Source: Phyllobates terribilis
Lineage: Eukaryota
DNA length: 64,000 nucleotides
Reading direction: 5' to 3'
NCBI RefSeq assembly: GCF_046119375.1
Contig: NW_027362765.1
Location: forward strand, 231,508,001 to 231,572,000
Shown here: positions 1 through 64,000 of the stretch, in pieces
How the letters are laid out: each line of letters opens with the position of its first letter
Numbering within the stretch: position 1 is the first letter of the stretch
Translations under genes and position numbers: made by a program
Notes under the pieces: generated by a model
Database searches by the model: none
What the model saw: the letters and a program-made list of their open reading frames with translations, nothing else
What the model was told of the DNA's origin: nothing

Positions 1-320
1 TTAAGTAAAAATTTTGATGGGAGAAGTGCGTGTTTAATTTTGTGATTAGACTTCACGTAGCATAGTAGAAACTGCCCAATCTTGTCAATGCTATTCTACA
101 AGGGGGTTAACTGTTCTGGGCAATCCTTTTAATTATATGGGTCTATTTAACATGGGCTAGTCACAGGATGCCACTTGAGGGAACTCGTAGCACTTAGCTG
201 TAATGCGTGGGTAAGTTATAAAATAAAGACACTGTGTACATCAGGGGTCTCAAAATGGGCCGCATAGAAAAAATATGAAGGGCCACGTTCTTTGCGAAAG
301 AAGATTGTTTTCAGTGATAA

Positions 321-578
321 CACGGTGGCTCGGTGGTTAGCATTGCAGCGCTAAGGTTGTGGGTTCAAATCCCACCAAGGACAACATCTGCAAGGAGTTT
401 GTATCTTCTCCCGTGTTTGCGTGGGTTTCCTCCGGGTTCTCCGGTTTCCTCTCACACTCCAAAGACATACTGATAGGGAATCTAGATTGTGAGCCCCAAT
501 GGGGACAGTGATGATAATGTCTGTAAAGCACTGTGGAATTAATGGCGCTATATAAGTGAGTAAAATAAAATAAATACC
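321..578 (+). mobile_element. tRNA-derived SINE, copy 1 (5' end slightly truncated)
   Basis: Pol III A box tggctcggtgg (326-336), B box ggttcaaatcc (362-372), L2-like 3' tail and (aaat)n end; similar copies at 21.8 and 49.1 kb. Confidence 0.85.
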
Positions 579-1072
579 ATTATAATTCTAGATGACTTTC
601 TATAAAAAAAAAATTTTGCATTTTTTTTTTATTCTTTTTAATGGTGTCTATGGTACAGGTCTTTTTTACTTCAATTTTTAAATCAAACAGCATTTTTAGT
701 AGCCAAATATTATTCCATTACTTTTTCATTCTAGATTTTACATTTTTTTAAAATTGTTTTTTCTTACCCCCCCCCCTCCCCCCAATCAGTCCCATACCGT
801 TTTACAAGTAGCCCCATATAGTAATTCTGGCCCCCATCTAGTAATGTCTCTCAGCCTGTAATAATATCCCCAAGCTTGTAATAATGTCCCAATATTTTAA
901 GTAATGTCCACACCCGTGTCCCCTTTTTGTAACAATGCCCCCCATTCTGCTGCTCTTTACATACACACAAAAAATTATTCTCATTAGACCTCGCTCCCTC
1001 AGCAGAGTCCTCTTTGTCCACCACAGCCGGGGCGCTTAGAAATTACTAAATGCGCGCTGACGTCTGTGGCTT

Positions 1073-1658
1073 GTTGCAGAGAAGAGCGACCAAGGTTATT
1101 AGAGGACTGGGGGGTCTGCAATACCAAGACAGGTTATTACACTTGGGGTTATTTACTGTGGAAAAACGAAGGCTTAGGGGTGATCTTATTACTATGTACA
1201 AGTATATGAGGGGACAGTACAAAGACCTGTCTACTGATCTTTTTACTCTGAGGCCAGAGACGGGGACAATGGGGGCATCTTCTACGTCTGGAGGAAAGAA
1301 GGTGTAATCATAATCACAGACGGGGATTCTTTACTGTAAGAGCAGTGAGACTATGGAATTCTCTGCCGCATGATGTTGTAATGAGTGATTCACTATTAAA
1401 ATGTAAGAAGGGCATGGATGCCTTTCTTGAAAAGTATAATATTACAGGTTATAAATACTAGATTCCTTGATAGGACGTTGATCCAGGGAACTAGTCTGAT
1501 TGTCGTATGGAGTCAGGAAGGAATTTTTTCCCCAATGTGGAGCTTAGTGTTTGCCACATGTTTTTTTTTGCCTTCCTCTGGATCAACATGTTAGGCTATG
1601 GGTTGAACTAGATGGACTTAGTTTTTAAGGTTGAAGGAAGACTATGTTACTATGTTAC
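1073..1658 (+). mobile_element. 5'-truncated CR1 LINE (ORF2 C-terminus plus 3' UTR)
   Basis: Peptide QRRATKVIRGL...EKRRLRGDLITMYKY is typical of the CR1 ORF2 end; terminal ctatgttactatgttac repeat. Confidence 0.85.
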
Positions 1659-1899
1659 ATGTGGCCCGCATGCTTGAGACCCCTGGTCTACTTGATGCAT
1701 TAACATGCTGTGTCTTTCAGAGAGGTGCTATTCACCTTTTGTTAGGGTACATCTATGACTTTTTTGACTAGTCAAAAATTAATCAAACCGCCACATGGTT
1801 GTAATACTGGAATATGTTTTTTTACCTCAGCATTTTTGTCGGGTTTCACCTGTAAAAATTTCAGTCTCAAAATACCATTTTGTAGTATAGAGAATAATT

Positions 1900-2140
1900 C
1901 AGCTCATCTGTACCCGGGCTAGTCGAACGGCTGCTTCCTAGGCGGTGGATACGTAGGAAGGGAAAACTAAACCAGTGACCAAAATTGGTTAAAACTTTGT
2001 ATTTATTTCTTCATATATGCCAGGCGGTTCCACAAACAGGAAATTAGACCTCACTTACACGTTTCAGGTACAACTAGCCCTTAATCATAGCATATAAACA
2101 GCTATACGAGCAGTGGTTTAAAAACCTTCCAAAAGTCAGT
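1900..2140 (-). mobile_element. Penelope-like element remnant with degenerate hammerhead ribozyme motif (2052-2092)
   Basis: Minus strand reads tgct-ATGATTA-agggctagttgtacct-GAAAC-gt-GTA-agtg, followed by AATAAA about 50 nt downstream. Confidence 0.55.
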
Positions 2141-2797
2141 CTTGGGGTACGTGCCCACGGACAGGAGCCACTGCGGGTTTGACACTGCATGCTTATGCAG
2201 TGTCAAAACTGCAGCAGCCATATGTTACAGCATAATGGATGGGATTTCTAGAAATCTCATGTCCACTATGTGTCTCCGTGCACCTGCGGCTCACCCGTGG
2301 AAACTGACATGCAGCACGTCTTTCAGGACTGCAGCATGTCAATTTCTCTTGTGGGTCCGCTAATGGACTTCCCCATAGATCATCATCTACGAGGAAAGTC
2401 CGCACGTGAAAAATAAAAAAAAAATGCATCGCTCATTTGCATAATGAGAGGAAGCCGCGTGACTATTCCGCAGTATTGGGGCCGCAGGTGGCTCCTGACC
2501 GTATGCACACACCCAAATGGTATACATATTGATTTATTCATTACTTCTACCTTATGGCTAATCAAGAACCTATCGGGTGCAATTAATGAATAAATCAATG
2601 TTGTATACCATTTGACTGACTTTTGCAAGGTTTTTAAACCACTCAATTTTTTTGCATACAAGAAAAATCTGACATCTGAACGAGGCCTCAGTCATACAGG
2701 ACTCCAGTAAAGATGGTTCCATCAGCTCCAAGTACCACACAAATCACATTAACTAGAAGGAGCATTCAACTCTCAAAATCTATTTAGAAAAAGCCTT

Positions 2798-2944
2798 GGG
2801 CCATGTTCACATGGTCAGTATTTGTATGCCAAAATCAGGATGGAACAATCAGAGGAAAAGTATAATAGAAACACGTCACCACTTCTACATTTTTCACCCA
2901 CTCCTAATTCTGGTTTACAAATACTGACCATGTGAACGTGGCCT
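2798..2944. mobile_element. Fold-back MITE of the ggcc(a)cgttcac family (other copies ~28257-28418, ~54190-54381, 56347-56549, ~63375-63463)
   Basis: Inverted arms ggccatgttcacatggtcagtatttgt / acaaatactgaccatgtgaacgtggcc; core ...gtttctattatacttttcctctgattg... recurs five times in the window; superfamily uncertain (Harbinger-like). Confidence 0.75.
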
Positions 2945-3109
2945 TAGAGCTACATTCTAGTACTAGGGGCACTGTTTATTTCAGTACGATACGTGCACTG
3001 CAGCTTGTTGGAAATATACAGAATACTATAAGGGAATTATAATTTGACTTCTTTAGTTTAGTAGTAAGTATTGAGTTTTTTTTAATCTTCTATTCTTCTT
3101 TTCTCCTAG

Positions 3110-3799
3110 CTGTACACAATTTACCTTCTGCATTCGGGGCAGTATGACCCTTCCCCAGCCTTTATCACTTGCCGATACTCCGATCTTGAACGTTTGAGAA
3201 AAAGCCTGCGCTCACACTATCCTGATGAGATGACGTCTGTCTCCTTCCCTCACAAGCGCTTGCACAAGAACTTCACAGCGGAGACCATAGCAAAGCGTAG
3301 CCGTGCCTTTGAACAGTTCCTGTGTTATGTGTCCTCGGTGCCCTCTCTGAGACAGTCTCCAGAATTCCTGGGCTTCTTTTATTTACAGGACATGCAAAAG
3401 GCGCAGCATCTTACCTGCACAGGCTTATATCAACTGGCACTACCCCTATGGATGAACTGTTGGCGTTTACAGGAGAAGCTTTGTCCAATGGGTCCCTCTA
3501 CTCACAGACTACTTGTACTTGCCGGACTGGTGGTTTGCCACCAAGAGATGGATTCTCTAGCAGATGCACAAGCATTCAGTGAGCGAGCTGTTGTACTTTT
3601 CCGGGATGCACAAGAGCAGAATGTGTCTTTTCTCATTTCTTTCCTACAAGCTCACATACAGCTATCATGGAGAGTAGGAGTGGACAAGAGAAGTTCTGAA
3701 GCTGCCCTACTGAGGCTTCATGAGGCTGGACACCCCACACAAAACGCTCCCACGCTGAAAGAGCTGCTCGTGAGAGAGACAAATCGTATGACTACCTAG
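3110..3799 (+). CDS. SNX21: Sorting nexin 21, last coding exon (PX domain remainder plus PXB/TPR-like helical domain)
   Basis: Acceptor ttctcctag at 3101-3109, phase 0; translation LYTIY...RYSDLERL...FPHKRLHKNFTAETIAKRSRAFEQFL...LKELLVRE resembles human SNX21 throughout; stop TAG 3797-3799. Earlier exons not found in the window. Confidence 0.93.
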   Translation: MYTIYLLHSGQYDPSPAFITCRYSDLERLRKSLRSHYPDEMTSVSFPHKRLHKNFTAETIAKRSRAFEQFLCYVSSVPSLRQSPEFLGFFYLQDMQKAQHLTCTGLYQLALPLWMNCWRLQEKLCPMGPSTHRLLVLAGLVVCHQEMDSLADAQAFSERAVVLFRDAQEQNVSFLISFLQAHIQLSWRVGVDKRSSEAALLRLHEAGHPTQNAPTLKELLVRETNRMTT

Positions 3800-4330
3800 A
3801 GGTGGCCATGTTGGTTCAGGCTGCTCATCACAAGGAAGCACAGAAGCAGAACAACTGAAAATAACATAACTAATCCTCTTGTCTGAAAGTGCACTGCTAT
3901 AGCCAAAAGCAACAAAGAATTTGCACTAAATGCCTTTTCAGGCTTCAAAAAAACCCTCTACTTTGGATGTTCAAGGTGAACTTGTACAGATCCGGTCACG
4001 TTTATGAAAAGGACAGCAGTTGGGTTATGCCCTCCTCTGTTTTTGATGGTGCCTTAACAGTCATTTTCAGACTGAGCGTGCAATGCACAGCACAATGACC
4101 AAATCATCAATGGGCCAGTGCAGAGCAGCAACTGGTCAGTGTGGAAAAGGGAAAATAATGAGCAGACAGCCCCTGCACTTGTCCATATAGCAATTTGTGG
4201 ACATGAAAAAAAAAAAGTCATTATATGGCCAATGGAACCCTAGCCTTATGGATGAAGGGCATTATTACATGGGGGGGGTGAGGGGGAGGAAGGAGTCTGA
4301 CTCCACAAGGTCTTCAATAATTAGAACAAA

Positions 4331-4339
4331 TTTATTAAA
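4331..4339. terminator. Overlapping poly(A) signals: AATAAA on - (ACOT8) and ATTAAA on + (SNX21)
   Basis: Sequence tttattaaa between the convergent stops at 3799 and 4483, with T-rich flanks on both strands. Confidence 0.5.
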
Positions 4340-4482
4340 ATATTTTTTTTGCTATTTACAATTAAGAGGATTAGATCATTGATGCTGGAGCTGCATCTGA
4401 AGATCTAGACAACATGTCAGGAATGCATTATTCACATCATTGCAAGAATTAGACTGCTGTATTCAGTAGATCTGCGGTGTAT

Positions 4483-4601
4483 TCAGAGTTTACTAGTCTG
4501 AGGAGTCTGCCTTACACGAAAGACACCCTCCTGTGCACATGTGACGGCCAGCACTCCATCTCTTCTCCAAAGGCGTCCATGCACCAGTCCCCGGGAGTTG
4601 C
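4483..4601 (-). CDS. ACOT8: Acyl-CoA thioesterase 8, exon 6 (last)
   Basis: Acceptor AG at 4603-4602; (G)NSRGLVHGRLWRRDGVLAVTCAQEGVFRVRQTPQTSKL-stop; C-terminal SKL is a PTS1. Missed by the ORF track. Confidence 0.95.
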
Positions 4602-6049
4602 CTGTTACAAGAGACATGTAAATTAGAACAGAACTGTATTCTTATACTCTAGTCCATGTTATGGCATTAGATAATAATCCATATTATGTGTATTACTGTG
4701 AACGAGCTCTACCATTGCTTATTCCCACAATAAGGAGCTTTAGTAAATCGGATGTAAAGGAAAATTTGAGCACTTACCTATATATATTTTTTTAAAAAGG
4801 GGGCAACGTTTTTTTTAAACAAACTTTCCCAAAGCCTTAGCTAGACATCCCATGAAGTGTAGACACAGCACCTAACAATCTTAAACCTTCTTGTCTTTGT
4901 GTTTTTAATACTTCCAATATTTGGTGCAATTAGAGGCAATTTATTGTATGGCTGGAATAACACTTGCCATGTTTTTTTAAGCAGAAAAATATACTGCAGA
5001 AATGTATGCCATATATTTTTGTAGGAAGTATATTCATAAAAGGGTTTTCTATGCAGAATTTCATTGCAGACACCAAATGTGATAAGAAATCCATAGTGCA
5101 ATTCTAGTACTTTTTTACTGTTGCAAATTTTATGGTGTATTTTTACTTAACTGAATCAGCCTAAATGATATCTGCTTTAGGCTAAAATCACAGGCCCAAC
5201 TGCACTTTAGCTTAAAGTATACATTTGATGTTTTCACTAACATAAATTAACATTCCCATAGGCCTCAATTGGCTAAGGTGTGTGTTCTTAAGGATTCCAT
5301 TGGGCCAGTATGCATCGGTGTACCATTATTAAACTTTGTAGGGAAGCACAGCAGCTTGTACTTTTCTAGATGGCAGGCTTCTGCAAAATAATGAATGGCA
5401 TGCTGAGGAGGGGGGTTGGAGGGTGGCAATAGCTTCCTGCTGGACAGATACCTAGGTATCCATCCATCCAGACTGTTAGGTGCATATGCTCAGGAGCTTT
5501 ATGCCCGACTGTAGCCAGAAATGCAGCTTGCAAATAGCCTTTAGTTAGTCCAATTTGGTATAAAATAGCGGAACTGGAGGCTCCAAAGCTAAAGAAGTGA
5601 AGTGGATGACCACTATTCTGTTGGTCATAATACTGAAGGATTCCTATGGGGGCCAGTTACAAGAGGAGTAGTAATCTAAGTACAATATATACACTATAGC
5701 CCAGATTCATTAAGACTGGTGTTTTGTACAGAAGTCTTATTGAAGGAAGTGTTGTAGTAAGAGGTTCCAAATTCATTAAAAGGCCATGCCTCAATGAATT
5801 TGGCGCATCCTTCAACCGCCATGCACCACTGCCAGAAATTTTACACCACTTTATCAGTTATGAACATTTCTTGGGAGTACTTGTCCAGGCCCTGTCGGGG
5901 GCTGGTTGGGACTGGCGTCAAAAAACATCAAGTCTCAACAATTTTATGCAATTTAAATTTTCAAACAGTTTCACGCCAGAATTCTGGTGAAAACTGCTTG
6001 ATGAACCGGACCCTATGATTACTTTGTATTCTCCAATTACCACACTCAC

Positions 6050-6241
6050 CTGCCCAGTGGCTTTCACATTCATAAAGCATCCATTCATCCGCCCTGAATG
6101 GAGCGTGGAACCACATGGAGTGGTCGAGCGAGACCATAAATTTAATTTGAAGCTGAAGATGGGGAAGTATCGCGGTTCCCAAGAAAGAGTAGTCTGAAAT
6201 ATAGGCAGCTACGCAGCAGTGCAATCTCATGTCACCCGGAC
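6050..6241 (-). CDS. ACOT8: Acyl-CoA thioesterase 8, exon 5
   Basis: PGDMRLHCCVAAYISDYSFLG...SLDHSMWFHAPFRADEWMLYECES; AG at 6243-6242, donor GTGAGT at 6049; 192 nt, phase 1 at both ends. Confidence 0.95.
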
Positions 6242-7215
6242 CTAGGACGCAGGGCGGGAGGTTCAAGGGAGAGGGGAAAAAAAAGGAAAGTTTAACTATA
6301 ATGTATAGAAGTGTATTTATGATTTACTCATGTACTTTTATCTGTCCAGGAAAGAAGTCCATTGCTTTTTACTGCATTTGTATAACATGTAGACCATGGC
6401 TAGAGCATTTTTATAAGCAGATTGTAAAACCAACATTTTATAAATAAAAGATAAATGGATAGTTGTCTGACTGCATTAAACTCCACACCTTTCTCAAAAT
6501 CTCAGACAAGCTAGAGAAGGGAAGGTTCATTAAAGGAGCACTCTAGCAAAACTGGGCAGCTTGCACTTGCTTTTCACCCATTCCAAAAAACAGCTGCATG
6601 TGATCACGACTGCAGTTAATAGTCTTGGCTGCGCCTGCAAACAAAGCTGGGGTCTATCCGATATGGTAGCTGGTGGGCTAAGGGCAGCTGGCTTCTTCTC
6701 ACAATTAAAAGAGCTGCCTGGCACGACCATTATACTGGGGCATCAGAAATTACATGCTTACTATGCAGTGTTGGAGGAAGGAAGTCAGGTGTGCACCTTT
6801 TCTGCATGCTGGGGAACACTGGGACCGGAAGCTACATTGACTCTCTGGTACCTGCACAGAACAAAAATTGAAGTCTGTGCCCATAGAAGGGCAGAAAAGT
6901 GCAGAGGAGTGACAGCAGGCAGAATGTGCAGGTGTGGGATTTCCAGCCGCGCACCTGACGTAACAAGCACACAGTGAAGAGAGGGGAGAAGACATGTAGT
7001 ATAATGTAGGGAGGAGGCAGTCTTATCCTCCAGGCAGCATATGCCCCATAGCCTGGAAGATCTAATTAAAGCAATAAGATTTTTACAGAACAAGGCATCA
7101 TCCATGAGGCATAGATGTATGACAGTTTCAGCTGTCTACAACCTGTATGCCCATATTAATAGCTCAAATGGGGTGACAGATTCCCTTTAAGGTGTTAGCA
7201 GTGATCGGAGCTTAA

Positions 7216-7528
7216 AGGGGTATTCCCATCTCAAAGATCCTATGTAGTGAGTAGTAATAATATTAGAAAATACCTCCAATTGGAAACGTAGTATAGTTTA
7301 AGATTCACTGTCTTTTCTCATGTGCAGGCTTTGCAGGACCTTGGGTATTCATGGTTGCGACCACTAGCTGTCTCTAATCACTGGCTGTAACCATGGATAC
7401 CCAAGGTCCTGCAATGCTTGCACATGAGGAAAGACAGCGAATCTTAAACTATACTACATTTTTAATAGGAGGTATTTTCTAATATTACACACATATTGGG
7501 ATAGGATCTTGGAGATGGGAATACTCCT
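7216..7528. mobile_element. TTAA-flanked T2/Kolobok-type MITE (related copy ~23865-24200)
   Basis: TTAA at 7212-7215 and 7529-7532; TIRs aggggtattcccatctc / gagatgggaatactcct; internal inverted arms. Confidence 0.8.
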
Positions 7529-7616
7529 TTAACTGTAACAGGCAGATGGTGGCTATGCAACTGTCTGAGCCACTTCACATGCAAGCACCTGACATAGGAT
7601 GTACCAATACATACTA

Positions 7617-9075
7617 CAGTGCTGGTCACCATTATTGGCACACCTTCATTTGTTTTTCATACTGTACACTATTCTCAGAAATAATGTACCAAAGTTATAG
7701 TCAGGATTTTTTAATTGGTCCAAAGTAATAAAACATTGAAATTGCAAAACGTATGTTGAAAAACAAAGAAGAAACAGAATAAACAGCATGTGCAGCAATA
7801 AAGGCCCCCCTAATTAATACTAGGTTGCACACCTTTTGGCAGTGCTGACTGCCTCAAAGTTGCTTGTAGCCATCTAAAAGCTTCTTGCACTTCTCAGCTG
7901 GAATTTTCTCCCACTCTTCCTTTGCAGTTTGTTCAAGCGCTTGGATGTTTGCAGGGTTCTTTTTCCCAATGGCAGATTTCAGCTTACCCCAAAGATTTTT
8001 TTCAATGGGATCAAGGTTAGTTGCTGGCCATTTTAAAACAGTCCATCTTTTTTCTTTCAACCATTCCTGTGTAGTTTTGGATGTGTGCTTTGAGTCATTG
8101 TCTAGCTGGAGGACCCATGATCTTCGACTCAAACCAAGTTTTATTACACTGGGTAGGACATTTCGCTCTAAAATCCTTTTAATCGTTCTGATTTCATGAT
8201 TCCTGTGATACAGTCAAAGCCTCCAGTACCAAACGCAGCAGAGGAACCCCACAGTATTGTGGATCCTCCACCGTGCTTAATTGTTAAGGTGTTCTTTTAC
8301 TTATAAGCTTCATTGCACAGTCTGTAAACAAACTGTTGCTTTGCAAAAGCTCTATTTTTGTTTCATCTGTCCACAGAACATTTTCCCAGAAGGATTGTGG
8401 TTTGTCAAGGTACTCTTTGGCAAAGATGAGTCTTTCCGTTTTAGGTCTTTTCTTCAGCAATGGTTTCTTCCTTGGCCTTCACCCATAAAACTCCGCTTGG
8501 TTTAGTGTGCGGCATATGGTACTTATTGAAACCATGACCCCAGACTGTTCCAGGTTGGCCTTCAGATCTTTGACGTGGTGTTTTTACCACCATTCGCACA
8601 AACCTTCGAAGACATCAATTCCCCCTCCACACACAAGTCCAGGGAGGTTCTTAATGGTTCCATGCTTGGCAAACCTCTTAACATTGCACACTGTTGAAAC
8701 TGGGATACCAAGGTCTTTGGAGATGGCCTTAAACCCTTTGGAAATCCTGTTTGCTAATAGCAGTTCTGATGTTCTCAGACAACTCCTTTTGTCTTCACCC
8801 TGTAAACAGGGCCTACCATATGGCTTTTTAAAACACTGAAGTCATCATTCATTGGCTAATTCATGTCACATGGGCACCGACAATCACAGAATCTCTTGTG
8901 ATTTACCACAGGCAAGTCAAAATATGTTTCCATACTAAGTTGTTTGTAATTTGCTCTTTTGTATTTAACACGAGTGTCTATACAAACAAACTTTCACTTT
9001 ATTCATTTTTTTTCAGGAGATATTCCACATTATGTACTTAAGCTTCATGGGTGCCAATAACTATGAGCAGGACTG
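7617..9075 (-). mobile_element. Decayed Tc1 (DD34E-type) transposon
   Basis: TA-flanked imperfect TIRs cagtgctggtcaccattattggcac / gtgccaataactatgagcaggactg; transposase remnant QLDNDSKHTSKTTQEWLKEKRWTVLKWP at 7854-8132. Confidence 0.8.
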
Positions 9076-9085
9076 TATGTTGGTA

Positions 9086-10697
9086 CAGCGGGTATGGAAA
9101 ATATTCAGACCCCTTAAATTTTTTACTCTTTCATTGCAGCCATTTGGTAAATTCTAAAAAGTTAATTTTTTTTCCCTCATTAAAGTACGCATTGCACCCC
9201 ATTTTGACTGAAAAAAACCAATGTAGAAATGTTTGCAAATTTATTAAAGAAACTGAAATATCACATGGTCATAAGTATTCAGACCCTTAGCTCAAAAGGG
9301 TGCTTCTATTCAATACTGAGCAAGAACAGCCATGAGTCTTCTTGGGAATGATGCAACAAGTTTTTCACACCTGGATTTGGGGATCCTCGGCCATTCTTCC
9401 TTGCAGATCCCCTCCAGTTCCATCAGGTTGGATGGTGAACGTTGGTGGACAGCCATTTTCAGGTCTCCAAAGATGCTCAATTGGGTTTAGGTCAGGGCTC
9501 TGGCTGGGCCAGTCAAGAATGGTCACAGTTGTTCTGAAGCCACTCATTCGTTATTTTAGCTGTGTGCTTAGGGTCATTGTTTTGTTTGAAGGTGAACCTT
9601 CAGCCAAATCGGAGGTCCACAGCACTCTAGAAGAGGTTTTCATCGATATATCTCTGTACTTGGCCGCATTCATGTTTCCTTCAATTGCAACCAGTCGCCC
9701 TGTCCCTGTAGCTGAAAAACACCCCATAGCATAATGCTGCTACCACCCTGTTTCACTGTTGGGATTGTATTGGGCAGGTGATGAGCAGTGCCTAGTTTTC
9801 TCCACACATACCGCTTAGAATTATCACCAAAAAGTTCTATCTTCGTCTCATCAGACCAGAGAATCTTATTCCTCATAGTCTGGGAGTCCTTCATGTGTTT
9901 TTGAGCAAACTCTATGCAGGCTTTCATAGGTCTTGCACTGAGGAGAGGCTTCCGTCGGGCCACTCTGCCATAAAGGCCCGACTGGTGGAGGGCTGCAGTG
10001 ATGGTTGACTTTGTGGAACTTTCTCTCATCTCCCTACTGTATCTCTGGAGCTCAGCCACAGTGATCTTGGGGTTCTTCTTTACCTCTCTCACCATGGCTC
10101 TTCTCCCACGATTGCTAAGTTTGGCTGGACAGCCAGGTCTAGGAAGACTTCTGGTGGTCCCAAACTTCTTCCATTTAAGGATTATGGAGGCCACTGTGCT
10201 CTTAGGAACATTGAGTAATGCAGAAATTCTTTTGTAACCTTGGCCAGATCTGTGCCTTGCCACAATTCTGTCTCTGAGCTCCTTGGGCAGTTCCTTTGAG
10301 CTCATGATTCTCATTTGGCCTGACAAGCACTGTGAGCTGTGAGGTCTTATATAGACAGGTGTGTGCCTTTCCAAATCAAGTCCTATCAGTTTAATTAAAC
10401 ACAGCTAGACTCCAATAAAGGAGTAGAACCAGCTCAAGAAGGATCTCAAGGAAATGCATGTGACTTAAATATGAGTGTCTGAGCAAAGAGTCTGAATACT
10501 TATGACCATGTGATATTTCAGTTTTTCTTTTTTAATAAATTGGCAAAAAATTTCTACATTTGTTTTTTTTCAGTCAAGATGGGGTGCAGAATGTACTTTA
10601 ATAAGAAACAAAAAATGAACTTTAGAATTTACCAAATGGTTGCAATGAAACACAGTGAAAAATTTAAAAGTGGTCTGAATACTTTCCATACCCACTG
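9086..10697 (-). mobile_element. Tc1 transposon with long IR/DR-type ends and frameshifted transposase
   Basis: TA at 9084-85 and 10698-99; TIR cagcgggtatggaaaatattcagacc / ggtctgaatactttccatacccactg; MSSKELPKELRDRIV...WSDETKIELFG and WPSQSPDLNPIEHLW in different frames. Confidence 0.9.
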
Positions 10698-11295
10698 TAA
10701 AGTCGTTAAAAGGTGTTGTCCTGGGGTTACTATTTATGACCTCTTCATAACTTGGGAATAAGAAAAACATTGTTAAGGCCTTAATCCAAAAACAGAGCCA
10801 CACCAATCTGTAGGTTGTGCATTACCCTGTAATGTACCCAACCCAGAGAGTGACAGCATACACTTTATTGCCTGCAATGTTTTGTAGGGGTATTTTGTCA
10901 AGCATTTTTGGTTCCTAACATTAACCACGATGAAGCTGGTTTTCAAAATGAAAGATTTTATTGATGTGCCATGTTACACTGGACAACCTATAAAATACAC
11001 TTAAGTTATAGAGCTGGCACATCACATGTACACAAATACAATTATCCACCTACTGCAACTAAACATGTCTTGCCCTGACTGACACTTTAATGATTATTAC
11101 AAATAATGCTCTAAGGTCAAAGTCAATGTGCAAAGTTCACCTGTGACAAGTTGCCATTGTCCTGCATGTGCAGAAGCGCTTAAAATATTACATTAGAAAC
11201 ACGTACATAAAAGGTCATTACAATAAGCAACATATTCACATAAAATACACATGCTTGTGTTATATATACATACACAAGTGTCTTACTGGCATTAC

Positions 11296-11453
11296 CTATC
11301 AATCCTTTTGCTCGCACCCAAAACATCTGCCGTGGTTCCTGCGGCATACGATGGAACATGTCAGGTGGGTTAACGGGTTTGATCTCAATAGGAACATCTT
11401 GTGCCAAAATTTTATTGAGTCCTAGCCTGTGCTTCTCCACCAGATAGGGATCT
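11296..11453 (-). CDS. ACOT8: Acyl-CoA thioesterase 8, exon 4
   Basis: DPYLVEKHRLGLNKILAQDVPIEIKPVNP...QMFWVRAKGLI; AG at 11455-11454, donor GTAATG at 11295; 158 nt, phases fit neighbouring exons. Confidence 0.95.
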
Positions 11454-12326
11454 CTAAAGATAAAGGACATTAGACCACTTAAACTATATTCATGTCCAGG
11501 GTCATTTTACTTTGGGTATAAAAATTAAAGAGTAACTTTCAAGAATATGCTATCTTGTATGTACATGAACACCATTTCATGACTTGTATTCTGCATTGTC
11601 ATCAGTTTTTTTAAACTACATACGGTCTCTCAATTTGCAATTGACTCTGAGGTGGTGGGTGCAAACAAGCTGCTCTGATCTCTCCCATACAGAGCACAGT
11701 ACACGGGGATGGATGCATGCTCTTTTTAAGGAATAGAGTACAGATACCAGCAGCCAGGTTAATTAAACTACATTACAGAACTGTCAAAATGTGACTGATG
11801 CTGTGCGATGAGGCTACAGACTTGTTAAGCACACAGGAAGGTAGTGCCGAGCTGTGTTTCCTCACGCCTCCTCCTTCCTACAGTGTAATGGGCTGTGTTA
11901 CAGGTCACCACACGGACCTGGAAAGTCCACAGAGCATTTTCTTTTCAGAGTGGATGGTGAGTTCAAGAAGCAGGTGAAGTGTTTGATAAGTGGGGAAGGA
12001 GGCAGATCTGATATTAAAAGTTTCTTATATTCACCTTGATTGAAAGCGTTTGTTGTATAGTCCCTTTTGGAGGCTTATTTCAGATGGCTTGACTCCATGC
12101 ATTAGAGTTCGATCTACATAGAACTCAGATGGAAGTTTAATTTGATCGTGCTAATGGGTGTTGAATTATTTCACAAGAAGCTTAATAGAGCAGCAATAAC
12201 TAAAACATATTGTCACAGATGCCAACTTTACCCTCCGAGTGACAGAGCCAATTTTGAGCTTAATGCCCAAGTCCCATTAAAAGTCTGACCCGTGTCACCT
12301 TGTGGTGATAATTCTGGAAAGATATA

Positions 12327-13956
12327 CATTACAGACCAAAAGTTTGGACACATCTTCTCATTTACAGGTTTTCCTGTATTTTCATGACTATAAAAATTGT
12401 ACATTCACATTGAAGGCATCAAAACTATGAATTAACACATGTGGAATTATATACTTAACAAAAAAGTGTGAAACAACTGAAAATATGTCTTATATTCTAG
12501 GTTCTTCAAAGTAGCCACATTTTGCTTTGATGACTGCTTTGCACACTCTTGGCATTCTCTTGATGAGCTTCAAGAGGTAGTCACCGGAAATGGTTTTCCA
12601 ACAATCTTGAAGGAGTTCCCAGAGATGCTTAGCACTTGTTGTCCCTTTCGTCTTCACTCTGCGGTCCAGCTCACCCCAAACCATCTCGATTGGGTTCAGG
12701 TCTGGTGACTGTGGAGGCCAGGTCATCTGGCGTAGCACTCCATCACTCTCCCTCTTGGTCAAATAGCCCTTACACAGCCCGGAGGTGTGTTTGGGGTCAC
12801 TGTCCTGTTGAAAAATAAGTGATGGTCCAACTAAATGCAAACCAGATGGAATAGCATGCCGCTGCAAGATGCTGTGGTACCCATGCTGGTTCAGTATGCC
12901 TTCAATTTTGAATAAATCCCCAACAGTGTCACCAGCAAAGCATCCCCACACCATCACACCACCTCTTCCATGCTTCACGGTGGGAACCAGGCATGTAGAG
13001 TCCATCCGTTCACCTTTTTTGCGTCGCACAAAGACACGGTGGTTGGAACCAAAGATCTCAAATTTGCCCTCATCAGACCAAAGCACAGATTTCCACTGGT
13101 CTAATGTCCATTCCTTGTGTTCTTTAGCCCAAACAAGTCTCTTCTGCTTGTTGCCTGTCCTTAGCAGTGGTTTCCTAGCAGCTATTTTACCATGAAGGCC
13201 TGCTGCACAAAGTCTCCTCTTAACAGTTGTTGTAGAGATGTGTCTGCTGCTAGAACTCTGTGTGGCATTGACCTGGTCTCTCATCTGAGCTGCTGCTAAC
13301 CTGCGATTTTTGAGGCAGGTGACTCAGATAAACTTATCCTCAGAAGCAGAGGTGACTCTTGGTCTTCCTTTCCTGGGGCGGTCCTCATGTGAACCAGTTT
13401 CTTTGTAGCGCTTGATGGTTTTTGCAAATGCACTTGGGGACACTTTCAAAGTTTGCCCAATTTTTCGGACTGACTGACCTTCATTTCTTAAAGTAATGAT
13501 GGCCACTCGTTTTTCTTTACTTAGCTGCTTTTTTCTTGCCATAATACAAATTCTAACAGTCTATTTAGTAGGACTAACAGCTGTGTATTCACCTGACTTC
13601 TGCACAACACAACTGATGGTCCCAACCCCATTTATAAGGCAAGAAATCCCACTTATTAAACCTGACAGGGCACACCTGTGAAGTGAAAACCATTTCCGGT
13701 GACTACCTCTTGAAGCTCATCAAGAGAATGCCAAGAGTGTGCAAAGCAGTCATCAAAGCAAAAGGTGGCTACTTTGAAGAACCTAGAATATAAGACATAT
13801 TTTCAGTTATTTCACACTTTCTTGTTAAGTATATAATTCCACATGTGTTAATTCATAGTTTTGATGCCTTCAGTGTGAATGTACAATTTTCAAAGTCATG
13901 AAAATACAGAAAAATCTGTAAATGAGGAGGTGTGTCCAAACTTTTGGTCTGTACTG
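12327..13956 (-). mobile_element. DD38E (Intruder-type) Tc1-like transposon, copy A; 350-codon transposase with one premature stop
   Basis: TA-flanked ~270-bp TIRs; ORF 13542-12490 in one frame, broken only by TGA at 13326-13324 (CGA in copy B); 38 residues between D of QQDSD and E of DLNPIE. Confidence 0.92.
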
Positions 13957-14730
13957 TATATATCACAGTGATGGGATTTTTTTTATGATAACATTGTTAG
14001 CAGCAAATTTAGATTTAAAGTTTATCAAATTTTAATATTTTCACAAAATAAAATTAAAGTTAGACACTTTTAAACTTTAAATACTTACAGGTGTATCTCA
14101 CTAAATTAGAATATCATCAAAAAGTTCATTTATTTCAGTTCTTCTGTCCAAAAAGTGAAACTCATATTATATAGAGTCATTACAAACAGAGTGATCTATT
14201 TCAAGTGTTTATTTCTGTTAATGTTGATGATTATGGCTTACAGCCAATGAAAGCACAAAAGTCATTATCTCAGTAAATTAGAATACAGGCTTGAAAAATG
14301 TTTTTAAAATGTGAAATGTTGGCCTACTGAAATGTATGTTCAGTAAATGCACTCAATACTTGGTCGCGGCTCCTTTTGCATCAATTACTGCATCAATGTG
14401 GCGTGGCATGGAGGCAATCAGCCTGTGGCACTGCTGAGGTGTTATGGAAGCCCAGGTTGCTTTGATAGCAGCCTTCAACTCATCTGCATTGTTGGGTCTG
14501 GTGTCTCTCATCTTCCTCTTGACAATACCAAGGTCAGACGAGTTTGCTGGCCAATCAGGCACAGCGATACTGTGGTTTTTAAACCAGGTATTGGTACTTT
14601 TGGCAGTGTGGACAGGTGCCAAGTCCTGCTGGAGAATAAAATTTCCATCTCCAGAAAGCTTGTCGGGAGAGGGAAGCATGAAGTGCTCTAAAATGTCCTG
14701 GTAGACGGCTGCACTGACTTTGGTCTTGAT

Positions 14731-15024
14731 TAGGGTTGAGCGAGTATGTTCTGTCCGAGTATGCTCGGGCTGAGCTCCGAGTATTTACAGCTGCTTGGTG
14801 ATATGGTTGAATCGCTCCCGTGTGCATGATTTGCAACTGTTTGACAGTTATTACATGTGAGGAATGTCTTTCTTACATTCCTCACATGTAATAAAGCTGT
14901 CCAACAGTTGCAAATCATGCACACGGGAGCGATTTAACCTCATCACTGAGCAGCTGTAAATACTCGGAGCTCAGCCCGAGCATACTCGGCGAAAGGGTTA
15001 ATAGAACATACTCGCTCAACACTA
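14731..15024. mobile_element. hAT MITE (tagggttgagcgag...ctcgctcaacacta), copy 1
   Basis: Perfect 8-bp TSD gtcttgat (14723-14730 and 15025-15032) interrupting the Tc1 transposase; long inverted arms. Confidence 0.92.
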
Positions 15025-15748
15025 GTCTTGATAAAACACAGTGGACCTACACCAGCAGATGACATGGCTCCCCAAACCATCACTGATTGTGGAAACTTCA
15101 CACTAGACCTCAAGCAGCTTGGATTGTGGCCTCTCCACTCTTCCTCCAGACTCTGGGACCTAAATTTCCAAAAGAAATGCAAAATTTACTTTCATCTGAA
15201 AACAACACCTTGGACCACTAACCAACAGTCCAGGTCTTTTTTTCCTTGGCCCAGGTAAGACACTTCTGACGTTGTCTATTGGTCATGGGTGACTTGACAC
15301 AAGGAATGCGACACTTGTAGCCGATGTCCTGGATACGTCTGTGTGGTGGCTCTTGAAGCAATGACTCCAGCAGCAGTCCACTCCTAGTGAATCTCCCCCA
15401 AGTTTTTTAATGGCCTTTTCTTAATCCTTTCAAGGCTGCGGATATCCCGGTTGCTTGTGCACCTCTTCCTACCACACTTTTTCTTTCTATTCAACTTTCC
15501 ATTAATATGTTTGGATACAGTCCTCGGTGAACAGCCAGCTTCTTTAGCAATGACCTTTTGTGGCTTACCCTCCTTGTGGAGTGTGTCAATGACTGCCTTC
15601 TGGACATCTGTCAAGTCAGCAGTCTTCCCCATGATTGTGAAGATTACTGAAACAGACTAAGGGACCTTTTTAAATGCTTAGGAAGCCTTTGCAGGTGTTT
15701 AATTATTTTAATTTACTGAATGATTTTTGTGTTTTCATTGGCTGTAAG

Positions 15749-16411
15749 TTTTCAAGCAAGATAGTTAAAATATAACATTTATTAGATATACATTAAAATT
15801 ATTTCCTATCAAGTAAAGAACCCAAAAGGGCCAGATAGTGAACCCTGGGTCTTCTGAATATTTCAGTCTCCCCTAACGAATCTACTTTAGGAGGAAACGT
15901 GTTGGGAGCAGGATACCTCCAGTATGTTTTGGTCATGAAGTTTAGGATGACATCATACCAGGATGAATCAAGCCATGATGCACTTTAGGATTGGGTGAGA
16001 TTGTTTCAATTTGTTTAATATAACAACAACCCTAAGGATTCCTTCAGTGGTGGCTTTGTTGATTTTCCCTGACATAGTCCACGGTACCTTATTGAATAGA
16101 GGTCATGTGGGATTCTAATGTATAATCCATGCTACCTTTTGTGTTTAAAGGACACATGCGAGTTTATTGTATACCTATTTTTGAGCGCACACATGGTATC
16201 CCTATATTGACATGTTGAGGTGTGTTTCGCATGTATACACCATCATAATTTATTGATGGTAATTCAAAAGACCTAGGGTTCACTATCTGGCCCATTAGGG
16301 TTCTTTACTTGATAGGAAATAATTTTAATGTATATCTAATAAATGTTAGTTAAAATATATCTTGCTTGAAAATTGAGTATTCTGGTGGTTACCCCGATAG
16401 CTTGTTATATA
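15749..16411 (+). mobile_element. Penelope-like / retrozyme-like insertion with inverted terminal arms and hammerhead motif
   Basis: 15-bp direct repeat ttcattggctgtaag at 15734-15748 and 16412-16426; ~105-bp inverted arms 15749-15853 / 16268-16372; hammerhead-like motif 15868-15908; AATAAA at 16338-16343. Confidence 0.65.
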
Positions 16412-16603
16412 TTCATTGGCTGTAAGCCATAATCATCAGCATTAACAGAAATAAACACTTGAAATAGATCACTGTTTATAATGACTCTATAAGAGTTTGA
16501 GTTTCACTTTTTGTACTTAAGATAAATGAACGGAAATAAATTAACTTTTCGATGATATTCTAATTTAGTGAATAAAGTACTTGTATATATCCTTAAAGGG
16601 AAT

Positions 16604-16899
16604 GAGACCATATGCTGGTGTGGTTGGCCCTGGGTTCCTCCTAATGCAGGACAATGCCAGACCTCATGTGGCTGGAGTGTGTCAGCAGTTCCTGCAAGAT
16701 GAAGGCATTGAAGCTATGGACTGGCCCGTCCGTTCCCCAGACCTGAATCCGATTGAGCACATCTGGGACATCATGTCTCGCTCCATCCACCAACGTCACG
16801 TTGCACCACAGACTGTCCAGGAGTTGACGGATGCTTTAGTCCAGGTCTGGGAGGAGATCCCACAGGAGACCATCCGCAACCTCATCAGGAGCATGCCCA
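16604..16899 (+). mobile_element. Tc1 DD34E transposase C-terminal fragment
   Basis: MQDNARPHVAGVCQQFLQDEGIEAMDWPVRSPDLNPIEHIWD (34 residues between D and E). Confidence 0.85.
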
Positions 16900-17590
16900 C
16901 TTGCTGAGTAGGCAAAAGAAAAGGCCTCCCTAGTGATTTGGGGTTTTGAGGCTTTAACCCATTACTTGCCAAATTAGCAATTTTCATTTTTTTTTTTTTT
17001 TTTTTGGACCTAATTAGAAAATCTTAGCCGCTAGAAGCAAAAAATTAGGCGTCCCAAAAAAAAGGACATTGGTAGATAATGGGTTAAAGCGCACCTGTCA
17101 GCAGGATTGTGCTCAGTAAACCACATACACTGTCAGGTGGGCGACATTACACTGAGTAAAATGATACCTTGGTTGATGATATCCGTCCTGTGGTTCTTGT
17201 GTAATCTTTACTTTCAGTTTGGAGATAATGATATGCTCATGCTGTGGGGGGGCGCTCTAGCTGGTGCTCTGCTTACATATTCAGCTATATGCTCTTATGA
17301 CAACTCACTGATCTGCTTCCTATTTTACATCTAGTAGTGTGGGGCTAGGTAACATAGGGGCAGGTCAGTGAAGGCACAGTCGTATGTTACAAAAATGTGA
17401 GCACTATAGGATTATTAGATTTAGCGCTGTGCCCACTCCAGTCTCAGGGTCGGTGATGGTCCTGGTTTTCATACTCCCACTGATCAGAAAGTGATGGCAT
17501 ATCACCTTAGAGGATAGATTAAATGTTTAAAGAAATTTTCATGACTAAAAACACAAAAAAAAAAAAAAAAAAAACCACACCATAACTTAC

Positions 17591-17816
17591 TTTAAGTATT
17601 TGTAGATCAGCTCCTCCCGGGTGAGCAGCTCTTCAGGGAAAGGGACGGTTGGCATAGTGAACTGATGCTGCAGGGGGCTTTCTTGGGAGCGGTGGAAGGA
17701 AGCCTGACAGGTGAGGATCGGTAGTCCATGCTGGACTGCCTTAACTGACCGTACACTGAAACTTCGCCCATCTCGTGTCCGCTCCACTTGGTACAACACT
17801 GGAACCTTGGGGTCCC
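17591..17816 (-). CDS. ACOT8: Acyl-CoA thioesterase 8, exon 3
   Basis: DPKVPVLYQVERTRDGRSFSVRSVKAVQHG...QHQFTMPTVPFPEELL; AG at 17818-17817, donor GTAAGT at 17590; 226 nt. Confidence 0.95.
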
Positions 17817-19724
17817 CTAGTGGTGGACATAAGCAACAGTTATTGTAAGGGAGAAGACAGACCTCTGGCACCCATTTAATATACCGTAAATAGAATAGGA
17901 AAAGATGGCTCTGCGACTATTTAGGACTGTGAGCTGCCAGCAAAAGTTATCTTATGGGAATCAACTGCACAGCTGTGGAGTATGGCATATGTGGAAAGAG
18001 GACAGCTGAAAGTGGCTCAATGACTCCTGTGTGATCGTGGGTGGGCCTAGTACTGCGAGGAGAGACCCCTGTGAATGGAGCAGAGCAGCAGGACCAGGCA
18101 CAAGGATGCGGCTTCCTCAGTCTGCTGTGAGGTCCCACAATCGTCCATCGGTGTAACATCACCAGAATCTCCCTTTAGCCCTTTCACTGGAGGAAAAATG
18201 TCCTGACTTTTATCAAACCACTCTAACCAGAAACAAACTTACAAAAAAAACACTATAAAACTCATGTTTTTGACAAAGTCAGACAGAAGCAAAGTGCACA
18301 ACACCCATCCTAAAAATATGATATGCAGAGTTCATACATGCCACTTATGCCTTTACATGTACATATTTCTGTCCTTGGCCTACGGGTGCAGAACACTGTC
18401 TGAAAGGGAACAATCCCTTTAACCTTAAGTCCTAATATTCCCAATGTCACATATCACATACATACTAGACAGTAAGAGTTTAAAGTGGACCTGTCACTTG
18501 CCATACATAGGTAGTTTTTAGGCCAGGACTACATGGTGACGAGTCAACATGATTTTCTGTCACCAGTCACAAATTGTAAGTCACATGCGACTGCGACTTG
18601 TGCGAGACTTATTTGGCCTTTATTTTTTAATGGCAAAATCACAGCTCTAATATAGCGGCCCAACAGCAAGTTACACAATTTGTCAATGAATTATTGTCAT
18701 GCGTCACAGTCTAGCCCCAGCCTTATCTGGTGTAAAGGTCACAGTCATCCTGAATCTGCTCTATTGTTCCTTTAATATGGCCCCCTCTTGCCTGTAATCT
18801 AGTCTTCTTAGCCAAGTGGGAGTGGTTCATAACTCCTCTATGAGAGTCTTCTTGATGATAATGCTTAGTTGGGCAAAAATTAGATTTATATAGAAGAAAG
18901 AGGGGGCATCTCAGGAACGGAGAGGCACAGGAGTAAAAAAAAAAAAGCCATATTTAGAACAGGGTTAAAAAAAAAAAAAAAAAAATGTGACAGAGTCAAA
19001 CTAGTAGGTGCTATGATTTAAGATGATAATTGATCTAAAAAGCATCAGTTTTTACTATTGTTGGGGCTAGATATTCCGGTCTTTGTTAGCAGATGCAGGC
19101 ATCCTACTAAATTCAGAAGTTAGTCTAACCCTTGGTTCACACACTGGCTATTTGGTGCAGTTTTAAAGCACAGATTTTCCACAGCATTTTACAATACAAT
19201 AAGCAAAGTGGATGAGTTTTAACAGAATCTCATGCACCTGCTGTTTTTGTGTGGCACCCGCCTGCAGATTGGCTTTTGCTTTTCTTTTTATATGCAGCAT
19301 GTAAAGTTCTGTGGCAGAAATGCACATTTTTTGACATGGACTTTACATATTCATTTCAATGGGGACCCTAAATCTGCAGTTTATAAGTGACCTGGTGTTG
19401 TCCTGTTGTGCTTTTTGTTAATTGCAACAAAAAACAGATGTAAAAATGCATAAAAAGTGCAAAAATTATGCACAGATTTTTTTGCAGTAACTGCAGATTT
19501 CATTTTAGAAATCTGCATATAAAAAAATCCTACCATATATGCAATGTGTGAACCTAGCCTAAGCATGCTCTTAGAAATTCCAGATAGCTGATATATTGGA
19601 CTAAACTACTCCTGGCATACAACACTTAGGAGCTCCTGCTCAGGGGGCTGTACAGCAGTCTTCCACAGTATCCCTTTAAACCTGTAGAGACTATCAGCAG
19701 TTACATTCTGATGGGCTCCTTAGG

Positions 19725-20440
19725 GTTAACGCTGCTTCTCATTAGGGCAGCATGTATGTGCACACGATCAGGAATTGCTTGCACAAATTTCTGCACCTCT
19801 TGGCAGCAAAAACATTGCGGAAAATCCACAGAGTTTCTGATGCGTTTTTTGTGCGTTTTTGCCACGTGTTTTTTCCAATGCATTGTATTGGAAAAATGCA
19901 GGCCAAAATGCACAAAGAATGGACATGCTGCTTCTTTTTCTGCACATGAAATTCAGTCAGGAAAAATCCTGATTATGTGCACCGATCTTGCAAAATGTCA
20001 TAGGAAATCATGGGATAAGGTTTGCAATGTGTTTTTGGCTAAATTCTGTGCGGAAAAAAAAAACGAACAAAAAAAACGCACCAAAAATAGCTTAGGGTAT
20101 GTGCGCATGATCAGGAAATGCTTGCAGAAATTTGTGCAAGGTTCTGCATCTTTTGGCAGCAAAAACGCTGCGGAAATTCCGCGTGTTTTTTTGCATTTAC
20201 ATGCGTTTTTGCCATGCATTTTTTCCAATGCATTGCATAGGAAAAACGCAGGCCAAAATGCACAAAGAATGGACATGCTGCTTCTTCTAATGCAAATGAA
20301 ATTCTGTAAGGAAAATTCCTGATCATGTGCACAGATCTTGCGAAAACTCATAGGAAATGCTGGGATAAGGTGTGCAATGCATTTTTTGGGGCCAAATCTG
20401 TGCGGAATTACAGCATCAAAAGCACACAGTGTGCACATAG
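19725..20440. repeat. Two tandem ~350-bp copies of a MITE-like repeat
   Basis: Block gatcaggaa(t/a)tgcttgca...caggccaaaatgcacaaagaatggacatgctgcttc occurs at ~19760-19935 and ~20108-20287; explains the spurious ORFs here. Confidence 0.7.
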
Positions 20441-20773
20441 CCTTATAATGGATTAGATGGTAAAAAGTGGCAGACATGGGGAGATATGTCGCTGGCTCAG
20501 ACCTTTCCTTATAAGCAAATAGAGACCTGATAAATAAGATGCGGGTGGAAAGAGTGGTCTTTAAAACATAATTTGTGTAAAACTGGAGCCTGCTGTCATT
20601 TAATGCCCTCAGAAGTTGTCAGCAAATGTAGCCAAGTTCCCTTTAACCAGGCACATTGTAATTTTTTTCATTTGTACATGTGCCTTGAACAACTAAAAAA
20701 AGTTCTCTCCTACAGGTGTCAAAATAATTAACGATTTGAAAAAAAAGATAGATAGATATCTATCTATCTATAC

Positions 20774-21489
20774 ACACACACACCGAATATACTTTAGTGT
20801 AAGCTGAGTTTTTCAACACATTTTGTGCGCTGGAAAAGCCCCCCTCGGCTTATACTCGGGTATATAGAAATGCCGTTGGTGGATAGTGGAGGGGGGTTGG
20901 GGAGTTGCGGTGGCGGAGGAGTGGGGCGAGTTGCTGCAGCTACCGCTTGTGCCCGCTGCTAAAGGGACATGAATATTCCCTCTTCTCCACTCCCATGGGC
21001 GTGGAGAAGAATGAATATTCATTCTCTTTAGTAGCGCTGAGCCGTAGCGCCTGCTACTAAAGAGAATGCATAGTCACTCTTCTCCATGCCCATACCCATA
21101 GTCCCAGTGTGCAGAGGAGTGAATATGCTGGCAGCTCACATCAGCGTCTAAGAGCGCATGGCTGTGACGTCATGCGCTGCTCAGATGCTGACATGAGCTG
21201 CTGCAGCAGAACAGGACGCAGCGCTGGAGTAGAGGTGAGGAAGTTAGACGAGTAAGTGTTTATTTTTTTATGTGAACAGTTATGGATGCCATAAATACCA
21301 GGATTGAAAGGGGGGGGGGTGAGGGGTGCCATGCATACCAGGATTGAGAGATGAGGGGGCCATGCATACCAGGATGGGGAAATTTACCAGCAGCTGCTGC
21401 ATTTCCCACCCTAGGCTTATACTCGAGTCAATACGTTTTACCAGTTTTTTGTGGTAAAATTAGGTGCCTCGGCTTATACACGAGTATAT
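20774..21489. mobile_element. Tigger/TcMar-like non-autonomous element (related fragment ~40130-40430)
   Basis: Decayed TIR ccgaatatactttagtgtaagctgag / ctcggcttatacacgagtatat; internal gtgcccgctgctaaag also present inverted at ~40180. Confidence 0.55.
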
Positions 21490-21824
21490 TTGGGGCTTTA
21501 TATACATACATTAAAAAATATATATATTTTTTTTGCTGATATTGGAGGAAAATGTAATTTCACTTTAATTGTATTTTTCTATACTTTAACGATCACAAAG
21601 GACTTCTTGAACATCATAAATTGCACTCCACTTTCCATTGAAATTTTTATGTTTTCAACATTTTTTTCTCAACACGGGCGGGGCTAGAAACAGCAATTTG
21701 GACTGGTGGTATTCTTTATTATGTTTGGTTTTTATTTTCTTACTTTTTTTTCCATTTATTTCAGACACTAGTCCAACTCAGAGGGTTTAAAATACCTTTG
21801 GTGGGGGGAGGGGCATTTGAACAC

Positions 21825-22068
21825 ATTTATCTTACTCACTTACATAGCACCATTACTTCCACAGCGCTTTACAGACATCATCATCACTGTACCCATTGTG
21901 GCTCACAATCTATATTCCCTATCAGTCTTCAGCATGTGGGAAGAAACCGGAGAAAACCCACACAAACATGGGGAGAACATACAAACTCCTCGCAGATGTT
22001 GTTCTTAGTGGGATTTGAACCAAGAGCTGCAAGGCAACAGTGCCAACCACTTAACAACCGTGCTGCCC
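21825..22068 (-). mobile_element. tRNA-derived SINE, copy 2
   Basis: Reverse complement begins gggcagcacggttgttaagtggttggc and follows copy 1 through the tgtaaagcgctgtggaa tail. Confidence 0.85.
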
Positions 22069-22816
22069 TAATGTAATGAACTCTTCCTCTCCATGTCACT
22101 CAAGGTTCGGCTTTTGGACCTCAACAGTATACATCTCCAAATCATTGTGCCCTTGGTGGATTGTGAAGATGAAGACTTCATTATTAGTGATGAGCATGTG
22201 CACTCACCACTTGAGTGACATCGGGGCTGCTCGGGCATACATCGAGCTCCGCGGGTGCTCGAGTCCCAGCCCTGCACGCCTCGTGGCTGTTAGACAGCCA
22301 ACAAACATGGAGGTATTGCCTACCATACGTTCTTTTTATTGCAAATTTCCCTTCTAACTGGGGTTGGTATATTATTTTTCTTAGGACCCAGCTATCACAT
22401 GATCACCAGCACCGGAGGAGAAACTCCAGCTCATGCTTTCTAACCTGTATACACAACACTTGTTCAGCACTATATACAGCAATCAAAAAACAGAAATGGT
22501 AATATGCCATGTCTGCCTACTCTATGGGGAGTACAGCTGTGTCTGATAGCTGTATATCCTGCCACCATAACTGCATAATCTCATGCAAGCAGCTTACTCT
22601 GAATTGACGATTTAGAACATAATTGAAGAGTAAAATGCAATTTGCACAGGATTTTAAAGTCCATGCCAGTCCAGAGCTAGTCAAATATATTTATAGACCA
22701 AAAACACACACACACACACACACCACAAAATTAAAGCAAAATGGCCTTTACTGCTATATAAAGCTCTGTGATGAAAACAGATTATATTAATGCAAGTAAA
22801 ATGGTATACCCATTAC

Positions 22817-22953
22817 CTGTTCGTACAAAGTAGCAGTGAAGAGAATGGACATACTCTACATCACTCACAGAGCTAGCGGCTGCCACAAGTGCTTGCCCAA
22901 CAATCTGACCACCAAACAGTCTCTGCGTGGTAGGGACCCAATGATGAGAACCT
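22817..22953 (-). CDS. ACOT8: Acyl-CoA thioesterase 8, exon 2
   Basis: GSHHWVPTTQRLFGGQIVGQALVAAA...HSLHCYFVRT (hotdog-fold thioesterase II motif); AG at 22955-22954, donor GTAATG at 22816; 137 nt. Confidence 0.95.
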
Positions 22954-25035
22954 CTGCAAAACAGCAAAAGACGTGTTCACACATTTATAGGTCGTTTTGG
23001 CACTGCAGATTAAAGATGTGCCAAATTCATTAAGAGGCGCCAACCCTTCCATGAACTATGCAGATCTAACTCCAGGGCACACTTCATCCTGATTGGCATG
23101 TGAAATGCCAGTCTTGCTGAATCAGGGCCACTGAGGCCAATTTACTAAAGTTGTTTAACTTTTAGATAGACTGCCTAAGACAGCTTGTCAGATCCATCAC
23201 AGTGGTTCATGCTAGATGTTGGATCTGGCACATTTTTAGACTGTCAAGTTTACAATAAGCAAACCAAGATGACATCATTACATCAAGTTTACATTAATTG
23301 GTTTACTTTGGATCAAAAACTTTTGGGACATTGTGGAGGACTTTAGATCACTTCCATACCGAGTGTATTGAAAAAATATGTCTAAAACACATAGTAAGTG
23401 TGGAGCAAGGCATATAAGACCACTCTTCCTGAAAGTTATTAAAGATCCACAATGACCCCAACTAATACTGAGAACAGAGCTCTGGAACACGGGAAGCAGG
23501 CTCTATATAGCGCCATCTTGAATAGAGTGAAGGTGCGTATGCTTGACCTCTGCTTCAGTCATTCTTTTCTGCAACAGTCCCATAGACAAAGTACAGTGAT
23601 CCAGATCAGCACCCCATTTTTGAGTAAATTGGTGGTCTTAGCAGTTGGACCCCAAACATCAGTAGGTTATCCCCTATCCAGAACTTTGTTGATTGGGACT
23701 AATCCTCTGAACTAGTATTCTGGCACAGAGCTTAGTAAATCAGTCCCACTGTGTGACACCATCTCAAAGGAATAAGTTATAAAAGGGGTTTTCTCATCAT
23801 AAATAGGTAAAATTGCATGCTAGTAAAAACAGACAACTTTGCAATTTACTGCTTATTATAAGGTATATTCCAAGATCCTATCCCAATATTTAGGTGTAAT
23901 AATAATAATAATAATAGCAAATACCTCCAATTAGAAATGTAGTATAGTTCTTCTGATTCACCATGTCGCTTACCCCTTGTGCAGAGGATTTCTTTAGCTT
24001 AGGTATCCATCTTTACGACCACTCAGAGTGACAGCTGTTAGTGGTTGTAATCATGGATGGCTAAGGTACTGCAATGCCCTGGACATGGGGTAAGAGACAT
24101 AGTGAATCAGAAGAACTATACTACATTTCTAATTGGCGGTATTTGCTAGTATTATTACACCTACTACATATTGGGATAGGATCTTGGAATACCCTTTTCC
24201 ATCCTCAAGAAGCGGGATTTCTAATTTCATTATTTACAACTCGTTGCCTTGGTTAAAGGCCCTGCCGCAGTCAGGGGGCGTCAGATTCTGAGGCAAAGAG
24301 CGTTCTGTTGCAATCTGTTTGATCTAGAAATTACAGACGATGCCCAGAACCCTGCGCTCCCCGGATACAGCAGAAGCACATCGGCCTCCGTGTACACCAC
24401 GTGAGAGCGCATGATTTGGGGCAGCAGCGGAGCCATGTCACTGGCCTGAGCAGCTGCAGGAGGAACGTGAGATTACGTACACTGCACAGCTCTTTGCAGT
24501 GACTTATGACTCCAGAAAAGAGGAATATACTTTCCTTATTAGTTTCAAGGGAATGTCCATTACAAATATTTAAAATATAAGACAAAACGAGGCCCTGGCC
24601 GTGCAAGGTATAAGAAACTAACAGGGCAGGAAACAGTCGCCTGACACTCACAAGTCCTGCTGATTTATTCTAGTTTGGATTGGCTGCAGCGGTCATACAG
24701 TACTCCCTGAAGAGGTACACCGGCCGCAGTACACAGATCAGGTGGGGTCCAGTAAGGGATTCTTTCATTTTCAGCTCTGCCATTTATTAATGGACGACAC
24801 CCATCAACAGTCTCCTATCCTGGCACTTCGGTTAGATGCCTCTACCCCCAGACCATTGAGCGCTGATGCAGGGCTGCCCGGCCACCTGCCTGCACCAGGT
24901 CACTCCATGAGGCCAGTACAGACAGGGCCTCCCCTCCTATGTGGTGCAGCTGGTATGGAACTACAAGTCCCAGCATGCAGTGCAGCTACATGCACAGATT
25001 ACCCAGCACTGCGGCGCCGCCACAATATGAAGCAC

Positions 25036-25157
25036 CTGTATAGATCTTTATCTAATGGCTCCAAATTCAGGACGCTGGTGACCAACACGCTCCTCAAATC
25101 CTTTGGTCCTTTCTCTTCAGGCTCCAGCAAGTCATCCGGCTGCAGGGAGGCGGCCAT
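25036..25157 (-). CDS. ACOT8: Acyl-CoA thioesterase 8, exon 1
   Basis: aagATGg at 25157; MAASLQPDDLLEPEEKGPKDLRSVLVTSVLNLEPLDKDLY; donor GT at 25035. The six exons total 954 nt = 317 aa plus stop. Confidence 0.93.
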
Positions 25158-25159
25158 CT

Positions 25160-25510
25160 TCCTAGTCACGTGATCACACGGTCATATTCTGGACTTCGCC
25201 CGACAACTTAGAAGCACAAACTCCAGCTGCAACAACCGGAAATGACGAGAGGTAAATAAAACAATCTGCGCATGGCTATTGGGTAAGCCCCGCCCATATT
25301 TATAGCTAGTTCTCATTGGTTATTCGGACAAGCTGCTGATTGTTGCACTTCCGCCTTATCATTTGCGACATTGGATTGGGTCAGTCTCTGACCACGTGCC
25401 ATGCATTCTGGTTATTGATTGGTTTAATAGCTCGTGTCCTGTGTAACCGCATCAATGATTGGTCAGACTTTATGGGCGGTGGCTGCGTCCTGATATAAAA
25501 CCGTTGTTAA
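25160..25510. promoter_or_regulatory. Bidirectional ACOT8/ZSWIM3 promoter
   Basis: Head-to-head genes; gtcacgtga (25165-73), ccggaaatgacg (25236-47, ETS plus CRE half-site), GC boxes (25288-95, 25474-79), acttccg (25347-53), cacgtg (25393-98), six ATTGG boxes, tataaaa (25494-500); locally CpG-rich. Confidence 0.75.
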
Positions 25511-25845
25511 AGGGGCCGGGCATAAAATCGGTGCGTGAACAGGAAGCCGAGGTACAGTGTAGTCTTCTAGCTGTCCACACAAAGGGCAGAGAAGTAGCAT
25601 GAAATAAGGCGGGAGTCAGTGAGAACAGCTTCATTCATAGTGGGGCAGACCCAGGATGCATCTGAAGCCACACATGTGTGCCCATGAGCCACAAAGGCCA
25701 GTAGGAAGAGCAGACATCAGGCCATCTCCTTATTGACTGTATGAAGCCTGGACAGAAACCTCTACTTCTGCCCTTATCCCTCTAAATATATAAGGTGAAA
25801 GCCGCATCCATGGACCAACCCAACAGCAGTGATCGTCTGACGACC

Positions 25846-26000
25846 ATGCAGCAGGGCACCTGCTTCATCAACTATGCCGACTTCCAGGGGTTCTTCACCG
25901 CTTTCAAGAAGGACACCAACTCCAACTACAGCATCCAGAGCAGCGTGTCTGTCCACCACCACAACAGCAAGTTCAGCATCCGCATCCGGCCAGACATAAT
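25846..26000 (+). CDS. ZSWIM3: Zinc finger SWIM-type 3, coding exon 1 (alternative in-frame ATG at 25810)
   Basis: accATG at 25846; MQQGTCFINYADFQGFFTAFKK...IRPDI parallels the human [21 protein letters not shown] start; 155 nt, donor GTAAGG at 26001 (phase 2). Confidence 0.88.
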
Positions 26001-26479
26001 GTAAGGACCCTGCTGGGAGAGGGCTTCTGGTATATTCTTCATAAGAGGAGCAGCCCTTTAGCTTGTGCAGAATGTATGATGACAAAGTTAGTACTTGCCC
26101 TACAGCTCCAGGCTGGTGGACCCTGCTGCTATTTCTTTACTTCCTACAGCAGTTATGTCAGGTACAAGATTTGTGATTGGCTGCAGCGGTCATACCCTTG
26201 TATGCGATATCATTGCTGCCGAGACGTAAATTAAAAACAGATGGGGACGTCTGTAGTGATGGGAGTATTGGTAATTATTTGATCACGTTTCTTCCTACTC
26301 GTTTTTTTTTTCTAGTCCTGGACAGTCCCTTTGACTATTTGTGGACCTCCAAATGACTTAAAGGGTTATTCTCAAGTTCTTTATTGGGTATATTTTCAAA
26401 GTACTTAACCAAGAGAATTTTGCTACTTCTTAAAATTCTCATTTTTAATTCTATTATGTACAGCTCATTGCTTACTTAA

Positions 26480-27016
26480 TGCGCACCTGTCAGCAGGATT
26501 GTGCTCAATAAGCTACATACACTGTCAGGTGGGCGACATTACACTGATTAATATGATACCTTGGTTGATGAAATCCATCCTGTAGTTCTTGTGTAATCTT
26601 TACTTTCAGTTTGGAGATAATGATATGCTTGTGCTTCAGGGTGGGCCTGTGGGGGGTGCGCTATCTGGTGCTCTGCTTACATATGCATCTGTATGCTCTT
26701 ATGACAGCTCACTGTGCCTTCACTGCCTCCTATTTTACATAATGCATCTAGTAGTGCGGGTCTAGGTAAAATAGGAGGCAGGTCAGTTAAGGCACGGTGA
26801 TCTGTCATAAGAGCATACAGATGAACATGTAAGCAGAGTACCAGATAGAGGGCCCCCCACAGCATGAGCATATCATTATCTCCAAACTGAAAGTAAAGAT
26901 TACACAAGAACCACAGGATGGATTTCATCAACCAAGGTATCATATTAATCAGTGTAATGTCGCTCACCTGACAGTGTATGTAGTTTACTCAGCATAATCC
27001 TGCTGACAGGTGCTCT
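26480..27016. mobile_element. TTAA-flanked fold-back MITE (partial copies ~17088-17360 and ~55005-55247)
   Basis: TTAA at 26476-79 and 27017-20; arms gcgcacctgtcagcaggatt / aatcctgctgacaggtgctc with long internal inverted repeats. Confidence 0.85.
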
Positions 27017-29135
27017 TTAAGTGGCTACCTCTGCAGTCTCAGCACTGGCTGGTCTCCTATTTAAGGAGCACAGCGCTTATAAGCTCTTTTCTGTGCAGTG
27101 AAGCTGGCCTAATTACTGGATCTGGCAAGAGTCAGTACCATTGCACTCCTCTGATGCTGCAGAGGCAAAGCTGCCTTTGCTTACATTGGAGAGAACACAT
27201 TTGGGGCCAGTGGTGCAACCATGCCACTGGTCCAAACTGTCAGTTACTAGCACATCGCCCGCCGGGACGCTGCGCCCCTGAAACTAAATGTTGAGATAAC
27301 TAAAACATTAGGCCGTTCTGCATTTTACCCTGTAGTTGTGTTTTAGAAAGTCATTGCAGACTGCAAAGAAATGATGCAGGAGCAGAGAACTAATTGTCAG
27401 AGATGGCCAGACACTCTAGAGAATGTCATCTCTCCCCTCCTGATCAATGTATACGCAGTTCTAGAAGCAACATCTCTTCCTTCCTAGCATTCATGTGATT
27501 GCTGGTTGTCAAGCGATATGGCTGCTGGAAGAAAGGTAGGAAAAAATACAATTGCTTGGTGCCAATAGTTGTAATGGCAATCTGGAGGTCTACTGGTCTT
27601 CCCTCAAGGTGAAAGAAGTCTGATACCCTGCGGTAAATATTGCAGGATATTAGACCAGTGATCAAAATAGACAAAACTTCCAGACTAAGTAAAAAAAAAA
27701 AAAAAAAGTCTCTAATTTTAGAAAATTATGCAAAAAAAGTACATTTTTCTCCACTAAAAACTCTGTAATGTATAAACAAACGTGCACATTGGTATCGCTG
27801 CATCTGGAACGATGAGAGCTGTAAAACGCTCTATTTAACCTGTACAATGAGCACCAAAATGCTCTACCACTTTTACTACACTATGAATAGCAGAAAAAAG
27901 ACCATGAATTTCTTGTGTTCACTCTGCCACCCAAAAATCTAAAGAAAAAGTGATCAAAAAATCTTATGTAGTAAAAGAAATTGCAAAATATGAAAGACTA
28001 TATAACCCTGATGTCGCAGTTATTGTACTGACCCGGAGAATAATGTAGTCATCACTTTTACCGGTGAACAGCGTTGTTAAAAAATAAATTCAATAATTGT
28101 TGTTTTGGTTCATTCTATCTTCCATTTTTATGGCTTTCAGACTATAAAAAGCCTCAAAATTATGTAACTGCTAATGACACCAATAAAAATTTCACCTCAT
28201 TCTGCAAAAGCAAGACCCAATTCAGATCTGAAACTAGAGTCTTTTTTATGTTTAGGCCACATCAGTATTTGACATCAGTATTTGTAAGCCAAAACCAGGA
28301 GTGGGTGATAAATACAGAAGTGGTGACGTGTTTCTATTATACTTTTTCCTCTGATTGTCCCTCTCCTGGTTTTGGCTTACAAATACTGAGGTAAAAAACG
28401 GAACATGTGAACGTGGCCTAATATGACATTGCTGCAGAGAGGAGAATCCACTGAAAGGGATTCTCTGGGTATACGCAGAGCAGTGGCGGAAGCTGCCGAT
28501 GCCGCCCCAGTGATTGAAACCGGAACGTTGCTGGCAGGAATAAAGTTAATTTTCTACCAGCAGCGTTTGGTTAAGTGTGGGTGCCGGGCAAGTTAACCCT
28601 ATATCTGCAGCTTAGTGTTTTTTTCTGGCTACAGGTTCCCTTTAATTCATATGCAGCACCTGAGGGTAATTGTTGAACACCTCGAGGGGTGCTGTTATTC
28701 AAATGTGGTTTTGTTTGGGGCTTTTTTGACACTTGGGGCCCCCCTCAAATTCACTTCAAAAGAGAAGTCGTCCCTTAGAAAGAAAAATTTAATTTGTAAG
28801 TTTCTTTATAAAAAAAAATAATTGTGGCAAAACTTTCAACCCTTCTAATATCATAACAAAGTAAAATGACATTTGAAAATCATAAATGTTTATATGGTAA
28901 ATGTCATTTATTTTGTGTGGTGTGACTATTTTAAGGGAATACAATTCAAAGTTTGGCAATGGTAAAATTTAGATATTTTCATAAATTCAAAACCTCTGGG
29001 CATAAAATTACCATTATGGTAAAGTTCAAGGTGTCACAAACAGCCTCAGAATCACTGGGATCAGAAGAAACATTGACCCTTTATCCCACTACCTTCTTTG
29101 TCATTTAACCTTTTACATTTATTTCTGCATTTCAG

Positions 29136-31269
29136 ATACACTGAGGTGACATTTTGTTGCTCCACACTTCAGGGACACAATGGTAAAAGAAAGCCTGACC
29201 ACATTATCTGTCCAGCCTTTTTTGTTCTGCATTATGATACGGACCTAGATTGTTTAGTGGTTAAAGAAGAATGTTCAACTCACATCCATTCCAAGGATAC
29301 AACATCACCTCAAGCATCTCTCATTCATCCACCCGAAACGGGAGAACTGTCGCCTAACTCGGAGGTCCCATTTAAAAAGATTTGCAACGAAAGTCTATCT
29401 CTGTCTCCGAAGAAGGAACATGACCAAAAGGAAGTTCAACAAGACAGCCAATCCTCGTGCAAGGCTGAGAGTAATTTGCCTTCAGAAATGCAAGACATTG
29501 ATGATGAAGGCAATAGCAAACCTACGTCTGCCACCATCAAAGACTCCAGTCCTGAGGGACTATCCATAGATGCTTTTTCACGTGTAGATGGTTTCATTAA
29601 AGACTTCCAAAAAGTAGATGCTGGATCAAAATCATTGCTAACGGTCGGAGTTGAAAACCAAGTGGAGCGACTATGTTTCCAAACAAGTACGATGAGTCAG
29701 TTGTTCCTCAAGTTTCCAGAGAGCATTTTGCTTCATAAGGTTTCTAGCAAAATTGGGTGCACTTTGTATGCCTTACTTGTGGAAACCAAAGAACGCATGG
29801 CTAAAATAGTTTACTTTTCTTTTGTAAAAGAAGAAAATGCAAAGAACATTTCCAAAATGCTGGAAACGTTTAAACTTTTCAATTCTGAATGGTCAAAGGT
29901 AAAAGTTATCCATACAGATACTGCTTTTAAGCAAGTAGATGTTCTAAAGGAAACATTTCCATCAAGGCAGGTCTTACTTTCAGTGTATCACACAGCACGT
30001 CTCATTGAAAAGAAGACCAAAGGATCCGCTCAGTTTAGGTACTGTATCAGTAAGTTGATTGAAGACGCAGTCTATGAGACCACTCCTCTGAAGTTAAGCT
30101 GCTTGGCCCAGAAACTTGAGCACAAATTAGACAAAGACCTCTATGCTAAACTCTGCAAAGAGTGGTTTTCAAATGAGCTGGTATGGTACATGCATGTAAA
30201 GAAAGGCATACTTTCTTGTACGACTTACATGGACAGCGTAGAAATAATCGATGTGACTATCTCCAGTTGCCTTACAAATCAGAGCTCAATGGAAAATGCT
30301 ATCCAAGAGTTTCTTAAGTCTGCCGACTGTTTCAACAAAGAAGGGAAGAGGAAAGGTGTTTCTCCAGGCTTTTACAAGAAGCTATTTACATCACAGCCTC
30401 AAATTACTACAAATAAAGTATGTCAAATCCTGCCCACACTACAATCTCCTCCATCTGATTCAAAGGCCTTCTCTAAGCCCATGCAAAAGAAAGCCACTAA
30501 GTGGGTAAACAAATATTCCAGTGTGAACAATGGACTCATTGTAAACCCAAAGTTGGGTGTCTGGAAACCAGTTAGGCTAATAAATAAAATGCTAGTGTCC
30601 CTAAAAGAGTCCTGCAATGAAGTTGCCTTTCAGTTGTGTTCAAAAGAGTGGGAAGTAGTTCTGAGATCTACTCATCTAATCAATGTGCAAACTAGTTTTA
30701 CTACTGTCCAGATCCTAGAAGAAAGCCACAGTGTGTGTTTAAGTGAACATTCTTGTACATGCTATTTTAACAAGGGCTACAAATTGCCATGTCGTCATAT
30801 TTTGAGCATGCTTTATCTATACCAAAAGCCAGTGGAAGAGAACATGGTGAGTCTCAGATGGCGTAAAAACTATTTGCAACCCATATCGGACTCGAGGGTG
30901 TATGATAAGGTCTTGCACTACACAAAAACTAAGGCAGAAACCATGGAAAGAATCGACATAATTAAGAGTCTGACTAAGGAACTGTATAATCTCATCATGC
31001 AGTGTGATGTAGAAGAAATGCAAGACAGGATTTCTACGTTACAGATGATGGCTGATATGTGGCACAATGACTCAATCGACATGTCACCATTTCCAAAACA
31101 AGAAAAGGAACCTGAGCTCCCTTACCACTGGGTGAAGATAGAGCCTGTAGAAGGGAAAAACAGTTCTGGCTATGAGCTGTGCAGGCTGGATCGTAAATCA
31201 CCTCTTGAGTTAAAAATGAATTATCCTGAACTAAATGAGATTTGTCAGACCCAAGCTTCCTATGATTGA
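29136..31269 (+). CDS. ZSWIM3: Zinc finger SWIM-type 3, coding exon 2 (MULE-derived RNase-H-like region plus SWIM finger)
   Basis: Acceptor tttcag at 29130-35; AT|A joins in frame; FPESILLHKV, WFSNELVWYMHVKKG, SWIM CTCYFNKGYKLPCRH; 762 aa from ATG 25846. Confidence 0.95.
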
Positions 31270-31399
31270 ACGCTACGTATGTTTTAAATTGACTTTAATC
31301 AACACTGGAATATGAAAAACATTTTAGGAAATGGCAACTATAAGTTTCCTGTAAAGTGGGCACTTAGATGAAGAGTTCTTCCCAATCCTGATGGGTTAA

Positions 31400-32127
31400 A
31401 GAGGACCTTTTCACCAGTTTGAGCGTGTCATACTAACCACTTGATGGATTGGTGGCTGCAAAGCTAAAGAAAAATGTTTTACTTTGTAATTTCTCCTCTC
31501 TGTTGTGGAGATATTAGCTTGTAAAGTTTAGGTTATAATTTCTAAAAAAAAAAAAGCTCAGCTTGGTGTTATGAGAGATTTATCTCTGGGGGCGTGTATT
31601 TCTTCCCCTTCATGAGGTTGACCAATCATAAACAGGCAGCAACACACAGGGGAAAAAAGAAAGTGCCTTCCTCTCCTCACTGAGCTCTGCTGTCTCTCTG
31701 CATAGAGATAAGTTACTTTTCATTGCAAACCATTCCAGAACTCATCTCATGGCAGTCAGTGTGGGGAAAGGTGAGAGCGAACCGCAATGTAAGATGAGAT
31801 CTGGAAGTGTTTGTAATGATACAGCAGAGCAGAGTTATGTATCTCCGTTCGGTAGCTGCAGAGATCAGTGAGGAGAGAAGGGCGTTTTCTCCTCTGTATG
31901 TTATTGCCTGCTTATGATTAGCCACCCTGATGCCAGCAAAGTACATGTCACCAGAAACAAATCTCTGATAACGCCCAGTTGAACTTTACATAAATTATAA
32001 CCTAAATGTTCCAAGCAAATATCTCTGCAATGAAGGGGGCAATTAAAAAACTGTTTTCCTTAGCTCTACAGCCACTATTCCATCATTTTAGCCAGTACGA
32101 CATGCTCACTCTGGTCAATGAGCTTCT
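31400..32127. mobile_element. TTAA-flanked T2/Kolobok-type MITE just downstream of the ZSWIM3 stop
   Basis: TTAA at 31396-99 and 32128-31; imperfect TIR agaggaccttttcaccag / ctggtcaatgagcttct; internal inverted blocks. Confidence 0.7.
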
Positions 32128-32787
32128 TTAAACGGGTTGTCAAGGTCTTTCTCTGGAAGTTGAGTGCAATTCCAGACCCTACTCTTTGGCAGTGCTCTTG
32201 TCTAAGAAATAAAAGTAGACCCAGTTTTATAATCCTGGATAAACGTTCAAAGGAATTTTCTGGGACTTAGGATGACACATCAGAGGGGGAGAATGAATCC
32301 CCTGGCACACCTGTTCTGCTGATTTTAAAGAATGGAGGCATTTTGGTTAGCACCACATAATGATCAATTTCTAGCAGGCAGAGCTTAGTACATTTTGTAA
32401 TGATTGTCTGGTACTACTTTGCAGTCCCATTCAGTTGTAGGACACAACAGCAATGAGCTTAAGTACCAAACACAACCCCTATACCATTTATGGGGCCATG
32501 CCTGGTAAATAATAAAGGAGGCATGATCGGTGGGGATGTTGTACATTTACTTCATTCCCATTGTTCTGTTCTAAGGCTGATACTGATGACTTCAAGTCCC
32601 AGAAAACCTCTTAGTACAGGTGATTAACATTGTTCTCATTACATAGCTGCTCTCAAATGTCCTTTCTAGCTGGATACTAGGGACAAGTTACAGCCCCCAT
32701 ACTCTGGTTATGAGAGTAGTGAGACTATTAGATGGCCAAGTTTAAAGTCAGAGGCGCTTTGATTTGTACTTCCTTTTCCAACATTAA

Positions 32788-33159
32788 AGAAAACCTATCA
32801 CCAGGTCAAGTGCCCAGTTTTGATTTTTCATGGTGCTCCTCTGTATATTCCATTTTTTTTTTTTTTTTTTTTTAACAATTCACCATACTGTTCCAGAGAT
32901 ATAGGGCTTTTTATTTGGTGCTAATTTTTATATTCTTTACAAAGGTTCTTACACGGTAATAATGCTGAGCAGTCTAAAGACATACCCCTATAGAATTCTG
33001 TGAGACACACTCCCTTGCGAAGACTATTAAAATGGGCACTAAATAAAAAGGCCCAAATCTCCGGGACCAAATGGAGACTGGAAAAAAAATATACTTTGGA
33101 GTATTGGGAATAAAATAAGATCAAAAACTGCCCACGTTTGACAAGGTGAGAGGTCACCT
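32788..33159. mobile_element. TTAA-flanked fold-back MITE
   Basis: TTAA at both ends; internal inverted arms gggctttttatttggtgc / gcactaaataaaaaggccc. Confidence 0.65.
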
Positions 33160-33706
33160 TTAAATCCAAATGAATTGTTTGAATACTTTTCTAGAATTTT
33201 TAGAAAAAACTGATAGGTGGAGTGTGGTTTCTGTAGGTCTGGATACAACAAATTTACAGATGCTGTCATTATGTAGATTTTATTAAAAAGGTTTGAATTT
33301 TATGTGAAATTAATTTCTATTGTAGTGAAATAAAGTTGTGCATAGTTTATATGAAACAAATGTTTTGACACCATGAATTTATAAAGTTATTTGTTTTTTT
33401 TCTGTACCTAAAAGGCTATTAGTTCATTTGAGGGCATTACGCATTGGCATCAAAGTGATCTAATCTATTAAAAAGCGACTTTCCAATAATCTTTACACCT
33501 GGACCTTGCTATTAAAATTTCATATATTTATTAGTCTGTGTCTTGTGTATGATTATACTTCATCTACAATGGGAACCATGAAAAGATCTCAGTTGGAAAA
33601 GTGGATGCTAGACCAAGGCCATACAAAGAGGATTAGTATCGGATGAAACGTGGGTCATCAATCATACTGTATCACTTGCAGAAATGATCCAACCATCCAG
33701 CATATC

Positions 33707-34091
33707 CAGTGCTGTGGAGTCGGTAAGCCAAACCTTTGATTTCTGACTCCACCGCGCTGCCTCACTACTGAGCGTGTACATAAAGTGCAGCACAGATTCA
33801 TCTCACTGCCTCACTACTGAGCGTGTACATAAAGTGCAGCACAGATTCATCTCACTGCCTCACTACTGAGCGTGTACATAAAGTGCAGCACAGATTCATC
33901 TCAACTAAAAGCCGAGATCCTTAGATCAGAAACAGAACAGGTATTTATAGGACATTTCATAACTTTCCCAAATTCTTAAAACATTTACAGCACATCCTCC
34001 ATTGTACTACTGTACCCAATTTATTATATATTGTCGGAGTCTGTCCATTTTATACCGACTCCACCAAATGAACACCGACTCCACAGCTCTG
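33707..34091. mobile_element. hAT MITE (cagtgctgtggagtcgg...ccgactccacagctctg) with an internal 3 x 49-bp tandem repeat
   Basis: TIRs as named; perfect 49-bp units start at 33757, 33806 and 33855; relative at 44556-44841. Confidence 0.75.
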
Positions 34092-34241
34092 AGTATAGTA
34101 AAGTCTATGAAATTGTGTTATTGCATGAATACCAATAGAGCTGATGAGATTTTTAGGGATCTGTCCTTCAACCCCAAACATTAAATGGGTAAAATTGCAA
34201 AACAAAACAACACTGGGTCGAAATGGGGGAGAGCTCACCAC

Positions 34242-34540
34242 TAGTGTTGAGCGAGTATGTTCTGTTAACCATTTCGCCGAGTATGCTCGGGCCGAGCACC
34301 AAGTAGTTACAGCTGCTCGGTGATATGCTTGAATCGCTCCCGTGTACATGATTTGCGACTGTTTGACAGCTTTACTACATGTGAGGAATGTCTATTTCTT
34401 ACACATTCCTCACATGTAATAAAGCTGCAAACAGTTGCAAATCATGCACACGGGAGCGATTTAACCTTATCACAGAGCAGCTGTAAATACTCGGAGCTTG
34501 GCCCGAGCATACTCGGACAGAACATACTCGCTCAACCCTA
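34242..34540. mobile_element. hAT MITE copy 2 (same family as 14731-15024, opposite orientation)
   Basis: Perfect 8-bp TSD ctcaccac (34234-41 and 34541-48). Confidence 0.92.
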
Positions 34541-34761
34541 CTCACCACTTAATACAGACACATGATCATGTGAACAGAGTCCTTGATTTACAAGTTATCA
34601 GAAAATCCGTAATGAAACAGCAAGTATCCCTGTAAACTTCATTATCAAATGAAGTAAATAAATCCAAGTGATGAGGTACCTAAGCCGGTAGCACAGAATA
34701 AAAAGTATGTCTGCTATACTGGACAAGTGGTGAAAAGGTATTTATTATACTCACAATAGTA

Positions 34762-36237
34762 CACTGTGTTCCAAATTATTATGCAAATAATATTTTCTCA
34801 GATTTTCCCAAATTACCTATATGAATTGCAGTCATTGTAATTTTCCAGTCAAATAACTATTAGAGTACAATTGAAAGGTTTTTGTACAAACTGCCTATGA
34901 TAACAGTATATTTTTAAAAAAATAAAACACTCAAACTGCACTCAAAATGCATGTTCCAAATTATTATGCACAGCAGAGTTTTCAACTTTTTCATTTTAAT
35001 TAAGAACAAAAAAATGGTCATTTTTGAAATTCTAAGCATTAGCAGGTTATTACAAACTGAAATCAAACAGTTTTCAACTCAACACTTTATTCTAGGTGAT
35101 GTTACATTTGCACATAGGACCCCTTGTTCGAAAGGAGCTTCTGAACTCTCTCGTCCATTGAATTTGTCAGGTTTTGGATGGTTTCTGCTTCAATTGTTTT
35201 GCATGAGGACAGAATACCCTCCCAGAGCTGTTGCTTAGATGTGAACTGCCTCCCGCCATCATAGACACTCCTTTTGATGATGCTCCAGAGATGCAGCATG
35301 AGACGGGGCATTATCATGCATGAAATGATCTCGATGGTCCAGATGGATGGAGTGGAGGATGGCTGGTTGATGGACACCCCATGCAAACACGGCTATGGCG
35401 CTAACAAGGAGGAGGTGGAGTAATGTTTTGGGCTGGAATCATGGGGAGAGAGAGATTGTCGGCCCTTTTAGGATCCCTGAAGGGGTAAAGATGAACTCCA
35501 TAATGTATGTGGAGTTTCTCAAACAGCACTTCTTTCCATGGTTCAAGAAGAAGAACCGTGCATTCCGCAGCAAGATCATTTTCATGCATGATAATGCCCT
35601 GTCTCATGCTGCACATAAGACATCTGCATCTCTGGCTGATATGGGCATAAAAGGGGACAAACATATGGTGTGGCACCCATGCTCCCCTGACCTCAACCCC
35701 ATTGAGAACCTCTGGAGCATCATCAAAAGGAGTGTCTATGATTGCGGGAGGCAGTTCACATCTAAGCAACAGCTCTGGGAGGGTATTCTGTCCTCATGCA
35801 AAACAATTGAAGCAGAAACCATCCAAAACCTGACAAATTCAATGGACGAGAGAGTTCAGAAGCTCCTTTCGAACAAGCGGTCCTATGTGCAAATGTAACA
35901 TCACCTAGAATAAAGTGTTGAGTTGAAAACTGTTTGATTTCAGTGTGTAATAACCTGCTAATGCTTATAATTTCAAAAATGACCAATTTTTTGTTCTTTA
36001 TTAAAATGAAAAGGTTGAAAACTGCTGTGCATAATAATTTGGAACATGCATTTTGAGTGCAGTTTGAGTTTTTTATTTTTTTTAAAAATATACTCTTATC
36101 ATAGGCAGTTTGTACAAAAACCTTTCAATTGTACTCTAATAGTTATTTGACTGGAAAATTACAATGACTGCAATTCATATAGGTAATTTGGGAAAATCGG
36201 AGAAAATATTATTTGCATAATAATTTGGAACACAGTG
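34762..36237 (+). mobile_element. DD37E (TRT-type) Tc1/mariner fold-back derivative
   Basis: TA-flanked; arms 34762-35290 and 35710-36237 are ~530-bp inverted copies; remnant FMHDNALSH...SPDLNPIE has 37 residues between D and E; the N-terminal transposase half is absent. Confidence 0.85.
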
Positions 36238-36478
36238 TATTTAAAACAGCGCTAAAAAACAAATGCAAGAAGCAGTCTACCTGTGGCCCACTTTGCATCT
36301 GCCGTGAGGTGGACTGCTCCTTGCATTTGTTTTTTAGCGCCCTCAAAATCAGGTACACAAACCAGAATTTAAAAAAATATATCTTTCTCCTCCGTACTTA
36401 TGAGCAGCACAACAATGGGGTAATTCTGCCCTTGTGAAGTAATAGGACAGATTGAATGTAGATTTAGATTCTTTGAAC

Positions 36479-37531
36479 TGGCTCACATGAGGACCGCCCC
36501 AGCAAAGGAAGACCAAGAGTCACCTCTGCTTCTGAGGATAAGTTTATCCGAGTCACCAGCCTCAGAAATCGCAGGTTAACAGCAGCTCAGATTAGAGACC
36601 AGGTCAATGCCACACAGAGTTCTAGCAGCAGACACATTTCTACAACAACTGTTAAGAGGAGACTTTGTGCAGCAGGCCGTCATGGTAAAATAGCTGCTAG
36701 GAAACCACTGCTAAGGACAGGCAACGAGCAGAAGAGACTTGTTTGGGCTAAAGAACACAAGGAATGGACATTAGACCAGTGGAAATCTGTGCTTTGGTCT
36801 GATGAGTCTAAATTTGAGATCTTTGGTTCCAACCACCGTGTCTTTGTGCGACGCAGAAAAGGTGAACGGATGGACTCTACATGCCTGGTTCCCACCGTGA
36901 AGCATGGAGGAGGAGGTGTGATGGTGCTTTGCTGGTGACACTGTTGGGGATTTATTCAAAATTGAAGGCATTCTGAACCAGCATGGCTACCACAGCATCT
37001 TGCAGCGGCATGCTATTCCATCCAGTTTGCATTTAGTTGGACCATCATTTATTTTTCAACAGGACAATGACCCCAAACACAGCTCCAGGCTACGTAAGGG
37101 CTATTTGACCAAGAAGGAGAGTGATGGGGTGCTACGCCAGATGACCTGGCCTCCACAGTCATCAGACCTGAACCCAATCGAGATGGTTTGGGGTGAGCTG
37201 GACCGCAGAGTGAAGGCAAAAGGGCCAACAAGTGCTAAGCATCTCTGGGAACTCCTTCAAAATTGTTGGAAGACCATTTCCGGTGACTACCTCTTGAAGC
37301 TCATCAAGAGAATGCCAAGAGTGTGCAAAGCAGTCATCAAAGCAAAAGGTGGCTACTTTGAAGAACCTAGAATATAAGACATATTTTCAATTGTTTCACA
37401 CTTTTTTGTTAAGTATATAATTCCACATGTGTTAATTCATAGTTTTGATGCCTTCAGTGTGAATGTACAATTTTCATAGTCATGAAAATACAGAAAAAAC
37501 TTTAAATGAGGTGTGTCCAAATTTTTGGTCT

Positions 37532-37536
<5 letters not shown>
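36479..37536 (+). mobile_element. DD38E transposon copy C, 5'-truncated and frameshifted
   Basis: Near-identical to 49862-50930; deletion near 36925; right TIR runs into (TA)n. Confidence 0.9.

Positions 37537-37585
<49 letters not shown>
37536..37585. repeat. (TA)25 microsatellite
   Basis: Read directly; abuts the TIR of DD38E copy C. Confidence 0.95.
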
Positions 37586-37589
<4 letters not shown>

Positions 37590-37590
37590 T

Positions 37591-39156
37591 ACAGAGGCCT
37601 GAGCATATGGTATACAGCGCAGAACCCTGAGTATATAGTATACAGCACAGAGCCCTGAGTATATAGTATACAGCGCAGAGCCCCGAGCATATAGTATACA
37701 GCGCAGAACCCTGAGTATATAGTATACAGCACAGAGCCCTGAGTATATAGTATACAGCGCAGAGCCCCGAGCATATAGTATACAGCGCAGAACCCTGAAT
37801 ATATAGTATACAGCGCAGAGCCCTGAGTATATAGTATACAGCGCAGAGCCCTGAGTATATAGTATACAGCGCAGAGCCCTGAGCATATAGCATACAGCGC
37901 AGAGCCCTTAGTATATAGTATACAGCGCAGAGCCCTGAGTATATAGTATACAGCGCAGAGCCCTGAGTATATAGTATACAGCGCAGAGCCCTGAGTATAT
38001 AGTATACAGCGCAGAGCCCTGAGTATATAGTATACAGCGCAGAGCCCTGAGTATATAGTATACAGCGCAGAGCCCTGAGCATATAGCATACAGCGCAGAG
38101 CCCTTAGTATATAGTATACAGCGCAGAGCCCTGAGTATATAGTATACAGCGCAGAGCCCTGAGTATATAGTATACAGCGCAGAGCCCTGAGTATATAGTA
38201 TACAGCGCAGAGCCCTGAGTATATAGTATACAGCGCAGAGCCCTGAGTATATAGTATACAGCGCAGAACCCTGAGTATATAGTATACAGCACAGAGCCCT
38301 GAGCATATAGTATACAGCGCAGAACCCTGAGCATATAGTATATAGCGCAGAGCCCTGAGCATATAGCATACAGCGCAGAGCCCTGAGTATATAGTATACA
38401 GCGCAGAGCCCTGAGTATATAGTATACAGCGCAGAGCCCTGAGTATATAGTATACAGCGCAAAGCCCTGAGTATATAGTATACAGCGCAGAGCCCTGAGT
38501 ATATAGTATACAGCGCAGAGCCCTGAGTATATAGTATACAGCGCAGAGCCCTGAGTATATAGTATACAGCACAGAGCCCTGAGTATATAGTATACAGCGC
38601 AGAGCCCTGAGTATATAGTATACAGCGCAGAGCCCTGAGTATATAGTATACAGCGCAGAGCCCTGAGTATATAGTATACAGCGCAGAGCCCTGAGTATAT
38701 AGTATACAGCGCAGAACCCTGAGTATATAGTATACAGCACAGAGCCCTGAGCATATAGTATACAGCGCAGAACCCTGAGCATATAGCATACAGCGCAGAG
38801 CCCTGAGTATATAGTATACAGCGCAGAGCCCTGAGTATATAGTATACAGCGCAGAGCCCTGAGTATATAGTGTACAGCGCAAAGCCCTGAGTATATAGTA
38901 TACAGCGCAGAGCCCTGAGTATATAGTATACAGCGCAGAGCCCTGAGTATATAGTATACAGCGCAGAGCCCTGAGTATATAGTATACAGCGCAGAGCCCT
39001 GAGTATATAGTATACAGCGCAGAGCCCTGAGTATATAGTATACAGCGCAGAGCCCTGAGTATATAGTATACAGCGCAGAGCCCTGAGTATATAGTATACA
39101 GCGCAGAGCCCTGAGTATATAGTATACAGCGCAGAGCCCTGAGTATATAGTATACA
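37591..39156. repeat. 28-bp minisatellite, about 56 copies (agtatacagcgcagagccctgagtatat)
   Basis: Read directly; the 28-aa periodicity of the minus-strand ORFs equals 3 x 28 nt. Confidence 0.97.
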
Positions 39157-39542
39157 GGACAGTGAGAGGAGTTCCTCTCTATCACACATCTATCTGAGCT
39201 TCTCACCAGCACAGTCTCATTCTCACATACTGAAGCACTACATAAGCCTTCTCCAGCAGCACAGCCTAGAGTCTGACTCCTCCCACACAGGTGACTGATC
39301 ACGTGGTGTAACAGATCACATGGTATGACATCATCAAAGGTCCTTTGGCTCAGTCCATCCTGACCAGTAGGGGCGGTATTACATCCTGCTGGGGGTGTGG
39401 GGTCTGTGCACACTGGGTCTTGTCCATGGTGTGTCTGCTCCGGAGCTGCTGCTGCACTGATACTGTGCGGTACCTGCAGGCTCCAGCACTGGGCCAGTGA
39501 TTGGTGACAGCGTGTTATCACCGCAGACTGGAGGCAGCGCCA

Positions 39543-39557
39543 ATGGAGAGTTACCAG
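39543..39557 (+). CDS. Candidate upstream coding mini-exon end of ZSWIM1 (MESYQ)
   Basis: ATG GAG AGT TAC CAG|GTATGG; phase-0 join to the acceptor at 47240-41 reads YIQA then the ZSWIM1 ATG. Inference only. Confidence 0.3.
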
Positions 39558-40263
39558 GTATGGTTTTCTATTTCAGTAAACTTCCTGGCCCTCCCCTTAT
39601 ATTATGGGATGAATCCATATCTGACAGGTCCAAAAAGTGGGGAGATCTTAAGCTGTGCATGCTGATAAGGTTTAGTGCCCCCAAAAAAACCACGATGCAT
39701 CTTCCTAAGGCTATGTGCCCTCGATCAGGCTATAGCAGTGTATTGTGGCTGCGCCCGGTCCCGCAGGTGAATCTCATGTGTTCAGTGAACCGTGTGAGTT
39801 ACCGCAGCCCCCATACATTCTATTGGGGACATTTCTGTGGCTGAGACCAGCGTCGCTACAACAGAAGTTGACATACTGCGGCTTGTAAAGCCGTGCCGAT
39901 GGTGAGTTTACACAGCGTTAAAGGGAACCTGTCATGTCACTTCTATAAGTGACACTGTCCCCAGGTCCATGTTAGTGATGCAATGTGCATCACTAACATG
40001 CTTTTCCCTCGCAAATCACTGCTATAGTCTGTTGCTAAAATCACTTTATATATTTAGAATCTTACCTGCTCATTCAGTCATAGGGGAGTTCTTTACTGTA
40101 TTTAGTCAGCCTGGTCCCCGCACGAATCTGAAATCTGCGCGAAATCCATAGGCGTGGGTAGCAGTGAATATTAATTTTCTTTAGCAGCGGGCACAGCGCA
40201 GGATGTAGCAGCGGGCTACTGCTGCCTGTGCCACGCTCCTCCGCCGCAGAAGCTTCCCCAACC

Positions 40264-40265
<2 letters not shown>

Positions 40266-40341
<76 letters not shown>
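40266..40341. repeat. Compound microsatellite (TG)25(TA)13
   Basis: Read directly. Confidence 0.95.
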
Positions 40342-40999
40342 ATCTCTATCTCCAGACTATAAGACGCACCCACCACTTTCCTTTAAAACTTTGGAGGAAA
40401 AAAAGTGCGTCTTATAGTCCGAAGAATACTGTAATTTTTTTGGGCTACATACAGTTTGTGCCCACTGTCAGGAAGTATGTCCCCAACAGTGGCCACAGTC
40501 AGGATGGACTCCCAGGCATCAGTCTACCATAAGGACCCACTATTTAAAAATACAAACAAAAATAAAAAAAAACCATTTACTGCGTAGTGTGTTTCTTTGC
40601 TCTGGCCTCTGTATAGGAAACAACAGTCTGCTTCCCATTTTCTATGCGGTTCAGTGGTGTGCAGACACTTACCTGCAAGATGGAGTCCACCTGTTGAATG
40701 GGGGCTTAATTGAAGGTTACAGTATACTTCCGATATATGCTGTAGGCTAAATGCAGGGACACAGTGTACACGTAGCCTGGGTCCCACTAGCGCACTGGAT
40801 CCTGCATCACTATATTAATACACCAGAATATTCCTGCACTGCAGCAGTGTTGTACGCCTGTCAGTGGAAGGCCATGTTCACACAAATTAATCAGATCAGT
40901 AAACGGTGTAACAAGAAAAAAAAACCGAAACGCCAGAATTAGATTTTTTTTGGGTCGCTGCAACATTGCAATAAATGGCGATCAAAACATTGTATCCCC

Positions 41000-43900
41000 C
41001 CTCCATCACCACTCATCCACATCTGCCCCTCTCTCCTGCCCTCTCCTTTGTACAGCTCCCATGCTCTTTTTAATTTTCTGAATAATCTCACTCTATCTTA
41101 TCCAAAGATATTGCACAAGAAACCATGTCACAAATCCAAAAACTATCTGCTCTTTCTCTTTTTACTGCTACTACTCACTTCAGGGGATATCTCTCCTAAC
41201 CCTGGTCCACCCTCCGTCAATCTCAGCCCCTCCCCCATCACACATCGGAACCCTGCTTACCTTATCAACATCAGTTGTACTCCTTCATCTCCCTCCTTCA
41301 ATTGTGCACTGTGGAATCCACAGGCTGTATGCAACAAGCTTTCTTTCCTGCACAATTACTTTCTGACCAACTCTCTCAATCTGCTAGCCCTCACTGAAAC
41401 CTGGATCCAGGATTCTGACACTGTCTCCCCTGCCGCTATTTCTCATGATAGCTTGCATTTTTCCCATTCCCCGAGACGTGCGAACAGACTTGGTGGTGGA
41501 GTAGGCTTACTCCTGTCCCCACAATGCACCTTCCAGGTCATCCCCCCAGTTCCATCACTCTCCTTCCCTTCTTTTGAGGTCCACACCATCAGGCTCTTCC
41601 ATCCCCTCTCCCTCAGAGTAGCAGTCGGATACCGTCCCCCAGGCTCACCCACCCAGTTCCTTGACCATTTTTCTGCCTGGCTGCTGCACTTCATGTCCTC
41701 AGATTTACCAACCCTTATCCTGGGAGACTTCAACTTCCCTATAAACAGTCCCACATCCGCATCCCAGCTTCTATCTTTAACCACTTCTCTTGGCCTCTCA
41801 CAGTTTTCAACCTCTGAGACACACAAAGATGGAAACACCCTTGATCTGGTCTTTGTCCGGCTTTGTCCAATCCCCTACCTATATAACGCCCCTCTTCCCC
41901 TCTCTGATCATAACATTCTCTCCTTCACGCTCACAAATCCTCGCCCGCCCCAGCACACTCCTACCTATCACACATTAAGAAATCTACAGTCCATTAACCC
42001 TCATATACTTACAGACTCCCTTCACTCATCACTGTCCCCAATCTCCTCTTTTTCCTGTCCTGATCTGTAAATCACTACAATGACACTCTTAGAAGCACCC
42101 TAGACCAATTAGCGCCCCTCACTCTCAGAACCTCCTAAACACAGAGTAAAACAGCCCTGGCTCACACCGCAAACCCGACTTCTCCAGTGTTGCTCTAGAA
42201 GTGCCGAACGCCTATGGAGGAAAACTCGCACACTAGAAAACTTTATCCACTATAAATTTGTTAAAAACCTATAACTCTGCTCTTCACCTCGCCAAACAGT
42301 CCTACTTCACCACCCTGATCTCACTATCCAACAACCCCAAAAATTCTTCGACACCTTTCACTCCCTCCTCAGTCCTAAAGCGCAGGCCCCCATCACAGAC
42401 ATTTGAGCTGAGGACTTGGCCTCCTACTTCACAGAGAAAATAGACACTATCCGTCAGAAAATCAACTCCCAGCCGCCTTATGCCGTGACTCCCATCCCGC
42501 CCCACATCCCCTCTGGATCACTCTCCACATTTGACCCAGTCACAGAAGAAGTCGTCTCCAGGCTCCTCTCTTCTCATCCCACTACATGCACCACTGACCC
42601 CATTCTCTCACATCTACTCCACTCTCTCTCTTCAGTTGTCACCGCTCACCTAACTAAAATCTTCAACCTCTCCCTCTCTTCTGGTATCTTCCTCTCCTCC
42701 TTCAAACACTCGATCATCACTCTGTTATTAAAAAAAGCCCTCTCTTGACCCTTCCTGCACAAACAACTACAGACCAATCTCCCCTTCATCTCTAAACTCT
42801 TGGAGTGCCTGGTCTACTCCCGCCTTACCCATTACCTCTCCACTCACACTCTTCTAGACCCATCACAGTCCAGCTTCTGCCCCCTACATTCTACAGAAAC
42901 TGCACTCATCAAAGTAACCAGTGACCTTCTGACAGCAGAACGTAATGGTGACTACTCTGCTCATTCTTCTTGACCTCTCTGCTGCTTTCGACACCGTTGA
43001 CCATGACCTCCTACTCTCTATGCTCCATTTAATTGGCATAAAGGACACTGCTCTCTCCTGGTTCTCCTCCTACCTATCTGACCGCTTTTTCAGTGTATCA
43101 TTCGCTGGCTCCACTCCCCCCCCCCCCCCACACCTTCCTCTCACTATTGGGGTTTCTCAGGGTTCAGTCCTTGGCCTTCTACTCTTCTCTCTCTACACAG
43201 CCCCGAGTGGACAGACCATCAGCAAATTTGGCTTTCAGTACTATCTTTATGCTGATGACACACAACTATACACTTCATCCCCTGACCTTACCCCCACTGT
43301 ACTACAGAAAACCAGTGACTGTCTGGCTGCAGTTTCCAACATCATGTCCTATCTCTATCTGAAACTCCACCCTTTCCAAAACTGAACTTCTGCTCCCGCC
43401 ATCTACTCACCTCCCTAAATCTGACATCTCCCTCTCTGTGTGTGGCACCACAATAACGCCGAGCCAGCAGGCACGCCGTCTGGGCATTGTGTTGGACACC
43501 AATCTTTCCTCACCTCCCATATACAATCTCTTGCCCGCTCTTGTCGCTTGCACCTGAAGAACATTTCTAGAATCTGCCCCTTTCTCACCTTGGAAACAAC
43601 AGCAACCCTCACTGTTGCCCTGATCCACTCCCGTCTTGACTACTGTAACTCTCTATTAATTGGCCTCCCCCTCACTCGACTTCCCCTCTGCAGTTCATCC
43701 TTAATGCTGCAGCCACGGTCATCTATCTGGCTAATTGTTACTCAGTCGCTTCCGCTCTGTGCAAGTTATTGCACTGGCTGCCCATGAATTATAGGATCCA
43801 ATTTAAATTGCTCGTTTTCACCCACAAAGCTCTCCACAGTGTGGCACCCCCCTACATCTCTTCCGTCATTTCTGTTTATCGGCCTACCCATTCTCTACGC

Positions 43901-44436
43901 TTTGCAAGTGACTTTCGACTAACATCCGCACTAATCCGTACCTCCCACTCCCGGCTCCTAGACTTCTCCCAAGCTGCACCTGTTCTTTGGAATGCTTTAC
44001 ACCAAGAAATTAGGACGAACCACAACTTACACAGTTTTAGGTGCTCCCTAAAAACACACCTGTTTAGGGTGGCCTATCACGTTCCCTAATCGAAGTCCTT
44101 TTTATATTTTTATAGACCATTCATTATATCTCCAAACAGAAGTCTCCACCGAACCCAAAAGCACTACAGATACTGTCTGGTGATGAGCTCATGCAGTCTT
44201 TATCTATCCCTCATCCCCTCAAGATGGCCAGACCATCATAGTACAGAGGCTTATTTACATTGTGTCACCCCCACCTCATTGTAGATTGTAAGCTCTTACG
44301 AGCAGGGTCGTCATTATTTTTGCTTTAATTATTGTATTATCTTTAGCTATGTTACTTATGACTATTGTATATGAACCTCTGAATTGTAAAGCGCTGCTGA
44401 ATATGTTGGCGCTATATAAATAAAGATTATTATTAT
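41000..44436 (+). mobile_element. L2-clade LINE, near-complete ORF2 (APE plus RT) with stops and frameshifts
   Basis: APE motifs LTETW, GGGVG, LGDFN, TLDLVF, LSDHN; RT motifs [29 protein letters not shown]; HWLP...KTHLF end; tail ...ggcgctatataaataaagattattattat. Confidence 0.93.
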
Positions 44437-44555
44437 CTACCCCAAAATAGTATCAGTAAAAAATGTCAGCTCCCTGTGCAAAAAAGTAAGCCATCACACA
44501 GCCCCAGATCCCGAAAAATGAGAACATTATGGGTCTCGGAAAATGACAACAAACG

Positions 44556-44841
44556 CAGGGCTGACTCCTCAATTTCCATGACACCGACTCCGACTCCTTC
44601 ATACACAGCTCATGTTTAAGTGATAAATTTACTGTAGCACAGATTCATCTCAGCTAAAAGTCTAGACCCTTAGATCAGGAATAGGACAGACATTTATAGG
44701 ACATTTCATAACTTTCCCAAACTCTTATGAAAAAATATTCCCCACAAACTGCATTGAACTACTGTACCCAATTTATTATATATTTTAGGAGTTGGAGTCG
44801 GTCCATTTTATACTGACTCCGATTCCGACTCCACAGCCCTG
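44556..44841. mobile_element. hAT MITE nested in another repeat
   Basis: cagggctg...ccgactccacagccctg ends; flanks aacaaacg / aacaaact (7/8 TSD). Confidence 0.75.
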
Positions 44842-45849
44842 AACAAACTCAAAAACTTTTTTTCATAGGAATTTCGGATCTTATTTTCACCGCTTATATA
44901 AAAAATAAACTATACATGTAGTGTATCTGTAAACTCGTACTGACCTGGGGAATCATATTGTCAGGTCAGTTTTACCATATAGTGAACATGGTAAAAACAA
45001 TTGTGGAATTGTACTTTTTCTGCAGTTTAAATGGAAAATTTTGTTTTCCATTTTCCAGTACACTATATGATAAAATCAATGGTGTCATTCAAAAGTACAA
45101 CTTGTCATGCAAAAAAACAAGTCTTCATAGAGAAATATTGATGGAAAAATAAAGTTATGGCTTTTGGAAGAAAAAATTGAAAATTGCCCGGGAGTGAAGG
45201 GGTTATTAAAGGGATAAAGCATAGTTTCTCCTGGTAATCACATCTTTCCTCCCCCTGCTGATTGTGATCCTGATTACTAGGACAAAAAAATGGTTTGTGT
45301 ATAGATTTGAGAACGGGAAGGTGTCGAGAGAATGGGAGGAATGCATTAACTTGGGTTTCTTTTTTATTATTGGAAATACATATATAAAACCCAAGTGGTT
45401 CTAGGTCCTTGTTGTTTATGGCAGTAGGCAATGACATCACATGCCACATGACATCATCACTGATGAAATAAGAATCACTGTGATAGGCCTTAAAGGGGTT
45501 GTCCAGCCTGAGGGTACAAGTCTGCAGTCACTCCATGTGACTGCAGACTTGTGAATCCTTACATTGGACAGTGTGATGATTCTCTGGTGCCAGGAGCGGG
45601 CGGACATGTGACCGCGTATGTGATTTGCACATATTCTGACTAGACACGTCCGGCCTCTCTCAATACGCTTGCATTGAGCGAGGCAGCTCACGTCTAATTG
45701 GCACTTGACCGCATGTATGTAAATCACATACTTTCGGTCATATATCTGGCCGCTCCCAGCACCAGAGAATCCTCAGCGTGCATCATGGGAAGATTCACAA
45801 GTCTGCATTACATAGAGATTACAGACTTGTACCCTAGGGCCAGACAACC

Positions 45850-47097
45850 CCATTCTGACGTGGTGCGCATTAGTACGCATCACGTTGGTACCCCCTGTTC
45901 AGCTCGGGCTCCTGCGCTGAGCCCGCACTGAACCGGACACATGCCAGCTAATTTATACAGCTGACATGTGCCCGCAACAGCCGCTGGTGGAATCGCGATC
46001 CACCCGCGGCTGCTAACCAGTTAAATGCCGCTGTCAATCTCTGACAGCGGCATCTAACTCGCGCTTCCGGGAAGCAAGTCACTGACTCCACCCATCGGTG
46101 ACCCCCGTCACGTGATCGCGGGTCACCGATGGGTTGGCATAACAACCCGGGGTCTGCAGCCGACACCTGTGGTTGTCATGTCTAGATTGCTATGAGCGCT
46201 GCCCAGTGGTCGGCGCTCATAGCCTGTATGTAGCAGAAATGCTCACTTGCTATCTGCTCATCACCTCTGTGTAGCAGAGGGGTTCAGATAACTGCTGCTT
46301 CTAGTCTCCTATGGAGACTATTGAAGCAAGCAGAAAGTGTAAAAAAATAATAAATAAATAAAAATAATGTTTTTAAAAATATATAAAAGTTGAAATCGCC
46401 CCCTTTCGCCCAATTCAAAATAAAACAATATAAAAAAAAAGCACATACACATTTGTTATTGCCGCATTCAGAATCGCCCGATCTATCAATATAAAAAAAT
46501 AATTAATCCGATCTGTAAACGGCGTAACGAGAAAATAATTCCTAACGCCAGAATTAAGTTTTTTTTGTTCGTTTTTCGGGCGATCAAAACATCGTATCTA
46601 CCCCAAAATGGTATAAAAAAAAAAAAGTCAGCTTGGCGCGCAAAAAATAAGCCCTCACCCAGCCCCAGATCACGAAAAATGGAGACGCTACAAGTCATGG
46701 AAAGTTTGCTTTTTTTTTAAGCAAACTTTGGATATTTTTTTCACCACTTAAAAAAAAAAAAAAAAAAAACTTACATGTTTGGTGTCTACGAACTCGTAAT
46801 GACCTGGACAATAATAATGGCAGGTCAGTTTTAGCATTCAGTGAACGTGGTAAAAACAAACAAACTGTGGTATTGCACTTTTTTTTTGCAATTTCACCGC
46901 ATTTGGAATTTTTTTCCTGTTTTCCAGTACATGATATGGTAAAACCAGTGATCTAGTTCAAAAGTACAACTCGTCCCGCAAAAAAATAAGCCCTCACACG
47001 GCCACATTGACCAAAAAATAAAAAAGTTATGGCTCTGGGAACAAGGGGAGCAAAAAACGAAAATGCAAAAACAGAAAATGCTCCGCTCATTAGGGGG
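45850..47097. mobile_element. piggyBac-like non-autonomous element (related piece ~44440-45207)
   Basis: Right end gggggTTAA (47093-47101); blocks such as agccccagatc(c/a)cgaaaaatg and aaaagtacaac...aaagttatggct are shared with 44.4-45.2 kb; left end unclear. Confidence 0.5.
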
Positions 47098-47253
47098 TTA
47101 ATTAGCTGACATCACATACTGCTGTAAACACATGCGTGCAGGAATTGACTTGATGGGGTCCAGAAGATAATTCTATTACATTTTGGTTTCTTTTTGACGT
47201 CTTCAGCATATTTATTTTTTTTATTTTGTTTTTTTTTCTAGTACATTCAAGCA

Positions 47254-48702
47254 ATGGAAGCCGGATCTTATTGTGATGCTGCAAAACTGAATCCTGAATT
47301 TTTGAAAAAGCTTCTGAGTGAAGACGCCAAAGCGAAAGTTGTTTGTCAAGTCAGCAAAACATTCAGTTTAGATTATGTTAGTCTCCAGACCAGCACAATG
47401 GGCGAAGTATTCAGCCAATTCCCTGAAGTTCTGCTGGTGATCCGCTGCCACGATGATGACCAGAGAGCTCTCTACACTTTTTTGGCAGATGGGCCTCGTG
47501 TTGGTGGCTCGTATGAGATGACCAGAATGGTCCATGTAGCAGTGCCAGTTGATGAGACCCCAAAGGGACTTGCACGTATGTATCACATTATGAAAGAAAT
47601 GAACCCCTATTGGACTTCAATTCAAGTCTTTTTGGTGGCTCCCAGTTTTACAGAAGTTAATGCTATCCATGAGGCATTTCCATCGGCTGACGTGGTTCTT
47701 GCCGCCTCCCATGTCTACACTTATATTAAGCAGCGTATCCGTGATCTTTGCTTACCCGAAAAGGTGGAAAACATCATATTGAACGCTCTGAAGAATACAA
47801 TGTGTTCAGCCACAGACCGAAACTTAAAGGGTATGTACAAGATTCTGCAACAGTTTGTGGATCCCAGTATGTTCACAAAGATAAAAGGTGACTGGCTTCT
47901 AACAGATCGGATCTGGGCACTGCACCGCTGGAGAAGCTGGAATGATTGCCTGCAGTATATTGAAATGGTGGAATCATTGAGCCATGGGTTGAATGTAGTC
48001 TTTAATATATCGCCTTGTTTGAAAAGCACTATGAGCAGTTTTGTTTCATTTTGTGGGCAGGCTGCAGGCAAAAGCAAGCCGGATGCTCGAGACTGCAGTC
48101 CCGAAGAATTGGCAATGTTATTAAAATGCAAAAGTGAGATATGTGAAGGGCCATTTGAGGAACCCAGGATGGAGGCTGAAGCTGCAGCTTCCATGTCTGA
48201 ATCACTAGGTGTTATCTGTAACCCTGCAGCCTTCAGACTCTGTGCGAATGAACTGGATGTTACCCAGACATCCGTAGAACTTGTAGGGGCCGGGGAAGAT
48301 CAAGTGTGTGTTCAGATTCTTGAGAAGCCAAATGAAATTTGTGGTGATAAATATAAGACGTGTACCTGCAGCTTTCACCAATGCACAAAGCTTCCCTGCC
48401 GCCACATCCTGGCAGCGCTCAATGCCAGTAAGAAGACCCTACAGTCAGATATGCTTCACACAGCGTGGCGGAAGCAGACTGATGGACCTACATCAAGTCT
48501 CCCTGTAACACCAGAAACCCTGGAAATCATGGAGGCCCAAGGGAGACATGTGTCTGAAAACCATCTACTTGCTGACACCCTGACGAGCCAGATATCGGTG
48601 ATATTGGCAGAGTGTAGTGAAGAAGTATTTCAGCACCGCTACAATACTCTACGAGAACTGGCAGATACATGGATCGGGCCCTACGAAGAGGTGAAGCTTT
48701 AG
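47254..48702 (+). CDS. ZSWIM1: Zinc finger SWIM-type 1 (482 aa, single coding block)
   Basis: FSQFPEVLL, LYTFLADGPRV, NTMCSAT, WLLTDRIWALHRWRS, SWIM CTCSFHQCTKLPCRH and C-terminus RYNTLRELADTWIGPYEEVKL resemble human ZSWIM1; acceptor AG 47240-41; AATAAA at 48842. Confidence 0.95.
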   Translation: MEAGSYCDAAKLNPEFLKKLLSEDAKAKVVCQVSKTFSLDYVSLQTSTMGEVFSQFPEVLLVIRCHDDDQRALYTFLADGPRVGGSYEMTRMVHVAVPVDETPKGLARMYHIMKEMNPYWTSIQVFLVAPSFTEVNAIHEAFPSADVVLAASHVYTYIKQRIRDLCLPEKVENIILNALKNTMCSATDRNLKGMYKILQQFVDPSMFTKIKGDWLLTDRIWALHRWRSWNDCLQYIEMVESLSHGLNVVFNISPCLKSTMSSFVSFCGQAAGKSKPDARDCSPEELAMLLKCKSEICEGPFEEPRMEAEAAASMSESLGVICNPAAFRLCANELDVTQTSVELVGAGEDQVCVQILEKPNEICGDKYKTCTCSFHQCTKLPCRHILAALNASKKTLQSDMLHTAWRKQTDGPTSSLPVTPETLEIMEAQGRHVSENHLLADTLTSQISVILAECSEEVFQHRYNTLRELADTWIGPYEEVKL

Positions 48703-49063
48703 GATGGAGCCTACTAATTACACTGAGGCTCCTGCTTACTTCTGCCATGCATTTGTAAGAACACAGTCATGTTGTAGATTTCAGAGCAGGGACTGAAGAA
48801 CATGTGAATAGGCTACAATTAACGACTACAGCATTTGCTAAAATAAATGATTGCATACTTGGTGCGGTGTGTAAATGGGCAAATTGACCTGTTGCAAATA
48901 TTTTCTTTAAGGCCAGGTTCTCACGAGCATATAAAAATATTGTCATCGTTTTCTCATATCCAGATGCGTTGTTTTTTTTTACAGCAGCAGTTATTAATAA
49001 GAAGACCATTTACAGGTTCTGATGTTAAAGAATTGCAATGTGTTTGTAAAAAAGGTTCCATAT

Positions 49064-50958
49064 GGGCAGCACGGTGGCTGTGGTTAGCCCTGTAGCCTTG
49101 CAGCGCTGGGGTCCTGGGTTCAAATCCCACCAAGGACAACATCTCCAAGGAGTTTGTATGTTCTCCCTGTGTTTGCGTGAGTTTTCTCCGGGTTCTCTGG
49201 TTTCCTCCCACACTGCAAAGACATACTGATAGGGAATGTAGATTGTGAGCCCCAATGGGGATAATGTCTGTAAAGCACTGTGGAATTAATGGCGCTATAT
49301 ACAGTACAGACCAAAAGTTTGGTCACACCTTCTCATTTAAAGATTTTTCTGTATTTTCATGACTATGAAAATTGTACATTCACACTGAAGGCATAAAAAC
49401 TATGAATTAAAGCATGTTGAATTATATACTTAACAAAAAAAGTGTGAAACAACTGAAAATATGTCTTATATTCTAGGTTCTTCGAAGTAGCCACCTTTTG
49501 CTTTGATGACTGCTTTGCACACTCTTGGCATTCTCTTGATGAGCATCAAGAGGTAGTCACCGGAAATGGTTTTCACTGCACAGGTGTGCCCTGTCAGGTT
49601 TAATAAGTGGAATTTCTTGCCTTCTCAATGGGGTTGGGACCATCAGTTGTGTTTAGCAGACGTCAGGTGGATACACAGCTGATAGTCCTACTGAATAGAC
49701 TGTTGGCTGCTTTTTTCTTGCTATAATACAAATTCTAAGTAAAGAAAAACGAGTGCCCATCATTACTTTAAGAAATGAAGGTCAGTCAGTCCAAAAAATT
49801 GGGCAAACTTTGAAAGTGTCCCCAAGTGCAGTTGCAAAAACCATCAAGCGCTACAAACAAACTGGCTCACATGAGGACCGCCCCAGGAAAGGAAGACCAA
49901 GAGTCACCTCTGCTTCTGAGGATAAGTTTATCCGAGTCACCAGCCTCAGAAATCGCAGGTTAACAGCAGCTCAGATTAGAGACCAGGTCAATGCCACACA
50001 GAGTTCTAGCAGCAGACACATCTCTACAACTACTGTTAAGAGGAGAGTTTGTGCAGCAGGCCTTCATGGTAAAATAGCTGCTAGGAAACCACTGCTAAGG
50101 ACAGGCAACAAGCAGAAGAGACTTGTTTGGGCTAAAGAACACAAGGAATGGACATTAGACCAGTGGAAATCTGTGCTTTGGTCTGATGAGTCCAAATTTG
50201 AGATCTTTGGTTCCAACCACCGTGTCTTTGTGCGACGGAGAAAAGGTGAACGGATGGACTCTACATGCCTGGTTCCCACCGTGAAGCATGGAGGAGGTGG
50301 TGTGATGATGTGGGGGTGCTTTGCTGGTGACACTGTTGGGGATTTATTCAAAATTGAAGGCATACTGAACCAGCATGGCTTCCACAGCATCTTGCAGCGG
50401 CATGCTATTCCATCCGGTTTGCGTTTAGTTGGACCATCATTTATTTTTCCACAGGACAATGACCCCAAACACACCTCCAGGCTGTGTAAGGACTATTTGA
50501 CCAAGAAGGAGAGTGATGGGGTGCTATGCCAGATGACCTGGCCTCCACAGTCACCAGACCTGAACACGATCGAGATGGTTTGGGGTGAGCTGGACTGCAG
50601 AGTGAAGGCAAAAGGGCCAACAAGTGCTAAGCATCTCTGGGAACTCCTTCAAGATTGTTGGAAGACCATTTCCGGTGACTACCTCTTGAAGCTCATCAAG
50701 AGAGTGCCAAGAGTGTGCAAAGCAGTCATCAAAGCAAAAGATGGCTATTTTGAAGAACCTAGAATATAAGACATATTTTCAGTTTTCACACTTTTTTGTT
50801 AAGTATATAATTCCACATGTGTTAATTCATAGTTTTGATGCTTTCAGTGTGAATGTACAATTTTCATAGTCATGAAAATACAGAAACATCTTTAAATGGG
50901 AAGGTGTGTCCAAACTTTTGGTCTGTACTGTAAATGAGTAAAATAAATAAATAAATAT
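49064..50958 (+). mobile_element. tRNA-derived SINE copy 3, split in its tail by DD38E copy B
   Basis: Head gggcagcacggtggctg at 49064; tail ggcgctata[TA-element-TA]aatgagtaaaataaataaata restores the copy-1 tail. Confidence 0.88.
49302..50930 (+). mobile_element. DD38E transposon copy B; open 338-codon frame with an inverted start region
   Basis: TA duplication 49300-01 / 50931-32; ~270-bp TIRs; ORF 49753-50769 with WSDE, QDND and NTIE triad (DD38E). Confidence 0.93.
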
Positions 50959-51954
50959 GGGGCCCTTTTTTATGCACACTTATAGACTTGCATGGATGAG
51001 ATTGACCTTACATTAGGAAGAGACTAGTGTATGCTGCAATTTATTTTTTGCACATGAATATTCGGTCAGTGGGAAAAAAATTGTTTATCTCCACCTCAAT
51101 AACACTGGTCCGAGTGTTGTCCATTTTTTTTCTCCGGCAGCCCTTGTCCTGCGCCGCTGTTGCTAGCAGCAGCAGAGAGTGGGCAGTTTAGGCCAGTGAT
51201 TCAGCATGATGGTCAACCTTCAAGAGTGCACCACCCATTAGGAAGGTAGAAGACAATAGAACAGATTTTAGGAACTTGAGACTACCTCTTTAAAGGGCTA
51301 CCTTGACTCCATTCACTCCAGGCCGAGAGCCGAGGCCAAGGACGTCAGGAAGAGCAAGTGGGAGGTATCATCCACTTGTCTGATTCATTAGAACAGGGCA
51401 GCTGCGTATCCCTGGCAATCAAAAGTAGTTTAAAAATGTAGATACAGTTTACATAGCAAGTTCTATAAGGTACTAATAAAGTTCTTAGGCCAGGTGCCCC
51501 CATCCTCCAATAGCTGCACCAATCCAGGTCCTAGCAGTTTGGCTCCCAGTCCAATGTTAGGCACAGGAAAGTGAATGAGCAGTGTTTGATGGGGGCTTGT
51601 TTTATTGGAGAAACGAGTACCCTTCTTTGTTATCGAGAAGGGGGCTGGCTTAGCTATTAAAGTAAGCAATCCATCATCTACTCTGCTTTGGTTATATGCC
51701 AAGATAAGAAATGGCTGTCCTGTGTCCAGCACAGGACTGGAAGCCAAGCTAATGAGACATGGGATAGAGAAGCTACTGGCGGATTAAGACACTCGGTCTA
51801 ATAGAATTATACTGGTAAATTATATAGTTTACAGTGGTCTAATGGGTAACGTTTCTCCTTGTGGAGAGTGACCTACCATCTCTAGCATACCAAGGTAAAG
51901 AGGCTTATTCGCCGTGCAATTCTCTGAAGAGTCAATTTGCATATTACATTTCCC

Positions 51955-52212
51955 AGAGAGGAAGAGGACTTGATCTCTATAGCGCCACCTATTGGAAGCA
52001 GCAGTCCTACAAGTCATTATCTACCCTAAAATAAGTCTTGCAATATGACTTGGGATAAAAGCCAAATCAGAATCTCAATTTGCAGACATTGATATTCTGA
52101 TTTGGCTTTTATCCTAAGTCCTATTGCAAGACTTGTTAAAGGGTTGATTGTGACTTGTAGGACTGCTGCTTCCAACAGGTGCCGCTATAGAGTTCAAGTT
52201 CTCTTCCTCTCT
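51955..52212. mobile_element. Fold-back MITE-like element
   Basis: Arms gaggaagaggacttg...cctacaagtca / tgacttgtagg...ctcttcctctc, plus an inner inverted pair. Confidence 0.7.
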
Positions 52213-52634
52213 GAAGAGGCAATTTGCATAGTTTACAATGAAATGCCAAATATTTTTTGCCTGGAAAAACGCTTTTCAGACTGTGGATAATATGGAGGTT
52301 CTAATACAGCCATGTGCAGGAGGCATAACTATCGTAACTATAACAAGATGTCATCCATACAGATAGCAGTGGCCATTACCACATATTTCCCTTCCATTAT
52401 AGTATGATGTATATGTGCCCTCCCCAGTAAACCCTAGATGGTTGTCCTTGTGGCCTCCCACAAACGGCAGAGCCAACAACAGACTTCGCCACTCCGTTCT
52501 ATTGTCACGCCGGTAATGTATATGTTTGCTATCATTCCCGTGAAGCTAAAAGGAAAATACCGGCAAAGAAATCTATTATAGTTATCCATATTATGTATAT
52601 GGGGGGTGTATTGCTTTCCTCCCTGACGTTAAGT

Positions 52635-52922
52635 TTACTTAGAATTCAGATTAGGATTCTTTTCCAAAAACTCTCGTGCTGCCTGGATCATATCCTCTTG
52701 TCTGACACCAGGAACAGTAGTGGTGGGTATACCTGCAATCGTCATGGCCAGAGCCAGGATACAGATATTGGGCGATGGTGGAAGTTCTGCTCTTCGTGGA
52801 CCCCCATACTCAGCGTTGTAAAACATATTATTCTCAGAGTTTCTTGCCACTTCCTGACTTTGTATTGGGTAGGGGCTTCTTTGATGAAATATCTCGGGTT
52901 CCTGGGGGGGTTGTGGTAGCAT
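52635..52922 (-). CDS. SPATA25: Spermatogenesis-associated 25 orthologue (short, 95 aa as read)
   Basis: [35 protein letters not shown] resembles the human [35 protein letters not shown] block; expected strand and position between ZSWIM1 and NEURL2; true 5' end uncertain. Confidence 0.8.
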
Positions 52923-54752
52923 TATGTAGATCCAAATTCTGAGCTTGCTGGGAGTAGCTGTGAAATAGGCTGAACGTAGGTAACGTTTTTGGCTAGTTAA
53001 GTTCTGACTCTTCCCGGAATATATTAGTACACCACGGAATGTACATAGAATTCTACATAGAATGCTTTGTGTCCATGGTAACAGACTTAAAGGGGTTACT
53101 TTTAATAAAGTTTATTGAAACAAACATTAGAGATGTTGGCTGTCGGCAATACACGCTCTGTCGTAATTTGATCCTGATGCTGTAAAACTGCTTTTTGCCA
53201 ATACATGACAGATTAGGTATGAGCCATAGGTACGGAGTCTTATAAGCACTGTCTGTATGTCATCCTTAAGGCCCCATACACATTCACATTGCCTATTTCC
53301 ACAGGATCAGCTGACCATCTGGTGTGTGAGTATGAGGACCTCTCAATTCTTCCCCCTTCACATGATCTCAGTGCAAATAATGATCGAGCAATATGAATTC
53401 AGACACTCAATCCTTTTCTTTTGTTCTTCAGTTAGATACCTAGAAGTGAAAGCACCACTGTGTGAAGTGGTGCCACTAACGTGAGTTCCCTGAGCCTAGT
53501 ATTCTCACCAGCTGCCGTCTTCAGCTCTTCCCAGCGCCGCTACGGTCCTTCGCCTCCATCTACAACTTCTGACTGACCGGAAGTCAGAGGTAACACTCAC
53601 AAGCTCTCACTGTAAGTCTATGGGAGCCTCGTTCTGGCCTCATTCAGGCTTTCATAGGCTTCCATTGAGTAGTGACTTCCGGCTCAACCAGCAAACACTG
53701 GAGAGATCCGGCAGGTCACAACCTGCAGGAGACCAACCAGAAAAAGACAGCGGCTGGAAAGTATAAGACTAAGTGCAGGGCACTGAACTGAGTGGCACCA
53801 CTCCAGCACTGGAATAAAAAAAATCCATTGGAGTGGTGTTTTAAGTTCAGACAAGAACTTATCTTTTTAGACTTGTCACGTTGGTATATTGTGGACATGA
53901 TCGGCTCTGTGTGCTCGTCTGCATAGAGGATGTGCCTGCTATTTATATGCACCTGTCCGGCTCATGCTACCATTTTTTTTTCTCTATGCCGAGCTGTGCA
54001 TGTCGTTGCACACATGAACAGAAAATGAGAAAATGCTATTGTGTGAATAAGCCCATTCTCTGCTCTTATAGAGAACAAATGAATGATTAGCCAGGCGTTC
54101 ATGAAGTCCTATGTTGGCTGTATAAGCATTTGGCCAACAACTATGCTGCTGCGGGTTTTTTTAATGCAAATTAAAAGCTGCTTTTTTAGGCCACGTTCAC
54201 ACGTTGAGTATTTGGTGAGATTTTTTCTCAGTATGTGTAAGACAAAACCAGGTGAGGAACAATCAGAGGAAAAGTATAATAGAAACAAGTCACCAATTCT
54301 GCATTTATCACCCACTCCTGGTTTTGGCTTACACATACTGAGGTAAAAAACTGACCAAATACTGAACGTGTGCACGTGGCCTTACAATACCAGCGAAAGC
54401 TATGAGATTTCAGAAATCTCATGTCTGCTTGTTTGTTTTTTTTTCCTGACTCAATTTGAGAACTGCAGCATGTCCATTCCTTCAACATTTTTGCAGCGTT
54501 TTTTCACTCATAGCAACTAGAAAAAAAATGCTGGAAAAAAAAGCTGGGTTTTTTTCAGCGTTTTTGAATCATTTTTAGTGAATAAAACTAATTTTATTAA
54601 ACACATACTGTAGACAAAGCACGCATTTAATCTGCGCCCAAATAAAAGGCCACAAGTGTTTTGAATGCAATGTTTTCACTAGCAAGAGAGTAGGTTTTGG
54701 CTGCAGAAAAAATGCAGCAAAAACACTACGTATATGCTAAAGCCTCATTTAA

Positions 54753-54985
54753 TGATATGCCTGTGCTTTCGGTCGGGCCTATAGGCAGGGTCTTTCCTTG
54801 GTGACTTAGGCCAGATCATCAAGATAAGACCTGACCACAGGCCCCCCCTATCTGTCTAGCGGTCTCTATGATGAGGAACATACTTGTGCTTCGGGCTGGC
54901 CTGTGGGCAGGTCTTATCTTCCTGATCTGGCCTAAATCACCAAGGAAAGACCCCTAGAGTCCTGCCCCGCAACATCGGCATATCA
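54753..54985. mobile_element. TTAA-flanked fold-back MITE
   Basis: ttaatgatatgcc ... ggcatatcattaa with inner arms gggtctttccttggtga / tcaccaaggaaagaccc. Confidence 0.7.
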
Positions 54986-55329
54986 TTAACTCAAAACGGC
55001 AAACACTGATTACACAAGAACCACAAGACGGATTTCTTCACCTCATGTACCATATTAATCAGTGCAGCAGCCTCAACATGACACTGCCTGTAGTTTACTT
55101 AGCAAAATCCTGCTGACTGTAATGTAATGATTACACAAGAACCACAGGATGGATTTAATCAAGCAAGGTGTCATTGTAAACAGTGTAATGTCGCCCACCT
55201 GACAGTGTATATAGTTTACTGAGCACAATCCTTCTGACAGGTGTGCTTTAAGTTGTGCAGGAGGGCGTATCTGTGTTTTATAGGTTGCAGATGGCCAAGC
55301 GCGACCATCATTAAAGAAGGGGGAAATGT

Positions 55330-56250
55330 AAGGAGATGGACATGCGGTCTATTTTTCCCTCTTGAAGAAACACGTTTTAATGTTATGCGATATAATGTGA
55401 ATTGTGATGTGCGTTAATGGTATTCATAATGTATGTAGTTTGACCGTAGGGACAGTTAAAGTTAATGTTTGGCACTAGTCCAAAGTGGAAGGGTCTGAAT
55501 TACAGGGAAAGTGACAATTTCCTGTCAGAGTTAGATTGGGCGTGGAGTGCATAGTAAGTTGACCTAAAGGTCCAAGGTGAGCAGTACCACGTTCTGAGGT
55601 GACTCTAAGTAAGAGAAGACCAAAAGAAAAGGGATATCGAGAGCAGGAGCGGAAATGACAGAGACAGAGTGACCTTCTGGAAGTGAGTCCTGGGAGAGGA
55701 CGCCTAGCCACAAGACCCTGAGCTTCTAACGCTTGAAGATAACGGGCCTAAACAGGACTGAATACGTAGGACGAGTAAAGTGCCCAGGGCGGGAGTTCCA
55801 GAGCGTCAGCATTACCAGCCATACTCGCACCCTAAAGAGAAAAGAGGACTTGGAACCGCAGGACGAATAAAGGACTCTTGTTAAGCAGGACTGTAGTGTT
55901 AAAGCTGGGTTGTGGTGAAGTAGTGAGAAACTGGACATAGAGAAAACAAATGAAGGAAACTGGAAAATGCTTCGAGTTGTAAAGGAAACGTTCATAAGAC
56001 TGTGTACCATCTATCCCTTGTAGATATTCCCTACCAAGTTCCCGTTCAGTAAAAAGTTTTATTTTTGAATGGTGGTCACCCTAATTGAATTGTGAAACAT
56101 CTGGTCCTGGCAAACCAGCAGCATTGGTTAAATGCGGCCTGCACGGGCGTAGTGCCCTCACAGCACAAGTCCACACACCCAGCCAGGACCTCCACCTTCA
56201 TGTAACGTGCTGGGGTGCTGAAGATGAGTGCCTCACATCACAATTCACTT
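55330..56250. mobile_element. Possible solo-LTR-like segment
   Basis: Purine-rich, compositionally distinct block with plausible TG...CA ends; no TSD or PBS confirmed. Confidence 0.25.
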
Positions 56251-59200
56251 TCACTGCGGTGCAAAATGGGGACCCCATTCTTGAGTTAGGTGTGGTTCCC
56301 AGAGGTTAGTATGCTAGAAATATCCAAGATGGGAGTAACCCTTTAAGGCCACGGCCCCACTATCAGTATTTGGTCAGTATTTTTTCTCAGGAGTGGGAGA
56401 CAAAACCAGGAGTGGGTGATAAATGCAGAATTGGTGACTTGTTTCTATTATACCTTTTCTCTGATTGTTCCTCACCTGGTTTTGGCTCCCACTCCTGAGA
56501 GAAAATACTGACCGAATACTGATCAAATACTGATAGTGGGGCCGTGGCCTTACTTACTGATCCCAGGTGTAGAAATGATGGTGATGTCACAGACTTGTGT
56601 AGTTGGGATCTGTGACACCCCTAAAACCTATAGACTATATGTGACATGTTAGAAGATGTTCTGGGGTCAGTCTCTTAAATGTAAATGACGAAAACATTTT
56701 TAGCATGCGATGAAACATGACAATGGGTTTTATTACATTTTTATTCTGAATTTTGTAACTTACAAAAACAGCACTTTCAATGGATGTTTCAAAAGAGTGA
56801 AGCCTTGATCTCAGACACTACTGGAAAAAAAAACGCATTAAGGTTAACACTACATTCTTATGAGTTTTTCAAGCGGAAACTACTTTTTATTAGTGTGTTA
56901 TTAACGGTTCCTAAAGCATTTTCTGGAAACGTTTTATCATTTTTTAAGCTTTTTTAGGTCGATTTTTTCAATAAATTAAGCAATGTCTGGTGAAAACACA
57001 ACATGCTCAAAAAGATGCACAGGAATCTCTTGTTTTTGTAGCCTTCCCATTGATTTCTATTGTAAGTATGGAGCGGCTTCATAGCAGAAGACATCTGAAA
57101 ATCTGACAGTTCAGTTCTTATAAATATCTTAACCGGAAACCAATTAAAACAATCTGTCACCAGGTTTTTGCCACCTCAAATGAGAGCAGCATAATGTAGG
57201 GGCAGAGATCCTGATTCCAGCTATGTCACTAACTCTCCTCCTTGCTGGAGTTTTGATAAAATTTCTGTTTTGTATGCTGCAGATCGACCAGTTTTCTGAA
57301 AGCTGAGCTCTGTCCAAACCTCTGAATGAGAGCTTTCTTTTATACTGTGCATAGGCAGAAAGCTACAAAAAAAGAGAAAGGGGCCAGTCTACCTATTAAC
57401 TTAATATGCAGCTGCACAAATACGCTATGTGGCCAATATACAAACATATATATACATACACTGTGTCAGCATACTGTGATTAATGTATACATAAACTTCA
57501 CCTTTGCTATAAATGTAAAAAGAGTGAGGATCTTGGCATTTTTTGTTTAAAAATTGTAAAAGCCATCCATCTGTGACAAGGTATACCTCATATGAATGGT
57601 CTGTAACTCGCCTCTTCATGGGCCGAGACAGGAACCAGGCTTAGCTCGTCATAAAACCTTTTGGAGAAAGATGGGTGGATAAAGGTGCAGGAAGCTGTCA
57701 ATCAGTGGACAGGGTTCATGAATATGGAAGACTATATGGCAGCAGAGTTATTAGTCCTCTATTGATAATCTCCAGCTGACAAATGTGATTTTATCAAAAC
57801 TACAGCATGCAGCCCAGTAAGTGACACATCTCTGGAATCAGGGTCTCTGTCTCTACATTATGCTGCTCTCAGATGACAAAAAACAGATTCCTTATGAGTT
57901 TCACTTTTTGAATTGAAGAACTGAAATTAATTAACTTTTTGATGATCTTCTAATTTTGTGAGATGCACTTGTATGTAAAATAGTGGCGACTTCTAAGTAG
58001 AGGCCACCAGAAGAATGGGCTGGTCACTTCTTTTAGCCGCTTCGTTGCCTGGAGCGGTAAAAGAAGTTAGAAAAGACTGAACATATGCTCAGTAAGGTGT
58101 TTATACATTTCTGTCCATATGTTCATTAACTTTAACATCTATTGAGCACTTTTTCAGGCACGTTCCATGCCTTGAAAAGGACATTGTGTGCACATACCCT
58201 TAATACTATCAAAAGATTGAATGTATGAACAACAAGTCGTTGATCAATAAGAACTTAATGGGAAGAGTCTTTAAGCATTTTTTAGCTATTTTTCAGCAGT
58301 GAGGGGCAGTCATGTACTTAGCAATCTGCTGAACAGATCTGGTAACCAATATTCAGAAAAAGGATAGAAAATCAAAAAGCTATAAAAAGTGGATGGTGGT
58401 GAAGCTTGACTTGGCAGTAGGTTGCAGGATACTTGGTTCTCGAGGAGCTAGATAGACCTTCATGTAGCACCTACAATTTGCTGCCATATAGTGGACTAAT
58501 TATGGTAATGACAGTCGACTCAAACTCTGATCAGAGATTATGCCGAATGTCATTTTACTGTGATCCGATCCTCTTGGATGAGAGAATAGTATCAGAGGTG
58601 CGGAGAAGATGGAGAAAATAATTTCTCCATTGTCTGTGTCTGCATAAATCAAAACTGCACTCGGATGACATCCGAGTGTTGTCCGGTGTTTTACACGCAC
58701 CCATAGACTTGGTGCGTGTTATCCGATTTGCGGAGTCATTTGCAAGATACTGCAATTTTTCGTAGATCTGCAATGCCCCATAGTATAACATTGGTACGAA
58801 TGCAACAAAACATCGCATAGCACTCATCCGAGTTATACGCTCGCCTGCGTGAGCGAGCCCTGATCCATATTCTTGATCAGACTCACCTATTATAAGTCAA
58901 TGAGTGTGAAATAACCAGATCACCTATGGATCTACAATTATTAAGGAAGGAAACTGTACTTGACCTTATTTAATAATATGTACCTATAAAAAATTGATAT
59001 ACAGATTTTTATCAAAGTAGTGCTTGCTGAGATTCTTGTTACATACCGACCATCGGTCCATGTGTAAAAACAACCCAGTGTTGGGTCCAGGGTTCAAATC
59101 ACACCAAGGACAACATCAGTGATAATATTGTCTGTGGTATATGATGGCGCTATATAAGATAGAATGATAGAAATCAACATTTTAAAGTGTATATGATCAA

Positions 59201-59341
59201 ATACAATTTCCTAGGTTAATAATGGCAATGTGTCTGTAAACAACGGATGCCACACAGATGATCCATATGGGATCTGACTTTTTTTGGCTTACACAGACAC
59301 TCAGTGTTTGAAAAAACCTGTCATCAAGACATTCTAATTAA

Positions 59342-59726
59342 AGGAAATCTGCCAGCAGGTTTTTGCTATGTAATAGGAGGACAGCATAAGGAAGGGGTTA
59401 AAACACAGATTTCAATTATGTTTCACTTCTCAAGCTGTGTGCTGGTTTCCTTACACTGAAGGTTTTATCACCAGGACTGATGCTTGCGTGAGCAGTAGTC
59501 CCACCACGCCCCCTCCTGTGATAAGCAGCTCACTATACAGTATATATAGAGAGCCTGGTGTGGGCCGGGTTAGCTTTCTGAGCTCTGCTACATCCTACAT
59601 CTAAGAACTCTGATTGTGTCACAACTGCTACACCCAGTAAGTGATATATAGCTGGAATCAGGATCTCTGTCCCTACATCATGCTGCTCTCAGATGAGGTA
59701 GCAAAAACCTGCTGACAGATTGACCT
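59342..59726. mobile_element. T2/Kolobok-type MITE (related copy ~57148-57891)
   Basis: TTAA-aggaaatctgccagcagg ... cctgctgacagattgacct-TAA; shared gctgctctcagatga arms. Confidence 0.7.
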
Positions 59727-60281
59727 TAAATTACATTGGTTATTGTGTTGTCTGAGTTTTACCTAGACAGCACATGTCCATGTTATACACTTGTCCGAAT
59801 GAGCCTTTATTAAAAGCTTTGGCCCTTCACCATTTTTGTCAACTATGGAGCAGAAGTCCTAAGTGACTGCTCGGGGGGACTGGACTATGAGCTGCTTGGC
59901 TCTGGAAGTAGTAGTAGCCAGTCCATAAGCGAGTTAGCATTAGTGTTCATGGTTCTGGCTTCAGTAGGAAATTCTCCGATTAGCCAGCAGTGGTATGGTT
60001 TGTAGTCAGCCATCTTCCGATAGTAAACGTCACTTTGCTCTGCTTGCAATAGGTGGTCCACAGATGAAGGTTCTCCAGTATGCTTAGGATGCCTCATACT
60101 GATGGATTTTGTATAAATCCTTTTCTTAGTTTCAGGAGGATGACACCTAAGTGTTCAGATCGCAGCACATTCTCCCATGGTTCATCTTGGTACGTATGAC
60201 AGTGTCGCCCCTTTTTTCTGGACATGTCAATTCTACATGGTGTGAAGTCATCTGTTTCCTAAAAGACAGCCATGGGTGTCA

Positions 60282-60397
60282 TCACTCATACTTGCAGAAA
60301 TTCTTTAGTAGCTGCGGTAAGTCTAGCCAATCGATTGCCAGTCTATGGACCACATGCTTCTGGATCACTAAGCGGCACAGGGTCTGCAGGGAGGGAA
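60282..60397 (-). CDS. NEURL2: Neuralized-like 2 (Ozz), exon 2 (SOCS box)
   Basis: Acceptor tgtctcAG at 60399-98; (F)PSLQTLCRLVIQKHVVHRLAIDWLDLPQLLKNFCKYE-stop; AATAAA on - at 59811-59806. Missed by the ORF track. Confidence 0.95.
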
Positions 60398-60864
60398 CTG
60401 AGACAAAAATATCATGTCTAGATTATATCCTCGCCACATAAGTCATCACATATAAATACTCCATACATGAATAACATCTCCCATACTGCACATATGGACA
60501 TCATCATACAGAGAAATACAAGCCGAGCAGATTGATATATAGGTTTGTGGGAAAAGATTCAGTATAACCTGTATTTTATTAATTGAAATCCTGGTGTTTG
60601 CATCCATGAGTCCAGTGGGCGGTCCTACAGGTGATCGACATCTCTCTCTGCATGCACAGTCATACAGGGAAGACAGTCGATCACTGAATAGGACCGCCCA
60701 CTGGACTCATATATGCAAACACCAGGATTTCAATGAATAAAATACAAGTTTTACTGAATATTTTTCCATAAAAATGTATATCTAATCAGCTCCTCCTGCT
60801 CTATAATATCCTACCTGCAGATCAGACACCATTTTCCCATTTTCAACATGACAGGTTCCTTTAA

Positions 60865-61191
60865 AGGGAACCTGTCATGTAAAAAAAAAGCTATTAATCT
60901 GCAGATATGGGGTCAATCTGCAGGTTAATAGTGTTGTAAAGCTGCCTGGTGCCTGCACTGAGAGCCCCGCTGCCAGGGAAAAATGATCGGTATCCATCCC
61001 GACAGCCTCAGGCTTTAAGTCATGGAGGCTGGGCTGGCATGGCTTTAGCCACTGCTAAGTACATCGTGAGCGGCTGTAACCAAGCCCAGGCACTGACCGA
61101 CAGCAGGCTCTCCATTAGACTAGTCAGTTGCGGGGCATGGTTAACCCCATATATGCATGTTAATAGCGATTTTTAAAATGACAGGTTCCCT
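60865..61191. mobile_element. T2/Kolobok-type MITE in the NEURL2 intron, abutting a second MITE end
   Basis: TTAA 60861-64 and 61192-95; TIR agggaacctgtca / tgacaggttccct. Confidence 0.85.
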
Positions 61192-61725
61192 TTAATACAG
61201 ATCCATGGTCTGCATCACCATAAAATGCCATAGCCTGTAGCTCATTATATAACAAATTCAATGGTATCAGCATCATCTTGTAGTTTCATTTCTAAAATAG
61301 GTAGTATGACTTTACAGTATGTTAACCAAAAATCCTAGTAAGACCAGAAACTGCAAAAAAAAAAAAAATAGCTATTTCTGATGGTAGTTTGTTGGGACCC
61401 CCTAGCTAAAGGAAAGAGGTGTGAAGCTTTCGTAGATGACAAATCAAGTAATAAATCTTAGCCAGTCATTTGGAAATCTAGGGCAGGTTTGTCATTCCTA
61501 AAATTACTTGTCTGACGAAATACAAAATGATGTCTTCACCCGCCGTCCCAGATAGGGAGAGAAGAGCAGACTATAGCTAGATAGCGACAGTGAGCTAGTG
61601 TAAGGAAGATGTGACAAAGTGCAGGAATGTCTGCGGGAGAACTGCTCTGTCTTATTGGAAATCTCACCCCACCCCTAGATTACAGACCCCTAAACCCACA
61701 GCAGATGGCTGAATGTGATACATAC

Positions 61726-62407
61726 ATCCATATTCTAACTGGATCACCCGGACACTCTTGGTGGAGGCAAAGACGTCAATCACAGCATATAATGATTGAG
61801 ATGCTGGAATCCCACGAGCGCTGGCACCCATGTCTTCTCCATTAATGATGATGTGCATATGACCAGTGCCATCTGCCTGTGGCTCATACAGCACCCCGAT
61901 CCGGCTTCTGCGAGCAGTGGGTGGCAGAATATTGGTTTTGTACAAATCATCCAGGATATGACTGAAGCGACCAGGCCTACTACGGGCTATCAGTTTGTCT
62001 CGAGGAATTTTAAACTTGCCCACTTTCAGATAAGGGTCTGAGAGGTCTTTTCCCAACCTGGACATGTCCTCGTCTTCATCTTGCACCACCCTGTTGTGGT
62101 TCCGAGTGATGGCAAATATCCAGCTGTTCCCCTGGTTTACAAGGTCTGGTAGTGAATATTCTGGCAATATGTCCAAGCTGCGAGGATCTCGGGCCATAAG
62201 CCCAACTCTTAGGTGACCACACCAGCCCAATTCTTTTTCTTCAATTTCCACCAAGAACAGCTGCCCAGGGGCCAGTGGGTCTTGACTGAAGCAGATGCCA
62301 TTAGCAAAGCTTTCTACTCTGGTAGCTTGAGTGCCCGAAGGGTCGATGCGAACGTTTGTCCCATGGATAGTGTGGAAGCATGTAAATGGCTGGCCCTGCA
62401 CGGCCAT
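61726..62407 (-). CDS. NEURL2: Neuralized-like 2 (Ozz), exon 1 (NHR domain); alternative in-frame ATGs at 62434 and 62506
   Basis: FHTIHGTNVRIDPSGTQATRVESFANGICFS...GWCGHLRVGL...DVFASTKSVRVIQLEYG; donor GTATGT at 61725 (phase 1); ATG 62407 has the best Kozak context (gcaATGg). Confidence 0.9.
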
Positions 62408-62445
62408 TGCTCTAGCACAGAGCTCAGATGACATGCAGCCTGATG

Positions 62446-62586
62446 CTATTTTTAAAAAGGCTATGACTTGTCCTGAGACAGCTGCCGTGGTGTGGTGGAG
62501 AGCCATTTAGGGGACGCGGAGCTGCCCAACACCTATGCTATCTCTTATTACAAGAAGTAGTGTGGACTCTATCAGTAGAACAGCTG
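62446..62586 (-). promoter_or_regulatory. Muscle-type proximal promoter module of NEURL2 (MEF2 site plus two E-boxes)
   Basis: ctatttttaa (62446-55) fits MEF2 YTAWWWWTAR; CAGCTG at 62479-84 and 62581-86. Confidence 0.5.
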
Positions 62587-63009
62587 AAACCTGCTAGCTT
62601 GTGCAGTAAGCAGTCTGCGATCTCTGACATCTGCTCTATGTACAAGCTTAGCTACTCGATCACTATTAACACTACAGATAAGCCCTAAAAATCCTGTGAA
62701 AGAGTTTTTTGGGGGTAAGACTATGTTCACACTAAGGTTTTTTTGGAGTTTTTTTTAGAGTACCTGCTGCAAAATGCTCCTCAAAAAATCGACTCAAAAA
62801 GGCAAGGATACGTTTTTCTATTCATGTCTATGAGAATTCTATTTATGTGCACACAGAGTCTTTTTCAGGCAAATTCCGCCAAGAATTCACCTGAAAAAGC
62901 GTCATGAAAGCGCCCCATAAAATTAACACAGTAGATAGCAATATCAAAACGACATTCCTGTGCATATGTCCCTTCTTATGTTCCAAAACCAGGAGTGGAG
63001 GAAAAGTAT

Positions 63010-63350
63010 TAGGGCTCGCTCAGACTGGTGTATAGCCAGCGTATAATTCGGATTAGTGCTATCTGATATTTCATCGGACAGCACTCTGCCCAATCTTATA
63101 CCATGGAGCAGTGCCGACTAGTATTTACTTTCTCATGCCGAGTCGGTGCATGCTGCGATTGGCAGCGTATATCAGACGGCGCATACCCATACAAGTCTAT
63201 GGGCAAAACACCGGGCTGAAGTCAGATGTCATCCGAGTGCAGTGCTATTACTCCAGATGCCAGCAATGAAGGAGATGGAGAAATTACTTTCTCCATCTCC
63301 CCCACAGCTGTGCCAAGTGTCATTATCATATTGCATCAGATGCTGTACGC
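63010..63350. mobile_element. Harbinger-like MITE (related end at ~58560-58862)
   Basis: tagggctcgctca start; inverted counterpart tgagcgagccc at 58850-60; shared gatgacatccgagtg / gatgtcatccgagtg core. Confidence 0.55.
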
Positions 63351-64000
63351 TAATGTGACCCCGGCCTAATAGAAACACTTCTGTATTTATCACCCACTCC
63401 TGGTTTTGGCCTACAAATACTGATGTAAAAAACTCACCCAATACTAAACGTGGGCACGTGGCCTAACTCATAGACACCCTAATTCATTTGTGGAGTTTAT
63501 CAAGTGTTGATGCATTTTTATCATATTTTCTTCTGCGCAATTTTGTCACAAAACCTGAAGTTTCCTGACGCCAGTAAAGTGAATGCGATTCGTGAAGTCT
63601 CATGCACACGTTGCTTATTTTTTCTTTGCAGATATAAATCTGCAGCATGTCAATTCTTTCAGGATTTTGGTTGTAGATTTCACCCATACTAATGAGTGGG
63701 GAAAAATCAGCACCAACAACGTAGGTAAAAAAACCGCACATATTTTACACAGTGTTTTTCCTGCCAACACATCAAGATAAACAGCAGAATTTTCCGGAAC
63801 ATGTGCACATACCCTAAAGGGGTTTTGGAATTTTTTTGGGGAAGAAATATTGCATGTCACTTCTTTGAGGCATATCCTGATTGATTCCAAATTAAGCACT
63901 GCAAAGGTTGAAAAAAAAAACCTCCAAAACTCTGCAAAACTACAGTACTTCAGGAAAATAAAAACTCCTCCAAAGGGTGTGTGCACACAATGTTTTTAAG

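What the first reader, a model, noticed from the sequence alone, without database searches (positions are those of the whole stretch)
15734..16426. Fold-back insertion with a hammerhead ribozyme motif and a 15-bp target duplication (Penelope/retrozyme-like)
Seen: a 663-bp insert in a Tc1 end is flanked by ttcattggctgtaag on both sides. It begins with a ~105-bp inverted copy of its own near-3' end (15749-15853 vs 16268-16372). 15 nt later comes a hammerhead-like motif: 5-bp stem I CTCCC(15868-72)/GGGAG(15904-08), core CTAACGA (CUGANGA with G5 changed to A), imperfect stem II, GAAAC-gt-GT-T. About 430 nt with no clear ORF follow, then AATAAA. Known: Penelope-like elements carry minimal hammerheads in their pseudo-LTRs, often insert with an inverted end copy and have variable TSDs; non-autonomous ribozyme retroelements (retrozymes) exist in amphibians. 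Inference: a short non-autonomous ribozyme-bearing retroelement, possibly an undescribed family; this copy is probably catalytically dead.
Basis: partly seen in the sequence, partly recalled or inferred. Interest (0 to 1): 0.7.

Follow-up and report, generated by a model that had tools for sequence, protein, structure and literature searches.

The report
Mirror-ended stub of a Penelope retrotransposon
This insert is an ordinary, broken-off, partly mirror-imaged end piece of a protein-coding Penelope-type jumping gene rather than a small mobile element of its own; its sister copies show that the gene's RNA likely folds its first 19 bases back onto a site about 500 bases downstream, around a predicted self-cutting motif that is damaged in this copy.

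Summary
The anatomy is real: a 663-bp insert, a true 15-bp target duplication (present once in 11 of 11 empty Tc1 copies), a 111-nt inverted arm and a hammerhead motif. It is not a retrozyme. Sister copies run 3 kb upstream into a reverse transcriptase plus GIY-YIG endonuclease gene with a Neptune-type cysteine linker, and others run downstream into that gene's start codon. The insert is therefore the terminal repeat (pLTR) of an autonomous Penelope-like element, 5'-truncated, with an inverted 5' arm, a 39-nt tail on one end only and a long TSD: the published insertion pattern. The family restores CUGAUGA and the ACGCGU palindrome, but not a canonical stem II; this copy has two damaging changes. 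Extra, not found in my literature searches: the family pLTR keeps a 19-bp long-range helix with two compensated pairs across subfamilies, enclosing the hammerhead, and 5' ends of truncated copies pile up at its upstream arm (8 of 10, then 6 of 12 in a replication set), likely the transcript start. The scan noted similar stubs before in other genomes and other families of this genome, but not this sequence.

The parts
15734..15748 (+). Left copy of the 15-bp target-site duplication
   Evidence: single copy in 11 of 11 empty Tc1 sites
15749..15859 (-). Inverted, 5'-truncated pLTR arm (111 nt) whose outer end is the tail-less end of the element
   Evidence: same end point as many other copies
15840..15858 (-). 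Copy of helix arm D inside the inverted arm; the inversion breakpoint lies one base beyond it
15861..16411 (+). Sense pLTR of a Neptune-type Penelope-like element, 5'-truncated 43 nt before the predicted cut; the family ORF starts 12 nt after its 3' end in tandem copies
15868..15908 (+). Minimal type I hammerhead motif; predicted cut 15903/15904; G5>A at 15875 and C>T at 15900 (breaks the ACGCGT palindrome) against the family; stem II weak in the whole family
16263..16281 (+). Downstream arm D of the family's 19-bp long-range helix; its partner U lies 65-47 nt upstream of 15861 in longer copies and is absent from the sense part here
16338..16343 (+). AATAAA, 29 nt before the tail-less end; AATAAA or ATTAAA in 85 of 93 family ends
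16347..16359 (+). 13-bp micro-inversion private to the sense arm of this copy
16373..16411 (+). 39-nt 'tail' between the two fixed 3' ends of the family
16412..16426 (+). Right copy of the target-site duplication
14086..16588 (-). Host Tc1-type DNA transposon; the insert sits inside its right-hand terminal inverted repeat
   Evidence: alignments to 11 other copies; transposase-like frames in those copies

Best explanation
The insert is a dead-on-arrival, 5'-truncated end piece (pLTR) of an autonomous Penelope-like retrotransposon, likely pasted in by that element's own endonuclease and reverse transcriptase, which would have primed once from each strand of a staggered cut and so left a mirror-image arm. 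[quoted passage not shown] Inferred: the enzyme nicks both target strands about 15 bp apart; one nick primes at the tailed site and copied 551 nt (through an uncut hammerhead), the other primes at the tail-less site and copied 111 nt; the two cDNAs were joined over 1-2 bases and gap filling made the duplication. Later point changes hit the hammerhead core and a 13-bp piece flipped. In the parent, the pLTR is likely the 5' leader of the transcript: it would start just before helix arm U, pair U with D, carry the hammerhead inside that domain and place the two priming sites and the start codon right after it.
For: Family of at least 250 places by one exact 17-mer, control 0. Upstream continuity into PF00078 and PF01541, CX2-5CxxC linker and CCHH-type motif; best homologues are frog proteins at about 50% identity. 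Downstream continuity into the ORF start. Two 3' end classes. 14 of 14 scorable head-to-head inserts have one tailed and one tail-less end (two of them less sure), 10 of 14 with a 14-17-bp TSD. The same layout is published: inverted 5'-truncated copy, 30-40-bp tail at one end (PMC8557442 passages), Pen2a_Av with 9-bp TSD (PMC3846280 passages), two RT start sites bounding the tail and cleavage of both strands in vitro (PMC11167929, parts 1-2 of 4).
Against: The double-priming step is inferred from end patterns only; fold-back self-priming on an antisense template has been proposed for such junctions (PMC3846280). 4 of 14 head-to-head inserts gave no convincing TSD, and 9 of the 20 stretches could not be scored. 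No intact ORF was seen in any copy examined (frames are split), so activity today is not shown. No clade tree with named references was built. No RNA evidence for start site, cleavage or splicing.
Confidence: 0.94

Rival explanations
1. A short non-autonomous ribozyme retroelement (retrozyme or SINE-like family) derived from a Penelope pLTR and mobilised in trans as a defined unit.
For: Solo pLTR-only copies with TSDs exist (L005 10 bp, L012 13 bp); a fraction of copies starts at one point near arm U, which yields near-uniform 600-800-nt stubs; retrozymes are reported to derive from pLTRs (bioRxiv 10.64898/2026.07.22.740005, part 1 of 5 and passages).
Against: Most copies run on beyond the pLTR: 26 of 53 and 24 of 40 sampled copies reach the edge of the 340-350 nt fetched upstream of the cut; no same-strand tandem hammerheads in 224 loci; the listed exact-match places (100 of 103) show no same-strand pair closer than about 7 kb; no subfamily confined to short copies was seen; this insert's structure is unique.
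Confidence: 0.03
2. Same parent element, but the mirror arm arose by one cDNA folding back or switching template at the U/D repeat, not by a second priming event.
For: The breakpoint lies one base beyond arm D and at the foot of the hairpin next to arm U; U and D are 19-nt complements.
Against: The arm's outer end is exactly the second fixed priming site and the one-tail rule holds family-wide; a U/D switch should leave the 44-nt hairpin in place, and that junction was found 0 times in the genome (exact pattern); other inversion breakpoints are scattered.
Confidence: 0.15
3. A DNA-transposon MITE or a repair patch, with the 15-bp repeat arising from repair.
For: The insert begins with an inverted repeat and lies among DNA transposons.
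Against: The inverted arms are not terminal on the right (39-nt overhang), other copies lack them, and the sequence is continuous with an RT gene; 14-17-bp duplications recur across the family.
Confidence: 0.01

Closest known systems
Neptune-clade EN+ Penelope-like elements (PMC8557442, passages read)
   Same: RT followed by C-terminal GIY-YIG, CX2-5CxxC linker, CCHH-type motif, pLTR with minimal hammerhead, partial tandems, inverted 5'-truncated copy, 30-40-bp one-sided tail.
   Different: Targets seen here are not microsatellites (this one is a Tc1 end); long pLTR leader (about 650-850 nt); 19-bp long-range helix not described in the passages read. Nematis shares the linker, so the clade call rests also on the host.
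Poseidon of Anolis carolinensis, PAc (PMC11167929, parts 1-2 of 4 read)
   Same: Two fixed RT start sites bounding the tail; uncut RNA used as template; AT-rich target.
   Different: In PAc the ORF starts in hammerhead stem II and the RT start sites lie inside the ORF; here the hammerhead is about 500 nt upstream and both sites precede the ATG; PAc is of the Penelope/Poseidon clade, described without the cysteine linker.
Adineta vaga Pen2a_Av insertions (PMC3846280, passages read)
   Same: Inverted pLTR plus direct pLTR, optional 31-bp tail on one, whole unit inside a TSD.
   Different: TSD 8-10 bp there, 14-17 bp here; this insert holds no ORF.
Minimal PLE hammerheads (PMC4209133, parts 1-2 of 4 read)
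   Same: Type I, 5-bp stem I, extra nucleotide after A9, palindromic helix III remnant (ACGCGU) for dimers.
   Different: No G10.1-C11.1 pair and at best about 3 bp of stem II, against the conserved G-C pair and long helix II reported.
Metazoan non-LTR retrozymes (PMC7229834 passages; bioRxiv 10.64898/2026.07.22.740005 part 1 and passages)
   Same: Non-coding piece with a type I hammerhead, pLTR-related.
   Different: Retrozymes are 170-400-nt tandem units with a hammerhead in each; this is a single 551-nt pLTR fragment continuous with a coding element.

Membership tests
EN+ Penelope-like element (parent family) | ORF with RT and C-terminal GIY-YIG endonuclease | tested here: met
   PF00078 above cut-off in L031 and L032, PF01541 above cut-off in L031 and L037; in sister copies, not in the insert
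EN+ Penelope-like element (parent family) | pLTR found both after the ORF and in front of it (partial tandem) | tested here: met
   3' of the ORF in L031-L037; directly before the ATG in L054, L057, L059, L061 and others
EN+ Penelope-like element (parent family) | Optional 30-40-bp tail, at one end of inverted insertions | tested here: met
   39-nt tail; one tailed and one tail-less end in 14 of 14 scorable inserts
EN+ Penelope-like element (parent family) | Hammerhead motif in the pLTR | tested here: met
   103 exact matches to the intact motif, control 0
EN+ Penelope-like element (parent family) | Spliceosomal intron in the leader (some PLEs) | tested here: inconclusive
   No GT-AG joint among the joints in 4 runs of contigs; candidate donor-like sites only
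Neptune clade | CX2-5CxxC linker before GIY-YIG and CCHH motif | tested here: met
   (L031, L037); shared with Nematis
Neptune clade | RT phylogeny with named references | not tested
   no named PLE reference set among the tools' hits
Minimal PLE hammerhead | Core C3-U4-G5-A6-N7-G8-A9, G12-A13-A14, U16.1-H17 and stem I | tested here: met
   family: each core column 38-41 of 41 copies; this copy fails at G5
Minimal PLE hammerhead | Palindromic 15.2-16.2 stretch for dimer formation | tested here: met
   family ACGCGU, 35-40 of 41 per column; this copy ACGUGU, not met
Minimal PLE hammerhead | Stem II closed by G10.1-C11.1 | tested here: not met
   13-14 nt, position 11.1 is G, at best about 3 bp; isolated motifs do not fold into the hammerhead
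Minimal PLE hammerhead | Self-cleavage | not testable with these tools
   only 1 of 53 sampled copies starts exactly at the predicted cut, 3 more within 11 nt after it: no clear signal
Non-LTR retrozyme | 170-400-nt head-to-tail units, a hammerhead in each | tested here: not met
Non-LTR retrozyme | No link in cis to a coding element | tested here: not met
Non-LTR retrozyme | Circular or multimeric RNA | not testable with these tools
   only assembled contigs were served
MITE | Terminal inverted repeats shared by all copies | tested here: not met
   inversion private and not terminal

The most novel reading that the evidence does not exclude
The transcript of this Penelope-like family begins at helix arm U, and its first 19 nt clamp onto arm D 460-700 nt downstream, closing a leader domain that holds the hammerhead and ends just before the poly(A) signal, the two RT priming sites and the start codon. 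The clamp would be a selected RNA element of a PLE leader (ribozyme control or RT loading), and pLTR-only stubs would be run-off copies of the 5' end of the RNA.
Probability: 0.45. Interest if true: 0.55.

Novelty: new member of a known kind. Interest (0 to 1): 0.3.

Why it matters
The insert itself is a routine footprint. Its family gives two testable handles on the poorly understood PLE cycle: a strict one-tail-per-insert rule with a 14-17-bp duplication, which fits a two-nick, two-priming model, and a compensated long-range helix that starts where truncated copies start. If the helix is functional it would define the 5' end and fold of a PLE leader and might explain how a hammerhead with almost no stem II is kept unchanged.

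Tried and rejected
Rfam scan: 7 chance hits, no hammerhead. Tandem repeat scan 13000-19000: none. U/D template-switch junction with the hairpin retained: 0 matches. Folding the isolated motifs: no hammerhead fold, z -0.8 to +0.7; the whole pLTR is not unusually stable overall (z -1.36), though U-D is in both the MFE and centroid structures. Pile-up of 5' ends at the predicted cut: inconclusive. Sequencing runs: no RNA holder listed on record; contigs of runs guessed to be RNA cover the pLTR but cannot show start, strand, cleavage or expression, and no listed piece bridged this insert's junctions by 31 bases. Intron in the leader: no joint seen; the 110-nt segment missing from this copy's subfamily does not have GT-AG ends. 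Lunse et al. on PLE hammerhead variants is not held, and the supplement of PMC4209133 (Xenopus PLE hammerheads) was not opened: either may already show this stem II variant. Look-up of earlier scan notes by sequence found nothing.

Full report
Observation. A 663-bp insert (15749-16411) lies between two copies of TTCATTGGCTGTAAG. Eleven of 11 other Tc1 copies examined hold this 15-mer once and join the two flanks, so it is a target-site duplication inside the terminal repeat of a Tc1-type element spanning about 14086-16588. The inverted arm is 111 nt (15749-15859 vs 16262-16372). Of its 11 mismatches, 7 are due to a 13-bp micro-inversion in the sense arm and 4 are point changes. The hammerhead-like motif is at 15868-15908 and was the only hit of a relaxed pattern in the window; Rfam does not detect it.

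It is the end of a coding element. A genome search gave 448 candidates, of which 40 were scored; only the window copy matches the whole insert, and most others match from window 15861 onward. Their shared sequence goes on upstream. Ten-kilobase stretches show about 3 kb of shared sequence with RT (PF00078) and GIY-YIG (PF01541) frames, a CFKCSGCVxC linker and a CxC...H...H motif. The best database homologues are frog proteins at about 50% identity, none named as a PLE. In other copies the same 550-660 nt run straight into the start of that ORF, with ATG 12 nt after the point where the window insert ends. So 15861-16411 is the pseudo-LTR of an autonomous Penelope-like element. The cysteine linker marks Neptune or Nematis (PMC8557442, passages); Neptune and Poseidon are the clades reported in vertebrates (bioRxiv 10.64898/2026.07.22.740005, passages). 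No tree was built. One exact 17-mer occurs 250 times and the intact hammerhead 103 times, controls 0. No locus held (224, many short) has two same-strand hammerheads, so there is no sign of retrozyme arrays.

How the insert was likely made. Family copies end either at the equivalent of 16372 or about 40 nt further, at 16411: the PLE tail. The window insert has the tail-less end on its inverted arm and the tailed end on its sense arm. I scored every head-to-head insertion with both outer ends in view: 11 of the 20 stretches (9 had an end outside the stretch or one arm only) plus the window, L031 and L007. All 14 have one tailed and one tail-less end (in L116 and L129 the tail-less end is placed less surely; L007 carries only a 14-nt tail scrap). 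Ten of 14 have a 14-17-bp duplication (that of L007 read by eye). These stretches were chosen by me, not at random. The layout is published (PMC8557442 Fig. 2 legend; Pen2a_Av, PMC3846280), and the Anolis Poseidon protein cuts both strands and starts reverse transcription at two sites that bound the tail (PMC11167929, parts 1-2 of 4). Inference: two nicks about 15 bp apart, one priming at each site, cDNAs of 551 and 111 nt joined over 1-2 bases. The long cDNA passed through the hammerhead, so its template was uncut. Fold-back priming remains a rival; the junction expected from a switch at the internal repeat was found 0 times.

The hammerhead. In 41 aligned copies from four subfamilies each core column is kept in 38-41 copies and stem I in 39-41; the helix III remnant is the palindrome ACGCGU. 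Between the youngest and oldest subfamilies the motif differs only at two loop II columns, against 148 of 573 columns (26%) across the pLTR outside the long helix, which suggests selection in active elements. The window copy has G5>A and a broken palindrome and is probably inactive (established hammerhead chemistry, my knowledge). Against a standard minimal hammerhead (PMC4209133, parts 1-2 of 4) the family has the extra base after A9 but lacks G10.1-C11.1 and has at best about 3 bp of stem II; isolated motifs do not fold as hammerheads. Whether it cuts is open: 1 of 53 sampled copies starts exactly at the predicted cut and 3 within 11 nt after it.

A long-range helix. Untruncated copies carry a 19-nt arm U (108-90 nt before the cut) complementary to arm D (window 16263-16281), enclosing 460-700 nt. 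In 41 copies 765 of 779 cells pair (98.2%). Two positions change on both sides between subfamilies (C-G 26 / U-A 14; C-G 20 / U-A 14 / U-G 5); between the youngest and oldest subfamilies the only four helix columns that differ are these partners. Slid controls pair at 15-61%; 0 of 500 shuffles reach the covariation score, but 37 of 500 reach the count of compensated pairs, and the shuffles ignore relatedness: this is two events, not many. Copies were selected by having both arms. The helix is in the MFE and centroid fold of one pLTR. Homogenisation of the arms at the DNA or cDNA level is an alternative to RNA selection; the wobble intermediate and the absent switch junction argue mildly against it.

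Where truncated copies begin. In 53 copies picked by an internal 17-mer (52 stretches from the first 100 listed of 250 places, one per duplicated cluster, some already-held loci left out), 10 true 5' ends fell between -290 and -37 from the cut (2 internal deletions dropped); 8 lay in -127..-85 and none in -290..-128 (window chosen after seeing the data). With that window written down first, 40 further copies gave 7 of 14, or 6 of 12 after dropping one duplicate and one internal deletion (p about 0.009). Seven of the 22 ends lie within 4 nt before U. A TTTAAA lies about 31 nt upstream. Reading: run-off at a transcript start; rival: RT stops when the fresh copy of U folds back on the copy of D. 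The window copy stopped 65 nt short of U, at the foot of the adjoining hairpin, and its inverted arm stopped one base past D; this may be chance. AATAAA or ATTAAA is kept in 85 of 93 ends, 29 nt before the tail-less end, and L026 ends there in a run of A, so that end may also be a poly(A) site. Pseudo-LTR promoters are known for Drosophila Penelope (PMC2377424, passages; PMC6765202, passages).

Novelty. The insert is a new member of a known kind. Five full-text searches (the last two aimed at long-range or compensatory pairing in pLTRs, one off-topic listing each) showed no description of such a helix; the library lacks most subscription papers, the Lunse et al. paper was not held, supplements were not opened, and Repbase/Dfam could not be searched. 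Earlier scan notes describe similar stubs, one-each ends and run-off ideas in other families; two of them prompted the 5'-end test and one the poly(A)/intron check; none matched this sequence and none came up for the helix. Retrozyme features were taken from PMC7229834 (passages) and the bioRxiv paper (part 1 of 5).

Verdict. Real, ordinary in kind, misnamed as a retrozyme; interest 0.3, carried by the family-level helix and end patterns.

Noticed in passing
window 14731-15024: 294-bp fold-back MITE with an 8-bp target duplication (GTCTTGAT, 14723-30 and 15025-32), hAT-like by duplication length, inserted in the same Tc1 copy.
   Followed up: partly
window 16951-17090: 140-bp MITE with 22-nt inverted ends reading TTAACCC...GGGTTAA, piggyBac-like by its TTAA ends (family label recalled).
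   Followed up: no
window 16602-16901: Open 100-codon fragment of a second Tc1-type transposase (QDNARPH...SPDLNPIEH) on the + strand (label recalled, no family search run).
   Followed up: no
window 16347-16359: 13-bp micro-inversion present only in the sense arm; it makes this stretch a direct repeat of the inverted arm.
   Followed up: yes
G000:C4:309.58-311.25 Mb (L022-L025, L029, L030); also C5:223.6-225.1 Mb: One PLE copy recurs about every 100 kb with the same flanks: large tandem segmental duplication; similar spacing on C5.
   Followed up: no
alignment A2, columns 633-766: This copy's subfamily (5 of 41 aligned copies) lacks 110 nt of the leader yet spread, so that part is dispensable; leader length varies by about 200 nt between subfamilies while the helix arms are kept.
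   Followed up: partly
L007:3036-3049 (locus + strand): An insertion whose second arm is only a 14-nt scrap of the tail, next to a 14-bp duplication: a minimal case of the one-tail rule.
   Followed up: partly
window 15892-15896 with 15917-15921, and 15905-15908 with 15917-15920: Family-conserved GGAGG/CCTCC and GGAG/CTCC complements could sequester the cleavage site or stem I, an alternative off-state fold (inference).
   Followed up: no
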